From Crocinitomix sp. (lineage in GTDB: Bacteria > Bacteroidota > Bacteroidia > Flavobacteriales_D > Crocinitomicaceae): a DNA stretch of 64,000 bases. Made by a program: the position numbers and the translations under genes. Below the pieces are notes generated by a model. It was given only the letters and a program-made list of their open reading frames with translations. It did no database searches and had not been told where the DNA came from. Positions 1 through 64,000 of this stretch are shown one piece after another; within the stretch, counting starts at the first letter, position 1, and each line of letters begins with the position of its first letter. The stretch is taken from contig JAURQI010000134.1 of the NCBI GenBank assembly GCA_030836155.1, positions 17,639-81,638 on the forward strand, given 5' to 3'.

Positions 1-34
1 AACCAAATGTTAAACGAAAAAACAAATCAAAAGA

Positions 35-1195
35 ATGAAAATATCAGTACTTGGAGCAGGATCAATGGGGTCAGGAATATCACAGGTTGCTGCGCAATCA
101 GGACACGAAGTTGTTTTGGTTGACACGAATCAAGATGCGCTGGATAAAGCCAAAGGTAAATTGGCGAAAATCATGGCGCGTCTGGTTGAAAAGGGAAAAT
201 TTGGGCAAGATATTGCAGATGGAATTCAAAATAGAATTACCTATTCAACCCAAATGGACGATTTCGCCGGCTCTGGAATGGTCATTGAAGCGATTATTGA
301 GAATCTCGAAATCAAACAAAAAGTATTCAAAACAATAGAGGGTATTGTTGATGAGAACTGTATTCTTGCGACCAATACTTCCTCATTATCCGTTGCGTCC
401 ATTGCTGCGGCTGTTGAAAAATCTGAACGGGTAATAGGTATTCACTTTTTTAATCCGGCACCGCTTATGCCTCTTGTTGAAATTATACCTGCTGTACAAA
501 CCGATGCAGCGGTCACAAATGCGGCAAGAGACTTGGTTGACTCTTGGAAAAAAGTAACTGTTTTAGCGAAAGATACACCTGGTTTTATTGTGAACCGTGT
601 CGCGCGTCCGTTTTATGGAGAGGCATTAAAGATTTATGAGGAAGGTGTCGCTGATTTTGCCACCATTGATTGGGCTATGACAGAACTTGGAGGATTCAGA
701 ATGGGACCCTTTACGTTAATGGATTATATTGGTAATGATATTAATTATACCGTTACAGAGACGGTATTTAAGGCATTCTATTACGATCCTAGGTATCGAC
801 CATCTTTCACACAGAAAAGACATTCAGAAGCTGGCTGGTACGGTCGTAAGTCGGGAAGAGGTTATTATGATTACAGCGAAGGAGTAGCTAAACCTATCCC
901 AAGTCAAGATAAAAACTTGGGCGAAACTATCCTAAACCGAATTTTAGTGCTATTAATTAATGAAGCAGCTGATGCCGTATTTTTAAATATCGCCTCAGCA
1001 AAAGATGTTGATTTGGCAATGACAAAAGGGGTTAACTATCCAAAAGGGCTTTTGGCATGGGGAAATGAAATGGGTCTGGACAAAGTGTTAGAACAATTAG
1101 ACCATTTGTATGCCGAATATGGCGATGATAAATATCGAGCTAGTGTTTTGCTAAGAAGGATGGTAAGAAATGGAGTTACTTTTGATGTGAAGTAA
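35..1195 (+). CDS. paaH: 3-hydroxyacyl-CoA dehydrogenase (PaaH / 3-hydroxybutyryl-CoA dehydrogenase family)
   Basis: Rossmann motif VLGAGSMGSGI; EAIIENLEIKQ; ILATNTSSL; catalytic HFFNPAP; PGFIVNR; partly duplicated C-terminal 3HCDH domain. Confidence 0.85.
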   Translation: MKISVLGAGSMGSGISQVAAQSGHEVVLVDTNQDALDKAKGKLAKIMARLVEKGKFGQDIADGIQNRITYSTQMDDFAGSGMVIEAIIENLEIKQKVFKTIEGIVDENCILATNTSSLSVASIAAAVEKSERVIGIHFFNPAPLMPLVEIIPAVQTDAAVTNAARDLVDSWKKVTVLAKDTPGFIVNRVARPFYGEALKIYEEGVADFATIDWAMTELGGFRMGPFTLMDYIGNDINYTVTETVFKAFYYDPRYRPSFTQKRHSEAGWYGRKSGRGYYDYSEGVAKPIPSQDKNLGETILNRILVLLINEAADAVFLNIASAKDVDLAMTKGVNYPKGLLAWGNEMGLDKVLEQLDHLYAEYGDDKYRASVLLRRMVRNGVTFDVK

Positions 1196-1220
1196 ACTGA
1201 CGATAGCAAAGACAATTTAG

Positions 1221-1255
1221 GCCCTAGGATTCAATAATGGAGACTAGGGCTTTTT
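1221..1255 (+). terminator. Probable intrinsic terminator of the dehydrogenase gene
   Basis: GCCCTAG (1221-1227) / CTAGGGC (1244-1250) stem followed by TTTTT. Confidence 0.6.
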
Positions 1256-1426
1256 GGTTAATGGAACAGGTTGTTCAGTAGTTTGATCAATTACTACTTT
1301 TGAGTTGTTCATCTCCAGATCTAGAAAGTCTTGCTTATTTTCCGTTTTGCGGTTGGTGTTGAATACATATAATAGTATGCACAAAATGATTGCAAAACAT
1401 AAAACAATAACGTTGCTCTTTGTCAT
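1244..1426 (-). CDS. Small hypothetical membrane protein (60 aa)
   Basis: ATG start, N-terminal hydrophobic helix VIVLCFAIILCILLYVF and polar tail; no recognisable family. Confidence 0.45.
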   Translation of the reverse strand: MTKSNVIVLCFAIILCILLYVFNTNRKTENKQDFLDLEMNNSKVVIDQTTEQPVPLTKKP

Positions 1427-1681
1427 TATCCACGATTTAGGCTGTATTTTAATTAAAGTTTAGAGAGAATACAGCGTTATTTATATAGTGTGGGACGGCA
1501 AATTTAGAACAAATAAATCCTTTAGATTCTACATTTTACATGATTTTTTTTCTGGATTCAGCTTAATGAATTAATGAAAAACTGAATAGTTAAGGTGAAA
1601 TAGTTTTGACTGCTAGTAATCGGTATTAATAGGTCAATAATCAGGGTGTGCAAAAAAGTGGAGTTAAAAAAAATGTTGTAC

Positions 1682-1718
1682 AAAAAAAGCCTTTGCTCTC
1701 GTGAGCAAAGGCTTTTTT
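1682..1718 (-). terminator. Intrinsic terminator (bidirectional-type) downstream of the T9SS beta-propeller gene
   Basis: A7-GCCTTTGCTC-tcgt-GAGCAAAGGC-T6. Confidence 0.9.
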
Positions 1719-1737
1719 ATGATGAAAAATATATTGT

Positions 1738-4700
1738 TTAATGCTTGATAAACTTCGTTGTCTCGCTGAAGTTCTCAGCATTCAAACGAAGGATATATGT
1801 TCCTCTCGGAAGGTCTTGTGCATCAAATGCAATTTTGTTAGCACCTTCTTGAAGATCTGTTGAAACAACTTGCTGAACCATTTGTCCATTTAAGTTGAAG
1901 ATTTGAAGTTGAACATCACCGTTTGAATCCAGGTTGAAATCAACCGTTGCTTGATCCATTACCGGGTTAGGGTATAGGCTGATATTCACTTGGAATTTTT
2001 CTTTTACAAGATTGTCGCTATCTGGTGTTGACAATAAAGCGTCAGTACTCCAGATACCACGACCGTGTGTTCCGATATAAACCTCACCAGGACGTTTACA
2101 TCCTTCATCCCAAGTTCTCCAGTTCTGCTGCATATCGAATATAGCAACTCGTCCGAATTTACCAGTGATATCAGACCAGTTAGCTCCGCCGTCTTCAGTA
2201 ACGTATGCACCAAATTCAGTACCAACAACAATCGTATTGATATCGTCTCGGTCAACGATTACAGAGAAACAAGGTATACCAGCTTCAGCTGCTCCAGTTC
2301 CTTCATCACCAGGGAAGTTCAATGCCGTGAATGATGGATCAACACCTGTAGCATTCGTTGATTCTCTTACACGACCAGAAGTAACGTAATTACCTAATGT
2401 TACCACTAAGTAGTCAGGATTTCCAAGAGGACCAGAAGCAATTCCAGTTACTGGACCAGGCAGTGATTCAATTTGTTGCAATTCAGTCACAAATCGGTTA
2501 CCCATATGATCGATCAATGTGTCATACGTGATTCCACCCATTGTTGGACCTTCTAAGATTTCAGTTGGCGAGTATGCATCGTTAAATCCAGTTACTCTCC
2601 ACAATTGACCTGAGTATGTTCCGATGAATAAATAATCTCCGTCTTTCGAGAATTCCATCGTAGAAATGGTCCCCATACCTTCAGCTATTTTGAACCATGC
2701 TTCTTCTTGAGCAGAGAAACGCAATGCGTTTCTGGTCATCCATACACCGTTAGCTGTTCCCATGTCAAGAGCAAACCATGACTGGTAAGGGTCTTGTACA
2801 CGCAATGTATCCCAAGCAATGTTGAAAAGAACAGAATCGTTACCCATATCCACTTCTTCTCCTGGCTTTAAATCATTGGTACCCACATAATGATCGATAG
2901 TCGAAAAGCTTTCAACAATAATTGTATCATTTTCTTCTACACCAATAATCAAGATGCTGTCACCTTCAGAAATTGCAGGTGCACCAAAAATGAAGTCCCA
3001 TTCCAGAAGACCTAAATTAAAGTCACCACCAGTGATCTCATCAACCACAACTGTATCGTTAAATGTCAATGCATCGTCGTAAACTAACGTATCATCAAAT
3101 ACGATGTCGATTGGACTCTCGTAAGGAATGAACGTTTGCGTAGTCGCCGAAGGCACTTGGATAATGTCACCAGCATTATAACTTTCTGGAGCAATATAAT
3201 CCAATGTATCTGTTGAAGCTAAATCATTCGGATTCTCCCACATTTTAAACTGCGTTACGAATTGTCCACATCCAGTACCGTCAATTGCACCTGGCGTACA
3301 AGGAGAAGCAGGAGCTTCAAATGGATCTGGAATAAAAGGAGAAGGATTTTCACCACGATCAGAAGAACGATATACTGCAGAGAAATAAACAGAACCAAAC
3401 GTTAAATTACGATTGATGAATGAAATATCAGCTGAGAATCCGTCTCCACCTCCAATTCGATCATGCTCTCTCCAAGTTGTTCCAGTGTGGTAGTTAGCTT
3501 GAACACCGTTGTCTTGAGTTCCTCCGACAACATCACCATGTGCTGAAACACCTATTGCATAAAATTGCGTTACTCCATAACCTCTATTAGCAGGGTGGAA
3601 TGTAGGATCTAATGTAGTTGCGTTATCTGAAAAAGCGATACCACCATCATTACCTATGTACAAACGTCCATTTGCATCCCAAGTAAATTCGTGATTATCT
3701 GCATGTACATATAATGGATTTGTTGGTGATAAGAACCACTGTGAAATTTGTTCCCAGTTTCCACCTTTTTTCCATTGGTAGCAATCAATTCCACCTAGTA
3801 AAATTCGATCAGGAGCGCCAGGAACAACAGTAATAATATTGTTGTATAAACCTTGTCCGCTAACTCCACCGGAAGTAAATGGTCCAAACCCACCAGGCTC
3901 GCCTGTGTATGCTGGAGCAATTCTTTCCCAAGTCATTCCGTTGTTTTCTGAACGCCAAATACCTCTTAATTGTCCTGATGCTCCAGACCCGTAAACATAA
4001 TATTTACCATCTACTTTCTCATGTGAGATTGCAAACTCTAAACGTCCAACACCAATGCTGTTAATTTTTCCAGCAACTTCTGATGATTCTGATACTTCAC
4101 TAAATGTAGCACCACCATTTTCAGAAGCTAATGCAACTGATGGTCCACCTCCTACGGCGTATCCAACGATTACTTGACCATCACCTGAAACAGAAAGAGA
4201 AGTACATGCCGTACCTGCTCCTCCAAATGAGCTGATGCTTTCTAGTTCTCCCGTTGAAGGATCATACTTTTTTAAACCAGATGAACTTGCTATCCAAACG
4301 AAATTATTAACATCATCACAAGCAATCTCGTTGATGTATGTATAATTTTCTGTTCCTTCAATTAAGCTCCATGAACCGTCTGCATTTCTGATGTAAGCAC
4401 CGTATCCTCTACCACCACTTTGTCCATCAACTCCGGAAACTTGTTCTTCCTTATGGCCTGTAGCAGCATAATACGTTCCATCAATTGTTTGACACATTGA
4501 TGAGATTGATAAGTTATCAGCGAAGTCTTCAACTTTATCCCACGTTCCACCGCGGTTAATTGATTCAAATAAACCACCCGATACTGCTCCAGCATATAAG
4601 TGATTGATATTCGAACGGTCAACAAGGATAGCTCGTGTACGTCCTCCAACATTGTCAGGACCTAAATCCATCCAATTGTAATCTGCACGATCTTGTGCTA

Positions 4701-4941
4701 TGTTTTTTGAAATTTCGAGTGCTCTTGCACGATCTTCAGAGTCATATTCTCCGAAGATCGTTTCGTAAAACTCAAACGTTTTGTCAATAGTTGACTCGTC
4801 ACTTTGAATGTGTGACGATAACCTTTGCTCATACTTTCCGCCCGAAACCTCTGTGTTAGAGAGGAATAGACCGGATGCAATCGCTATGGCCGGTAAGGAT
4901 CCCAATAGTAGTGCTTTTTTCATCATAATTTTATTTTTCAT
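1738..4941 (-). CDS. T9SS type A cargo protein with BNR/Asp-box (VPS10/glycoside-hydrolase-like) beta-propeller repeats
   Basis: Signal peptide; LGPDNVGGRTRAILVD; Asp-box repeats (SINRGGTW, SENGGATF, SENNGMTW, SSDRGE, TEDGGANW); C-terminal sorting domain ISLYPNP...QIFNLNGQMV...LPRGTYILRL...KFIKH. Confidence 0.85.
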   Translation of the reverse strand: MKNKIMMKKALLLGSLPAIAIASGLFLSNTEVSGGKYEQRLSSHIQSDESTIDKTFEFYETIFGEYDSEDRARALEISKNIAQDRADYNWMDLGPDNVGGRTRAILVDRSNINHLYAGAVSGGLFESINRGGTWDKVEDFADNLSISSMCQTIDGTYYAATGHKEEQVSGVDGQSGGRGYGAYIRNADGSWSLIEGTENYTYINEIACDDVNNFVWIASSSGLKKYDPSTGELESISSFGGAGTACTSLSVSGDGQVIVGYAVGGGPSVALASENGGATFSEVSESSEVAGKINSIGVGRLEFAISHEKVDGKYYVYGSGASGQLRGIWRSENNGMTWERIAPAYTGEPGGFGPFTSGGVSGQGLYNNIITVVPGAPDRILLGGIDCYQWKKGGNWEQISQWFLSPTNPLYVHADNHEFTWDANGRLYIGNDGGIAFSDNATTLDPTFHPANRGYGVTQFYAIGVSAHGDVVGGTQDNGVQANYHTGTTWREHDRIGGGDGFSADISFINRNLTFGSVYFSAVYRSSDRGENPSPFIPDPFEAPASPCTPGAIDGTGCGQFVTQFKMWENPNDLASTDTLDYIAPESYNAGDIIQVPSATTQTFIPYESPIDIVFDDTLVYDDALTFNDTVVVDEITGGDFNLGLLEWDFIFGAPAISEGDSILIIGVEENDTIIVESFSTIDHYVGTNDLKPGEEVDMGNDSVLFNIAWDTLRVQDPYQSWFALDMGTANGVWMTRNALRFSAQEEAWFKIAEGMGTISTMEFSKDGDYLFIGTYSGQLWRVTGFNDAYSPTEILEGPTMGGITYDTLIDHMGNRFVTELQQIESLPGPVTGIASGPLGNPDYLVVTLGNYVTSGRVRESTNATGVDPSFTALNFPGDEGTGAAEAGIPCFSVIVDRDDINTIVVGTEFGAYVTEDGGANWSDITGKFGRVAIFDMQQNWRTWDEGCKRPGEVYIGTHGRGIWSTDALLSTPDSDNLVKEKFQVNISLYPNPVMDQATVDFNLDSNGDVQLQIFNLNGQMVQQVVSTDLQEGANKIAFDAQDLPRGTYILRLNAENFSETTKFIKH

Positions 4942-5229
4942 CTAAGCGCAATTTCATCCGCGCAATATACGACATAATTATTAATTATTCTGTATGAAAT
5001 TTTGATTTTTAATCCACATTTTATTCGTTAAAACGCTAACAGTAAGAGAGACTTGCATTAATCTATTGTTCGCGTTTCGATTATTTAAATCAAATTTTTT
5101 ACAGAATGTCAAAAACGTGCTTTAATAGAACAGTTTTGTGAACGTAAAGTTCAGTGATAATTAATGATTTTTCAACCTCCAATAATGCAATTTGAAAATT
5201 ATTTATACATGTCTAGTGGAGGCACCCGA

Positions 5230-6096
5230 TTAGAAAAGATGTTTCTCAGCGTGATAAGAAGATCGCACCAATGGCCCGCTCTCAACAAATCGAAAACCTT
5301 TTGTTAGTGCATAATCACGATACTCGTCAAATTTCTGAGGTGTTACAAATTCTGTAATGGGCAAATGATTAGGCGTGGGTTGTAAATATTGTCCCATAGT
5401 CAAGATATCACAACCAACACTACTTAAATCATCTATCGTTTCTATGATCTCAGTTTCGGTTTCACCCAGACCTAACATGATACCTGATTTTGTTTTCATA
5501 CCACCTCTTTTGAGTCGCATTAGCACCTCTAAACTACGATCGTATTTAGCTTGAATTCGAACCTGTTTGGTTAAACGGCGAACGGTTTCTAGGTTGTGCG
5601 AAACGACTTCTGGAGCAACGTCAATGATCCGTTGTAAGTTTTCCCATTTACCACCGAAATCTGGAATTAAGGTTTCCATTGTCGTTCCTGGACTCTTACG
5701 TCGGATGGCTTTTACAGTAGATACCCAAATTTCGGATCCTCCGTCTGCTAAATCATCTCTATCGACAGATGTGATTACCGCATGCTTTACTTGCATTAGT
5801 TTAACGGATTGTGCCACTTTTGCGGGTTCAAAAAGGTCAGCGGCCAATGGCTTTCCAGTTTTGACTGCACAAAACCCACATGATCGTGTACAAATGTTTC
5901 CGAGGATCATGAAGGTCGCCGTTCCTTCTCCCCAACATTCGCCCATATTCGGGCAGTTTCCGCTCTCACAAATGGTATGCAATTTATGCTCATCAACCAG
6001 TGAGCGAACTTTTTTATAATTTTCTCCAGTTGGCAACTTGACACGAAGCCATTTTGGTTTTTTTATTTTTACTTTCTCTTTCGTCAATGTTTCCAT
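5230..6096 (-). CDS. lipA: Lipoyl synthase
   Basis: KPKWLRV; [12 protein letters not shown]; radical [11 protein letters not shown]; C-terminal RSSY. Confidence 0.98.
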
Positions 6097-6103
6097 GTCT
6101 CAA

Positions 6104-6841
6104 TTAATAGAGTTTTTGACCTAAGTTAAATTGTAAATAGAGCGATACAAAATACCGTTGTGGGTCATTTTGATCTAACAATAAAATGGGATTTGTAGCA
6201 AAGCAGTCGGCCATTATTCCCAACTCGCCTCCACTGATTTTATTCTTAGTGCTGGCAAAATTAAAATCGACACCAGCTTTTGCAAATGCTCCAATTTCTA
6301 CACGCGATTCTCCAAATCCTTTTCCCCATGAAGACCGTGCTGTTATATTTTCTTTATTGTGCACGGCGGGGTCATAGCGTTCTTCAATCGTTGTATTTCC
6401 AACGTCTATTCTAACATAAACGGGTTTTACTAGACCAAAACTAGGCCCCAATGACCATTTAGCAGTTACCTCAATTCCGTTTTCTCGCTCAGATCGAAAA
6501 AGGGTACGCTTACCTCCGTAAGTTGGACGGAAGCATACTAAGGAATTTAATTTGCCATAAAAATAACCTCTAGAGCTCAAGTTGCTATAAATCTTATATT
6601 CTTTGGGATGTCGAATATTCGTTAATGTAAAACCAAATGTATTTCGATATTTGTAGTTTTTCTGTATGGCATATTCGAAGGCCACACCCCAGCCAGTTGA
6701 TCCAGCGTTGGTGTTGAAGTTCAGCCCAGCAAGTACATCACGACGCATTAATACACTGCCTTCATCTTTCTCGGGCTCTTGTCCAAATAAAGTGGCACTG
6801 AATAAAATCAAGCCTAGTATATATATGTATCTTAGTGGCAC
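6104..6841 (-). CDS. Hypothetical exported protein, probable outer-membrane beta-barrel; start revised to GTG 6841
   Basis: From GTG 6841 reads MPLRYIYILGLILFSATLFGQ (signal peptide); amphipathic strands; aromatic C-terminus; TAACTTTG box at 6854-6847. Confidence 0.6.
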   Translation of the reverse strand: MPLRYIYILGLILFSATLFGQEPEKDEGSVLMRRDVLAGLNFNTNAGSTGWGVAFEYAIQKNYKYRNTFGFTLTNIRHPKEYKIYSNLSSRGYFYGKLNSLVCFRPTYGGKRTLFRSERENGIEVTAKWSLGPSFGLVKPVYVRIDVGNTTIEERYDPAVHNKENITARSSWGKGFGESRVEIGAFAKAGVDFNFASTKNKISGGELGIMADCFATNPILLLDQNDPQRYFVSLYLQFNLGQKLY

Positions 6842-6907
6842 GTATACAAAGTTAGTCAAATACAACCGAGTAACCTTAGATTTGTTCAATTAATCAAAAG
6901 TTCATTC

Positions 6908-7318
6908 ATGACCAAAATAGACAAAAACTATGAAATCTCCTACGAAGGTGATTTGCGTGTAAAAATGACGCATTTAAAATCGGGTACAACGATTTATTCA
7001 GACGCACCAACGGATAATAATGGTAAAGGCGAATCTTTTTCTCCAACGGATTTACTTGTTAATGCGTTGGTTTCATGCGTCCTTACGATTATCGGCATCC
7101 ATTTCAAAAAGAAAGATCGCAATATCAAACGTATAAATGCAGGTACAAAAAAAGTAATGTATGCTGATCCTCGAAGAGTAGGTGAGGTTTTAATTGAATT
7201 TGATTTCGGTGAGAATGAATTTGATGAAAGAGATTTGATCGCTATCAAGAAGATTGTAGAAACTTGTCCCGTTACTTTAAGTATCAATACTGATATCAAA
7301 ATTCAAACTAATTTATGA
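6908..7318 (+). CDS. OsmC/Ohr family protein
   Basis: SDAPTDNNGKGESFSPTDLL...LVSC and second Cys in CPV. Confidence 0.9.
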   Translation: MTKIDKNYEISYEGDLRVKMTHLKSGTTIYSDAPTDNNGKGESFSPTDLLVNALVSCVLTIIGIHFKKKDRNIKRINAGTKKVMYADPRRVGEVLIEFDFGENEFDERDLIAIKKIVETCPVTLSINTDIKIQTNL

Positions 7319-7320
7319 GC

Positions 7321-7836
7321 TTAGAAAAAGTCGAAAATTTGTTTTTCAAACATCTCACTTTCTTCTAAAGCTGGAATTGTTTTTAACGAGGTGTTTTTGA
7401 CAGGTTCGTACAGCAATGAATTCGTTTTTAAGTCTTTTGGTATAAACTGGTTTTGGTGATCGTAAGCTTCTAACATCACTAGTATAGCACTTAAAATAAA
7501 CCACACTTTAATCAAGCCAAAAACCAATCCTGCAATTTTATTTACGGTGCCTAGCGCAACTACTTTGACTGCTTTCTCAATCAATTTTCCGGCAAAATAG
7601 ACCATGGCTCCCACTAGCAATAGTGTTACGGTAAATGCGATAGCTGGTAAATATTCAGATGTGAGACCGAGGTTTTCTCGAAGTACATTGGCCATTAAAT
7701 CTGAAAAATGGATGCCAGCATAAATTCCAACAAGCAAGGCCAGTAAAGTGAAGATCTCAATTATAAATCCTTTTTTAAAGCCTCGCCAGCCTCCAATGAT
7801 TAAAGGAATTATGATTAAGATGTCCAAATAGTTCAT
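7321..7836 (-). CDS. cvpA: CvpA (colicin V production) family membrane protein
   Basis: MNYLDILIIIPLIIGGWRGFKKGFIIE; NKIAGLVFG; several TM helices. Confidence 0.9.
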   Translation of the reverse strand: MNYLDILIIIPLIIGGWRGFKKGFIIEIFTLLALLVGIYAGIHFSDLMANVLRENLGLTSEYLPAIAFTVTLLLVGAMVYFAGKLIEKAVKVVALGTVNKIAGLVFGLIKVWFILSAILVMLEAYDHQNQFIPKDLKTNSLLYEPVKNTSLKTIPALEESEMFEKQIFDFF

Positions 7837-7875
7837 ACAACCAAAAATAATTCGGAATTTTGCAAAAGCTGAAAC

Positions 7876-8274
7876 ATGCGTGCAATTGTTTCAAACAGAA
7901 AACTGTTTATTATCATGGATTATAAGGTTGAAATTCAATTTCAGGAATTAATCAAAAAATTAGAAAAGCGTTTTGGTGACGGTTTGGAAATGGACACGGT
8001 TATGTTACTTATCGGTGTTCAGGAACTTGGTCAAGGCTATTGGGAGTTTAGCAAAGATGAAAAGATGAACCTAATGCATATTGCGATTTGCACACTCTTA
8101 GAACCCTATGGTTTTTACAAATATGTGGCGAATGATGATGATGGCTGGCCGCACTTTGAGAAGGTAAAAAACTTGCCTCCAATTTCTAATCAACAACAGG
8201 AGCACCTCTTAAAAGAGGCTGTCATCAGCTATTTTACAGAGAATAAATATGTCGAAAACGAATCAGGAGATTAA
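7876..8274 (+). CDS. Conserved Bacteroidota hypothetical protein (true start may be ATG 7915)
   Basis: LLIGVQELGQG, FSKDEKMNLMHIAICTLLEPYG and GWPHF motifs resemble a family I recall from Bacteroidota. Confidence 0.7.
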   Translation: MRAIVSNRKLFIIMDYKVEIQFQELIKKLEKRFGDGLEMDTVMLLIGVQELGQGYWEFSKDEKMNLMHIAICTLLEPYGFYKYVANDDDGWPHFEKVKNLPPISNQQQEHLLKEAVISYFTENKYVENESGD

Positions 8275-8330
8275 TATTTTAAGACACTGTTCCAAGTAAA
8301 AATGTATCTTTGTGGGCTAAAATCGAATGA

Positions 8331-9683
8331 ATGGAATTTCTTATTAAAGCAGGGCAGTTAATTTTAAGCTTGTCGATCTTGATTGTTTTACACGAGTTTG
8401 GACACTATTTGCCTGCACGCTGGTTTAAAACCCGTGTTGAGAAGTTTTATTTATTCTTCGATTATAAATTCTCATTATTCAAAAAGAAAATTGGTGAAAC
8501 CGAATGGGGGATCGGATGGATTCCCTTAGGTGGTTATGTCAAAATTTCAGGAATGATTGACGAGTCAATGGATAAAGAGCAAATGAAACAACCACCTAAA
8601 GAGTGGGAATTTCGTTCGAAACCAGCTTGGCAACGCTTGATTATTATGATTGGTGGGGTAGTGGTGAACATGATTGTTGGAATAGTGATCTATATTTTGG
8701 TGCTATTTGCTTGGGGAGAAGATTACATTGCTGCTGAGCATGTTCATAATGGATATGCTTTTCATGAGTATTATGAAGGTTTAGGATTTCAGGACGGAGA
8801 CAATGTTATTGCGGTTGATGGAGAAATGCCAAAGGATGTTGTTGACATCAACAAATTCATTCTATTAAGGGGAGCAAGAGAGATTACCGTAGAACGTAAT
8901 GGAGAAAATATCACCATCGCACTTCCTGAAGATGTCGATATGGAGGCTTTTAAACAAGGAGCAATGTCAGGTATTACACCTCGTTATTATGCCGTTATGG
9001 ACTCCGTTTTGGTGCCAGAATCAGAAGAGACTGCTGAAGACGAAATGCGACCAGCATTTTTGGCAGGTTTTGAAGATGGTGATAGTGTTGTTGCAGTCAA
9101 CAATCAGCCGGTCGTTTTTTGGGATGAGTTTACTTCCATTATTAATGAAAGCGAGAATGAAGTCGTTGCTATTGATTTCTATCGAAATGATTTACCACAA
9201 TCACTCAAAGTTCAAGTAGACAGTAATGGACGAATTGGCGTAGCACCAAAACGCCTTAGTCAATCGTTTATCATATCACATGATGATTATTCATTCGGAG
9301 AATCTATTCCTGGTGGTTTAGCGCTAGGTGTAAATACCCTAAAAGATTATGTTTCTCAGTTGAAGTTCTTGTTCACAGAAAAAGGTGCTTCAAGTATTGG
9401 CGGTTTTGGGGCTTTCGGAAGTTTATTCTCGCCCACATGGGATTGGGAGGTATTCTGGAGTATGACTGCCTTTATTTCAATCATGTTGGCTTTTATGAAT
9501 TTCTTACCGATTCCAGCGTTGGATGGAGGGCATATTATGTTCTTGTTATATGAAATGATATCAGGAAGAAAACCGAATGAGAAGGTAATGGAATATGCCC
9601 AACTCTTTGGTATTATTCTTCTCCTTTCACTCTTGGTATATGCCAATGGGAATGACATTTATAAGGCAATCTTTGGAGATTAA
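8331..9683 (+). CDS. rseP: RIP metalloprotease RseP (M50, PDZ-containing)
   Basis: HEFGH zinc motif; IPLGGYVKI; NFLPIPALDGGH; PDZ-like segments. Confidence 0.96.
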   Translation: MEFLIKAGQLILSLSILIVLHEFGHYLPARWFKTRVEKFYLFFDYKFSLFKKKIGETEWGIGWIPLGGYVKISGMIDESMDKEQMKQPPKEWEFRSKPAWQRLIIMIGGVVVNMIVGIVIYILVLFAWGEDYIAAEHVHNGYAFHEYYEGLGFQDGDNVIAVDGEMPKDVVDINKFILLRGAREITVERNGENITIALPEDVDMEAFKQGAMSGITPRYYAVMDSVLVPESEETAEDEMRPAFLAGFEDGDSVVAVNNQPVVFWDEFTSIINESENEVVAIDFYRNDLPQSLKVQVDSNGRIGVAPKRLSQSFIISHDDYSFGESIPGGLALGVNTLKDYVSQLKFLFTEKGASSIGGFGAFGSLFSPTWDWEVFWSMTAFISIMLAFMNFLPIPALDGGHIMFLLYEMISGRKPNEKVMEYAQLFGIILLLSLLVYANGNDIYKAIFGD

Positions 9684-9691
9684 TTAATCTC
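9676..9691. repeat. Perfect 16-bp palindrome spanning the rseP stop codon
   Basis: GAGATTAATTAATCTC. Confidence 0.8.
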
Positions 9692-9709
9692 ATCTTAATT
9701 TGAGTTGAA

Positions 9710-10038
9710 AGAGAAAGTGCATGAGCATTAGGCCATGTTAAATGCGCGCGAGCTAACCTTTTGTCTTTCGTCCATCATCTGATATCATTTAAGGAACAAT
9801 GGAGAGGGAAGATGCACACGCATTACGCTAGGCTAAATGCGCGCGAGCAAATCTTTTGTCTTTCGTCTATGATCTAATTTCATTTATGGAGCAATGGAGA
9901 GGGAAGGTGCACACGCATTACGCTAGGCTAAATGCGCGCGAGCAAATCTTTTGTCTTTCGTCCATCATCTGATATCATTTAAGGGGGAATGGAGAGGGAA
10001 GGTGCACACGCATTACGCTAGGCTACATGCGCGCGAGC
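9710..10038. repeat. Tandem array of 95-bp units: three full copies, a partial fourth and a degenerate upstream half-copy
   Basis: TA(A/C)ATGCGCGCGAGC starts at 9739, 9834, 9929 and 10024 (period exactly 95); conserved TTTTGTCTTTCGTC and ATGGAGAGGGAAG(A/G)TGCACACGCATTACGCTAGGC; degenerate copy from about 9710. Confidence 0.95.
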
Positions 10039-10050
10039 TTGAGCGAATTA

Positions 10051-10058
10051 CAAAGTTA
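10051..10058 (-). promoter_or_regulatory. Bacteroidota -7 promoter element pointing into the 95-bp array
   Basis: TAACTTTG on the minus strand, 12 nt from the array edge; no matching -33 TTTG found. Confidence 0.5.
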
Positions 10059-10059
10059 T

Positions 10060-10105
10060 TCCTTTTGATTGGATAAGCTATGTCCTTTTGATTGGATAAG
10101 CTATG
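10060..10105. repeat. Perfect 23-bp tandem duplication
   Basis: TCCTTTTGATTGGATAAGCTATG at 10060-10082 and 10083-10105. Confidence 0.95.
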
Positions 10106-10125
10106 CTATAGTAGGTGACATGGTG

Positions 10126-12360
10126 TTAATTATTCGCGCCGTCTTCAATCGTATATGTTAAACGTACAATGATAAACTCTGTACGACGATTTACTTGATG
10201 TTGTTCTTTTGAACATCTAACGCCATCAGCACACTCGTTTACTAAACGTGATTCACCGTAACCCTTACCAGTAATACGATCTGGGTTAGTGATTCGTTCC
10301 TTGATATAATTAGCAGATGCTAGGGCACGTTTTTGAGACAATTTCATATTAGAAGTAGCGCTTCCACGTGAATCAGTATGCGAACCTATTTCGATCACCA
10401 TTTCTGGGTTTTCATTCATTACCTTAACGATCTTATCCAGTTCAATAGCAGCATCCGGACGAATATTATAGCGTCCTACATCAAAATAGATGGGATTGAT
10501 GTCAATCATTTTTGAAAGATCTTGTCCAAGCTCGACTTTTTCTAAGGTAATATCCATGTCTGTATGCAGGTTATAAATGCCTTCTTTGTCGAATACGAGA
10601 TTGTACGTAATTGTTTTGTAGAAGTAACCTTCCCTTTCGAAAGTGAAGTTATAACTTCCGCGGTCATCTAATTTTTTATCTGCAACAGCTCTTCTATAAC
10701 TTCCAGATTCATCTGTGATATGATTATCAGTTGATCCTTTCATGTTGTCTGTGATTGACATTTTAACGCTATCCAAAGGTTGACCAGACTTTTTATCAGT
10801 CACTAGAGCATAGATCGAAATTCCAGGATCTTTTTCAAGCATAAGGTCCGCTTTCACGGTTTTTTCAGCGGTTAATGTGTTGACTTTACCGTGTCCATCG
10901 AAATATTCATCTTTTTCTCCGAGTAATTTGAATTCCTTATCGGAATCCACCTGGTACATAAAAACACCGTTTTCATCTGTTGTTGTATATTCTTCTCCGC
11001 CGTCTGTTAAATTCATAAGGGTGATCACAACATCTGGCAATGGATTACCTTTTTTATCAAGGGCCAAACCTTCAATTGTTTTTTGATCGACAGCAAAAGA
11101 ATAAATATCCATACCACCAAAACCTCCATTTCGATTAGAAGAAAAATATCCTCTCTTACCATCTTGCGTAAAGCTTAGGTAAATGTCATCACCTGCTGAG
11201 TTCATTGGGTAGCCTAGGTTTTCTGGGTATGACCATTCTCCATTGACCAATTCAGATTTGTAAAAATCATATCCGCCAGAACTGTTATGCCCTTTTGATG
11301 AAAAGTATAAGGTCTGCCCGTCTGGAGATAGGTAAGGACTGTCCTCATTTTTTTCCGAATTAATAACCGGAGAGATACGCTTTGGCTGTGACCATAAAGA
11401 GTCTTCAAGATGACTAATGTATAAGTCAAGATTACCGCCTTCAAATTCAGGAACAGTCATTGCGCTGAAAATTATTGTCTTACCTGAATCAGCAAAAACG
11501 CCATGTGGTTGAAAGTAAAAATTGGAAAGTGGCTTCGGTAAAGGCTCTATTTCGTTTAGTCGATCCTTGTCAATTGACGATAGCCATATCTTATTCTTAT
11601 AAAAGATGAGGATATCATTATTGTCATAACGCGTTCCGATTACAGCGTGATGGTTATCTTGTTTGATTCCTGGATTATAGCTTGAGGCAACCGATTCTTC
11701 CAAATCGAAGTAATAGATATTCTCGTAGTACTTATTATCGATGGTGATTTCTTCCGTTTCAAAATCTTTGTAACGGGCATTGTATAATAATAAGCTATCG
11801 CCTTCTAGAAAAACTGGTGTATATTCTGAATCTACTGAATTGATGAAGAAGTCCATATTTTGAACCGTATACGTCGTATTGTCGTTAACAATTTGTTGGT
11901 TTTTAATGGCGTAACGACACGACTCAAGATTTTCGTCAATTTCTTGTTGAACTAATTTTAACCTCCCTTTATTTGCTGTTATTTTTTTGTAAACGAGATA
12001 GGCATCTATCGCTTCATAGTGCCGTTCTTGCATTCGAAGACAATTCCCTTGATGAAAGAATACCAAATCATTTGTGTCAGCGACTACATTATTTAATCGC
12101 TTATCGATATAAGTAGCAGCAGAATCAAAGATTTCATAACGATACAAATAAATATCAATAAGTCCCTCTTGGGCGCTAGCGTTATCAACGTCAAGTTCGA
12201 GAACTTGCTTATATGTTTTTATAGCCTGAGGAAAGTCTAAAGAGCCTTTAAGTTTTTTTGCATCATGCAATAAGCTCTTAATTTCTCGTTGCGCGTGCAG
12301 CCCTTGTCCTGATATTAGGATGAGCATTAATAAAAATATGGACCAAGTTCCTTTTAACAT
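10126..12360 (-). CDS. OmpA-family peptidoglycan-binding protein with TPR, PD40 and carboxypeptidase-regulatory-like domains (PorE-like architecture)
   Basis: N-terminal TPR-like helices; PD40 repeats (PYLSPDGQTLYFSS, GYFSSNRNGGFGGMDIY); OmpA_C domain IYFDVGRYNIRPDA...SHTDSRG...LSQKRA...NRRTEF. Confidence 0.88.
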   Translation of the reverse strand: MLKGTWSIFLLMLILISGQGLHAQREIKSLLHDAKKLKGSLDFPQAIKTYKQVLELDVDNASAQEGLIDIYLYRYEIFDSAATYIDKRLNNVVADTNDLVFFHQGNCLRMQERHYEAIDAYLVYKKITANKGRLKLVQQEIDENLESCRYAIKNQQIVNDNTTYTVQNMDFFINSVDSEYTPVFLEGDSLLLYNARYKDFETEEITIDNKYYENIYYFDLEESVASSYNPGIKQDNHHAVIGTRYDNNDILIFYKNKIWLSSIDKDRLNEIEPLPKPLSNFYFQPHGVFADSGKTIIFSAMTVPEFEGGNLDLYISHLEDSLWSQPKRISPVINSEKNEDSPYLSPDGQTLYFSSKGHNSSGGYDFYKSELVNGEWSYPENLGYPMNSAGDDIYLSFTQDGKRGYFSSNRNGGFGGMDIYSFAVDQKTIEGLALDKKGNPLPDVVITLMNLTDGGEEYTTTDENGVFMYQVDSDKEFKLLGEKDEYFDGHGKVNTLTAEKTVKADLMLEKDPGISIYALVTDKKSGQPLDSVKMSITDNMKGSTDNHITDESGSYRRAVADKKLDDRGSYNFTFEREGYFYKTITYNLVFDKEGIYNLHTDMDITLEKVELGQDLSKMIDINPIYFDVGRYNIRPDAAIELDKIVKVMNENPEMVIEIGSHTDSRGSATSNMKLSQKRALASANYIKERITNPDRITGKGYGESRLVNECADGVRCSKEQHQVNRRTEFIIVRLTYTIEDGANN

Positions 12361-12532
12361 TGTTGGATTTATTACTTTTTCAACTTGAGAATGAAGTTAA
12401 TACTAATCGTCTCGTTATTCATTCCTTGCTAAAGATTCAAAAATAAAACAAATAATTTTAGAATCAAACATTAATGCTCATTGATAGCGTTTTATAATCA
12501 GTTTATCAAATAAAACCTTCGTTTTATCGAAA

Positions 12533-13801
12533 TTAAGTCTTTCTTTTTTTCTTTTTCGCGGCTGGAAAAAGGATATTATTTAAGATTAGTCTATAACCAG
12601 GGGAGTTTGGATGAAGGTTCAGGTCTGTTGGTGGATCACCTACTAAGTGACGATAATCTTCTGGATCGTGGCCACCATAGAAAGTCCAGGTTCCCTGTCC
12701 GAATTCACCGTGGAGATAGCGTGCCGTTCCAATTGCTTTGTTTTCCCCCATGACAAGTACATCAGGTTTTATAAATTCAGTGCGGAAATCCGTGGTTTGT
12801 CCCATGAATCCATCAATCTCCTTCGTATGATTTTGACAAAGCATGGTTGGAACAATATCCCATTTTGCAGAAAAGTCAAAAAGGTAAAATTTATCCTGAT
12901 TTTCGGCCACTCGCGTGTGGTCACGGGTTCCGTCAATATCGGAATACTCATATTCCATGGGATCTTTTGAAACCGTATAATCCTTAAAAGCTAAAGTCTG
13001 TGTATAATCAATTTGGCTTTGAAAATAAGGTGTTGATGGATCATGATCATACATGTGTTCACAAATATCTGTATTCATGGCGCTTAAGGCAATATCATAA
13101 CTGTCTGTTCCAGAACACATCGTGAATAAAAAACCACCACCTGCGACAAATTCTCGAATACGAATGGCAACATTTAGTTTCAATTCAGATACTTTTTTGA
13201 AGCCTAGTTTTTTCGCTGTCGCTTCGTTATCGCGCACTTGTTTCTGATACCAAGACTGAGTATGATAGGCCCTGTAAAATTTGCCGTACTGTCCTGTAAA
13301 GTCTTCATGATGCAAATGCAGCCAATCAAATTCTGGCAAACCATTCATGACAACGGTCGAATCATAAATCTCCTCGTAAGGAATTTCAGCATAAGTTAGA
13401 ACCAGCGTGACGGCATCATCCCAAGGTTGTTTTCCAGTTGGTGTGTATACGGCAATCTTAGGCGCTTTTTCCAATTGAACAACTTCCATATTTGCTTCTG
13501 GATTTGCAATATCAGATTTTATTTTTTTTACTTTAACATCCGGTAATACGGAGTAGGAAATACCTCTTACAATTAGTTCTTCTTCGATCAAGGAATGATG
13601 TGGAAAAAGAAAACTACCTCCACGATAATTTAACAACCATTCCATCACAATTTCGCGTTCGAGCGCCCAATAAGCAACACCATATGCTTTCAGATGATTT
13701 TTTTGCGATTCATCCATAGGAACAAGTATAGTCGAGGCATTTGCCTCAGCGCTAATACTTATGAGTAGAAATAATAGTATGTTAGAAAGGTACCTCTTCA
13801 C
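12533..13801 (-). CDS. Conserved exported Bacteroidota protein with glutamine-amidotransferase-like core (often labelled 'asparagine synthetase B')
   Basis: Signal peptide; NHLKAYGVAYW; DWLHLHHEDFTGQYGKF; GGFLFTMCSGTD; GGHDPED; GTG start overlaps the dnaB 3' end by 20 nt. Confidence 0.7.
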   Translation of the reverse strand: MKRYLSNILLFLLISISAEANASTILVPMDESQKNHLKAYGVAYWALEREIVMEWLLNYRGGSFLFPHHSLIEEELIVRGISYSVLPDVKVKKIKSDIANPEANMEVVQLEKAPKIAVYTPTGKQPWDDAVTLVLTYAEIPYEEIYDSTVVMNGLPEFDWLHLHHEDFTGQYGKFYRAYHTQSWYQKQVRDNEATAKKLGFKKVSELKLNVAIRIREFVAGGGFLFTMCSGTDSYDIALSAMNTDICEHMYDHDPSTPYFQSQIDYTQTLAFKDYTVSKDPMEYEYSDIDGTRDHTRVAENQDKFYLFDFSAKWDIVPTMLCQNHTKEIDGFMGQTTDFRTEFIKPDVLVMGENKAIGTARYLHGEFGQGTWTFYGGHDPEDYRHLVGDPPTDLNLHPNSPGYRLILNNILFPAAKKKKRKT

Positions 13802-15329
13802 TTGTATTACTTAAAAAGTCTTCATCATCATCATTCATTTTGCTAGCGACCGTAATTGTATCGGAGCTGCCCGCTTCAAAACTTTTGTTCGGCGCAAAGC
13901 CAGAACCGTAGTCCATCTCGTCAAACGCATCCAAATTATCGAATTTTGTCAATTGCTTGATAAAGCGCAATCGAACGGTATCCAACGAACCATTTCTATG
14001 CTTAGCTACAATAATCTCGCCAATTCCGTCAGTCGGCATACCATTTTCATCTTCAACCAACCCGTAATACTCTGGTCTATATATAAATACAACCATATCT
14101 GCGTCCTGCTCAATCGCTCCTGATTCACGGAGGTCAGAAAGCATTGGTCGCTTATCGCCCCCTCTCGTTTCTACAGATCGGCTCAACTGTGATAGGGCTA
14201 TAATCGGTACGTTTATTTCTTTGGCAATTTCCTTGATTGATCGCGAAATAGTTGAAATCTCTTGTTCGCGATTCCCCCCTTTTGTTCCGGCGGTCATCAA
14301 TTGCAAATAATCAATAATAACCAATTTGATATCATGTTGCATTTTCAAACGTCGACATTTTGCGCGCAATTCAAAAATGGACAATGCGGGTGTATCATCA
14401 ATGAAAATGGGTGCTTCCGCAAGTGCATTAACGCGACTATGAAGTTGATCCCAATCACTTTGATCTTTAAAACCTTTACGCAGTTTTTCGGATGAAATTC
14501 CAGTCTCCATCGCCATTAAACGTTTCGTAAGCTGTACGCTTGACATCTCCAAAGAGAATACGGCAACACCCTGACCAAACTGGACGGCTGAATTTTTTGC
14601 CATGGATAATACAAAAGCTGTTTTACCCATACCAGGTCGCGCTGCCAAAACAATCATGTCTGATTTTTGCCAACCTGACGTTAAACGATCAAGGTCTGTA
14701 AAACCAGTCGGAACACCACTGACGCCATCTGTGTTTTCAGAAGCTTTTTGAATTTCCCCGATAGCTTCTTGCACAAGATCTCCAACCTTACCGTAACTCT
14801 TTTTTAGGTTTCCTTCTGCAATTTTAAAAAGGCCTTCTTCCGCTTCGTTTAATACGCTAAAAACATCTTGCGTTTCATCATATGCGTTTTTGATGACATC
14901 TGAAGAAACCTCTATCAGTGAACGTAGAATGTGTTTCTCAGAAATGATCCGCGCATGGTATTCAACGTGAGCAGCAGATGCTACTCGATTCGTTAATTTA
15001 GCGATATATCCTGGTCCACCGACCATTTGGAGTTCTCCATTTTTTCGCAATCTTTCAGTAACACTAAGGATATCAATGCTTTCTGAGTTCGCAAATAATT
15101 CGAGAATAGCGGCAAATATTTTTTGATGCTCTGGTTTATAAAAGCTTTCTGCTTGCAAAATATCAATCGCATCATTAACTGCATTTTTTTCCAGTAACAA
15201 AGCACCCAATACGGCCTCTTCAATGTCCTGCGCTTGTGGGGGTAATTTACCCGCTTCACTCACCGCATTTACTGAGGTTGTTACGAGACTTCTTTTTGTC
15301 TTGGGTTTGATATTTCTGTTGTCCTCCAT
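13782..15329 (-). CDS. dnaB: Replicative DNA helicase
   Basis: PPQAQDIEEAVLG; Walker A AARPGMGKT; IDYLQLM; LSQLSR; DLRESGAIEQDAD; KHRNG. Confidence 0.98.
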   Translation of the reverse strand: MEDNRNIKPKTKRSLVTTSVNAVSEAGKLPPQAQDIEEAVLGALLLEKNAVNDAIDILQAESFYKPEHQKIFAAILELFANSESIDILSVTERLRKNGELQMVGGPGYIAKLTNRVASAAHVEYHARIISEKHILRSLIEVSSDVIKNAYDETQDVFSVLNEAEEGLFKIAEGNLKKSYGKVGDLVQEAIGEIQKASENTDGVSGVPTGFTDLDRLTSGWQKSDMIVLAARPGMGKTAFVLSMAKNSAVQFGQGVAVFSLEMSSVQLTKRLMAMETGISSEKLRKGFKDQSDWDQLHSRVNALAEAPIFIDDTPALSIFELRAKCRRLKMQHDIKLVIIDYLQLMTAGTKGGNREQEISTISRSIKEIAKEINVPIIALSQLSRSVETRGGDKRPMLSDLRESGAIEQDADMVVFIYRPEYYGLVEDENGMPTDGIGEIIVAKHRNGSLDTVRLRFIKQLTKFDNLDAFDEMDYGSGFAPNKSFEAGSSDTITVASKMNDDDEDFLSNTSEEVPF

Positions 15330-15425
15330 TATAACAAAGATAGAAAATGCGTTGGTGCCATGATCGAATAGTCAGAGATTTATTTGTTAACAGTTTATGA
15401 GCAAATGAAATGTGGAAAACTTCTG

Positions 15426-16464
15426 CTAGTGCAATTGAACTTTTGCACGATAATCGAGAGTTGGAATAACCACTATATAGAATCCTGTTTTTTGAAAGTC
15501 AAGTGCTCCTGCATCCTGAATATTCGTTTGATGAACGACTTGACCAGTCAAATTATAGATTTCAATTTTCGCCGTTAAAGTCAACCTGTCGAATACGATA
15601 ATAAACCCATTCTTTGTTGTGAGGTGTCGGATCAGTGTAGCGGTAATAGAGATGCTCTGAGGATGTTCCAGCACCAGAAATGGAAGCGATTTCTTCGAAT
15701 GATTTGCCATCGTACGAACGTTCAATTGCAAAATAGTCATTGTCATTTTCAGAAATAGTTTCCCAGGTTAATACCGTTCCGTAATCTTCCTTACCAACAT
15801 TAAATTCAACCAATTCAACGGGAAGTACACAATCGTTGCAAGAAACGGTAATATTGTCAAAAATCCAATATTCATCACCAGCCTAAGACATGCATGAAAC
15901 TCTAATTTGCAGCGTTGATCCAAAATCAATACAAGGGCAAGTGTAAGTAATAGGTCTACCAAGGCCACCTATATCTCCTGTTTGAATCATTTCACCCGGG
16001 GCCTCAGTCATGGTTAATGGACAAGATACGCCGGCAACTTCTACCCATCCTCCGCCATCTAAATTATACTCTAATTTTACCCAGTCGATACAAGTTGTTC
16101 CGGTACCACCGCAGTCCGCACAATCCTCCATATCCCCTGACTCTTCTATGTCTATTGCGATTTCTAGTCCAGTACAGGTTGAAATATCAAACGTGCTTGT
16201 TTCAAAAACTGCTGCAGGGCTATTGGTATCTCTGGCTTCTAGTTTATTACCAACAACTTTTAAATAATCTGTAGCGGCTAAAGAACCCGGACAAGTTGCG
16301 GTCCAAGCAGTCGGACCAATGGCATCAGACCCTGCTACAGCGTCGTCTGCCTCATCAAATGTTTCAGAGAACACCACTTGGGCCAATATGCTTTGACCAA
16401 AGAATAAACAGGATATAAAAAAAAGTACCTTCACCGTCTTAACTAGACTGTAAAGGTACTTCAA
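15426..16464 (-). pseudogene. Disrupted T9SS type A cargo gene (in-frame TAG plus out-of-frame internal deletion in the sorting domain)
   Basis: Reading continues through TAG 15885-15883 (CMS*AGDEYWIFDNITVS...VLPVELVEF...YYRIRQVDFNGEN*); the sorting-domain tail AKIEIYNLTGQVV...TGFYIV lies in the +1 frame from 15572; YPNP segment missing. Confidence 0.85.
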
Positions 16465-16514
16465 TTCGATAGAAAGGACAAGTTATGTTGATAACTTAAT
16501 GCTTTCTTAACAGC

Positions 16515-18677
16515 TTATTTTCCAAGTGATAATGCTACTAATGCTTTTTGGGCCACCTTCATCTTACCACTGAATATTTTAGCTTTAGCCTTTTTGTTAG
16601 TTTCCGCTTTAATCAGATTAAACTCTAACACTTGACCCTGTGCATTAATCGTTTGTTTAGTTGCAATCATGACACCATTTTTCTCAGCATAATCAGCAAA
16701 TGTCACCAAAGTCTCAATTGGATCACCATTTTCATCTTTAACGATAGACTCAACTTTGCTAAGTAAACTCGTTACGACGTCATAATATTCAAAACTCAAT
16801 TGCTCTCCTTCAACCACTTTCACTTTGTAATGAGGTTTGTCATTATAGGTGGCAATGCCCATAAGAACAACCTCTACGGTATCATTTTCCAAATTTGCTA
16901 ATTGTCCAACTGGATACGATGTCAATTTCTTCCGTGCTAGATCTGCACCTGCATAGGCTTCGTCTTTTCCTCTTGCATCCTTTTCTCTCCCTTCTTCACC
17001 ATTAAACCATGCTGATTCAGCCACTTGACCACCCATTGCACTGGTCATGTATAAAACGTTACCTGATTTATTTGGAAAGGCTTGTGCTGTATACATGTAC
17101 AATTTAACACCATACTCTTTCATTTCTGCTAAGCGGTATACTTCAATCTGTTGGATGCTTTTCAGTTTGTCATCATAATCTGCTTGCGTTTTAGCATTCA
17201 TTTTTGCCATTGCATATTTATTGATGATGGTTTCTGCAGTAACCCCTTCTGGAGCAGCTTTGAGCATCTCTTCATCCTCACCGTATTGGTTTTTAAAATC
17301 TACTTTACCGTCAAAATCAAAATCATTTAACTTTTCAGCGATTTCCTCGTTTCCAACAACCACAATATTGAGATTGTTAGGCTGAAGGTATTTATCTGCA
17401 ACCATCAAAAGATCTTCTTTTGTAATGCGTTCTAGCTTTGTTAGATAGGTGCTATAATAATCAGCAGGTAGGTTAAAACGGAACATGTTCAGTGCAAAAC
17501 GCGCTACTGTCTGTGGATTTTCTAAAGATCTTGCAAAAGCACCAGTCATTGATTTTTTAACCAAATCAAGTTCTTTATCTGTGACCGGTTCATCAGCGAT
17601 GCCTTTAATCTCGTCTAGAATTTGCACAATCGCGCTATCAGTAACTTCATTACGGAAACTTCCTCCAGCAGAAAAATTACCTTTTAGTTCATCACTGCTC
17701 ATCTGAGAGTAACAACCATAAGTGTATGCTTTATCTTCTCTTAGGTTTGACATCAATCTTGCTGAAAAACTTCCCCCACCCAAAATCTGGTTTAAAAGTC
17801 TCAATTTAATCTCGTCTTCATGCCCTGGAGTTAAGTCAACGGTGTGCGTAATTTTGATAACGCTTTGAACAGCTCCCGGTTTATTTACAAAATAGACTTG
17901 CTTTCCAGTCGTACGTGGAGTTGCATAGTCTACAGGTTTTAAGTCTTCTTTACGCTGCCACGGAACAAAGTAATCATAGACATACTCCTTTACTTCTTTA
18001 TAAGTTACATCTCCTACAACAACTAGATAGGCATGATTCGGTATGAAGTTTTTATTGTAATAATCTTTCACATCACTTAATTCGATATTATCCAATGTTT
18101 CTTCCGTCATCACTTCTCCATAAGGGTGGTTTGGACCAAAGTTTACAACCGAGGCTACATTAGAAGACATGCCTGATGGATCTGAAGCTAATGATGCCAA
18201 TCCTGACTTGTTTTGCGCCATAATGCGATCAAAATCTTCTTGTGCAAAAGCAGGTTCGGTTACCACTTGATTTAACATCTTTAGTATATCTGGTGTATGC
18301 TTCTTGAGTGAAGATGCATAGAACCCGCGCGAGTTACTAAAGAATGTCGCCCCCATATAGTCCATTTGTTCGTCAAATTCTGTTTTGGGTGTTGACTTTG
18401 TACCTGACCCGAGCATTTCTCCAAATATTGAGCTAACTCCAGCCTTATCTCCCTCCAATGGATTGGGGTAGTCAACAAATAATTGAAAAGACACTTTTGG
18501 TAGTTTATGGTTTTCAACAATAATGACGCGCAATCCATTTTCGAAATGCATATCTTGAGGCATTTCGATTTTAATCTCTGGATTTGGCTGAGGTTTTGGA
18601 GCCTCACTTCTATCGATTTGTCCGTAACCAACAAGTACGCTGGACATCAGACTAAATAGTATAACTAACTGTTTCAT
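16515..18677 (-). CDS. M16 (pitrilysin/insulinase) family peptidase, non-catalytic subunit with C-terminal extension
   Basis: NGLRVIIVENHKLP; ILGGGSFSARLMSNLREDKAYTYG; no HXXEH; signal peptide. Confidence 0.88.
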   Translation of the reverse strand: MKQLVILFSLMSSVLVGYGQIDRSEAPKPQPNPEIKIEMPQDMHFENGLRVIIVENHKLPKVSFQLFVDYPNPLEGDKAGVSSIFGEMLGSGTKSTPKTEFDEQMDYMGATFFSNSRGFYASSLKKHTPDILKMLNQVVTEPAFAQEDFDRIMAQNKSGLASLASDPSGMSSNVASVVNFGPNHPYGEVMTEETLDNIELSDVKDYYNKNFIPNHAYLVVVGDVTYKEVKEYVYDYFVPWQRKEDLKPVDYATPRTTGKQVYFVNKPGAVQSVIKITHTVDLTPGHEDEIKLRLLNQILGGGSFSARLMSNLREDKAYTYGCYSQMSSDELKGNFSAGGSFRNEVTDSAIVQILDEIKGIADEPVTDKELDLVKKSMTGAFARSLENPQTVARFALNMFRFNLPADYYSTYLTKLERITKEDLLMVADKYLQPNNLNIVVVGNEEIAEKLNDFDFDGKVDFKNQYGEDEEMLKAAPEGVTAETIINKYAMAKMNAKTQADYDDKLKSIQQIEVYRLAEMKEYGVKLYMYTAQAFPNKSGNVLYMTSAMGGQVAESAWFNGEEGREKDARGKDEAYAGADLARKKLTSYPVGQLANLENDTVEVVLMGIATYNDKPHYKVKVVEGEQLSFEYYDVVTSLLSKVESIVKDENGDPIETLVTFADYAEKNGVMIATKQTINAQGQVLEFNLIKAETNKKAKAKIFSGKMKVAQKALVALSLGK

Positions 18678-18705
18678 TTTTGCAAAATTTCTTTAATGTT
18701 TGTGA

Positions 18706-20205
18706 TTATTCTCCTTTGTTTGGAAGGTAATATAAAACCACTCTATTTTCTTTTGTGAAATAAGTTTTGGCAACGCGTTGAATATCTTCCTTGGTGACGG
18801 CTAAATATTTGTCTAATTCTGTATTGATTAACTCCGTATCGTTTTCATATACATGATAGTCAGCGAGCGCTTCAGCGATTCCCGCCATTGTTGAATATGA
18901 GGAAACAAAACGGCTTTCAATCATATTGCGCAATTTTTCCATTTCACGATCGGTTATCAATTCGGCCTGCAACTTCTCCACTTCTTTTTCAATTGCAGCT
19001 TCTAATTCGCCTGGATCAACACCCATATTTGCGATCGCGAAGTTGATAGCCAAACCAGGGTCTTCGAGTTGAAAAGGGAAAGAATAGGCTCCTAAGGCCA
19101 ATTGTTGATCATCTACCACATTTTTCACTAATCTTGAACTATTGCCATCAGCCAAAATCATCGTTAATAATTCAACAGCATGTTTGTCCTTGTGCATTAG
19201 CTCAGGCGTTCGATACGCCATCATCACTGCGGGTAATTGAATATTATCGTAGATGGTATCTCTTACTTCTTTTTTTAATAGCCCCTCATTAACCGATGGT
19301 CTCGGAACTTCGATCGGTTTACTGCTTGCCTTTGCAAAGTATTTTTTAATGAATGCTTCTGTTGATATTTTACCATGGTAGTCTTCTCCAAATTCTGAAG
19401 CAGTCGCTTGTGGCCCAACGTAAGTTCCGTATTTATCCATAAACGATGAAAAATCTAAAAACTCTTTGTCACGGTAGATGTTCAGTTTTTCGCCGTTTGG
19501 AATAGATGCAAAATAAGCATCAATCCATTTTTTGGTTTGAGCAATGTCAATATCGCCAGCTATGGATAAGGTCACGTTATGTGGCACATAAAATGTGCGA
19601 TAAAAATTCACATAATCTTCTTCTTGAGCAGCATCTAAATGCTCCATACTTCCAATTGGAATCCATTGGTAAGGATGCTCATTATACGCTCTTCGAAAAA
19701 CCTCGTACATAAACGAACCATAAGGTTGGTTGTCCATACGCTGACGTTTTTCTTCTTTTACAACTTCGCGCTGTGTCTCGATTCCAACATTATCTACTTT
19801 GGCGTGTAACAAACGTTCTGACTCTAACCACAAACCAAGTTCTAGCTGGTTCGAAGGCAATAACTCATAATAAAACGTTCGGTCATGAGAAGTGTTTGCA
19901 TTGAGTGTTCCACCAGCTCGTTCAACATACTTATCATATTCATGTCGATCGATGTTTTCCGTTCCTTCAAACATAAGATGTTCAAAGAAGTGAGCAAATC
20001 CAGTTCTATTTGGGTTTTCGTTTTTTGACCCCACTTTATACATCATTGTCACTGCGACAATTGGTGTGGTATGATCTTCGTGTAAAATAACATGGATTCC
20101 ATTGTCCAAATCATATTCTACATATTCAATTTTTCGCCGTTCTTGTGCGAAACCAACCGCTGATAAAATAACAGCTGCTGATAGTAACCAATGTTGTAAT
20201 TTCAT
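18706..20205 (-). CDS. M16 family zinc peptidase, catalytic subunit
   Basis: GFAHFFEHLMF (HXXEH); NANTSHDRT; WLESER; EVVKEEKRQR. Confidence 0.92.
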   Translation of the reverse strand: MKLQHWLLSAAVILSAVGFAQERRKIEYVEYDLDNGIHVILHEDHTTPIVAVTMMYKVGSKNENPNRTGFAHFFEHLMFEGTENIDRHEYDKYVERAGGTLNANTSHDRTFYYELLPSNQLELGLWLESERLLHAKVDNVGIETQREVVKEEKRQRMDNQPYGSFMYEVFRRAYNEHPYQWIPIGSMEHLDAAQEEDYVNFYRTFYVPHNVTLSIAGDIDIAQTKKWIDAYFASIPNGEKLNIYRDKEFLDFSSFMDKYGTYVGPQATASEFGEDYHGKISTEAFIKKYFAKASSKPIEVPRPSVNEGLLKKEVRDTIYDNIQLPAVMMAYRTPELMHKDKHAVELLTMILADGNSSRLVKNVVDDQQLALGAYSFPFQLEDPGLAINFAIANMGVDPGELEAAIEKEVEKLQAELITDREMEKLRNMIESRFVSSYSTMAGIAEALADYHVYENDTELINTELDKYLAVTKEDIQRVAKTYFTKENRVVLYYLPNKGE

Positions 20206-20281
20206 AAATGATTTTTTTGATCGCTACAAAAATAGTCATGTTTTGAAATAATCTTAGTTTTGATAGGATAATTGGTAGAAT

Positions 20282-21112
20282 ATGAAGTTAAAAGGTATTT
20301 GGTTGATATGGATTGGTTTATTATCCAGCGCCGCTTGGAGTCAGATCGATTCTTTAGAGTTAAACACGCGCCATTTTTATGCCGCTTTGAATAAGGGGGA
20401 TTCTTTGGGAATTGCAACTTATTTTCATCACTCGGCAACAATAAGTCATGTAGGCCAAGAAGATGCTTTTACCCTGTCCTTAAGCGATTTTTTAGGCGTT
20501 GCACCAAAGTTTAAGAGTGATTTTTTTAGCGAAGAAATCACTAGGATGGAACTCAAAAAATATGCATCGGGTTTGTGTTATGTGGATGTGTATTTTGATT
20601 TTTACATTGAAGGTTCTTATGCTCATAGCGGCGTTGATCATTTATGCTACACAACCATTAAAGGTGAATTAAAAATTGCTTCGGTTTATAGTTCAGAATT
20701 TGAAGAACCAAAATTAACGGAAATTTCGCCAGACTCATTGATGAACCAGTGGCATTTGGCTGCGGCGAATGCTAATTTCAATCAATATTTTGGATTCATG
20801 AATCAGGATTTTATCTTCTTGGGAACTGATCCAGGTGAACGATGGACAAAAGTGGAGTTCGCTGGTTTTTGTAAACCATATTTTGATAAAGGAAAGGCTT
20901 GGGACTTCAAAACAAATTGGCGCAATTGGTATTATTCTGCGGATGGACAAACAGCTTGGTTCGAAGAGTCGCTGGATACGTGGATGGAAGAATGTCGGGG
21001 TAGTGGGGTGCTTATCAAAGTGAATGGAGAGTGGAAAATAGCTCATTATAATCTCACTGTGTTAATCGAAAATGAAAAAATGGACGGATTTATCGAGTTG
21101 AGACAAAAGTAA
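20282..21112 (+). CDS. Exported protein with two NTF2/SnoaL-like domains
   Basis: Signal peptide; C-terminal WHLAAANANFNQYF...FLGTDPGERW...WKIAHYNL; N-terminal domain of similar size and pattern. Confidence 0.7.
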   Translation: MKLKGIWLIWIGLLSSAAWSQIDSLELNTRHFYAALNKGDSLGIATYFHHSATISHVGQEDAFTLSLSDFLGVAPKFKSDFFSEEITRMELKKYASGLCYVDVYFDFYIEGSYAHSGVDHLCYTTIKGELKIASVYSSEFEEPKLTEISPDSLMNQWHLAAANANFNQYFGFMNQDFIFLGTDPGERWTKVEFAGFCKPYFDKGKAWDFKTNWRNWYYSADGQTAWFEESLDTWMEECRGSGVLIKVNGEWKIAHYNLTVLIENEKMDGFIELRQK

Positions 21113-21152
21113 ATTCTATCTTTGAAAAACACTTAAACTTTCTTGACCTACT

Positions 21153-22163
21153 ATGTTGAAAATAGACATGCATTCACATATTCTTCCTCCTGAAATGCCA
21201 AATTGGACGGAAAAATTCGGATACGGCGACTTTATCTGGCTCAAACAACAAAAGCCTGGCTTGGCAGATATGATGAAAGGGCATAACTATTTCCGAACAA
21301 TTGAAGAAAATTGTTGGGATGAGCAAGTTAGAATCAAAGAATATGAAGAGTATAATACACAGGTGCAGGTTGTATGCACCGTGCCCGTTATGTTCTCATA
21401 TTGGGCAAAAGGCAAGGATACATTGGAATTAAGCCGATTTTTAAATGATCATATTGCAGATCTACAGGCCCGATATCCGAAGAATTATATAGGTTTAGGA
21501 ACGATTCCAATGCAAGATTCTGAACTAGCTATACAGGAATTACACCGATTAAAAAAGGAGCTCAATATCTCTGGAATTCAGATAGGTTCAAACGTCAATG
21601 ATAAGAACTTAAGTGAGCCAGAATTTTATCCGATTTTTGAAGCATGTCAAGAATTAGGTATGGCAGTCATGATTCATCCATGGGAGATGATGGGCTTTCA
21701 TAGTATGGAAAAATATTGGCTACCTTGGTTGGTTGGTATGCCTGCTGAGACATCAAGAGCGATGGCTTCACTAATTTTCGGAGGTGTCATGGAGCGCTTG
21801 TCAGATTTAAGAGTGCTGCTGTCGCATGCAGGAGGTTCATTTATACCGACGATTGGTCGAATAGAACATGGGTTTAATTGCCGACCTGATTTGGTTGCAA
21901 TTGATAATAAACGTAATCCTCGTGAGTATTTAGGTAAGTTCTGGACCGATTGCATTACACATGATATCGATCTTTTAAAATATATCCTCAAAGTGCAAGG
22001 TTCTGAAAAGGTTTGTTTGGGAACAGATTATCCTTTCCCTTTGGGTGATTTAGAAATCGGAAAATTCATTGAGGATAGTGACCTGCCGCAAAAGGATATC
22101 GAAAACATGTTCTGTAATTCTATTCTAACATGGTTAGATATGGATAAGGAGCGGTTTTTATAA
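21153..22163 (+). CDS. 2-amino-3-carboxymuconate-6-semialdehyde decarboxylase (ACMSD, amidohydrolase family)
   Basis: IDMHSHILP; HPWEMMG; WLPWLVGMPAET; AHAGG-like SHAGGSF; GRIEHGF; LGTDYPFPLG. Confidence 0.88.
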   Translation: MLKIDMHSHILPPEMPNWTEKFGYGDFIWLKQQKPGLADMMKGHNYFRTIEENCWDEQVRIKEYEEYNTQVQVVCTVPVMFSYWAKGKDTLELSRFLNDHIADLQARYPKNYIGLGTIPMQDSELAIQELHRLKKELNISGIQIGSNVNDKNLSEPEFYPIFEACQELGMAVMIHPWEMMGFHSMEKYWLPWLVGMPAETSRAMASLIFGGVMERLSDLRVLLSHAGGSFIPTIGRIEHGFNCRPDLVAIDNKRNPREYLGKFWTDCITHDIDLLKYILKVQGSEKVCLGTDYPFPLGDLEIGKFIEDSDLPQKDIENMFCNSILTWLDMDKERFL

Positions 22164-22311
22164 CCTCCAATAAACAAATCCTACCGTTTAAGTTTTAAGT
22201 GAGACGATTTACCCAAAATCCCGTCTTCTCTTTGTATATTGTGTTCAAACGTCAGTTTTTAAACCCCATAGTGGAGTAGAGCTGGTAATTTGTTTATTAT
22301 CAAAATCAACC

Positions 22312-24261
22312 ATGAAAAAACAATACTTCCTCTTATTATTATCCGCATTTTTTATTTCGAATTATAGTACTGCACAGGACAGACATGCCTGCTCTCGCTT
22401 AAAATCGCATCAAACGAACCATAACCGCTCAGCGAGGTTAAGTGATGAATATATCCTGACAACAAGATTGTATGACGTGACTTATTATGTTTTAGATATC
22501 AATCTAGAGCGTACTTCAACGGATATTTCAGGAACAGGATCAATCTACGCAACGGCTATTGCGGATATGGAAACCTTTCTTTTTGAATTATGGGATGATT
22601 TTACGATCTCTGAAATTCGCCTAAATGGAACGGATCCTGTCGCTTTTTCAAGAGATGAATCGGCTGTTATAGTTCCAGTTACTTTTACAGAAGGAGAGTC
22701 ATTCTATTTCGAAATTGATTACGAAGGAACACCACCAACTGGAGGGGGGCCTTTTGGAGGAGGTGGAATGAGTAATGACTCTTCACCAAGTTGGGGAAAT
22801 CAAGTGACTTGGAGTTTAAGTGAGCCATTTGCAGCTTATGAATGGTTTCCGGTGAAACAGTTATTGACTGATAAAGCTGATTCTGTTCGTGTAATGGTCA
22901 CAACTGATATAGAAAACATGGCAGGATCAAATGGTTTATTGCAAAGTGTTGAGGAAGTAGGTGGAGGAAAACACCGATTTGATTGGAAATCGAATTATCC
23001 GATTGATTATTATTTAATCTCTGTGTCTGTGGCCGAATATATAGAGTATACCATTTATGCAGAGCCAGATGGAGCGGAGCCGATTATGATCCAGAATTTT
23101 ATCTATGATAATCCCGGATGTCTACCTTACTTTGAAAGTGACATCGATGAAACGGCTGACTATTTAGAATATTATTCAGAGGTTTATGGCTTGTACCCTT
23201 TTCACGAGGAAAAATATGGGCATTGTATGGCTCCAATCGGAGGCGGAATGGAACATCAAACAATGACTACGCAAGGTTATTTTGTAAACTGGTTAACAGC
23301 GCACGAACTCGGTCACCAATGGTTTGGAGACAATGTAACTTGCGCTTCATGGGCAGATATTTGGATTAATGAAGGATTTGCTTCCTATTCGGAGGAATTA
23401 ATGATGGCTGAATTTTATCCCGGTGATGAGGTCGGCCACATGGCTGATCGTCACGATAATATCATGAGCTCATCAGGAGGTTCTGTTTATGTAGATGACA
23501 CCTTAAATGTTTCTCGCATATTTAGTGGCCGTTTAACTTATGATAAGGGTGCTGCCATCGTTCATACCTTCCGTTTTCTTATAAATGATGACGAAGTGTT
23601 TTTTGGAGTGCTCCGAGCTTTTCAAGAAGAGTTTATAGATGGAACAGCTACCGGTGAGGATTTTAAGAATGTAGCTGAGGCGGAATCAGGTATGGATTTC
23701 TCAACATTCTTTGATGAATGGTATTATGGTGAGGGCTATCCTACTTATTCTCTTGAATATGCGATGGTCGAAGACGAGATTGTGGTTGTTTTGAACCAAT
23801 TAGTTTCTATGCCAGGAGTAACGGAGTATTTTTCGAACGATTTGGAAATAGAAGTTGAAGGAGTTGAGGGATATACCGAAACATTTAGATTATCCGATTT
23901 AATTGAAGGTGAGGGTACATTTGTTTTTACATTCCCTGAAGAAGTAGATGACATCAATATTGACCCGAATAATTGGATAATTAATCAAGATGGATTTGTT
24001 GTTGAAAATATGGAACTCGCTAGTTTAATCGAGCAAGATGTTGAAATAGGTATTTATCCAAATCCGGCGAGTGATATATTGAATATTCGTTTAAATGAAT
24101 CACTGCAGAATACAAACTACACGATCTTAAATGATGCTGGTCAAATTGTATTAGAAGGACAGTTTAATAGTTCTGTCAATAGCATTGACATTTTTGAATT
24201 AGCTGCAGGTGTTTACCATTTGAGTGTTCTGAATCAGGATCGACCTTTTATTATAGAGTAG
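22312..24261 (+). CDS. M1 family aminopeptidase with T9SS type A sorting domain
   Basis: GGMEH; HELGHQWFG...WINEGFASY; YDKGA; C-terminal IYPNPASD...AAGVYHL. Confidence 0.92.
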   Translation: MKKQYFLLLLSAFFISNYSTAQDRHACSRLKSHQTNHNRSARLSDEYILTTRLYDVTYYVLDINLERTSTDISGTGSIYATAIADMETFLFELWDDFTISEIRLNGTDPVAFSRDESAVIVPVTFTEGESFYFEIDYEGTPPTGGGPFGGGGMSNDSSPSWGNQVTWSLSEPFAAYEWFPVKQLLTDKADSVRVMVTTDIENMAGSNGLLQSVEEVGGGKHRFDWKSNYPIDYYLISVSVAEYIEYTIYAEPDGAEPIMIQNFIYDNPGCLPYFESDIDETADYLEYYSEVYGLYPFHEEKYGHCMAPIGGGMEHQTMTTQGYFVNWLTAHELGHQWFGDNVTCASWADIWINEGFASYSEELMMAEFYPGDEVGHMADRHDNIMSSSGGSVYVDDTLNVSRIFSGRLTYDKGAAIVHTFRFLINDDEVFFGVLRAFQEEFIDGTATGEDFKNVAEAESGMDFSTFFDEWYYGEGYPTYSLEYAMVEDEIVVVLNQLVSMPGVTEYFSNDLEIEVEGVEGYTETFRLSDLIEGEGTFVFTFPEEVDDINIDPNNWIINQDGFVVENMELASLIEQDVEIGIYPNPASDILNIRLNESLQNTNYTILNDAGQIVLEGQFNSSVNSIDIFELAAGVYHLSVLNQDRPFIIE

Positions 24262-24270
24262 AGGTGCTTC

Positions 24271-24690
24271 TTACTTTTTCAAGCGACTTCCTATTTTGCC
24301 GCCGATCCAAGCCATCGGAAGGTAGGCGACAGCTAAATCCAATGCAGCAAACCATGTTGGTCCTGGTATCAAATAATTGACCATTATACCACCTGCTAAG
24401 AAGAAGAACCCGATGACAAACGCCAGTGTGATTTTGTATTTAACACCGAGTTTTGCAGCCAAGATGGCGCCAATTAAGGTGCCCAAGGCGTGCGCTAGAA
24501 AAGGAAATATGTAATGTTCTGCTTTCGCATTCACCATGGCCGCCGCAAAAGCCTCCATATTATTCGGATCAGCACCTTCTAATGGGAAAGCGATAGATCC
24601 CAATTCGATCAACCCCATATTAACAATGTTGCCAGCAATTAATCCGGCAAGTACGGCTAGAATATTTCTTAAGATGGGGTGCATAGGCAT
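24271..24690 (-). CDS. Hypothetical membrane protein (about 4 TM)
   Basis: Hydrophobic helices; FPFLAHALGTLIGA; TATATTTG box at 24711-24704. Confidence 0.7.
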   Translation of the reverse strand: MPMHPILRNILAVLAGLIAGNIVNMGLIELGSIAFPLEGADPNNMEAFAAAMVNAKAEHYIFPFLAHALGTLIGAILAAKLGVKYKITLAFVIGFFFLAGGIMVNYLIPGPTWFAALDLAVAYLPMAWIGGKIGSRLKK

Positions 24691-24730
24691 TTTATTGATG
24701 TATCAAATATAAGCAAAGAAAATTGTATGC

Positions 24731-24767
24731 AAAAAAAACGATCGTCTCAGAAGAAACGATCGTTTTT
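24731..24767 (-). terminator. Intrinsic terminator after the POT transporter genes
   Basis: AAAAACGATCGT...ACGATCGTTTTT; the plus-strand A8 gives the U tract on the minus strand. Confidence 0.85.
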
Positions 24768-24793
24768 GAAATATTTATTTAATGCTAAGCGAT

Positions 24794-26941
24794 TTAGCGT
24801 ACGCCGTGCATTAGTTTTTTGATAAGCGGGTTGAGTAAGATGATTAATACACCCGCTGCTGCTGGAATTATCGTGAATATTAAGAAGAAGGTAGACATAG
24901 AATATTCTTCTTGAATGGTTTCAATCATTCCTCCCAAAGATCCAGCGGCATAGTTACCGATGGCAATCGCGAGATACCACATCCCGAACATAAATCCAAT
25001 CATACGAGCAGGAACTAACTTACTCACGTATGAAAGACCAACTGGAGAAGAGCAAAGCTCACCTAATGTGTGGAATAGGTAAGCCAAGACTAACCAGATC
25101 AAACTAACTCTTGATCCTTCTTCCAAACCTTCTGAGCCGAATGCTAATACACCAAAACCAATGGCCATAATAATTAAGCCAAGACCATATTTGAGTGCGC
25201 CTGACGGGTTGTATTTGCTTTCCCACCATTTCGAAAACAATGAAGCAAAAGCAATAATAAAGAAGGAGTTAAGAATCGAGAACCAAGAAGTTGTAATTTC
25301 AACCTCGTTGCCTTTTATCTCACCTACAGTTCCCATAACAATTGGATTCTGTTTGTCAATGTGCTCTTTTAATTGCGCATCGATTTTCATTTTCTTTTTA
25401 TCATCTACTTATCGAAAGGCGTCTAATTCGAAGGTCGTCATGATCTCTGTACCTGGCTCGAATTGCTTGTATTCTCCCAATTTCAATGTTCTTGTTTCAA
25501 CAGTAGCGTTTGCGGGCATATTTTCTGCTAAACCGAGTGTAAGTGGGGTTTCATTGAATACAAGTTCTCCCGTTTTTTCATCAACAGCTTGTTCTCCACT
25601 TTCGTTGAGTTCAGGTGTAATGACATAGTCTATTGTAAATTCGTATGACTTCGTATTTAAATCACGGTTGGTTTTCCAAACCGCTAATCCCCATATACCA
25701 AGGAAACAAAAAGCTAAAATGATATTTGAAGTTTTAATGATATGCGATGAAGCTTTCCACAATCTAATCAATACCCATGTAATAATGAGTAATGGAACAA
25801 ATGTCAATAATAAGTCAACAACCAAAAATGCCGTTGCAGCTCCTCCTTCTAGTATTCGATCCGTAAAGTCTCGCGCAAAAATCACTAGTGAGCTCGCTCC
25901 TTGTTCAAAAGACATCCAAAAGAATACGGTAAAGAATGCAAAAATGACCACAGTAATCATCCGGTCTCTAACAATTCTGTCGTATCGCGCAATCCTACTG
26001 ATAACTAACGGAAGGAAGAATGTGACCAATCCAATGATAATGAATGTCATTTTAGCAGGAAGCACCTCTTCTCCATCAGAGACAATAGCAAAGAATTCAG
26101 GAATCAGCGGCATTCCGTTAATAGCGAATGGTCCATGTAATAAAAAGACCAATCCGAATATTGAAGAAAGTACCGTAAGTATTTTGTCGACCAAGGTAAA
26201 CGGGTTTCGCTTGTTCATACCTTCTTTTGGCTCTTCCGCCTCAGTTGGTTGAACTTTTGAAGTAGAAGCAATAACCTCTTTTGTTGTTTTGTCCGGTTTA
26301 GCGCCGATATCACCAAATAATGGTTTTGCAAACCAGAATTGAAGAAGTCCAAGTAACATAAAAATACCTGCTAGACCAAATCCCCAAGACCATCCGATTT
26401 TTTCAGCCAAGTATCCACAAAGCATCATACCGAAGAAGGCACCAGCGTTTACTCCCATGTAGAAGATCGTATAAGCTCCATCCTTTTTCTCAGGAAGATC
26501 TTCATACATTTCAGAAATGATTGAGGTCATGGTCGGTTTAAAGAAACCAGTACCGATGACCAAAAGGGCCAAACCTCCATAAAGAGAAGCTTCTGTCTCT
26601 AATGCCATTAAACCGTGACCTAAAGTCATAATAAGTGCACCAACTGCCACCGCATTTCTATAACCTAGAAATTTATCAGCTATAACACCACCTAAAATAG
26701 GTGTGATATATAATAAGCCTGCATAGGTGGCGAATAATGTTCCTGCGTTCTCAGCTGTCCATTCCCAACCTGGGTTGACACCAATGACCGCCATGGTAAG
26801 GAAATTAATTAGGAGCACGCGCATTCCATAAAATGAAAACCGTTCCCACATTTCCGTGAAAAAGAGTACAAACAATCCTGATGGATGTCCTAATACTTTG
26901 GACTTGAAAAAGTCTGCTCGTTGTTCTTTAGTTCCTTGCAT
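24794..26941 (-). pseudogene. POT/PTR peptide MFS transporter interrupted by one in-frame TAA (pseudogene or naturally split gene)
   Basis: EMWERFSFYGMR and FYMGVNAG in the 5' part; ...DAFR-TAA(25411-25409)-VDDKKK-MKIDA... stays in frame; 3' part has SWFSILNS and GELCSSPVGLS; 715 codons if read through. Confidence 0.85.
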
Positions 26942-26999
26942 ATTTACGATAAAATCAAATTCTTAACTACTATAAAAAATTATTTTCTATAAACTCTTC

Positions 27000-28811
27000 T
27001 TATTCAACATCTGCAATTTCAAATCCTTCAGCCTCTTCGTGCATGGTTTCTTCTTGATCTTCAGCACCATGTGTTAATTTTTTTAATCTTTTTAAGAATA
27101 CCAATAGCAATAAGCCAAATGCTACTGTATAAACAACAATCCACATGAATATTTTATATTCTTGTTGGTTCTGCGTTTCGTCCATTATAAAACTTACGGC
27201 ATAATCTTGTCCGTCTCCTTTATTTTCAGTTACTTTAATGGCTTCTTCATCTTTCTCAAACAGTAATTTTGCGTGCATAGGGTTTTCCGCTGTCGCTTCA
27301 AAATCTTTTAATTCTGCTTTGAGACTTTCCTTATTCTCTTCGTCAAAAGATATGATGTTAGCGATATCATTCTCCCCTTCGTGCAACTCGAAAACAATTT
27401 CTTCGCTAGCTGTAAGATATACGTCTGTTTTGAATTCGATATTTAAATCATGATTGATTGGGTAATCGTTGATTTTAACTTCTTCACCGTTTAAAACATA
27501 TTCATAATCAACTTTACCTGTAAGTTCATTTACCGTGTGGACTTCAGCAATTAAATCACCACTATACTTTTCTAATTGAGATGCCTCACCAATCGAACCC
27601 GCAAGTTTGTTTCCAAAGCCAGTCGCAGCAAAATAAAGCCCCATCATGATTGACGCATACTTTAATGGAGCTAGCTTTGTAATAAAAGATAATGATACTG
27701 GCGACGCGCACAATTCTCCAAGTGTATGCAATAAGTAGGCTAAGATTACCCAAATCATAGCTGCTTTTCCAAAAGGCTCTGCAGAAGCTTCTTTAGAGGC
27801 AAACATCATAAAGACAAAACCTAATCCCATAATAATGGTTCCGAGGGCCATCTTAAACAAAGAAGAAGACTCTTTTCCTGATTTTTTCCACCAAACCCAG
27901 AATCCAGCAACTACCATCCCGAGGAGGATAATATACCCAGCATTAAGACTTTGAAATACTGCAGCCGGAACTTCCCATGAGCCTATGAATCGATCCACCT
28001 TAACATCAGTGTATAAGTTCATTAAACCACCCGCTTGTTCAAAAGCAGACCAAAACACAATGATAATTAAGAACGAGAGGATCAAAACAATTACTCTGTC
28101 CTTTTCAATTTTAGAAAGAGGTTTTTTAGATGCCTCAATTACTTTTGGATCTTCCGATTTACCAATGAAGTTTCCAACATGCTTTAAATGTTTCAGCCCA
28201 GCCATGTATACAATTTGGCCTAATAACATTCCGATTCCAGCAAGACCAAAGCCAGCATGCCAGCCATAATAGTATGCTACCAAACCTACTGAAATCGAGG
28301 CTAGAAATGCACCAACATTGATACCAATATAAAATATTGTAAACCCTTTATCTCTTCTTGGGTCTCCATTAGGATACAATCCACCAACCATAGTGGAAAT
28401 ATTTGGTTTAAGACAACCAACTCCTAAAATAATTAAAATCAAACCTGTGAAAAAAGCTGTCTCAGATGGAATTGCTAACGTTCCGTGTCCTACACATAGA
28501 AGTAAACCTCCTATCAGTACAGTTTTCTTTTGTCCTAACCACTTATCCGCAATGATACCACCTGGAATGGACATCACATAAACCAACATGGTATACCAAC
28601 CATAAATCCATAATGCATCTCCCGTGTTCCAACCTAAACCAGGTCCTTCGTTAATTAGAGAAGAAGCTGAACGAGCAATGTAAATAGTCAACAATCCCCG
28701 CATCCCGTAATATGAGAATCGCTCCCACATTTCTGTGAAAAACAAAACATACAGTCCAACTGGATGTCCAAAAATGGTTTTCTCCGGTGCTGTAGCCGTA
28801 TTTGCGCTCAT
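27000..28811 (-). CDS. POT/PTR proton-dependent oligopeptide transporter
   Basis: GHPVGLYVLFFTEMWERFSYYGMR; GCLKPNISTMVG; FYIGINVG; GELCASPVSLS. Confidence 0.93.
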   Translation of the reverse strand: MSANTATAPEKTIFGHPVGLYVLFFTEMWERFSYYGMRGLLTIYIARSASSLINEGPGLGWNTGDALWIYGWYTMLVYVMSIPGGIIADKWLGQKKTVLIGGLLLCVGHGTLAIPSETAFFTGLILIILGVGCLKPNISTMVGGLYPNGDPRRDKGFTIFYIGINVGAFLASISVGLVAYYYGWHAGFGLAGIGMLLGQIVYMAGLKHLKHVGNFIGKSEDPKVIEASKKPLSKIEKDRVIVLILSFLIIIVFWSAFEQAGGLMNLYTDVKVDRFIGSWEVPAAVFQSLNAGYIILLGMVVAGFWVWWKKSGKESSSLFKMALGTIIMGLGFVFMMFASKEASAEPFGKAAMIWVILAYLLHTLGELCASPVSLSFITKLAPLKYASIMMGLYFAATGFGNKLAGSIGEASQLEKYSGDLIAEVHTVNELTGKVDYEYVLNGEEVKINDYPINHDLNIEFKTDVYLTASEEIVFELHEGENDIANIISFDEENKESLKAELKDFEATAENPMHAKLLFEKDEEAIKVTENKGDGQDYAVSFIMDETQNQQEYKIFMWIVVYTVAFGLLLLVFLKRLKKLTHGAEDQEETMHEEAEGFEIADVE

Positions 28812-29010
28812 ATTGTCATGATTCGGTTGAGCCCGTGAAATTAAATAATTATTAATAAATACACTAACCGTTCATCATTTAAATTCACATTATTTGATAA
28901 ATCATTTCATAATGAATGTTTAATGGGTTTAATTTGGATTCTGTTTCTGAATTATAGGGTCTTGTGCTAGAATCATTATCTTTGCCAATTATAATTCTCA
29001 AGATTACCAC

Positions 29011-30912
29011 ATGACCATAAAATATATATTAGGACTTTCAATCCTTTCTATGTCTGCTTTTGTTGCTTGTTCAGAAGCTACTGAGGGAAATGAACAAAGA
29101 TCAGCAGTTGAAGTAACTACTGATTCTATTGTTACCGTTGACAAGCATTCTTATGCCAATACAGATGAGATTTTCACAAGTCATTTGCATATTGACTTGA
29201 ATGTTGATTTTGATAATCGTGTACTATCTGGAGTTGCTATTCATAATGTGAATAACAAGGCTGGAGTAGAAGAAATGATTTTTGATATCCACGATTTGAC
29301 CATTGAAAAGGTTGAATTGGATAACGGAGAAGAAACGACTTTTGAATTAGGTGAATACGATGAATTATTAGGGCAATCACTTACAGTCAAAATAAAAGCA
29401 GAGACCGAAAAAGTATTTATTTATTATGCAACACAACCCAATTCAAAAGCATTATTGTGGTTAAACCCTCAACAAACCGCGGGTAAAGAGCATCCATATG
29501 TTTTTACACAAGGGGAAGCGGTTTTGACAAGAACATGGATTCCATGTCAGGATACTCCGGGTAATCGAATTACGTATAGTGCTGATATTACTGTTCCTGC
29601 GGATTTAATGGCTGTAATGAGTGCTGATAATCCAACGGAAAAAAATGCTGAAGGAAAGTATCATTTTGAAACGGAACAACCAATACCAACCTATTTGGTT
29701 GCTTTGGCGGCTGGAGATCTAGAGTTTGCATCTTTGGGCGATCGAACGGGAGTGTATGCAGAACCTTCGATGATCGATAAATGTGTTTATGAATTTGCTG
29801 AAGTAGAAGATATGATCACAGCGGCCGAGGAATTATACGGTCCTTATAAATGGGGGCGTTATGATATGATTGTCCTTCCTCCTTCTTTTCCTTACGGTGG
29901 AATGGAAAATCCGCGTTTGACGTTTGCAACACCGACAATTTTGGCTGGTGATCGATCTTTAGTATCATTGATTGCTCATGAATTGGCACATTCTTGGTCG
30001 GGTAATTTAGTAACCAATGCAACGTGGGATGATTTCTGGTTAAATGAAGGGTTCACTGTTTATTTTGAGAGTAGAATTATGGAAGCCTTATATGGTAAGG
30101 AACATTCGGATATGTTATTTTCGATTGAGTATGATGAACTAATGCATGAAACGACTGAAATACTTGAGGGTGACCATCCTGAAGATACCCAACTTAAATT
30201 GGATTTAGAAGGTCGTGATCCCGATGAAGGTATGACAAGTATTGCTTATGTGAAAGGAGCACTTTTCTTAAAGACGTTAGAAGATGCTGTCGGAAGAGAG
30301 GCGTTCGATACATTTATTTCAACCTATTTTAAAGATCATGAATTTGAAACACTAACCACAGAAATTTTTGTTGATTATTTAAATGCAAACTTACTAGAAA
30401 CTGAAGGTGTAACTTTTAATACGGAAGAATGGATTTATGAGGATGGTATTCCGGATAATGCAATTGAAATCAAATCAGATCGCTTTGAGAAAGTGGAAGA
30501 AAAATCGGTACTTGTCGCAGATATGGAATCAGTGGGAAGTCTTGCTATTCCAGAAGATAAATGGTCAACACAAGAATGGATGCATTTTATCAGACAAATT
30601 CCTGAAGAAACGGAAGCTACTCAATATCAAAAACTAGATGATGCCTTTGGATTCAGTTCTTGTGGCAATGCAGAAATCATGTCAGAATGGTACGTATCTT
30701 CAATTGAACATGGTTACGAGGGAATTTATGTCGACTTAGAAGGGTTTTTAATGAATGTTGGACGAAGAAAATTTTTAAGACCGATTTATACAGCCTTGGC
30801 TGACTTTCCAGAAAAAAAGGAGTGGGCACGGGTAGTATACCAAGAAGCACGGCCTAACTACCATTCAATTTCTTACAATACAATCGATGAAATTTTGGAT
30901 TGGCAGGAATAA
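29011..30912 (+). CDS. M1 aminopeptidase, leukotriene A4 hydrolase-like, probable lipoprotein
   Basis: Lipobox FVAC; PPSFPYGGMENPRL; HELAHSWSGNLVTN...WLNEGFT; YVKG; C-terminal GRRKFLRPIY. Confidence 0.92.
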   Translation: MTIKYILGLSILSMSAFVACSEATEGNEQRSAVEVTTDSIVTVDKHSYANTDEIFTSHLHIDLNVDFDNRVLSGVAIHNVNNKAGVEEMIFDIHDLTIEKVELDNGEETTFELGEYDELLGQSLTVKIKAETEKVFIYYATQPNSKALLWLNPQQTAGKEHPYVFTQGEAVLTRTWIPCQDTPGNRITYSADITVPADLMAVMSADNPTEKNAEGKYHFETEQPIPTYLVALAAGDLEFASLGDRTGVYAEPSMIDKCVYEFAEVEDMITAAEELYGPYKWGRYDMIVLPPSFPYGGMENPRLTFATPTILAGDRSLVSLIAHELAHSWSGNLVTNATWDDFWLNEGFTVYFESRIMEALYGKEHSDMLFSIEYDELMHETTEILEGDHPEDTQLKLDLEGRDPDEGMTSIAYVKGALFLKTLEDAVGREAFDTFISTYFKDHEFETLTTEIFVDYLNANLLETEGVTFNTEEWIYEDGIPDNAIEIKSDRFEKVEEKSVLVADMESVGSLAIPEDKWSTQEWMHFIRQIPEETEATQYQKLDDAFGFSSCGNAEIMSEWYVSSIEHGYEGIYVDLEGFLMNVGRRKFLRPIYTALADFPEKKEWARVVYQEARPNYHSISYNTIDEILDWQE

Positions 30913-30925
30913 TGTCTTAACTTTG
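30894..30925 (+). promoter_or_regulatory. Full Bacteroidota promoter (-33 and -7 boxes)
   Basis: TTTG (30894-30897), 20-nt spacer, TAACTTTG (30918-30925). Confidence 0.7.
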
Positions 30926-30930
30926 TACCA

Positions 30931-31026
30931 TTATTTATTTGGTTAGCCGCTGATTACGGCAAGATGCCTTTGCATTAAAAGGAAACTGCAATAGAATACT
31001 TAAGGTAGCTATTGCAGTTTTTTTTT
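30931..31026 (+). ncRNA. Candidate small RNA or attenuated leader of about 96 nt
   Basis: Lies between the promoter and a strong terminator; hairpins GCCG/CGGC and CCTTT/AAAGG; only the 4-codon ATG ORF MPLH. Confidence 0.4.
30983..31026 (+). terminator. Intrinsic terminator
   Basis: AAACTGCAATAG / CTATTGCAGTTT stem ending in a run of 9 T. Confidence 0.9.
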
Positions 31027-31161
31027 GATTTATTTATTGTGACCTGTAACTTATCAAATTGTATTGCGTCTCAAACATAACGACGGTGATTAGTGGGGGG
31101 AGATGAAGTTGTAACAAAGTCGTTTAATAGTATACTTATACTACAAAGTAGCATAAACCTT

Positions 31162-33708
31162 ATGAAAAATCTTGTCTTACTGTTTTTATTGGCTGGCTCA
31201 ACCTGGTCGTTTTCTCAGAACGTCGTTAAAGGAACCGTTTTGGATGAAGAGGGATATTCAGTTCCCGGTGTCCGGATTTCTGTAGAAAATTCAACTTACG
31301 GGGTGCCCTCGAACGCGAAAGGAGCTTATTTTCTTGAAGTAGGTGATCTTAAAACGATCGTGATACAATATAAGATGTTAGCATTTGAAACATTGATCGA
31401 CACCGTTCATATTAGTGATGAGAATTCCGTCGTCATTCATAATGTCACCCTGCTAACAGAGTCTACTGATTTAGAGACGGTGGAGATTTATGCAGATAAG
31501 CGTGATATTGCCAAAGAAGTCATCAACAATGTGATCGATCGTAAAAAAGAATTCAGAAAAGTATATGATAATTACCAATGCGAAACTTATGTCAAAACAG
31601 CATTGGAGAAAGAGCCAAGAAAACGAAATGCATTACCAGACTCTTTAAAAGAAGCTTTTGGTTCGCCGAGTCTGCGGGAGAAGATGAATTTTATTGAGTC
31701 CCAGTCCATCACGCGATTTCAGCAATCAAACAAGTACAAAGAAACCATTATCGCACATAATGATTATGCTGAAAAGTCTAATAGTACTGTGACGGTTTCT
31801 GGAGATTTTTCTGATCCAAATAGTATTTTGCCCACACAAGTCATTCAGCACAATCCATACATCTTTTTTGAAAAAACACAAGATGGTGATTTTGATATTT
31901 ACGAGAACTTGATTGAAATACCGCACGTTACGACAAAGCCACTCGTATCACCTTTGGCATTGAACGCTTTTGTCAATTATAAATTTACCCTAAAATCGGT
32001 GTTCAATGAGGATAACCAAAAGATCTATGAAATTGATGTAAGTCCACGTTTTAAAGAAGCAGCTCTATTTGAAGGAACCTTATTTGTAATCGATAGTCTA
32101 TGGGCTATTAAATCGATGGATTTAAAAATAAACGCTTCTTCCATGCCTTTTTTCCAGGATTTTAGAGTTATCCAGGATTTTCAATTGGTGGATGGCAATT
32201 GGATTGTAACCCGACGTGAGTATTCATACACCATAAAGGATGGATCATATTTGGTTTTGGGTAATACGCGAGTTCAGCATAAAGATTATCAATTTAATTT
32301 ATCAAAGGATGCGGAAGGCTTCGGCGATCGCGGATTTAAAAATGTGCTTTTAGAATACGATGAAGCTGCTTTTGATCGCGATTCGGCTTATTGGGAGGAC
32401 ATCCGCCCGATTCCTTTGAAACAGCAGGAATTAGATTTTATTCGGATTCAGGATAGTATTGAAAGAGCTACAACGAGCAATGAATACATTGATAGTGTAA
32501 ATGCAGATTATAATAAAGTCAGGTTTTGGGATGTTGTGCTGAGCGGTGTAGGATTTAGAAATCGCGAGAAAAAACAAGAAATTTTTATTAGTCCGTTGAT
32601 TAGTCAAATGCAACCGTTTGGTATTGGTGGATACCGTCATCGATTGGGAGGTTCGTATTCAAAAGAATTTGATAACGCGCAAGATATTCGCATCAGTGGT
32701 GATATTGATTATGGATTTCGTAACAGAGATGTTAGAGGCGATGTTACCGTTGCTTATACCTATCTACCAAGACATTTCGCGAATTTAGAGGTTAGTGTTG
32801 GGGACAATTATGATTTTGTGACCTTTGATCAATCCGTTGCCAATTTCTTTAGTAGGGGTAACTATGTTCGAAAGACATTTTTTAACGTTAGTCAACGTTA
32901 TGAAGTGGTGAATGGTTTTTATGGACGTGTCACTTTTGATTATTCGACGCGACGCGATATTTCAAATCTTGAGAAGGCACCTTGGGCCATTCAATTGGGC
33001 GAAATTTTAAATTGGCCTGAGATAGAAACCTATGAGACCTATACGGTTTCGATTGTTGAATTACAATTGCTTTACCGATTTAAGCAGAAATATATCCTAA
33101 AAGGAAATAAGAAAATCGTTGTAGGAACAGCCTTTCCTGAATTGCGAATGTTGTATAAAAAAGGCATTCCGAATCTTTTGGGATCAGATGTCAATTTTGA
33201 TTTTCTTGAAGTGGGTATTTCAGATGAGGTTAACCTTGCAACCTTTGGTAATTTGAAATGGGATGTTGAAGCTGGAACATTCTTCGGAAAAACGGCCGAC
33301 GAGGTGCAGTATATTGAACGCAAATTTATCAGAGGCTCAGATTTGTTTTTCTTCTCTAATCCACTCAATACAATGCAGCTATTAGATTCGACATTCAATA
33401 CAACACAACCATACTTGCAGGCTTATGCTATTCATCATTTTAATGGTGCCATTATGAGTAAGATTCCACTTATCAATAAACTGAAGTTAGAATTAGTTGG
33501 AGGTGGAGGAGCCCTTTTTATTCGGGAAGCAAACTATGCGCATCTTGAGTTTTATGCTGGAATTGAGCGAGCATTTAAAATCAAACGGCAATTATTTAAA
33601 ATTGGCACCTATTATGTCTTAAGAGAGAACAATGCCGCCTCCATTAATTTTAATTTAAAGTTTGGTTTTGATTTCTTTAATACCTACACCAATAGTTGGT
33701 CTTATTAA
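31162..33708 (+). CDS. DUF5686-type outer-membrane protein with N-terminal carboxypeptidase-regulatory-like domain; start revised to ATG 31162
   Basis: MKNLVLLFLLAGSTWSFSQ signal peptide; VKGTVLDEEG..VPGV...; SPLALNAF..YKF; C-terminal beta-strands. Confidence 0.78.
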   Translation: MKNLVLLFLLAGSTWSFSQNVVKGTVLDEEGYSVPGVRISVENSTYGVPSNAKGAYFLEVGDLKTIVIQYKMLAFETLIDTVHISDENSVVIHNVTLLTESTDLETVEIYADKRDIAKEVINNVIDRKKEFRKVYDNYQCETYVKTALEKEPRKRNALPDSLKEAFGSPSLREKMNFIESQSITRFQQSNKYKETIIAHNDYAEKSNSTVTVSGDFSDPNSILPTQVIQHNPYIFFEKTQDGDFDIYENLIEIPHVTTKPLVSPLALNAFVNYKFTLKSVFNEDNQKIYEIDVSPRFKEAALFEGTLFVIDSLWAIKSMDLKINASSMPFFQDFRVIQDFQLVDGNWIVTRREYSYTIKDGSYLVLGNTRVQHKDYQFNLSKDAEGFGDRGFKNVLLEYDEAAFDRDSAYWEDIRPIPLKQQELDFIRIQDSIERATTSNEYIDSVNADYNKVRFWDVVLSGVGFRNREKKQEIFISPLISQMQPFGIGGYRHRLGGSYSKEFDNAQDIRISGDIDYGFRNRDVRGDVTVAYTYLPRHFANLEVSVGDNYDFVTFDQSVANFFSRGNYVRKTFFNVSQRYEVVNGFYGRVTFDYSTRRDISNLEKAPWAIQLGEILNWPEIETYETYTVSIVELQLLYRFKQKYILKGNKKIVVGTAFPELRMLYKKGIPNLLGSDVNFDFLEVGISDEVNLATFGNLKWDVEAGTFFGKTADEVQYIERKFIRGSDLFFFSNPLNTMQLLDSTFNTTQPYLQAYAIHHFNGAIMSKIPLINKLKLELVGGGGALFIREANYAHLEFYAGIERAFKIKRQLFKIGTYYVLRENNAASINFNLKFGFDFFNTYTNSWSY

Positions 33709-33738
33709 CGTCATTTTAGGCTAAAATGGAATAAAAGG

Positions 33739-33760
33739 AAAGGAGGGTAACCCTCCTTTT
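33739..33760 (+). terminator. Intrinsic terminator
   Basis: AAAGGAGGG-taa-CCCTCCTTT followed by T-rich sequence. Confidence 0.75.
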
Positions 33761-33886
33761 GCTTTTCGTTTAGGAATCTTATTACAAACTAAAACGTCTT
33801 TAACTCCAATTCCCAAAAAGTTAACCGTCAATATACAAACGTACATTATCTTGATGAAGTTGTCTATTTCTGGAAATAAAAAATCT

Positions 33887-33920
33887 AAAAAAAACGACTT
33901 TTGAACGCGTTAAACAGTCG
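33887..33920 (-). terminator. Intrinsic terminator of the ribD-DMT operon
   Basis: Minus strand CGACTGTTTAAC...TTCAAAAGTCG followed by U8. Confidence 0.65.
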
Positions 33921-33921
33921 A

Positions 33922-34797
33922 TTAACCTAAGCTAATTGCAGCTATAGCGATCATGGAAATCAGAATTCCCAACCAATTCATTAGGTTGAGCTTTTCTTTA
34001 AAAATGATCCAGCCTGACAATGCAGATATAACAATAACGCCCATATTTAGAATTGGATACGCTTGAGAACTTTCAAAAAAGCCACTTTCCAGGGCACGAA
34101 AGAAAAAGAAGAGTGTCAGATAATTCGGAATACCCACAGCAATTCCCCAAATGATATTTTTTAAAAGTTTTTTAGATCTAACCTTTTCCTTTCCTCTTAT
34201 AATTTGAATTGTCAATAGAACACAGCCTGAAATAAACGCTGAGTAAAATAGCACGGCAAAAAACAGGGGTGATTGATCGTTAGAAACATAATGTTGTTGT
34301 GCATAATTGAATAGGATATCTGCAACACCTTGTCCTAAAAAGATAACGATAATGATCCACAAGTACTGTTTATCAAAACTGAGCTTACCTTTTTCAATTG
34401 AACTGAGGAAAACACTGCCCAATGCCAGCAGGATACCAATTATTTTGATCGCCTTAATAGAATCACCATATAAAATAATACTCGCAATGACAGGCAAGAT
34501 TACAGACATCTTATTGGCAATGGTAGAAATGGCTAGTCCCACCTTTTGAGCACCAGTGGCCAATAAGTTAAAAACAACAATAAAAAACAAACCGATGACA
34601 ACCGCAAAAGGCAAAAAATCAAATTCGAGAATTTCGACTGGTTTCGGACGGTTTTCCAACATGAAATAACCACAAGATCCTGCAATGATATAGTTGATTA
34701 TAATCGCTTGGAAATTGTCGACTTGGTACTTTTCAAATAATTTGAATAGAATCAGGATGACATTAAAGAACAAGACACTCAATAATAAATCAATCAT
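33922..34797 (-). CDS. EamA/DMT family transporter
   Basis: About 10 TM helices in two repeats; ANKMSVILPV; FKEKLNLMNWLGI. Confidence 0.88.
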   Translation of the reverse strand: MIDLLLSVLFFNVILILFKLFEKYQVDNFQAIIINYIIAGSCGYFMLENRPKPVEILEFDFLPFAVVIGLFFIVVFNLLATGAQKVGLAISTIANKMSVILPVIASIILYGDSIKAIKIIGILLALGSVFLSSIEKGKLSFDKQYLWIIIVIFLGQGVADILFNYAQQHYVSNDQSPLFFAVLFYSAFISGCVLLTIQIIRGKEKVRSKKLLKNIIWGIAVGIPNYLTLFFFFRALESGFFESSQAYPILNMGVIVISALSGWIIFKEKLNLMNWLGILISMIAIAAISLG

Positions 34798-35833
34798 GTC
34801 TATAAATGTTTATTAGGTCTTTGCCATACTTGAATTGATCCTTGGAGACAGCGTTTTTTGGGAGAGTAGGGGCAATTGTTCCTTTATCCAAATTGGTTCT
34901 TCCTGTTAGGATTCTGATTTCATCAAAAATATCCGACTTCAAAAAAGAATTAAGGGTGTAGGCACCGCCTTCAATAATAACGGATTGAATAGCTAGGTCA
35001 TAAAGTTTGGTCATGATGTCTTTTGGAGCGAAGCTCTTGGGTTGAACAAATTGAAGCTGACCACTTGATGTGATTTCTTTTTCGGTCAAGATATAAGTCT
35101 GAACATTCCGATCACCAACATTAAACGCAGCATAATCGAGTCTCATTTTTTGATCGATTACAAATCGAGTAGGAGAGACGCCATCATAATCACGACAATT
35201 TAGCGAGGGATTGTCAGTTTTAACGGTATATCGACCAACCATGATTCCGGCTTCTTCATGACGCCATTTGTGCACTAATGTGCGTGTTTCAGGGGCCGTA
35301 ATCCAATAAATACCTTTTTCGCCTGGAGTTCTTAACTTATCGATAAAACCGTCTGCCGATTGCGCCCATTTTAATATGATATAAGGACGTTTTTTTTCGT
35401 GAAAAGTAAAGAATCGCCGATTTAAATCAAGGCATTCCTTTTGAAGTACGTTAACAGTTACGTCTATTCCAGCTGCTTTGAGTTTTTTAATACCTTTCCC
35501 CGCAACTTCGGCATAAGGATCAATGGTGCCAATAACAACTTTTGGAATCGCCGAAGCTACAATCAGGTCTGCGCAGGGTGGGGTTTTTCCAAAATGCGCA
35601 CAAGGTTCTAAATTAACGTATATCGTCGATGATTTTAGCAAGGACTTGTCTTTGACCGATCCTATTGCGTTGACTTCGGCATGCGCCTCACCGCATCGCT
35701 CGTGATAACCTTCTCCGATAATCTTGCCTTCGTGAACAACGACGGACCCTACCATTGGGTTCGGTGCGGCATAACCTATTCCTAGTCTTGCCAATTCTAT
35801 GCACCGTTGCATGTATTTTTCATCTGTCAACAC
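34790..35833 (-). CDS. ribD: Bifunctional riboflavin biosynthesis deaminase/reductase
   Basis: PNPMVGSV; HAE; LEPCAHFGKTPPC; LKWAQSADG; IIEGG. Confidence 0.97.
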   Translation of the reverse strand: MLTDEKYMQRCIELARLGIGYAAPNPMVGSVVVHEGKIIGEGYHERCGEAHAEVNAIGSVKDKSLLKSSTIYVNLEPCAHFGKTPPCADLIVASAIPKVVIGTIDPYAEVAGKGIKKLKAAGIDVTVNVLQKECLDLNRRFFTFHEKKRPYIILKWAQSADGFIDKLRTPGEKGIYWITAPETRTLVHKWRHEEAGIMVGRYTVKTDNPSLNCRDYDGVSPTRFVIDQKMRLDYAAFNVGDRNVQTYILTEKEITSSGQLQFVQPKSFAPKDIMTKLYDLAIQSVIIEGGAYTLNSFLKSDIFDEIRILTGRTNLDKGTIAPTLPKNAVSKDQFKYGKDLINIYRHD

Positions 35834-35913
35834 GAGGGTAAAGTTACGGGATTTAAAATAATAAATGCGTTTCTAATGCGTCTAGTAAATGCAGGCCGAA
35901 AAAATACATATCG

Positions 35914-36822
35914 CTATTTATTCCGTGGATGATGCTTAATAATCGCCTCACGCAAAACATCATTACTGAGGTGGGTATATATTTCAGTAGTTGATATCGA
36001 CTCATGACCGAGCATTTCTTGAATGGCTCTTAGGTTGGCGCCATGTTCTACCATATGTGTTGCAAAAGAGTGTCGGAATGTATGCGGACTGACGTTTTTT
36101 TGAAGGTTGATGCTTTCCGCTAACTGTTTGATAATGGTAAAAATCATCACACGTGTGAGTTGTTTTCCGCGTCGATTGAGAAATAAAAAATCTTCATGTC
36201 CAGCTTCAATGTCTTGATGACATCGAATGTGTTCGCGATAAATATTCACTTCTTTTTCTACGGACTTGCTGACTGGTACAAGTCGCTCCTTATTTCCTTT
36301 TCCAATAACACGTATGAAACCTTCTTCAAAATAGAGGTTGGTGATTTTTAAATTAATGAGTTCACTAACCCGCAGTCCGCAACTATACAAAGTTTCTACG
36401 ATGGCTCGGTTACGGTGTCCTTCTTTTTTAGAGAGGTCCACCGCATTGATTAATGCGTCAATCTCCTCTTTATCCAATACTTCAGGTAATTTTTTTCCGA
36501 TTTTAGGCAGGTCAAGTAATTCAGTGGGGTCCGTTTTAATTTCATCTTCCAGGATTAAGTAAAAGAAGAAATTACGTAGACCTGATATAATTCGCGCTTG
36601 TGATCGAGCTGCGATTCCGAAATCAGTAATCCAGCGCACAAACTCTTGCAAATCCTCTAAACCTATATCTATAGGGCGCTGTGGACTGTTGTGTAATTCT
36701 AAATATTGGGTAAATTTGTCGTAATCACGCAAATATGCCTCTACGCTGTTGGTAGATAAAGATTTCTCGATTTTCAAATAACTTTGATAATCCTTCCTAT
36801 ATTTGATCCATGACTCATGCAA
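35914..36822 (-). CDS. xerD: Site-specific tyrosine recombinase XerD; probable start TTG 36822
   Basis: YLKIEKSLSTNSVEAY; GLRVSEL; GKGNKER; HTFRHSFATH; LGH; TTEIYTH; 302 aa from TTG 36822. Confidence 0.9.
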   Translation of the reverse strand: MHESWIKYRKDYQSYLKIEKSLSTNSVEAYLRDYDKFTQYLELHNSPQRPIDIGLEDLQEFVRWITDFGIAARSQARIISGLRNFFFYLILEDEIKTDPTELLDLPKIGKKLPEVLDKEEIDALINAVDLSKKEGHRNRAIVETLYSCGLRVSELINLKITNLYFEEGFIRVIGKGNKERLVPVSKSVEKEVNIYREHIRCHQDIEAGHEDFLFLNRRGKQLTRVMIFTIIKQLAESINLQKNVSPHTFRHSFATHMVEHGANLRAIQEMLGHESISTTEIYTHLSNDVLREAIIKHHPRNK

Positions 36823-37232
36823 AGCGTATACTGATTTTAAATGGCCCAAATCTAAATTTACTTGGAAAACGGGCGCCAGAAGTATATGGATCAAAAAGTT
36901 TTGAAGATTATTTTGTGGAACTTAAAGGTGTTTTTTCTAGTCTTGACTTGTCTTATTTTCAGTCAAACCTTGAAGGTGAATTGATCAATAAAATTCAAGA
37001 AGTTGGTTGGGATGGAATTGTGCTGAATGCTGGAGGATTTACCCATACCTCCGTAGCGATTAGAGATGCCATTGAAGCTGTCGATACTGCTTTAATTGAA
37101 GTGCATATTTCAAATGTCGCGGGTCGAGAAGATTTCCGTCATACTTCACTGATTTCTCCAGTTGCAGTGGGGTGTGTCTTTGGTTTTGGACTAAAGTCTT
37201 ATGATTTGGCTTTGAACTACTTTAAAGTGTAG
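36810..37232 (+). CDS. aroQ: Type II 3-dehydroquinate dehydratase
   Basis: LNGPNLNLLGKR.PEVYG; FQSNLEGELI; NAGGFTHTS; EVHISN. Confidence 0.97.
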   Translation: MTHAKRILILNGPNLNLLGKRAPEVYGSKSFEDYFVELKGVFSSLDLSYFQSNLEGELINKIQEVGWDGIVLNAGGFTHTSVAIRDAIEAVDTALIEVHISNVAGREDFRHTSLISPVAVGCVFGFGLKSYDLALNYFKV

Positions 37233-37599
37233 ATAAGTACCTGACGATGGACATCTCAATTATTCGACGATCCAACTCTCTTTTCTGTTCAAAATAAAAG
37301 TCTAATTCACCTGTTGTAAACAATCCGCTAATTGACCCGATCAGACTGGCTCTTACCTTATTATTTTTAGAAATATAATTGGCCAAGAAGTTTTGTCGAC
37401 TGTCTTGATCAAGCTGGCGAATTGATTCAGGTTTTATATGTTTTTCTTCATCCATGAGCGCTTGTATGAATGTTTGTTGAAATTTAAGAACCGGACGTAA
37501 GGTTTCATGCATGAAATTTTCCAATTCACTTTTTTTACCCTTTCTATCGATATCAATCGAAGGTCTGAGTGCCAATAGATATTCGTCGCGTGTTTCCAA
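37222..37599 (-). CDS. Conserved Bacteroidota hypothetical protein
   Basis: LALRPSI; FMHETLRPVLKFQ; GLFTTGELDFY; resembles a family often loosely labelled 'glyoxalase'. Confidence 0.65.
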   Translation of the reverse strand: METRDEYLLALRPSIDIDRKGKKSELENFMHETLRPVLKFQQTFIQALMDEEKHIKPESIRQLDQDSRQNFLANYISKNNKVRASLIGSISGLFTTGELDFYFEQKRELDRRIIEMSIVRYLSTL

Positions 37600-37601
37600 A
37601 A

Positions 37602-37910
37602 TTATGCTGTACGGAACAATTTCTTATCCGCAATGAAGGTTCCAAATGGAACGAGAGAGGCCAATAGCGCCCAAAAAATCTTTATGAACGACCATTTATA
37701 CTGATAACCTACCAAGAGCACAAAGAAGATGTATAATACAAAAAGAAGTCCGTGAGCCATTCCCGTTGAATAAATCATTTCTGGTTTATCCCAGATGTAT
37801 TTTAGCGGCATAGCAATTCCGATTAAGACCAAATAAGAGATGCCCTCAAGAAGGCCGATAACTCTCAATAAACCAAGATTTGTTTTAAACATTGATAGCG
37901 TTCTGTTCAC
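37602..37910 (-). CDS. DUF3817 family membrane protein
   Basis: LRVIGLLEGISYLVL; HGLLFVLY; ASLVPFGTF. Confidence 0.88.
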   Translation of the reverse strand: MNRTLSMFKTNLGLLRVIGLLEGISYLVLIGIAMPLKYIWDKPEMIYSTGMAHGLLFVLYIFFVLLVGYQYKWSFIKIFWALLASLVPFGTFIADKKLFRTA

Positions 37911-37928
37911 ATAAATATAAGATTATTC

Positions 37929-38402
37929 TCAATATTCTGAGTCACCTTTATTTAATTTTGAACGTATTTGATCTAGAAATTCATTCATTTTCTTAACCTC
38001 TTCTAGCGAGATATCTTCAAAAGCTTGTAAAAAATCGTCTTCAGCTTTTCCAATCGTTTCGAGCATGTTTAAACCACGATCGTTGATAATGATATCTTTT
38101 TGGCGTCGATCATCTTTGTTAGCCTTTCGCTCAATCAAATCTTTTTTCAATAAACGATCAATCACACGACTCACATCTGAATTACGTTCAATCATACGTT
38201 CCTTAATTAAACCGATACTGGCCGGTTTTTGTTTTTGACCTCTCAAAATACGCAATACATTATACTGTGTTGCCGTCAGGCCATGCTCTTTCATTAGGTC
38301 TTGAAAACGCGCTGTTATCCGCACGTAAGTTAAATGAAGGTTAACCACTAATTTATGGTGTTCACTTTTGAACTTAGACTGTAATTCTTCTTCAATTTTC
38401 AT
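37929..38402 (-). CDS. MarR family transcriptional regulator; probable start ATG 38402
   Basis: GLTATQYNVLRILRG; SDVSRVIDRL.KK.LIER; DDRR. Confidence 0.9.
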   Translation of the reverse strand: MKIEEELQSKFKSEHHKLVVNLHLTYVRITARFQDLMKEHGLTATQYNVLRILRGQKQKPASIGLIKERMIERNSDVSRVIDRLLKKDLIERKANKDDRRQKDIIINDRGLNMLETIGKAEDDFLQAFEDISLEEVKKMNEFLDQIRSKLNKGDSEY

Positions 38403-38455
38403 GATTTGTATTTTGTTGGATGAGGACAATCCTGAAACGAGATTTTTCTAGAAAA

Positions 38456-38950
38456 TTAGCTTTGATTAGCTTCCATTTCTGCTGCCGTTTTTAAAACTTT
38501 TTCTTTAAGCGTTTTTTTATAGGCTATAATCCGTTCCAATACATTTTGGTCAGCACTGCCAATTATACTTGCTGCGAGGATACCGGCATTTTTTGCTCCG
38601 TTTAAAGCAACAGTAGCCACAGGAATACCACCAGGCATTTGTAAGATGGATAAAATAGAATCCCAACCGTCAATAGAATTGCTTGACTTAATTGGTACAC
38701 CTACTACTGGGAGTGGTGTAATGGAAGCCATCATACCCGGAAGGTGAGCAGCACCTCCGGCTCCAGCAATAATCACTTTTAATCCACGCTCATGAGCGTT
38801 TTGCCCGTATTCAAACATCCTTTCGGGAGTTCGATGGGCGGAAACTACGGTCATTTCATAATCAATACCTAGCTCTTTTAGGATGTCAGCTGCGGCCTGC
38901 ATGACTGGCAGATCAGATTGACTTCCCATGATGATTCCTACTTCAGCCAT
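38456..38950 (-). CDS. purE: N5-carboxyaminoimidazole ribonucleotide mutase
   Basis: VGIIMGSQSDL; SAHRTP; IAGAGGAAHLPGM; MPGGIPVATV. Confidence 0.98.
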   Translation of the reverse strand: MAEVGIIMGSQSDLPVMQAAADILKELGIDYEMTVVSAHRTPERMFEYGQNAHERGLKVIIAGAGGAAHLPGMMASITPLPVVGVPIKSSNSIDGWDSILSILQMPGGIPVATVALNGAKNAGILAASIIGSADQNVLERIIAYKKTLKEKVLKTAAEMEANQS

Positions 38951-39974
38951 TATCTTGTTTTTTGTTCTTGTATTTGATTCGTTTTGAAATCAGCATGCTT
39001 GGTTTTTCAATTCCATTGTACATGACAAAAGCGCCAATCCAACTGATCAATAATGCAAATATAACCATCAAATAGGGATAATCCTGTGCGAGAGGGGTAT
39101 CAAATGTGAAATAGAGGAACCAACTACCGGTTAAACCATGTGTCAAATAATAGGAATAAGATATGCGCCCAGTAAGATTCAGAAAACGAAATCCAGAAGG
39201 AACAAAAAGGATAAAAGCAAAAGTTAAAATAGCGACAATGAAATCTTGCGGAACGTAGTAAAAGAATAATGAGGTCAAGGCTAGCACGGCCACAGTGATA
39301 GAAGTTTTATTCCAACCCTCTTCGAAAATGAAGAACCCAGCTAATCCAAGCAGAAAATAAGGTCCGTGCACAAGAACCGTATTGGCAGAACTTGTTTCTA
39401 TTCCGGCGTAAAGCCAAATTAGCGTCAATAGAATTAATACCCAGCGGTTCTTATTAATGAGTGGGAATAACAATCCAATTAAAAGATAAAATTGAAGCTC
39501 AACTTTAAGTGTTTCAAAAATCGGGTTCATCCATGTATTGTCTGGGAAATAACCAGCCAAACTATCAAACGCAGCTATGAAGTCAACAGCAAAAAAGGCA
39601 TTTGCAATAATCTGTTTGATTTTGAGGTCATACACCCCACCCCACAAGTAGGTTGTTAAACCAAACCCGATTAAAACAATCAAACCAATGGTTATGAAAT
39701 AAGGAGGTAAGAGACGAGATAGTCGTTTTCCTAAATAGTGGAAATAGTGCTTTAGTTGATAACGACTCTTATAAAGCGAATAGGGGATGATGAATCCCGA
39801 GACCATATAAAACATCTCAACGCCTTGAGCTCCATATCTAAAAACAGAACGTTGGGCTTCGCTTTCGACTAGGAAATCAAATCCGTTGTAGTAATTAGTA
39901 AAATGAAAGATAGCCACGCTCAGCGCAGCAAAGGCGCGCAAAGATTCAATGTGGTTCAAGTGTTTCTTATTCAC
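38943..39974 (-). CDS. Acyltransferase family 3 (OafA-like) membrane O-acyltransferase
   Basis: IESLRAFAALSVAIFH; GVEMFYMVSGFII; KRLSRLLPPY; TLKVELQFY; GRISYSYYLTH; YNGIEKP. Confidence 0.88.
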   Translation of the reverse strand: MNKKHLNHIESLRAFAALSVAIFHFTNYYNGFDFLVESEAQRSVFRYGAQGVEMFYMVSGFIIPYSLYKSRYQLKHYFHYLGKRLSRLLPPYFITIGLIVLIGFGLTTYLWGGVYDLKIKQIIANAFFAVDFIAAFDSLAGYFPDNTWMNPIFETLKVELQFYLLIGLLFPLINKNRWVLILLTLIWLYAGIETSSANTVLVHGPYFLLGLAGFFIFEEGWNKTSITVAVLALTSLFFYYVPQDFIVAILTFAFILFVPSGFRFLNLTGRISYSYYLTHGLTGSWFLYFTFDTPLAQDYPYLMVIFALLISWIGAFVMYNGIEKPSMLISKRIKYKNKKQDNG

Positions 39975-41112
39975 TGATTACTTTAAGTATGTCTTTGACT
40001 TTATAAGCCAGTTCTTTTGCTTTATCCAAGTCTTCGTCAATAATGGTGACATGTCCCATCTTTCGAAAAGGCTTAGTCTCTAATTTACCATAAAGGTGCG
40101 GATAAACGCCTTCCCAACTAATAACGGTTTCAAGTCCTTGGTATTTTGCACGTCCTGTATAACCCGGCTCTCCCAATAGGTTAACCATTACTGATGGCAT
40201 TGTTGCACGGGTAGATCCTAGTGGTAAGTTAATGATCGAACGCATATGTTGTTCGTATTGAGAAGTGAAATTGGCTTCAATGGTTTGATGTCCACTATTG
40301 TGGGGTCGAGGAGCAACTTCATTCACCAATACTTCACCTGTTTTTGTTAAGAATAATTCAACGGCAAGTAGGCCAACCATTTCCATTTTTTCAATGATAT
40401 CTTTTGCTATCTCAGTTGCTTTTACCGCTACCGCCGCAGAAACATCAGCAGGGGCAAATAGGAATTCTACTAAATTAGCGACCGGATTAAAAGACAATTC
40501 AACAATCGGGTAAGCCTCGACATCACCATTCGCATTACGCGCGACAATAACAGATAACTCTTTATCAAAATCAACAAACTGTTCTAAAACGCTTGGGCCG
40601 ATTAGTGCTTTTTCAAAATCTGTCGTCGTTTGCATGGTTTGTACGCCACGACCATCATAGCCACCGGTTCTTACTTTTTGAACAAAGGGTAAAAAATCAG
40701 CATGATTTTCCAGTTCCTTTTCACTATCAATTAAACGGTAAGGTGCAGTTGGAATGTCGTTTTTACGATAAAACTCCTTCTGTAAACCTTTGTCTTGGAT
40801 TAATCGAATCAATGAAGGTTGCGGATACACCTGAACGCCGTCTTTCTCGAGTTGTTCTAATGCATCTACATTAACATGCTCGATTTCTATTGTAACGACA
40901 TCTTTGCCTTGACCAAATTGATATACGGTATCGAAATCTTGTAAGCTTCCTTTGGTAAACGCATGAGCAATGTGAGCACAGGGTGATTGATCATTAGGGT
41001 CTAAGATATGAATATGTAAATCAAAGTTCAATGCTTCTTGAATAAACATTCTTCCCAATTGTCCTCCACCAAGTATTCCTACTTTAAGTCCAGATTTATA
41101 GTCGCTTTTCAT
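39967..41112 (-). CDS. purK: N5-carboxyaminoimidazole ribonucleotide synthase
   Basis: GILGGGQLGRM; GGYDGRG; NEVAPRPHNSGH; RKMGHVT. Confidence 0.97.
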   Translation of the reverse strand: MKSDYKSGLKVGILGGGQLGRMFIQEALNFDLHIHILDPNDQSPCAHIAHAFTKGSLQDFDTVYQFGQGKDVVTIEIEHVNVDALEQLEKDGVQVYPQPSLIRLIQDKGLQKEFYRKNDIPTAPYRLIDSEKELENHADFLPFVQKVRTGGYDGRGVQTMQTTTDFEKALIGPSVLEQFVDFDKELSVIVARNANGDVEAYPIVELSFNPVANLVEFLFAPADVSAAVAVKATEIAKDIIEKMEMVGLLAVELFLTKTGEVLVNEVAPRPHNSGHQTIEANFTSQYEQHMRSIINLPLGSTRATMPSVMVNLLGEPGYTGRAKYQGLETVISWEGVYPHLYGKLETKPFRKMGHVTIIDEDLDKAKELAYKVKDILKVISE

Positions 41113-41178
41113 GGATACAAAATTAATTTTTTCGTCGAAATGGTCAAATAGTCAACCCGCGTAAAAAAGCGGATGAAT

Positions 41179-41211
41179 AAAAAAAGCTTCCCGAATAATC
41201 GGAAAGCTTTT
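41179..41211 (-). terminator. Intrinsic terminator of rpmH
   Basis: Minus strand AAAAGCTTTCCGA-ttat-TCGGGAAGCTTTT followed by a U run. Confidence 0.8.
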
Positions 41212-41245
41212 GAATATTATATAAGGTCGTAACCTCAGCGCAGGC

Positions 41246-41407
41246 TTATCGCTTTGCCATACGTTCTGAAGAAACCGTTAACTTTTTTCTTCCTTTTTTT
41301 CTTCTACGGTTGACTACTGCTCTACCGTTCTTTGTAGCCATTCTACTTCTGAAACCATGTTTGTTTCTTCTCTTTCTTAATGACGGCTGAAATGTTCTTT
41401 TACTCAT
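41246..41407 (-). CDS. rpmH: 50S ribosomal protein L34 (53 aa; absent from the supplied ORF track)
   Basis: Manual translation [53 protein letters not shown]; TATCTTTG box at 41469-41462. Confidence 0.97.
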
Positions 41408-41583
41408 TTCTAAAAAATATTATAAGGTCTCTAATTTTTTTTCTAAATCCCAAACGGGATGCAAAGATATAACAAATAAATAGAGTACAAAGCTTTCCCG
41501 ATTAATTTTCTAAATAATGTGTTTTTTATGACATTAAATGTATTCAAACCCTTTAATTTTGCACCTGTTTTGATATTATCAAC

Positions 41584-43374
41584 ATGTTTGGAAACCGAAA
41601 GAAACGCGAAAAAGTAGAATTATCCAAGGAGTCGTATAAAAGAGCGGGAGGCTTTTTACGTTTTTTAAAACCTTACAGTGGAATCTACACAGTTGGATGG
41701 CTGTTTTTGGTTTTTTCAAGTTTAACGGCTATGCTATTCCCTGCGCTGATGGGGCAATTGATTGGAGCAAATCCAGAGGAAGAACCGATATTTGACTTGG
41801 GTTCAATTGACCTCAATGATATCAATATGCTGTTGATTGTAATGTTAGTGGTTTTTGGAACACAAGCATTTTTCTCATTTTTCCGTGTATGGATTTTTAG
41901 CACGGTTACCGAAAAGGTACTGCGTGACTTGAAGCGACGATCATTTAGTGCCTTGGTGAATATGCCACTCGATTTTTTTAACAAAAATAAAGTAGGGGAG
42001 TTAACCTCACGTGTTGCAACCGATATCAATCTTTTACAAGAATCACTCAATACAACCATTGCAGAATTTTTCCGTCAGTTTGTTACGATTATTGTGGCGC
42101 TTGTGGCAATCATTTATTTTGGTTGGGAGTTGGCATTATGGATGCTAGCCGTAGTGCCGTTATTGGCGATTATAGCAATCATCTTTGGTCGCTACATTCG
42201 TAAACTATCCAAATCGGCACAAAATGAATCGGCCTCTTCTAATGCGATATTGGATGAGGTTTTGACCGGTATTGTTAATGTGAAAGCATTTACCAGTGAG
42301 TCGTATGAAACGAATCGGTTTGTAGCGCGAATTCACAACGTGATGAAGCTAAATATTAAGAGTGGCTTGATGCGAGGCTTGTTTGTTTCTTTTATCATTT
42401 TCGGAATGTTTGGTGGAATTGCTTTTGTGATCTGGAAGGCAAAGTCTATGCAAATGGACGGATATATTACAGGAAATGAATTCAATGCATTCATTTTATA
42501 CACGATTTTTTTGGGTGCTTCTTTCGGTGCCATTCCTGATTTATACGCTAAAATTCAAAAAGCGATTGGAGCCACAGAACATTTGATGGGCATATTAGGA
42601 GAGCCTTCAGAGGCTAAGGAAGGTGAAGAATTGAAAGATTTTAAAGGACGTGTTCGATTTGATCATGTTGTATTTCGTTATCCGCAACGTGAAGAGATCA
42701 CGGTATTAGACGGAATTAGTTTTGATTGTAATGTAGGCGAAACAACAGCATTAGTGGGTAGTTCTGGAGCTGGGAAGTCGACCATCTCATCCTTACTCAT
42801 GCGATTTTATGAGGTCTCGCAAGGAACCATTTATTTTGATGATCAGAATGTGAATGAGGTTGCTGTCGAGAACTTGCGTGAACAAATCGCCATTGTTCCG
42901 CAAGAGGTAATCCTTTTCGGAGGAACGATCAAGGAGAATATTTTGTATGGAAAACAAGACGCCACTGAAGAGGAAGTCATAGCTGCAGCAAAAAAAGCCA
43001 ATGCATTTGACTTCATTAAGGAGTTTCCAGATCAATTCGAAACAATGGTAGGTGACCGCGGAATTCAATTGTCCGGAGGCCAAAAGCAACGTATAGCGAT
43101 CGCACGTGCAGTGCTCAAAAATCCAAAGATTTTAATCTTAGATGAGGCAACTTCAGCACTCGATTCTGAATCCGAAAAATTGGTGCAAGATGCGCTGGAG
43201 CAGCTTATGAAAGACCGAACATCATTTGTTATTGCGCATCGCTTATCTACTATAAAAAATGCAGACAATATTCTTGTATTGGATAAAGGAAAAATAGTCG
43301 AACAAGGCAAGCACAAAGACCTAATCGCCAATAAAGATGGCGCTTATTACAAACTCAATAATATTCAGTTTTAG
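41584..43374 (+). CDS. ABC transporter, fused permease/ATPase (MsbA-like exporter)
   Basis: 6-TM domain; Walker A GSSGAGKS; LSGGQKQR; ILILDEATSALD. Confidence 0.93.
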   Translation: MFGNRKKREKVELSKESYKRAGGFLRFLKPYSGIYTVGWLFLVFSSLTAMLFPALMGQLIGANPEEEPIFDLGSIDLNDINMLLIVMLVVFGTQAFFSFFRVWIFSTVTEKVLRDLKRRSFSALVNMPLDFFNKNKVGELTSRVATDINLLQESLNTTIAEFFRQFVTIIVALVAIIYFGWELALWMLAVVPLLAIIAIIFGRYIRKLSKSAQNESASSNAILDEVLTGIVNVKAFTSESYETNRFVARIHNVMKLNIKSGLMRGLFVSFIIFGMFGGIAFVIWKAKSMQMDGYITGNEFNAFILYTIFLGASFGAIPDLYAKIQKAIGATEHLMGILGEPSEAKEGEELKDFKGRVRFDHVVFRYPQREEITVLDGISFDCNVGETTALVGSSGAGKSTISSLLMRFYEVSQGTIYFDDQNVNEVAVENLREQIAIVPQEVILFGGTIKENILYGKQDATEEEVIAAAKKANAFDFIKEFPDQFETMVGDRGIQLSGGQKQRIAIARAVLKNPKILILDEATSALDSESEKLVQDALEQLMKDRTSFVIAHRLSTIKNADNILVLDKGKIVEQGKHKDLIANKDGAYYKLNNIQF

Positions 43375-43384
43375 TGAATGGCGT

Positions 43385-44254
43385 TTAGCCAAGGTATGCA
43401 CGAAGCATTTTACTACGTGATGTGGTTTTTAGCTTTCGAATCCCTTTCTCCTTAATCTGACGAACACGTTCCCGAGTTAAATCAAACTTTAATCCAATCT
43501 CTGCTAATGTCATTGGTGGATTGTTATCTAAACCGAAGTACAAGCGAATCACATCAGCTTCTCTTTGCTTTAAAGTACTCAATGAGCGTTCAATTTCACC
43601 TCTTAATGATTCAATGATTAGATCCTTTTCAGGATTGTTTTGCTCCGAGTTTTGTAAGACATCGTACATGCTTGAACTCCCTTCATCACCTTCTTTTAAA
43701 GGTGCATCCATTGAGACATGTCGACCATTATTCTCCAGAGAATTCTTAATGTCCTTGTGAGATAGTTCTAACGCATCAGCCAATTCATCAATGGTTGGCG
43801 TTCTGCCTAAATCTTGCTCCAGATCAGAAAAAGCCCTGTTCACTTTATTGATGATACCAATTTTGTTCAAAGGTAAACGTACGATACGTGCTTGCTCTGC
43901 TAAGGCTTGCAAAATAGACTGTCGAATCCACCAAACCGCATAGGAGATAAACTTAAATCCACGCGTTTCATCAAAACGTTTTGCCGCTTTAATAAGTCCG
44001 AGATTCCCTTCATTGATAAGATCTGGCAACGATAAACCCTGGTTTTGATATTGTTTAGATACTGAAACTACAAAACGCAAATTAGCCGTCGTTAAACGTT
44101 CGAGCGCCGCTTTATCACCTTCTCGAATTTTTTGCGCTAGTACAGCTTCTTCTTCAGCTGTAATCAGATCCACCCTGCCAATTTCTTGGAGGTACTTGTC
44201 TAATGATGCAGTTTCTCGATTCGTTACTTGTTTGGTAATTTTTAGCTGTCTCAT
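43385..44254 (-). CDS. rpoD: RNA polymerase sigma-70 factor, RpoD/SigA family (short Bacteroidota type)
   Basis: [14 protein letters not shown]; NLRFVVSV; [10 protein letters not shown]; [15 protein letters not shown]; [12 protein letters not shown]; primary versus paralogous status unresolved. Confidence 0.85.
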
Positions 44255-44366
44255 ATGTGTCGTTTTGAAAAGGTCTGTGTAGTATAAACGTTTAGATCGG
44301 GCGAATGGTTGGCTTTGCCCAACTCAACAATTGAAAACGTTCAACTCTATTATGTTCTAAAATTAA

Positions 44367-44405
44367 TTGACTTAGTCAAATTTAAAAGTTCAATGATCGA
44401 TCATT
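44367..44405. promoter_or_regulatory. Two palindromic candidate operator sites between the divergent sigma and Rrf2 genes
   Basis: TTGACT-T-AGTCAA (44367-44379) and perfect 14-bp AATGATCGATCATT (44392-44405). Confidence 0.4.
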
Positions 44406-44608
44406 AAATGATGCTATTGTATCAACAATTGTTCTTTTGAATTTAAAGAGTGAGGCACTGTTAAAAGTTAATTATGCCTGTTAAGATTAGTATTTAAGAA
44501 TCAATTATTCAGAATAGGAATACACGAAACTTTCTCAATTAATCTGGCTTCAATCATAGCTGGAATTAAACTAATCTTAACTTTGTTTAAATAAAGAACA
44601 CCAGTTTT

Positions 44609-45037
44609 ATGTCTAACATGCTTTCCAAAAAAACAAAATATGCATTTCACGCATTGACTTATTTAGGTAAGCAAGAAGAGCGTACGCCAGTTTTAATTAG
44701 TCAGGTTGCATCTAAAACAAAAGTTCCACGTAAATTTTTAGAGAGTATTCTGTTAGACCTCAAGAAGGCCGGAATCCTCAACAGTAAAATGGGGAAAGGT
44801 GGAGGCTATTATTTACTCCGCGATGCAAAAGACGTGCTATTAGCAGATGTCATTCGAATGTTCAACGGTCCGATAGCATTACTTCCTTGTGTTAGTCTTA
44901 ATTACTATGAACCTTGCGAAGAATGTGTGGATGAAGAGACGTGTGGTTTGAACGCGATGATGATTGAAGTCAGAGACGAAATGCTTAAAATACTTGAAAA
45001 TAAAACCCTAGCTGATATCATCAACGCAGAGGAATAA
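44609..45037 (+). CDS. Rrf2 family transcriptional regulator (start may be ATG 44618)
   Basis: LSKKTKYA; LESILLDLKKAGIL.SK.GKGGGY.L; C-terminal CVS...PCEEC...C; TAACTTTG box at 44578-44585. Confidence 0.93.
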   Translation: MSNMLSKKTKYAFHALTYLGKQEERTPVLISQVASKTKVPRKFLESILLDLKKAGILNSKMGKGGGYYLLRDAKDVLLADVIRMFNGPIALLPCVSLNYYEPCEECVDEETCGLNAMMIEVRDEMLKILENKTLADIINAEE

Positions 45038-45053
45038 AAAAATTTACAGTAAT

Positions 45054-45085
45054 AATCTATAAATTCGATAGAATAACTATATTTG
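45054..45085 (+). promoter_or_regulatory. -7 promoter box with adjacent inverted repeat (candidate Rrf2 operator)
   Basis: AATCTAT-N7-ATAGAAT (45054-45074) directly upstream of TATATTTG (45078-45085). Confidence 0.5.
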
Positions 45086-45101
45086 TCGCCAAAACGACTG
45101 A

Positions 45102-45332
45102 ATGCTATTTGATTTTTTGGTACATAAAAGAGGAGTAAGAAGGGGAGATTCGACTAGTAAGTCGATTATCAAAACCATCAGTTGGCGTATTGTTGGCACC
45201 ATTGACACAATGGTTATCGCCTATGTGTTAACCGGAGAGTTGACGTTAGCAGCGTCTATTGGAACGGTAGAAGTATTTACCAAAATGATCCTCTATTATT
45301 TCCATGAAAGATTTTGGAATAAATTTATATAA
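45102..45332 (+). CDS. DUF2061 family small membrane protein
   Basis: SIIKTISWRIVGTIDT; KMILYYFHERFW. Confidence 0.88.
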   Translation: MLFDFLVHKRGVRRGDSTSKSIIKTISWRIVGTIDTMVIAYVLTGELTLAASIGTVEVFTKMILYYFHERFWNKFI

Positions 45333-45335
45333 CCC

Positions 45336-46031
45336 ATGACAAGAATACAAGAAGATATATTGGGCCTTTCTTTTGAGGAGGCTGATTCAATTTTAAAAAC
45401 GATTACTCAAATCTCAGATAAAATTGTCTTTTCGACATCATTTGGTAAGGAGGATCAGGTGATTACACACATGATTACTTCTAATCAATTACCAATCGAT
45501 ATTTTTACTTTAGATACCGGTCGATTATTTGAAGAAACCTATGCCGTATTTGATCGCACAGTAAAAAAATATAAGAAAAAGATTAAAACGTATTATCCGA
45601 ATCGTGATGCTGTTGAGGAGATGGTTTCAAAATCAGGACCGTATTCATTTTATGAAAATGTTGAGGCGCGAAAAACATGCTGCGCAATTCGGAAAATTGA
45701 ACCTTTAAAAAGAGCCCTTTCCGGTCAAGAAGTTTGGATAACAGGATTACGTCAAGCACAATCTTCTTATCGCAATCAAATGACCCCGGTCGAGTGGGAT
45801 GAGTCAAATCAGATTGTTAAAATCCATCCCTTGTTTTATTGGCCTGATGATAAAATCGAGGCATATATCAATGTTTTTAATGTACCCGTCAATACTTTAC
45901 ACGCCAAAAATTTTCCAAGTATCGGATGCAGTCCTTGCACCCGCGCAATTATGCCGGGCGAAGATAATAGAGCCGGTCGTTGGTGGTGGGAGAACAGCAA
46001 AAAAGAATGTGGATTGCATCAAACGAAATAA
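45336..46031 (+). CDS. cysH: Adenosine-5'-phosphosulfate (APS) reductase, CysH family, Fe-S type
   Basis: STSFGKED; LDTG; CCAIRK; WITGLR; SIGCSPCT; ECGLH. Confidence 0.93.
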   Translation: MTRIQEDILGLSFEEADSILKTITQISDKIVFSTSFGKEDQVITHMITSNQLPIDIFTLDTGRLFEETYAVFDRTVKKYKKKIKTYYPNRDAVEEMVSKSGPYSFYENVEARKTCCAIRKIEPLKRALSGQEVWITGLRQAQSSYRNQMTPVEWDESNQIVKIHPLFYWPDDKIEAYINVFNVPVNTLHAKNFPSIGCSPCTRAIMPGEDNRAGRWWWENSKKECGLHQTK

Positions 46032-46928
46032 ATGAAGATGAATTATTTAGATGAATTAGAAAACGAATCAATTTATATCATGCGCGAGGTTGCGGCTCAG
46101 TTCGACAATCCTGTCATTCTCTTTTCCGGCGGTAAAGACTCGATAACATTGGTTCATTTAGCTGTCAAGGCATTTTATCCAGCTCCCGTACCTTTTCGAT
46201 TATTACATGTGGATACGGGGCATAATTTTCCGGAGACTATCTCGTTTCGCGATGAATTAATGGAAGAACTCGGACTTGATTTAATTGTCCGTTATGTAGA
46301 AGATTCGATTAATGAAAAGAATATTAAAGAAGAATCTGGTCGCTATGCGAGTCGTAATAAATTACAAACGGTAACACTTTTAGATGCTATTGAAGAATTT
46401 GGATTCGACGCCTGTATTGGTGGAGCGAGAAGAGATGAAGAAAAAGCGCGTGCAAAAGAACGCATTTTCTCCTTTCGTGATGACTTTGGACAATGGGACG
46501 CGCGTAATCAGCGACCCGAATTGTTTGATATTTTAAATGGTAAAATCAATTCTGGCGAGAATATTCGGGTCTTCCCAATTTCGAATTGGACAGAACTGGA
46601 TGTGTGGAATTATATCAAGCGGGAAAATATTGAGTTACCATCTGTTTATTTCGCTCATAAGCGAGCTGTCTTTTTAAGAGATGGTTTGATTTGGTCAGAT
46701 TCACCATTTATACACAGAGATCAGGAAGAAACGGTTTTTGAGAAAGAAGTGCGATTTAGGACTGTGGGAGATATGACCTGCACTGCTGCTGTTGCTTCTT
46801 CTGCCAGTTCATTAGAGGCTGTCATTGCGGAGATAGATGCAGCAGAGATTTCGGAACGCGGAGCACGGATCGACGATAAGCGTTCGGAAGCTGCCATGGA
46901 GGAGCGAAAAGAGGCAGGTTATTTTTAA
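46032..46928 (+). CDS. cysD: Sulfate adenylyltransferase subunit 2
   Basis: LFSGGKDS; HVDTGHNF; GGARRDEEKARAKER; RVFPISNWTE; RFRTVGD. Confidence 0.97.
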   Translation: MKMNYLDELENESIYIMREVAAQFDNPVILFSGGKDSITLVHLAVKAFYPAPVPFRLLHVDTGHNFPETISFRDELMEELGLDLIVRYVEDSINEKNIKEESGRYASRNKLQTVTLLDAIEEFGFDACIGGARRDEEKARAKERIFSFRDDFGQWDARNQRPELFDILNGKINSGENIRVFPISNWTELDVWNYIKRENIELPSVYFAHKRAVFLRDGLIWSDSPFIHRDQEETVFEKEVRFRTVGDMTCTAAVASSASSLEAVIAEIDAAEISERGARIDDKRSEAAMEERKEAGYF

Positions 46929-46947
46929 ATATTAAGAAAGGAATATT

Positions 46948-48192
46948 ATGAATATTATCAGATTATCAACCGCTGGAAGTGTAGATGACGGAAAAAGTAC
47001 CTTTATCGGTCGTCTCTTGCATGATACACAATCACTTCCTAAAGATAAAATTGCTCAAATTGAAGCCGTTTCAAAAAAACGCGGATTAAAAGAGGTAGAC
47101 TTATCTTTGATTACAGACGGGTTGACAGCAGAACGAGAACAAGGAATTACGATAGATGTCGCGCATATTTATTTCGCAATGGATAAGCGAAAATACATTA
47201 TAGCAGATACTCCAGGCCATGTTGAGTATACACGAAATATGATTACGGGTGCTTCTAATGCACAAGTGTTTATGATCTTAATTGATGCAAGAAATGGAAT
47301 AGTCGAGCAAACAAAACGGCATTTATTCATCGCATCATTGATGGAAATTAAAGAGATCATGTTCGTGATTAATAAAATGGATTTAGTTGATTATAACGAA
47401 ACGGTTTACAACGGGATACTCAAAGATCTAGAACCACTTTCTGAAAAGTTCAATCTAAATGATCGAAATTGTACTTACTTCCCCGTCTCAGCAAAGTATG
47501 GAGATAATGTGGTGAATCGTTCTAAAAACATATCTTGGTATACAGGACCAACTGTAATCGATCATCTAGAGGCTATCGAAGATGGAATATTCGAAAACTT
47601 GCCATTTCGTTATAATGTTCAATACGTCATTCGCCCACATTCAGATGAATTTCATGATTTTAGAGGATATGCTGGTAAAGTTGTCAGTGGTTCAGTCAAA
47701 TTAGGTGATACCATATCTGTTGCCGGCTCTGCGCAATCAAGCAAAGTAAAAGCCATTCACCGTTATAAAGATCATTTGCTCGAGGCAAAAGCAGGTGATT
47801 CCGTGGTGATTGAATTAGAGGATGATATTGATGTTTCAAGAGGAGATCAATTGCAATTAAATGGCGAATCGGCATTAGGAGATAAGAAATTGGAGTCAAG
47901 CATGTGCTGGCTAAATACCACGCCGCTTAACCCCGCTCAAAAATATATTTTAAGGCAAGGTTCATTTTCAACTCAAGTTAAAATTGATTCGGTTAATTCT
48001 CAACTTGATTTTGAGACTTTAGAATATAGGCCATCAACGGAAGCATTGAAAGTGAATGGAATTGGTGAGGTAACATTAAAAACGGCTGCACCAGTTGTTT
48101 TGGACAAGTATCAATCCAACCCTAAAAATGGTTCTTTTATATTGGTAGACCCTCTATCAAACGCAACAGTTGCCGTTGGCTTTATGTCTTAA
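46948..48192 (+). CDS. cysN: Sulfate adenylyltransferase subunit 1 (GTPase), no fused APS kinase
   Basis: TAGSVDDGKST; EREQGITIDVA; ADTPGH; NKMD. Confidence 0.95.
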   Translation: MNIIRLSTAGSVDDGKSTFIGRLLHDTQSLPKDKIAQIEAVSKKRGLKEVDLSLITDGLTAEREQGITIDVAHIYFAMDKRKYIIADTPGHVEYTRNMITGASNAQVFMILIDARNGIVEQTKRHLFIASLMEIKEIMFVINKMDLVDYNETVYNGILKDLEPLSEKFNLNDRNCTYFPVSAKYGDNVVNRSKNISWYTGPTVIDHLEAIEDGIFENLPFRYNVQYVIRPHSDEFHDFRGYAGKVVSGSVKLGDTISVAGSAQSSKVKAIHRYKDHLLEAKAGDSVVIELEDDIDVSRGDQLQLNGESALGDKKLESSMCWLNTTPLNPAQKYILRQGSFSTQVKIDSVNSQLDFETLEYRPSTEALKVNGIGEVTLKTAAPVVLDKYQSNPKNGSFILVDPLSNATVAVGFMS

Positions 48193-48349
48193 ACTACCTG
48201 TTATGTTATGTTTTTGGCTGTTAATCTTTTGTTAACAAGGTTTTATCTCAAGGATCAATAAATATCCTTACCTTTGGTGTGAATAATTATGCAGGCATAA
48301 TCATTTTGTATGTGATATGCTCGTACTTAGCAACTTAAACTTAACACGT

Positions 48350-50953
48350 ATGTTTAAAAAATTACTGTGGTCTTTTTTGTTGATGGGAATCAGTCCGTTG
48401 ACTTTTGCTCAATCAACAATTGAAATTAACCCTGATAAGGATAACTCGATCTATTCTGAGAGTTCAAACTCAAACGGACTGGGTAAATTGTACTCAGGAC
48501 AAACTTGTACTGACAATTCAAGAAGAGCTTTATTACACTTCGATATTGCTGGTCTAATACCCGGAGGTGTTACCGTTACAGATGTAACCTTGACTTTAAA
48601 TGTCGATAATTCTGGTGTCGATGCTTCTGCTGAGGATTATTCTATACACGCAGTGACTCAAGACTGGGGAGAGGGCGCTTCTAGTGGAACAGGGACTGGG
48701 GCTGCTGCAATTGCTCCAGATGCAACCTGGCTTGATGCAATGTTTGGAACAGAACCTTGGGTAACTGCTGGAGGTGACTTTAATCCGGTTGCCTCTGCAA
48801 CTACTGTTTTGACAGCAGTTGAAGGCGACTATGACTGGACAGGTGCAACTATGGTTTCTGATGTTCAAAGTTGGTTAGATGATCCGAGTTCAAACTTTGG
48901 ATGGATCTTAATTGGGGATGAAGGTTCAACATGTACTGCTCGTCGATTTGGATCTAAAGATGATGGTGTTGCGCCAATCTTATCGATTACTTTCACCTGT
49001 GGTGCGCCAACGGCAGTTTGTCAAAATGTAAATTTATATTTAGGTGCTGACGGAACAGCCACTTTAGATCCAGAAGATCTAGATGGCGGTTCATTATTGG
49101 GTTGTGACGGTGCAACAACTTTCGAATCAAGCATCATCGATTTTAACTGTGATGATATTTTTACAGGGGACGTTGGTCCAAGCATGGTGATCTCAGCTGT
49201 TTACGATGGTCCGCTTCCAGGTGGATTTCCAAAAGGAGTCGAGGTATACGTAATCAATGATATTGAAGACCTTAGTATTTACGGTTTAGGATCTGCTAAC
49301 AACGGAGGAGGAACCGATGGTGAAGAATTTACATTTCCAGCGGTATCAGCTACTGCTGGCCAGCATATCTACGTGGCTTCTGTAGAAGTAGAATTCGAAA
49401 ACTGGTTTGGATTTGCTCCTGATTATACAGGTGTCGCCATGAGTATTAATGGGGATGATGCAATTGAATTATTTATGGATGGAGCCGTTATCGATGTTTT
49501 TGGTGATATTGATGTAGATGGTACGAGTGAACCCTGGGAATATCTAGATGGATGGGCTTATCGTATTTCAGATTCTGGTCCTGATGGTGCAACTTTCGAT
49601 ATTGGAAACTGGACATTCAGTGGAATTAATGCTTTGGATGGCGAGTCTGACAATGCAACAGCAGCGGATCCAATTCCAGCCGGGACTTATTCTAAAATAC
49701 CTGTTGGTGCCATAGAAGTTACATTAACTGTTACAAATTCAGAAGCATTGTCATCAACTTGCACGGCAGGAGTTACGGTTCTTGATTCCTTAGCGCCTGT
49801 TTTGGCTTGTATTGGTTCAGGAACTTTCATTTTGGATGAGACAGGATCTCTTGCGCTCGAGGTTGCTGATATTGATGATGGCACAACTGACGGATGTGGA
49901 ATTGATGTTTTATCCTTATCAACAACTGAATTCTCATGTGCAGATGTCGGTGAGCAAGAGGTTACGCTTTATGCTACTGATATTTATGGAAATATTGATT
50001 CGTGTACAACGACGATTACAATTGATGGAAGTGAGACCATAACAATTGACGGAATCGCAACAGATCCCTCATGTTTTGGGGAAGAAGATGGTACAATAGA
50101 TATCACCGTATCTGGCGGAACACCAGATTATTCATTTGATTGGGATAATGATGGAACCGGAGATTTTGATGATACAGAAGATCTTGCTGATTTAGCTGGA
50201 GGTGCATACGAAGTAACTGTAGAAGATGCAAACGGTTGCCAATCAACTGCTTTATTTGAATTAACAGAACCAGAGGAGATTGTAATTACGGCAACCGTAA
50301 CGAACGAATCTTGTCCGGGAGCAATGGATGGTTCAATTGTAATTGAGGAGGTGACAGGCGGAACAGCTCCTTATGATATTCCAGCTGATTTAACGGAATT
50401 AATGGCAGGTACTTACCCTGTAACTGTAATGGATGACAATGGCTGTGAAGTTACTGCAGATTATGAAGTTGGTTTAGATGTAACAATCGATTTAACCGTT
50501 TCGGTAGATGGATTTACTTTAACCGCAGCGGAAACAGGAGCAACATATCAATGGGTCGCTTGTCCTGATTATACTCCAATTGACGGAGCAACGGATCAAG
50601 CTTACACCGCTACGGAAGTTGGTTCATACGCAGTAATCATTTCGATCGATGGTGGATGTTCAGATACGACAGATTGTATTGAAGTCGGTTTTGATAATAT
50701 TACTGAAAAAGCTCCTTTAGAGTGGAGTATTTATCCAAACCCAACGTACGGTGTGCTAAATGTACAAACCAACAATGTAGCTGACAATGCAAGTATTGCT
50801 GTGATCGATTTAAGAGGGCAGGTCGTTTATAAGGACTTTGTCGTAAATACAACAAAAACAATTGATTTATCCCATGTGGAAACAGGGGTTTACTTTGTTC
50901 AATTAACAACAGGAAATACATTGATGACTAAGAAGGTCACAATTAGTCACTAG
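48350..50953 (+). CDS. Multidomain T9SS type A cargo (DNRLRE-like, lamin-tail-like, HYR-like and SprB-like repeats); probable start ATG 48350
   Basis: Signal peptide; DKDNSIYSE...RRALLHFD; SWLDDPSSNFGWIL; DPSCFGEEDGTIDITVSGGTP; C-terminal IYPNPT...ETGVYFV. Confidence 0.8.
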   Translation: MFKKLLWSFLLMGISPLTFAQSTIEINPDKDNSIYSESSNSNGLGKLYSGQTCTDNSRRALLHFDIAGLIPGGVTVTDVTLTLNVDNSGVDASAEDYSIHAVTQDWGEGASSGTGTGAAAIAPDATWLDAMFGTEPWVTAGGDFNPVASATTVLTAVEGDYDWTGATMVSDVQSWLDDPSSNFGWILIGDEGSTCTARRFGSKDDGVAPILSITFTCGAPTAVCQNVNLYLGADGTATLDPEDLDGGSLLGCDGATTFESSIIDFNCDDIFTGDVGPSMVISAVYDGPLPGGFPKGVEVYVINDIEDLSIYGLGSANNGGGTDGEEFTFPAVSATAGQHIYVASVEVEFENWFGFAPDYTGVAMSINGDDAIELFMDGAVIDVFGDIDVDGTSEPWEYLDGWAYRISDSGPDGATFDIGNWTFSGINALDGESDNATAADPIPAGTYSKIPVGAIEVTLTVTNSEALSSTCTAGVTVLDSLAPVLACIGSGTFILDETGSLALEVADIDDGTTDGCGIDVLSLSTTEFSCADVGEQEVTLYATDIYGNIDSCTTTITIDGSETITIDGIATDPSCFGEEDGTIDITVSGGTPDYSFDWDNDGTGDFDDTEDLADLAGGAYEVTVEDANGCQSTALFELTEPEEIVITATVTNESCPGAMDGSIVIEEVTGGTAPYDIPADLTELMAGTYPVTVMDDNGCEVTADYEVGLDVTIDLTVSVDGFTLTAAETGATYQWVACPDYTPIDGATDQAYTATEVGSYAVIISIDGGCSDTTDCIEVGFDNITEKAPLEWSIYPNPTYGVLNVQTNNVADNASIAVIDLRGQVVYKDFVVNTTKTIDLSHVETGVYFVQLTTGNTLMTKKVTISH

Positions 50954-50974
50954 GATATTTCAAATTTAAATACG

Positions 50975-51015
50975 GCCCCAGTACTCATCATCGCTAGAGT
51001 ACTGGGGCTTTTTTT
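50975..51015 (+). terminator. Intrinsic terminator
   Basis: GCCCCAGTACTC / GAGTACTGGGGC followed by T7. Confidence 0.92.
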
Positions 51016-51079
51016 ATTTAAGCCGATTCTAAAAAATGTTTTGAATAGATTTCTTATCTTAATGGTCTAAATATACCCC

Positions 51080-51494
51080 ATGAAAATTAAGTCCCTAATT
51101 CTATTTTTTTTATTCATTACTCATTTTTCTTTCGCACAAAAAGAGCCTGTTGGTTTGATTATCGATTTTTATCCAACTGTGAAAAGTGATGAAAAGAGAA
51201 TGATTTTAGATCGAGAAAATCAATTAAAACCACTACAAGCTAATCACGAGCTGTCCGGATTTGAAGTTACTTTAGTAGAAGGTTTGAGTGGAATGTCATT
51301 AATCGATTATGAAGCAATTTCTGGTCGGTTAAGAATAAATGAGGACATTCAGTTTGTGTCTATACTTTATAAAACGTGCTGCATTAAAGTCGAATGAGTC
51401 TAATTTATCTGATCTGGTAAAAACAAAGGGACTTTATATAGTAGAGGTTATTTCGGGCGATGCCCGACAGGTGATTCGTTTCGTTGTGCAGTAA
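51080..51494 (+). pseudogene. Remnant of a T9SS cargo gene: 105-aa exported N-terminus joined out of frame to half a sorting domain
   Basis: ORF 51080-51397 has a signal peptide; the +1 frame from 51369 reads IKRAALKSNESNLSDLVKTKGLYIVEVISGDARQVIRFVVQ* (stop 51492-51494), typical of a type A sorting-domain end. Confidence 0.65.
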
Positions 51495-51501
51495 TCACCA
51501 A

Positions 51502-52206
51502 TTATCCTATACCGATTAACGGAGGTCCATCGGATAAAATTTCACCATCAGAAAGTTCAATAATGCGGTCTGTTCGATTGGCGAAGTCATTGTCATGCGT
51601 TACCACTAATATCGTTTGATTGAGCTCCGCACAAATCTCTTTAAAAATATCAAAAACCAATTCACTATTGCCTTCATCTAAGTTTCCAGTAGGTTCGTCG
51701 GCCATAATGATTTTAGGTTTGTTAATGAGTGCGCGGGCAATAGCAACGCGTTGTTTTTGTCCGCCAGAAAGTTGGTTGGAGTTCTTTAAAGCTTCGTTTT
51801 CGATGCCCAATAGTTTCAACCTTTCGTATGCTTGATGCTCAACTTCTTCTTCTGAATATTTTCCCAATTTGATACCGGGAAACATGACGTTTTTGATGAC
51901 GCTAAACTCCGTCAATAGATAGTGGAACTGAAAAACAAATCCAATTTTCTCATTCCGGATATGGGCCAATTCATGCGGTGTCTTCTTTTTTGTAGCCACA
52001 CCGTCAATCTTTAAGTCGCCTTCATATTCAGTATCCATCGTGGATAGAATATAAAGCAACGTTGATTTACCGCATCCTGACTTGCCAATAACAGATACAA
52101 ATTCGCCTTCATCAATTTTGAAACTGATGTCATTTAAGACCTGCACCTTCTTGGGAGAGTAAAAGTATTTACCGATATGTTGCGCCTCAATTAATGTCTT
52201 TTTCAT
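51502..52206 (-). CDS. ABC transporter ATP-binding protein (LolD/MacB-like)
   Basis: GKSGCGKST; GFVFQFHYL; LSGGQKQR; ADEPTGNLD. Confidence 0.93.
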
Positions 52207-53465
52207 TACTTCCCTCTAATAATTGCAACCGGATCAACTTTACTGGCTTTTCTCGAGGGGAAATAACCTGCAAAGTAGGTGGTGATAACTGAAAACAATG
52301 CCGCGATGACATAATATTTGGTACTAAAATCAATTGGATACGTCTTAATGGTTGGCAAAGCATCCGTGTTGAACGGAATTGAATGAATTAAATGGCATAA
52401 TAAGTTACCAAATAGTAGTCCTAATCCACCTCCAGCAATTCCAATAACTAAAGCAATGGTATTAAAAATACGACTCACATCTTGCCCCGAAAATCCAGTC
52501 GCTTTTAAAATGGCAATCGAGTCCATTTTTTCATAGATCAACATGTTCAAGATATTATAAATCCCAAAACCTGCGATAACCAACAATGTAATACCAACTG
52601 CATACGAAATCAATGAACGAATAGAACTCCCGGTATCAAATTGTGCGTTGGCAGTATTCATGTCAATGGTTTCCACACTGAATAATTTACCATAATACTT
52701 GGCCAATGCAGGAGCACGCTTCACATCATGTAATTTGACCAGGATATCCGTTACATAATCATTGGGGCGATTAAGAATTTTTTGTGTGGTTAAAATGGAA
52801 GCATAGGACTGACTTTTGTCAATATCAGCAATACCGGTTTGAAATAAGCCCACTAGCTTCAATTGAAAGCGCTCTCCATTTGGGGCCGTAACCTGAACCA
52901 GATCACCAATCCGAAGCATTAATTTTTCAGCCAAGATCTCTCCGAGGACAATACTATTGGGTACATTTTGTAAATCCATAGAGTTACCTTCAATCATATA
53001 ATCTTCAAAGAAAAACAATTCTTTCTCCTGCGCAACTTCAATCCCATTGATTAAACCGCCAATTGAGCTGGCACCAATATTAAAGAAAACTTGTGACGTG
53101 ATTCGTGTGGTAACTCCCTTGACCTCCGGTGCATTGCTAAGGAAACTAATGATAGGTTTATTATTTCTAATTTCCATTCGATCATTCTTGGGTTTGATGG
53201 AATGGACAAAATTATAATCATCATTGTGATTTGACGCCTCATCAATCGGTTGAGTAGAGGAAGGGGTGATTTCATTATATAGTCGGATGTGAGGTGTTCT
53301 ATTCATCATCAACCCATCCAAGAGGTCGTTTAACCCATTCATAAACCCGAGAAGGGTAATGAATGTGGTAATACCAAAAGTCACGCCTACGGCAGCAACA
53401 ATGGTTTGCCGTTTACGAGCCTTTAGCAGTCCCCATGCGATTTGAAGAATGATCTTTAATTTCAT
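52206..53465 (-). CDS. ABC transporter permease (LolC/E / MacB-FtsX type)
   Basis: One N-terminal TM, large periplasmic domain, three C-terminal TMs; IAILKATGF; YFPSRKASKVDP. Confidence 0.9.
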   Translation of the reverse strand: MKLKIILQIAWGLLKARKRQTIVAAVGVTFGITTFITLLGFMNGLNDLLDGLMMNRTPHIRLYNEITPSSTQPIDEASNHNDDYNFVHSIKPKNDRMEIRNNKPIISFLSNAPEVKGVTTRITSQVFFNIGASSIGGLINGIEVAQEKELFFFEDYMIEGNSMDLQNVPNSIVLGEILAEKLMLRIGDLVQVTAPNGERFQLKLVGLFQTGIADIDKSQSYASILTTQKILNRPNDYVTDILVKLHDVKRAPALAKYYGKLFSVETIDMNTANAQFDTGSSIRSLISYAVGITLLVIAGFGIYNILNMLIYEKMDSIAILKATGFSGQDVSRIFNTIALVIGIAGGGLGLLFGNLLCHLIHSIPFNTDALPTIKTYPIDFSTKYYVIAALFSVITTYFAGYFPSRKASKVDPVAIIRGK

Positions 53466-54550
53466 TCCTCTGGATTCATGATTTCATTTGACAATTCGAT
53501 CCCTTCAAGAATTTCCACACTTCGAAAATCCATTAAACCAGTTTTGACCGTTACCGTATCACCTGACTTGAGCAGAACAAGCGAATCGCGAATAAGATAA
53601 TTACGTGGTATCAACAAAGCTTTTTCTTTCGACCCTGTCACAATATTCGCTTCGAAGCTCATATTTGGGTAAAGCGTCATTGGCGGATCCAAGAAGGAAG
53701 CCTCAATCTTAAAAGATTTACTTTGCGTATCCATATGCGGATAGATCTTGGTTACTGCCCCTTTAAAGATTTGATTTTCATAACTATCTAAACGAATTAA
53801 TACCTCTTGTCCGATTTTTATCTCTAAAATATCCCGTTCATCCACCGCCATTTCCAAAATGAAATCATCTTTGGCACCAATAGTAGCAGCAGGTCGCTGC
53901 GGACTAATTAATTCACCTGAGTCATAGTTTAAGCTAAAAACCTTTCCATCAATTGCGCTTCTAAGAATCAAATCGGCTTCATTTACTTTTGATAATAATA
54001 GGTTATTGCGAGACTGAGATGCATTATAATTTAATTGCCGTTTGAAGTCGCTGTATTGGATCATGGCATTCTCATAATTCAGCCGAGAGTTTTCATATTG
54101 TAGTCGCGCTTGTTCTAGCTCGATCTCAACTCCCGCACCCTGATTCATCAACCGCTGTTGACGGCCGTATTGGGTGGAGTCAAAGACCATCTTTAATCGC
54201 GATGATCGAATGGCATTTTCCAGATTTTGAATTTGCTCTTTATTGTTATCAACAGAATAATAGGCGCTGGACAACGCGGCATTTCTACGTTGGATTTCCA
54301 AAGCCTCGGCATCAATGGTTAGGAGGGTATCACCTACAGAGACAAGATCTCCTGCTTCTACATAACAATGCTTTACAACACCATTTACGGTTGCGTAAAC
54401 GTCATATTGGTGTTTGCTTTTTAGGTAGCCAGCAGCATAAATGGATTCCGTAATATCTTTTTCTTGCGGAAATGTTGTCTCTCTTTTATCTCCGCAACTG
54501 AGGAAGAATATAAAAGAGATAAAAAAGGTTAATCGCATAATCTTTGACAT
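53462..54550 (-). CDS. Efflux periplasmic adaptor (MacA/HlyD-like) lipoprotein
   Basis: Lipobox FLSC; biotinyl-lipoyl-like halves around a coiled coil; VDERDI; G.VTKIYP. Confidence 0.88.
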   Translation of the reverse strand: MSKIMRLTFFISFIFFLSCGDKRETTFPQEKDITESIYAAGYLKSKHQYDVYATVNGVVKHCYVEAGDLVSVGDTLLTIDAEALEIQRRNAALSSAYYSVDNNKEQIQNLENAIRSSRLKMVFDSTQYGRQQRLMNQGAGVEIELEQARLQYENSRLNYENAMIQYSDFKRQLNYNASQSRNNLLLSKVNEADLILRSAIDGKVFSLNYDSGELISPQRPAATIGAKDDFILEMAVDERDILEIKIGQEVLIRLDSYENQIFKGAVTKIYPHMDTQSKSFKIEASFLDPPMTLYPNMSFEANIVTGSKEKALLIPRNYLIRDSLVLLKSGDTVTVKTGLMDFRSVEILEGIELSNEIMNPEE

Positions 54551-54614
54551 AGATGCGCAAAATTAAATCAATTCAACATCTAATAAAGTGATGAATGTCA
54601 GTAAAACTTATGAT

Positions 54615-54650
54615 AAAAAAAACGTCCTCAAGTGTTCCTTGAGGACGTTT
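54615..54650 (-). terminator. Intrinsic terminator of the HtrA-family gene
   Basis: AAACGTCCTCAAG / CTTGAGGACGTTT; the plus-strand A8 gives the U tract on the minus strand. Confidence 0.88.
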
Positions 54651-54704
54651 CCAATGACCTATGCTGTCATTGTACCAACCAACCTATGAAAAGATATACT
54701 TATC

Positions 54705-55874
54705 TTATTTAAGTAAAACACTTATGTCTTTGATTTGTTCGCCTCGAGCGACTTTTAATTTTATTTGATCTCCGGGTTGTTTTGTTGCTAATTCAGCTTG
54801 CAATTTGTTAACCGAATCTATCTCTTTTTGATCGACCGCCAAAATCACGTCTTTTGTCCTGATACCAGCATCTGCAGCATTGCCACCATTTATGATTCCT
54901 GTAATGACAACGCCTTCTTGTGTTGCTAATTGATTGAGCTTTGCGATTTCACTATTATTTTCCATAATATTGACACCTAATTGAACGCGTTTGACCTCAC
55001 CATATTTGATTAAATCATAGGTGACTTTTTTAACAATATTAGAAGGTATGGCGAAGGAATATCCTGTATAAAAACCATTACCCGAGGCAATCGCTGTATT
55101 AATGCCGACCAATTCTCCATTTTGGTTAACTAAGGCACCGCCACTATTTCCTGAATTGACTGCCGCATCGGTTTGAATGAATGACTCCACAGGGAAAACC
55201 TTTTCTTCCGGATTATAATTTCCAGATAATAAATCAATATTTCGATTTTTAGCGCTTACAATACCTGCCGTAATAGTGGTTTGCAGATTGAGTGGGTTGC
55301 CGATTGCTAAGACCCATTCTCCCAATCGCAGATTGTCGGAGTCTGAAAAATCAAGATAGGGTAATTTTTTTCGATCGATTTTGACCACTGCCAAATCGGT
55401 AGAAGGATCCGTGCCAATTAGATCCGCTTCATAATTGTTTCCATCCAGATGAATGGTGATTTTTTTTGCATCCTGAACAACATGATTATTCGTGACAATA
55501 TAGCCTTCTGGTGATATGATAACTCCTGAGCCACTGGCCATACCTTTTCTTTTCTGAATTTTATAGGCGTCCTCACCATAAAATAATTGCAAAAAAGGGT
55601 CATAAGTGATCTCTTCTCTCACAAATTCCGTGGTAATGTGTACGACCGACTGCACGCCTTTTTCTGAAGCTGGCGTTAAGTTGGCAAAACCTTCGTTGGC
55701 AACCTCTTGTTCAGTAGAAGAAGTATGAAAAACAACAGGTTTGGGCAATTCGTCGTGGGTGCTATCAACAGCAATAACCGTAGGTTCTTGATGCTCAAAT
55801 TGTGTTAAAATAATTGCGCCTATAGCACCACCTAAAACGGCTGCACCTAGTAATTTTAAAAATGAATGTTGCAT
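54705..55874 (-). CDS. HtrA/DegS-like serine protease with a single PDZ domain
   Basis: Catalytic triad TNNHV, TDLAV, GNSGGAL; N-terminal TM; one C-terminal PDZ. Confidence 0.93.
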   Translation of the reverse strand: MQHSFLKLLGAAVLGGAIGAIILTQFEHQEPTVIAVDSTHDELPKPVVFHTSSTEQEVANEGFANLTPASEKGVQSVVHITTEFVREEITYDPFLQLFYGEDAYKIQKRKGMASGSGVIISPEGYIVTNNHVVQDAKKITIHLDGNNYEADLIGTDPSTDLAVVKIDRKKLPYLDFSDSDNLRLGEWVLAIGNPLNLQTTITAGIVSAKNRNIDLLSGNYNPEEKVFPVESFIQTDAAVNSGNSGGALVNQNGELVGINTAIASGNGFYTGYSFAIPSNIVKKVTYDLIKYGEVKRVQLGVNIMENNSEIAKLNQLATQEGVVITGIINGGNAADAGIRTKDVILAVDQKEIDSVNKLQAELATKQPGDQIKLKVARGEQIKDISVLLK

Positions 55875-56006
55875 CTGATTGAAATTTTAGTTTGTCCTTT
55901 GTTTCTTCTAGTAGAACGAAAAACAAGACAAAAATTTCACCATGTCATTTTAAAAAATGTTAAAACTTAAGAATTAGAAATTACCCGACTCTCCTTCACT
56001 TAATGC

Positions 56007-57023
56007 TTATTCACGCTCAATGCGCGCAATGCGATTACGTAGGATGTTAGCATAATCACGCGCTGGTCTGATACGATAATCACCCCAGGCTTTCTGAGCC
56101 AACTCTAAAGCTTTATATACATCACCATTAATCTCATTGTAAATGGCCATGTTATAATGAGCACGACCAGCAATTTTTCGCTTTGGACTGCTCATATCTC
56201 TTTCCCACAATTCTGCTGCACCATCCCAATCACCTGCCTCTGCACGTCGATTAGCCATTCTTAGCGTGCTATTACCTTTATTGTAATAATCTCGCCAAAC
56301 TCGAAAAAACTGCGGTTCTATGCGCCCTGCATACATTCTTCCAACTTGTGTGCTAATTTGTTTTACTGCTTGACCACGATTCATGAGCGTTGCTGCCGCT
56401 TTAACCGGATTAATACCGCTGCCTTGCGAAACGAGTCGGTCCGTTAGCCAAATCTCGTCAAGAATCCATTTGTTGCGAGGGTCATAAATACGCCACCCTG
56501 TTTTAATAATGGTGGTCATTGTCGCATTATGAACCGGAACCTGCACTGAGCCTAGCGGTGTGTTCTTCGTTGTTGTACCTTGAGAATACGCGATTTTTGT
56601 ATCCGTATCAAAAACTTCCAATACAATTAGAAAATGGAGATCATTTTTTAGACAGATCGATTCAACCTCTTGCCAATCCAATTGAGCAGGAAAGATATCA
56701 ATGCCTCCATTCTGAACATGCATGCTATCTAAAAGTGTCAAGAATTCAAACCGCTTATTGGTTGTTAATTCATCAAAGGCACCTTGAACGGCAGCCTTTG
56801 AACCTTTATGATCTAAATTTCCTTCAAGCGTAAGGGCATTGTCAATGGTCTCTAAAATCTCAGATCCACCTTGTGCATAGGTTCGGTTAATCACTCCACC
56901 TCTAGTGTAGGATTTATCCAAATGTACAATGGGAGGTTCAGCTACCGTTAAATAAACTCTTTGTTTACAGCTAGATGCAAGTAGAATAAATGCACCAAAA
57001 ATGAACAAGTGTATATTTTTCAT
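56007..57023 (-). CDS. Lipoprotein with C-terminal TPR (DUF6340-like); probable start ATG 57023
   Basis: Lipobox LASSC; WRIYDP; GDWDGAAELW; AHYNMAIYNEING. Confidence 0.7.
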   Translation of the reverse strand: MKNIHLFIFGAFILLASSCKQRVYLTVAEPPIVHLDKSYTRGGVINRTYAQGGSEILETIDNALTLEGNLDHKGSKAAVQGAFDELTTNKRFEFLTLLDSMHVQNGGIDIFPAQLDWQEVESICLKNDLHFLIVLEVFDTDTKIAYSQGTTTKNTPLGSVQVPVHNATMTTIIKTGWRIYDPRNKWILDEIWLTDRLVSQGSGINPVKAAATLMNRGQAVKQISTQVGRMYAGRIEPQFFRVWRDYYNKGNSTLRMANRRAEAGDWDGAAELWERDMSSPKRKIAGRAHYNMAIYNEINGDVYKALELAQKAWGDYRIRPARDYANILRNRIARIERE

Positions 57024-57141
57024 AGGTATAGATTTACGTTGCAAAATACAAAATTGATGCCTAGATCTTTTAGAATATTGAAATCTACGTCAAATGTTTA
57101 TTATCAAACAATTATTCCAGGAAATGTTATAGCTTACAATC

Positions 57142-57184
57142 AAAAAAGGGTTACCATCCGCCTAAGACGGAAGAGTAACCCTTT
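57142..57184 (-). terminator. Intrinsic terminator of pnp
   Basis: AAAGGGTTAC / GTAACCCTTT with inner TCCG/CGGA; A6 on the plus strand. Confidence 0.8.
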
Positions 57185-57209
57185 GAATGAATAGAGTATA
57201 TCAAACAGC

Positions 57210-59348
57210 TTATTCAGCTGGCTTGCTCTCTGGTTTAGGTAGAAGAACTTTTCTAGAAAGCTTGAATTTCTTCGTTTTCGGATCTTGTCCAATTACTTTG
57301 AATTTCAATACATCACCTTCTTTCACCACATCTTCTACTTTCTCAACACGTCGGTGCTCTAATTCAGAAATGTGAATTAAACCATCTGTACCCGGTAAAA
57401 TTTCTACGAAACAACCATAAGCTTGAATCGATTTCACTTTACCTTCGTATTCAGCACCAACTTCAACAGTAGGAGGGAATGCGATCAATTTGATACGTTT
57501 TAATGCAGCATCCATGTCTTCGGCATTGTTAGCAACGATTTGAACACTTCCTTCGCCATTTTCATTTTCGTCAATGGTGATGGTTGTATTCGTTTCTTTT
57601 TGCATTTCCTGAATGATTTTTCCTCCAGGGCCAATAATTGCTCCGATACAATCGTTAGGTACGATCAATCCTTCAATTCTTGGTGCGTTTGGTTTTAACT
57701 CAGTATTTGGTTTATCCAATGTTTTTAAGATTTCTCCTAAAATGTGTAAACGACCAGCTCTTGCTTGCTCTAAAGCTTCAGTTAAAACCTCGTAAGGTAA
57801 ACCGTCAACTTTAATATCCATTTGACAAGCAGTAATTCCGTCAGCAGTACCTGTTACTTTAAAGTCCATATCTCCTAAATGATCTTCATCACCAAGAATA
57901 TCAGAAAGTACACAGTATTTTCCGTCTGCATCTGTTATCAATCCCATTGCAATACCAGAGACTGGTTTTTTCAATTGGATACCACCGTCCATAAGCGCTA
58001 ATGTACCTGCACAAACGGTTGCCATTGAAGACGAACCGTTTGACTCTAAGATATCAGATACTAATCGAATAGTATATGGATTATCTTCTGGAAGCATGTT
58101 CTTCAAAGCTCTTAATGCCAAGTTACCATGTCCAATCTCTCTACGTGAAACGCCTCTAATCGGTCTTGCTTCGCCTGTTGAAAATGGTGGGAAGTTATAG
58201 TGCAACAAGAATTTTTCATAGCGCTTATCTGCCATAGTATCAATCATCTGCTCATCTAACTTACCACCAAGGGTAAGGGACGTCAATGATTGTGTTTCAC
58301 CACGCGTAAATACCGCAGAACCGTGCGCAGATGGCAAATAGTCAACTTCAGACCAAATTGGTCTGATTTCGTCCATTGCTCTTCCGTCTAAACGAATTCT
58401 TTCATCTAACATTACGCGTCTAACCGCTTCTTTCTTTGTTTTATTAAAATAAACAGAGATAAACGGCGCTTCAGCTTCTAACGTTTCTTCGTCTAATCCA
58501 TCAACATATTCTTGATAAATCTCTCTGAATAGCTCAGCTCTTTTGGACTTATCAGCTAATCCTTGGCGAGCAACAGCCATACATTTATCGAAAGTCGCTG
58601 CATGAATTTTAGCCTTAATATCTTCGTCATGTGTTTCGTGAGAGTACTCACGTTTTTCAGCAGAAACGCCAGCCTCAGCTGCAAGTTCTAATTGAAAAGC
58701 ACATTGCTTTTTAATTGCTTCGTGTGCGACTTTGATAATCTCGACAAGCTCAGCTTCTGAAATCTCGTGCATTTCACCTTCAACCATCACAATATTATCT
58801 GCTGTACCAGCAATGATAACATCTACATCCGATTGATCGAATTCTTCAAATGTTGGGTTAATCACCCAATTACCGTCAACGCGTCCTACACGTACTTCAG
58901 ACATTGGTCCACCAAATGGAAGATCGGAAACTGCAATTGCAGCAGATGCTGCAAATCCAGCCAATGAATCTGGCATGTTAACACCGTCAAATGAAATCAA
59001 TTGCATCATTAACTGTGTGTCGGCGTGATAATCACTTGGGAAAAGCGGTCTTAATGCTCTATCCACTAATCGCATAACAAGAATCTCGTCATCAGATGGT
59101 CTTGCTTCACGTTTTAGATAACCACCAGGGATTTTACCTCCTGCCGAGAATTTCTCTCTGTAGTCTACTGTGAGTGGTAAAAAATCCACTCCGGGTTTAG
59201 CATCTTGATTAGATACTACTGTAGAGAGAATCATTGTTCCTCCACATTTTACAACAACTGATCCATCAGCTTGTTTGGCAAGTTTCCCAGTTTCTACCGA
59301 GATTTCTCTACCATTGCCTACGTCAATTGTTTTTGTTATTACATTCAT
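57210..59348 (-). CDS. pnp: Polyribonucleotide nucleotidyltransferase
   Basis: [11 protein letters not shown]; FTRGETQ; RREIGHG; SNGSSSMA; GDMDFKV; KH and S1 domains. Confidence 0.98.
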
Positions 59349-59363
59349 ATGTGTGTGTATTGT

Positions 59364-59409
59364 GAAGTGGGGGCCTCTGTTAAATCCCGTTTATACGGGG
59401 TCCCACTTC
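59364..59409 (-). promoter_or_regulatory. Stem-loop in the pnp 5' region
   Basis: GAAGTGGG / CCCACTTC outer stem with inner CCCGT-ttat-ACGGG hairpin, ending 15 nt before the pnp ATG. Confidence 0.55.
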
Positions 59410-59458
59410 GGTTGTTTATTTATTATTTTCTTTAATACGTTTACTCAGGTCCGTTAAC

Positions 59459-59493
59459 AAAAAGGGCAATTGAAACTTTCGTTTCAATTGCCC
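59459..59493 (-). terminator. Intrinsic terminator of rpsO
   Basis: GGGCAATTGAAAC-GAAA-GTTTCAATTGCCC on the minus strand followed by U5. Confidence 0.85.
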
Positions 59494-59519
59494 CCCTCTT
59501 AAATATTTCAATCGATTAA

Positions 59520-59789
59520 TTATCGACGTAATTTCAATTCTTTTACAATCGCTCTGTATCGCTCAATGTCTGTCTTTTTCAAGTAGTCCAATAAGCTTCT
59601 TCTCTTACCAACGAGTAATTGAAGTGAACGTTGTGTACCGAAATCTTTTCGGTTCTTTTTTAAATGCTCAGTCAAGTGTGCAATTCTGTAAGTGAATAAT
59701 GCAATTTGACCTTCTGAGCTACCAGTATCAGTGTCACCCGATCCGTGCTTTTTAAATATTTCTTTTTTCTTTTCAGCTGATAAATACAT
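59520..59789 (-). CDS. rpsO: 30S ribosomal protein S15
   Basis: DTGSSEGQIALFT; HLKKNRKD; LLVGKRRSLLDYL. Confidence 0.98.
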   Translation of the reverse strand: MYLSAEKKKEIFKKHGSGDTDTGSSEGQIALFTYRIAHLTEHLKKNRKDFGTQRSLQLLVGKRRSLLDYLKKTDIERYRAIVKELKLRR

Positions 59790-59896
59790 GCCAATATTAT
59801 TTCAATGATTCTTATGTAATATACTCTTATCGTCGGCAAATATAGTACTAATTTCTAATAGCGGCTATTTTCCACCTATTTATTTAGGTTTTTATC

Positions 59897-60757
59897 TTAT
59901 TCTGTCGCTTTTTCCACTTTCAGCATACTGAATACCTGTGCTAATTTAGCTTTCAAATCTTTTCGATCAACAATCATATCTAAGAATCCATGCTCTAATA
60001 AAAACTCTGAACGTTGGAAACCTTCAGGAAGATCTCGACCCGTTGTTTCTTTCACAATTCTCGGTCCAGCAAAACCAATCAAAGCATTGGGTTCAGCCAT
60101 ATTGACATCTCCTAACATAGCGAAAGAAGCAGTAACACCGCCCGTTGTTGGATCCGTTAATAATGAAACAAAAGGTAATTGTGCAGCAGAAAGCTGATTT
60201 AATTTTGCAGATGTCTTGGCCATTTGCATTAATGAAAGACCCGCTTCCATCATTCTTGCTCCACCTGATTTTGAGATGATCAATAAAGGAGCATTAAGAT
60301 CCATGGCTTTATCTACAGCACGTGAAATCTTTTCTCCAACAACAGATCCCATAGACCCGCCAATAAAACTGAAATCCATTGCAGCTATTACCGCTACCTC
60401 GTTCTCTATTTTACCGTAAGCCACACGTATGGCATCTTTTAAGCCCGTTTTATCTTCCATCTTAGCAATGCGATCAACGTATTTTTTGGTGTCTTCAAAT
60501 TCAAGTGGATCCGCAGATGTAATACCTCTTGCAAATTCAGTTCCTTTATCGTTATCAAAAAGCATTTGGAAATAATCACCAGCCGTAAGGCGTTCATGAT
60601 GATTACAGTTTTTACAAATAGCTAAGTTTGTTTTATGTTCTTCGGATGTGATAACTGCCTTACACTTGGGGCATTTATACCATAACCCTTCAGGTGTTTC
60701 TTTTTTCTCTGCAGTTGAAGTGGAAATCCCTTCTTTCTTTCGCGTAAACCAACCCAT
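59897..60757 (-). CDS. accD: Acetyl-CoA carboxylase carboxyltransferase beta subunit
   Basis: Zinc finger CPKC...CKNC; MGSVVGEK; SGGARM; PTTGGVTASFA; FAGPRIV. Confidence 0.97.
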   Translation of the reverse strand: MGWFTRKKEGISTSTAEKKETPEGLWYKCPKCKAVITSEEHKTNLAICKNCNHHERLTAGDYFQMLFDNDKGTEFARGITSADPLEFEDTKKYVDRIAKMEDKTGLKDAIRVAYGKIENEVAVIAAMDFSFIGGSMGSVVGEKISRAVDKAMDLNAPLLIISKSGGARMMEAGLSLMQMAKTSAKLNQLSAAQLPFVSLLTDPTTGGVTASFAMLGDVNMAEPNALIGFAGPRIVKETTGRDLPEGFQRSEFLLEHGFLDMIVDRKDLKAKLAQVFSMLKVEKATE

Positions 60758-60799
60758 AGTATGTTTTATACAATTTGTGTAATGTTCTTGTTCTTAAAT

Positions 60800-61873
60800 T
60801 TAGGCAATTGAGATGGATTCATCAAGGTAAACATCTTGAATGGCATTTAGCAATTCAATTCCTACACCCATTTCTTTTTGGAAAGCCTTTCGTCCTGAAA
60901 TCAAACCATGACCGCCTGCACGTTTATTGATCACCGCTGTTTTAACAGCAGAAGCAAGGTCAGAAGCACCGCTTCCTGTTGAAGCACCACCTGAATTAAT
61001 CAATCCGTTTTTACCCATGTAGCAATTTGCCACCATATAACGCGTTAAATCAATCGGATTGTCAGATGTAAGTTCTGAGTATACCTTATCATGTGTTTTA
61101 CCAAAATTGATCGTATTATATCCAAAATTGGTTTCTGGTAATTTTTGTTTGATAATATCAGCTTGAATAGTTACTCCTAAGTGTGTAGCTTGTGAAGCAA
61201 TATCTGTTGCTGTGTGGAAATCTTTTCCGTCTTTTTTGAAACCTGGATTTCTAAGGTAGCACCATAAAATGGTCGTCATTCCCAATTCATGCGCACGTTC
61301 AAATGCTTGTGCAATTTCTACAATTTCACGCTCCGATCCTTCTGATCCAAAATAAATAGTCGCACCAACTGCAGTTGCACCTAAATTCCACGCTTCATCA
61401 ACCGACCCAAATTCAATTTGGTTATAAGTATTTGGATATGACAGAAACTCATTGTGATTCAACTTTACAATGAAAGGAATCTTGTGCGCATATTTTCTTG
61501 AGCAAGAAGCTAGGACTCCAAAAGTAGAAGCAACGCCACTACAACCTCCCTCCATTGCCAATTTTATAATGTTTTCTGGATCAAAATACATTGGATTTGG
61601 TGCAAAAGATGCTCCCGCTGAATGCTCAATTCCTTGATCAACCGGTAAAACAGATAAATAACCTGTTCCGCCTAAACGACCGTGGTCGTACAACGATTGA
61701 AGGTTTTTTAATACCTGTGGATTGCGATTAGAAGGACCAAAACTACGATCAACAAAATCACTACCAGGTAGTGTAAGCATTTCTTTTGAGATGGTTTCAC
61801 ATTTATGATTAAGGAGAGCTTCACCTTCGCTTCCCAGTAGTTCGATCACTTTGTTCGCAGCCATTACTTTCAT
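60800..61873 (-). CDS. fbaB: Class I fructose-bisphosphate aldolase
   Basis: [14 protein letters not shown]; [11 protein letters not shown]; ADIIKQK; [10 protein letters not shown]. Confidence 0.95.
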
Positions 61874-62018
61874 TTAACGTTAATTTGAAGGGGCAAAATT
61901 AAAAAAACTTTCGATTCCTGAAGCATATTCAAACTTACGTTTTTCGGAATTGCATTGGATCGTCGCTGATCATCCAATGAGCAAGAAGAGATGAAATTAA
62001 AAAAATAGAAGGTTAATT

Positions 62019-62729
62019 CTATGATATGAGTGAATTCTTGTGTTGTTGAGTCCTTTCTTGAATAACAGCTAAAGCATGTATCAGCTGCTCTTCACGATTC
62101 ATTTGACTATTGTCTATAACAATGGCATCATCAGCTTGCTTAAGCGGACTGATATCTCGATTCATGTCAAGGTAATCTCTTCGTTGTAAGTCTTTAGCGA
62201 CTTGTTCTAAGCTCACATTTTCCCCTTTTGCTAGTAGTTCTTGATGTCTTCTTTCTGCGCGAATCCGATTAGAGGCAGTCATAAATAGTTTAACCTCGGC
62301 GTTTGGAAAAACAACTGTACCAATATCACGACCGTCCATGACAACACCGCCTTCATTGCCCATCTTTTGTTGTATGGAGACCAGTTTTTCTCGGACTTCA
62401 GCAATGGCACTAATTCCGCTTACATTTTTAGAAATGAGCGTTGTGCGAATGGCTTTCTCAACATTTTCGCCATTCAAATAGGTATCTGCATTTTTTGCAG
62501 AAGATGGTGCCTTAAATTCGATACGAATGGCATCCAGTTCATCTACCACTTGCTTTGTAATAAAAGCATCATCTTTCAAGATACCTTTATTCATCATGTG
62601 CAAAGTCACGGCTCTATACATAGCGCCACTATCTACATAAATGTAGTTTAATTCATGCGCGATTTCTTTTGCCAGCGTACTTTTTCCGCAAGATGAGTAT
62701 CCGTCTATGGCAATTGTAAGAGGTTTCAC
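62019..62729 (-). CDS. cmk: Cytidylate kinase
   Basis: IAIDGYSSCGKST; DSGAMYRA; VMDGRDIGTVVFP. Confidence 0.97.
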   Translation of the reverse strand: MKPLTIAIDGYSSCGKSTLAKEIAHELNYIYVDSGAMYRAVTLHMMNKGILKDDAFITKQVVDELDAIRIEFKAPSSAKNADTYLNGENVEKAIRTTLISKNVSGISAIAEVREKLVSIQQKMGNEGGVVMDGRDIGTVVFPNAEVKLFMTASNRIRAERRHQELLAKGENVSLEQVAKDLQRRDYLDMNRDISPLKQADDAIVIDNSQMNREEQLIHALAVIQERTQQHKNSLIS

Positions 62730-62796
62730 GGTAACAAATGTAAAGAATTGTGATGGCTTATGCCATTTTTTGATTTTAGATCTGCGTTAATTTTTA

Positions 62797-63962
62797 CTAA
62801 AGACTCTCACTTTCAAAAATAAATGAATAGTGTGTTCCCCCCGTCGTGCTTCTTTTTACTGTTCCTCCGAGCTGTTCAGTCAGAGCTTCGATTAGTTCCA
62901 ACCCAAACGAATCTTCATGAGCAGGTTCGATCCATTCGCCATTATCAGCATAGTTAAATTCAATGCTTTTATTTCCTGTTTGATTAGCCTTAATCCTTAT
63001 TGCGCCACTAGACTTATTTTGGAAAGCATATTTGAAAGAGTTAGACATGAGCTCGTTAAAAATGAGGGCCATAGGTACAATATTATTCGATGCTGCATGA
63101 TCTATTTTGATATCAAAGGTGATGTCCACTGGAATGTCCAGAGCGTAGGAATGGAGGATGTTTTTAGAAAGAGATTCAAAATAGGGTTCAAGTGCTATGC
63201 GGTCCAAATCTTTTGATTGGTACATCTGATTGTGAATAAGCGTCATGGCACTAATACGATCAATTGCTTCTTTGAAATGTTCGAGCGATGATTGGTTTTC
63301 AATTTCTCTCGATTGTAAGCGCAATAAACTAGTGATTACCTGTAAGTTGTTTTTAACAAGGTGATGAATCTCTTTGAGCATGGATGTTTTTTCCCGATTC
63401 TGTTCTGCACTAAAATATTCTTGCCCTTCAATTCGTTTAAGATGTTCTCATATTCAGCTACAGCAATGGCATTTCTTTTAAGAAAGAGATGAACTAAATA
63501 GGTGATCACAATAGAGCAGGTGAGAATATTGAATGACAAAGCGTATCGTGCAATAGGCGCCAAACTAGCGATTGAATTAATATTATCATTTAGATTAAAA
63601 ATGACATAATAAATCAATCCCAAAGCCTCGAAAATAAGTATGAGATTCCCGATACGTTTCCCCATAACAAAATAAGCAAATAGGGCCACAATGATCATCC
63701 ATAAAGGATCTGCGACATGATAGCCATTAGGAACGGTATTCATAAAGCCTACCACTAGAATAGGACCCGCAATAGCAAATAAATAGCCAGCAACTTTGTA
63801 ATTTTTTGTAACATAGGTGCTAATTGCAGCTATTACACAAATAAAAAATCCCAAGCCTGTAAAAAGTGTGGCAGGTTGATCGAGATAAATAAAAACAGAG
63901 AGTAAGATAGCTAAGAATCCGGTCAAAATGAGGGCTAAATTCAACGAAAGCGCATAGCGCAT
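62797..63962 (-). pseudogene. Membrane sensor histidine kinase (HisKA_2 type) split by a 1-nt frameshift
   Basis: TM N-terminus in ORF 63336-63962; at 63403-63404 the sequence reads GTG CAG AA CAG AAT CGG GAA AAA ACA TCC ATG CTC AAA GAG ATT CAT CAC (one base missing); the H-box reads HHLVKNNLQ; NELMSNSFKYAF; GLELI. Confidence 0.85.
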
Positions 63963-64000
63963 CTTATTGAAGATTCGTTCTTGTAGGTTTTTTTGATCTT

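What the first reader, a model, noticed from the sequence alone, without database searches (positions are those of the whole stretch)
9676..10058. Structured 95-bp tandem array with its own promoter: candidate multimeric non-coding RNA system
SEEN: three full 95-bp units (9739, 9834, 9929), a partial fourth and a degenerate half-copy fill the gap between convergent rseP and the PorE-like gene. A perfect TAACTTTG -7 box (minus strand, 10058-10051) points into the array and would give a transcript of about 335 nt. On the minus strand each unit forms a 10-bp stem CGCGCGCAUU/AAUGCGUGUG that needs two G-U pairs (A-C mismatches on the plus strand). The degenerate copy keeps GCAUU/AAUGC while about half of its 11-nt loop has changed. 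A second stem (TCTTTC-g-TC[C/T]AT / ATGGA-GAGGGA) folds better on the plus strand. Differences between units concentrate in a ~26-nt middle segment, yet CATTTA in that segment is invariant and complementary to the invariant TAAATG, so an alternative fold or pseudoknot is possible. Each minus-strand unit also starts a tiny ORF (MISDDGRKTKDLLARI; MKLDHRRKTKDLLARI; truncated in unit 1). KNOWN: promoter-driven arrays of structured RNA repeats processed to monomers occur in type III toxin-antitoxin systems (ToxI, CptI, TenpI); REP/BIME clusters also sit between convergent genes. INFERENCE: an orphan structured-RNA array with no toxin, cas or transposase gene nearby, or a REP-like element.
Basis: partly seen in the sequence, partly recalled or inferred. 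Interest (0 to 1): 0.7.

Follow-up and report, generated by a model that had tools for sequence, protein, structure and literature searches.

The report
Strain-variable 95-bp hairpin repeat array
The 95-bp tandem array between two convergent genes of a marine Crocinitomicaceae bacterium is real, but it looks like an ordinary species-specific, copy-number-variable repeat built around a palindromic hairpin that also occurs singly elsewhere, not a promoter-driven non-coding RNA system.

Summary
Three full 95-bp units, a partial fourth and a degenerate edge copy fill the 442-bp gap between convergent rseP and a PorE/CHU_0125-like OmpA gene. Each unit carries a 10-bp-stem hairpin that folds well only as minus-strand RNA (-16.5 kcal/mol, z about -3).

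The preferred reading, a self-promoted multimeric ncRNA like ToxI, is not supported:
- No Rfam family matches and no toxin or defence gene is nearby.
- The TAACTTTG box occurs at chance frequency, lacks a -33 TTG and is polymorphic (TAACTTAG).
- RNA contigs run unbroken from the PorE-like ORF across the proposed start, and none covers the array interior.
- The two stems favour opposite strands, and 11 unit variants show no compensatory change.
- The tiny ORFs are broken in some strains.
- Syntenic loci of the closest relatives (86% and 84% RseP identity) lack the array.

Near-identical strains carry two or three units with mosaic variants. The ~41-nt hairpin module also occurs as solitary copies in other contigs of the same metagenomes.

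Best reading: a REP/BIME-like palindromic element amplified locally into a VNTR. It is transcribed, if at all, as the 3' tails of the flanking mRNAs. Interest is low.

The parts
9684..9737 (.). Degenerate left-edge half copy of the unit. It includes a decayed hairpin (arms 9720-9729 / 9741-9750, 8 of 10 pairs on either strand).
   Evidence: Sequence. nhmmer gives a weak match at 9684-9735. The hairpin pattern matches with 7 substitutions at 9719.
9738..9832 (.). Unit A (95 bp)
   Evidence: TRF; nhmmer E 1e-32; population variants.
9833..9927 (.). Unit B (95 bp). It has the most divergent middle segment and is absent from the L006 form of the array.
9928..10022 (.). Unit C (95 bp). It is absent from the two-unit form found in L002, L005, L007, L009, L097 and L104.
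10023..10038 (.). Partial fourth copy. It supplies the right arm of the terminal hairpin (CTACATGCGCGCGAGC).
9815..9845 (-). Hairpin 1: 10-bp stem and 11-nt loop. The same hairpin recurs at 9910-9940 and 10005-10035. It folds well only on the minus strand, where two pairs are G-U. With a few flanking bases (9808-9848) it is the ~41-nt module that also occurs as solitary copies elsewhere.
   Evidence: Pair counts; fold energies; solitary copies in other contigs.
9764..9809 (+). Stem 2 (TCTTTC-g-TCCAT / ATGGA-GAGGGA). It recurs at 9859-9904 and 9954-9999 and pairs 99% on the plus strand but 77% on the minus strand.
   Evidence: plus-strand minimum-energy folds.
9981..10004 (-). C-rich, G-free tract (CACCTTCCCTCTCCATTCCCCCTT on the minus strand) directly 3' of the hairpin in the PorE-like transcript direction. 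It is repeated, slightly varied, in each unit. I infer it may be a Rho-loading-like tract.
   Evidence: Read from the sequence. The functional reading is inference only.
10051..10058 (-). TAACTTTG, the -7-box-like motif. It lies in the degenerate third copy of the 23-bp repeat, has no TTG about 20 nt upstream, and is TAACTTAG in part of the population.
   Evidence: (L006).
10053..10105 (.). Second small tandem repeat (23 bp x 2.3) between the array and the stop codon of the PorE-like gene.
   Evidence: TRF. It is identical in all same-species contigs.
8331..9683 (+). rseP (RIP metalloprotease), converging on the array.
   Evidence: Pfam PF02163; TIGR00054 at 212 bits, above the 147.55 cut-off.
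10126..12360 (-). PorE/CHU_0125-like TPR-PD40-CarboxypepD_reg-OmpA outer-membrane protein gene, converging on the array.

Best explanation
The array is a species-specific minisatellite (VNTR). A ~41-nt imperfect palindrome also exists as single copies at a few other intergenic places in the same organism. At this locus it was duplicated in tandem together with ~54 nt of local linker sequence, probably by replication slippage or unequal recombination.

The array keeps changing by unequal crossover and gene conversion, so strains carry two or three units and mosaic units.

It has no promoter of its own. Its outer units are transcribed only as the 3' tails of the two convergent mRNAs. There the first hairpin met by each transcript most likely acts as a 3'-end barrier, terminator or attenuator. 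For the PorE-like mRNA this would be the strong minus-strand hairpin followed by a C-rich, G-free tract. For rseP it would be the hairpin followed by a U-rich tract.

The number of units is probably neutral.

Shown: the array, its polymorphism, its absence in relatives, the solitary copies, and the strand asymmetry. Inferred: the duplication mechanism and the 3'-end/terminator role.
For: 1. Contigs encoding an identical RseP carry a 442-bp or a 347-bp gap, a difference of exactly one unit. Different units are missing (A-B in L002/L005/L007/L009; A-C in L006). L003 and L004 have units that are mosaics of B and C. In run X2, the words specific to unit B and to the B-to-C junction lie at about 0.3-0.55 of flank depth, so the forms appear to co-exist in one sample.
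2. The syntenic rseP/PorE-like gaps of the nearest relatives have unrelated sequence and no tandem repeat. This holds for L091 (86% RseP identity, 258-bp gap) and L092 (84%), and no proto-unit is detectable. Eighty more distant loci also lack it.
3. Solitary ~41-nt copies of the hairpin module (3 mismatches) lie inside other long contigs, for example a 13,311-bp contig in X1 at positions 6366-6406. Identical flanks recur in X1, X2, X4, X12 and X32, and there are at least two more junction types.
4. Word depth in the array is only about 1-3x that of the flanks, so the element is not high-copy.
5. Of 11 metatranscriptome runs, 6 have contigs at the locus. The rseP-side pieces end at 9662, 9737 and 9752; the last is an adapter-bounded insert ending at the base of the first hairpin. 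The pieces on the PorE-like side run from inside the ORF and end at 9982/9983, 10030 and 10043. None covers 9753-9981. DNA runs of similar depth do show interior pieces.
6. Only the hairpin is thermodynamically unusual; whole units and the whole array are not (z -0.9 to -2.1).
7. The two genes have no canonical hairpin-plus-U terminator.
8. REPs are described as lying mostly downstream of ORFs, between convergent or unidirectional genes, and as acting as RNA hairpins (PMC3733652).
Against: - The RNA data are thin (depth 2-7), unstranded (Logan contigs) and may contain DNA. The 3'-end role therefore rests on a handful of fragments, and the X26 and X27 pieces are nearly identical and may not be independent.
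- The solitary copies could not be fetched. Their exact sequence, gene context and membership in the same genome are inferred from co-occurrence in five runs from five studies.
- Only about 3 extra copies were seen and none lies in the other 63.5 kb of the window, so 'dispersed family' is a weak claim.
- The hairpin lacks the GTAG or CGTC end tag of the main REP superfamilies.
- The two-unit forms could in principle be short-read assembly collapses. No long read spanned the locus: the nanopore run X21 gave no usable reads.
- At 84-86% protein identity, neutral intergenic DNA is expected to be unalignable anyway.
Confidence: 0.6

Rival explanations
1. Independent non-coding RNA system. A Bacteroidota-type promoter at 10058-10051 drives a ~335-nt minus-strand transcript of repeated structured units. 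These units act as a multimer or are processed to monomers, like type III antitoxin RNAs.
For: - The hairpin is markedly more stable on the minus strand and needs G-U pairs there.
- A TAnnTTTG match points into the array.
- RNA data are too thin to exclude low or conditional expression.
Against: - No Rfam family matches, even at E up to 10.
- TAnnTTTG occurs 73 times against 75.4 expected in the window, so one in a 442-bp gap is unremarkable.
- There is no TTG about 20 nt upstream (sequence).
- The box is TAACTTAG in L006 and in runs X4, X12, X26 and X27.
- RNA contigs cross the box and the proposed start site unbroken from the PorE-like ORF, and none covers the interior.
- Stem 2 prefers the opposite strand. 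The two population SNPs inside stem 1 keep pairing only on the plus strand, and there are no compensatory changes.
- Whole-unit fold z-scores are unremarkable.
- The array is absent from syntenic relatives.
- No toxin or defence protein is adjacent, and a minus-strand transcript would run antisense into rseP.
Confidence: 0.07
2. Purely neutral junk. The array is a slippage-generated minisatellite with no role even as a 3'-end structure, and the hairpin similarity at other loci reflects shared ancestry of decaying mobile-element remnants.
For: - It is species-specific and varies in copy number.
- SNPs break stems, and there is no covariation.
- The gap also holds a second unrelated 23-bp tandem duplication, which suggests a slippage-prone spot.
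- Relatives show insertions and turnover at the same gap: L092 has 1.25 kb and L095 has three genes.
Against: - The hairpin arms are far better conserved among units and strains than the middle segment.
- The RNA fragment ends sit at or just past hairpins.
- These points are suggestive only. Homogenisation by gene conversion could also keep the arms alike.
Confidence: 0.22
3. DNA-level element. The repeated palindromes would be binding or cleavage sites for a protein, such as a gyrase or nucleoid protein as at E. coli BIMEs, or a Y1/HUH transposase that recognises single-stranded hairpins. The strand asymmetry would then reflect recognition of one DNA strand.
For: - It is an imperfect palindrome with strand-asymmetric mismatches.
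- Solitary copies occur elsewhere.
- REPs are proposed to be mobilised by RAYT transposases acting on single-stranded hairpins (PMC3733652).
Against: - No transposase lies within about 5 kb.
- There is no GTAG or CGTC tag (sequence).
- Very few copies were seen, and the rest of the genome could not be inspected.
Confidence: 0.08
4. Micro-protein genes. Each unit would encode a 16-aa peptide on the minus strand.
For: ATG-initiated 16-codon ORFs are present in units B and C.
Against: - The ORF is 11 codons in unit A of the window and of most strains, and is 'MK*' in unit 2 of L003/L004.
- The N-terminal halves differ (ISDDG against KLDHR).
- No relative has it.
Confidence: 0.01

Closest known systems
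REP / BIME elements (repetitive extragenic palindromes and their clustered arrays, e.g. in E. coli and Pseudomonas)
   Same: - A short imperfect palindrome (31 nt; 41 nt with its conserved flanks) lying downstream of ORFs between convergent genes.
- It occurs both singly and in a local tandem cluster.
- It is plausibly transcribed as mRNA 3' tails.
- It is species-specific.
   Different: - Only a handful of copies were seen, not tens to hundreds.
- There is no GTAG or CGTC tag.
- The hairpins in the cluster are all in direct orientation with a 54-nt linker, not alternating inverted REPs with short linkers.
- No RAYT gene was seen in the accessible DNA.
MIRU-type VNTR minisatellites of mycobacteria (40-100-bp intergenic tandem repeats that vary in copy number between strains; from my own knowledge)
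   Same: - The unit is 95 bp and lies between genes.
- Copy number varies between near-identical strains.
- Unit variants are mosaic, consistent with unequal recombination.
   Different: MIRUs occur as whole units at about 40 loci and sit inside operons, overlapping stop and start codons. Here only the hairpin part is seen elsewhere, and the array lies between convergent 3' ends.
BOX elements of Streptococcus pneumoniae (modular boxA-boxB(n)-boxC with a tandemly repeated 45-nt boxB; from my own knowledge)
   Same: A modular intergenic element with an internally repeated module, predicted hairpins and a variable number of repeats.
   Different: BOX elements have more than 100 dispersed copies with defined terminal modules. 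There is no sequence similarity, and the phylum is different.
Type III toxin-antitoxin RNA arrays (ToxI, CptI, TenpI)
   Same: Tandem direct repeats in non-coding DNA with predicted structure.
   Different: - The unit is 95 nt, against roughly 35-45 nt.
- There is no co-oriented downstream toxin gene.
- There is no convincing promoter and no RNA evidence.
- No Rfam family matches.

Membership tests
Type III TA antitoxin RNA array (ToxI/CptI/TenpI) | A toxin endoribonuclease gene (ToxN/AbiQ, CptN or TenpN) immediately downstream of the repeats and co-oriented with them | tested here: not met
   In the minus-strand direction the array is followed by the 3' end of rseP in antisense. The neighbours are RseP, a PorE/CHU_0125-like OmpA protein, CvpA, OsmC, LipA and DnaB. 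PADLOC gives no toxin or defence hit except a generic OmpA/MotB domain match.
Type III TA antitoxin RNA array (ToxI/CptI/TenpI) | Short repeat unit of about 35-45 nt, several copies (from my own knowledge) | tested here: not met
   The unit is 95 bp with 3.3 copies.
Type III TA antitoxin RNA array (ToxI/CptI/TenpI) | Own promoter; transcript processed into monomers | tested here: inconclusive
   The -7-like box occurs at chance frequency and is polymorphic. Unstranded RNA contigs cross it from the PorE-like ORF, and none covers the interior. Processing cannot be tested with these data.
Any curated RNA family (Rfam 15) | Covariance-model match | tested here: not met
   Nothing reaches gathering score in the region. 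At E up to 10 there are only three chance-level hits, to eukaryotic families outside the units. No tRNA or tmRNA is found.
REP / BIME | Imperfect palindrome of 20-40 bp | tested here: met
   The hairpin has a 10-bp stem with two strand-asymmetric mismatches and an 11-nt loop, 31 nt in all. The definition comes from PMC3733652.
REP / BIME | Extragenic, mainly downstream of ORFs, between convergent or unidirectional genes | tested here: met
   It lies between the stop codons of convergent rseP and the PorE-like gene. Solitary copy 2 abuts a terminator-like AAAAAACCCGGTCGACC sequence.
REP / BIME | Many dispersed copies per genome | tested here: inconclusive
   At least 2-3 further solitary copies occur in other contigs of the same samples. 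None lies in the other 63.5 kb of the window. Word depth is only 1-3x the flanks. The JGI scan found only this locus. No whole genome was available.
REP / BIME | GTAG or CGTC tetranucleotide tag at one end of the palindrome | tested here: not met
   Read from the sequence: the arms end in GTGCACAC and GCGCGAGC. GTAG appears only inside the loop of the terminal copy. The definition comes from PMC3733652.
REP / BIME | Associated RAYT (Y1/HUH) transposase in the genome | not testable with these tools
   Only 64 kb of this genome is held, and no such gene lies among the neighbours within about 5 kb.
VNTR / minisatellite | Head-to-tail repeats of tens of bp whose copy number differs between strains | tested here: met
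   Contigs with an identical RseP have a 442-bp or a 347-bp gap, different units are lost, and some units are mosaic. Caveat: all are short-read assemblies, and no long read confirms the forms.
CRISPR array | Identical repeats separated by unrelated spacers; cas genes | tested here: not met
   The 'variable' 26-nt segments are diverged versions of one sequence, not unrelated spacers. No cas genes are present.

The most novel reading that the evidence does not exclude
The hairpin module could be the founding member of an untagged REP-like family in Crocinitomicaceae whose minus-strand RNA form is functional. On this reading the array would be a conditionally expressed multi-hairpin RNA, for example a decoy or sponge for an RNA-binding protein or RNase, or a tunable 3'-UTR stabiliser of the PorE-like mRNA whose strength varies with unit number. 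The thin, unstranded metatranscriptome data do not exclude this.
Probability: 0.08. Interest if true: 0.5.

Novelty: new member of a known kind. Interest (0 to 1): 0.17.

Why it matters
If the best reading is right, this is a routine piece of bacterial genome texture: a local VNTR built on a palindromic element.

Its practical value is modest:
- It is a strain-typing marker for an abundant, uncultured marine Crocinitomicaceae population.
- It explains why assemblies break at this spot.
- It is one more example that REP-like palindromes and their tandem amplification occur in Bacteroidota, where such elements are poorly catalogued.

It should not enter catalogues as a candidate ncRNA or antitoxin RNA.

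Tried and rejected
- **Rfam:** gathering and E<=10 scans gave nothing relevant. ARAGORN found nothing.
- **Plasmids and phages:** BLASTN of the whole gap gave no match.
- **IMG/VR:** three pattern scans (the hairpin core and two flanks of the solitary copies) gave only chance hairpins or nothing.
- **GTDB genome scan with RseP:** None of the 80 loci has a unit-like sequence, so the one genome scan could not be used to count copies in the source genome.
- **JGI metagenome pattern scan:** it returned only this locus, twice, plus three independent chance hairpins, about the number expected.
- **Covariation:** 11 distinct unit variants show only single-sided changes, so no R-scape-type support is possible. 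No covariance model was built because no homologues exist outside the species.
- **Nanopore run X21:** it gave no reads on the locus in the 2% sampled, so the copy-number forms are not confirmed by long reads.
- **RNA strand:** all RNA runs are kept as undirected contigs. The 11-nt adapter stubs on the X30 insert are common to both adapters.
- **Solitary-copy flanks:** they are not in the window or in any of the 109 loci held, and those loci could not be fetched.
- **Sigma-70-type promoter hits inside units:** dismissed. They occur at chance frequency, and as far as I know that promoter type is not the main one in Bacteroidota.
- **CRISPR, integron attC and micro-ORF readings:** considered and rejected on sequence grounds.
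Full report
**1. What is there**

The 442-bp gap between the stop codons of two convergent genes holds a tandem array.
- The genes are rseP (8331-9683, +) and a TPR/PD40/CarboxypepD_reg/OmpA gene (10126-12360, -).
- TRF reports the array at 9725-10038: period 95, 3.3 copies, 90% matches, score 516. It is the only long-period array in the 64 kb.
- A profile of the units places them at 9739-9832, 9833-9927 and 9928-10022. It also finds a weak half copy at the left edge (9684-9735) and a 16-nt partial copy at the right.
- Unit motifs occur nowhere else in the window.
- A second, unrelated 23-bp x 2.3 tandem repeat (10053-10105) lies between the array and the stop of the OmpA-family gene.
- RseP passes the curated TIGR00054 cut-off. 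The other gene is 'PorE-like' only loosely: it scores 300 bits to the CHU_0125 OmpA-like family and 192 bits to PorE, both below their cut-offs.
- The window carries an S15-Flavobacteria leader. RseP homologues place the organism in Crocinitomicaceae, with the nearest named relative Crocinitomix at about 74% identity. All sources are marine or estuarine metagenomes.

**2.

The details are correct, but they do not add up to one RNA.
- I re-registered the units so that both stems lie inside one segment and collected 11 distinct unit variants from 13 same-species contigs.
- Stem 1 (10 bp, 11-nt loop) forms standard pairs in 94% of cells on the minus strand and 75% on the plus strand.
- Stem 2 does the opposite: 99% on the plus strand and 77% on the minus strand.
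- The hairpin alone folds at -16.5 kcal/mol on the minus strand (z -2.7 to -3.2 against dinucleotide shuffles) and at -9.7 (z about 0) on the plus strand.
- Whole 95-nt units are unremarkable: z is -0.9 to -2.1 on the minus strand and about 0 on the plus strand. The whole 385-nt region has z near -2 on both strands, because units pair with each other.
- No base pair shows a double (compensatory) change.
- The two population SNPs inside stem 1 are both C>T on the plus strand (GCACACGTATT in L002; CATGTGCGCG in L005, L009, L097 and L104).
- The tiny minus-strand ORFs exist, but they are 11 codons in most A units and 'MK*' in unit 2 of L003/L004, so they are not maintained.

**3. Promoter and transcription**

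The promoter evidence is weak.
- TAACTTTG is at 10051-10058 on the minus strand. TAnnTTTG occurs 73 times in the window against 75.4 expected.
- No TTG lies about 20 nt upstream (sequence).
- The box is formed by the degenerate third copy of the 23-bp repeat.
- It reads TAACTTAG in L006 and in runs X4, X12, X26 and X27.

The RNA evidence does not support an array transcript.
- All RNA runs are unstranded Logan contigs at depth 2-7. Eleven were examined, and six have pieces at the locus.
- On the rseP side, pieces end at 9662 (X25), 9737 (X26) and 9752 (X30). The X30 piece is an adapter-bounded 140-nt insert that ends at the base of the first hairpin.
- On the other side, pieces run from inside the OmpA-family ORF, across the 23-bp repeats and the proposed promoter and start site, and end at 9982/9983 (X26, X27), 10030 (X25) and 10043 (X28).
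- No RNA piece covers 9753-9981.
- These ends are not graph artefacts. DNA unitigs of the same kind extend further in (to about 9784 and from about 9996) and show the interior as short pieces at comparable depth.
- What RNA there is therefore looks like the 3' tails of the two convergent mRNAs, not an array transcript starting near 10045.
- The evidence is thin, and X26 and X27 may not be independent.

**4. Conservation**

- Contigs that encode the identical RseP carry either the 442-bp gap (L001, L003, L004) or a 347-bp gap, exactly one unit shorter.
- Different units are missing. The array is A-B in L002, L005, L007, L009, L097 and L104, and A-C in L006.
- L003 and L004 come from independent assemblies and share units that are mosaics of B and C, as expected from gene conversion or unequal crossover.
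- In run X2, the words specific to unit B and to the B-to-C junction sit at about 0.55 and 0.3 of flank depth, which suggests the forms co-exist.
- Two contigs simply break inside the array (L008, L010).
- The nearest relatives keep the same gene order but not the array. L091 (86% RseP identity) has an unrelated 258-bp gap without tandem repeats. L092 (84%) has about 1.25 kb of other sequence. L095 (75%) has three genes inserted.
- No proto-unit is detectable, even with permissive nhmmer and short-word BLAST.
- Eighty more distant Flavobacteriales/Bacteroidota loci have nothing similar.
- The array is therefore young and specific to one species.

**5. The hairpin is not unique to this locus**

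- Laying DNA runs at 85-90% likeness showed a ~41-nt match to 9808-9848 (the hairpin plus a few flanking bases, 3 mismatches) inside other long contigs.
- One example is a 13,311-bp contig in X1 at positions 6366-6406.
- The flanks recur in X1, X2, X4, X12 and X32, which come from five studies. The left flank is ...CGAAT[G/A]ATTTATTCTGAATTTTAATTGAAA. The right flank is CTGAGCAAATAAAAAACCCGGTCGACCTAC..., which looks like a terminator.
- A second junction type appears in X1, X2 and X4, and a third in X2 only.
- These flanks are not in the window or in any locus I hold.
- Word depth in the array is only 1-3x the flanks. The JGI pattern scan found only this locus plus about the number of chance hairpins expected.
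- The family is therefore small, a handful of copies and not hundreds.

**6. Interpretation**

The simplest account of all this:
- A short imperfect palindrome exists at a few intergenic sites in this species. It is REP-like in size, imperfection and location (PMC3733652).
- At this site it was duplicated in tandem together with 54 nt of local linker.
- The array has since been homogenised and resized by recombination, while its left edge copy decayed.

Functionally, I think the outer hairpins act as 3'-end structures for the two convergent mRNAs.
- The PorE-like mRNA meets the strong minus-strand hairpin followed by a 24-nt C-rich, G-free tract (CACCTTCCCTCTCCATTCCCCCTT). That composition is typical of Rho loading sites (my own knowledge).
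- The rseP mRNA meets a hairpin followed by CUUUUGUCUUUC.
- Neither gene has a canonical terminator, and canonical terminators are not enriched in this genome: 7 found against 13 expected.
- This functional step is inference. A fully neutral minisatellite is the main rival (0.22).

**7. Comparison with known systems**

- As a type III antitoxin array it fails the defining tests. There is no co-oriented toxin gene, the unit length is wrong, there is no convincing promoter, and no RNA family matches.
- As a REP/BIME element it meets the palindrome and location criteria. It fails the GTAG/CGTC tag criterion, and high copy number was not shown.
- As a VNTR/minisatellite it meets the criteria, with the caveat that the alleles come from short-read assemblies.
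- I therefore file it as a new member of a known kind, a palindrome-containing intergenic VNTR, and not as a member of the tagged REP superfamilies.

**8. Verdict**

- The headline interpretation is not supported, and the fallback REP-like reading is partly supported.
- Interest is low (0.17).
- About 8% probability remains that the minus-strand hairpin array is a genuine conditional RNA element.

Noticed in passing
window 10053-10105: A separate 23-bp x 2.3 tandem repeat (consensus AAGCTATGTCCTTTTGATTGGAT) lies directly downstream of the PorE-like stop codon and is identical in all same-species contigs. Its degenerate third copy creates the TAACTTTG '-7 box'. The gap seems prone to tandem duplication.
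   Followed up: partly
other contigs of runs X1, X2, X4, X12, X32 (not fetchable); matches window 9808-9848 and 10004-10048: Solitary ~41-nt copies of the hairpin module occur at two or three other loci. One lies next to a terminator-like AAAAAACCCGGTCGACC sequence. Their gene contexts are unknown.
   Followed up: partly
L093 6373-6404 and L094 (relative with 76% RseP identity): A perfect 10-bp hairpin (GATCAACAAA/TTTGTTGATC, 12-nt loop) lies 23 nt after the rseP stop. Both independent contigs end 8 nt later, which suggests a different repeated palindromic element at the same position in a related species.
   Followed up: partly
L092 2247-3494; L095 3428-5891: The rseP/PorE-like gap is a hot spot of turnover in the family. 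In one relative it holds about 1.25 kb with an 84-aa ORF and apparently fragmented coding sequence. In another it holds three inserted genes, one with a weak cNMP-binding hit.
   Followed up: no
window 10126-12360 (-): The 'PorE-like' protein scores higher to NCBIfam CHU_0125 (OmpA-like outer-membrane integrity protein, 300 bits) than to T9SS PorE (192 bits). Both scores are far below the curated cut-offs, so its assignment to the type IX secretion system is uncertain.
   Followed up: partly
window 59787-59844 (-): An S15-Flavobacteria ribosomal protein leader (Rfam RF03161, 58.7 bits, above gathering score) is the only curated RNA family in the window.
   Followed up: no
window 9982-10181, RNA runs X26 and X27: Two RNA runs from different studies (a seawater metatranscriptome and an oligo-dT 'sediment' library) hold almost the same 197-199-nt contig at the same depth (4.3) with the same 10052 A>T variant. 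This may be cross-contamination or index hopping, so they may not be independent evidence.
   Followed up: no
window 12533-13801 (-), 6104-6889 (-), 7876-8274 (+): Three conserved neighbouring ORFs (422, 261 and 132 aa) have no Pfam, NCBIfam or PADLOC match. They are syntenic in the relatives.
   Followed up: no
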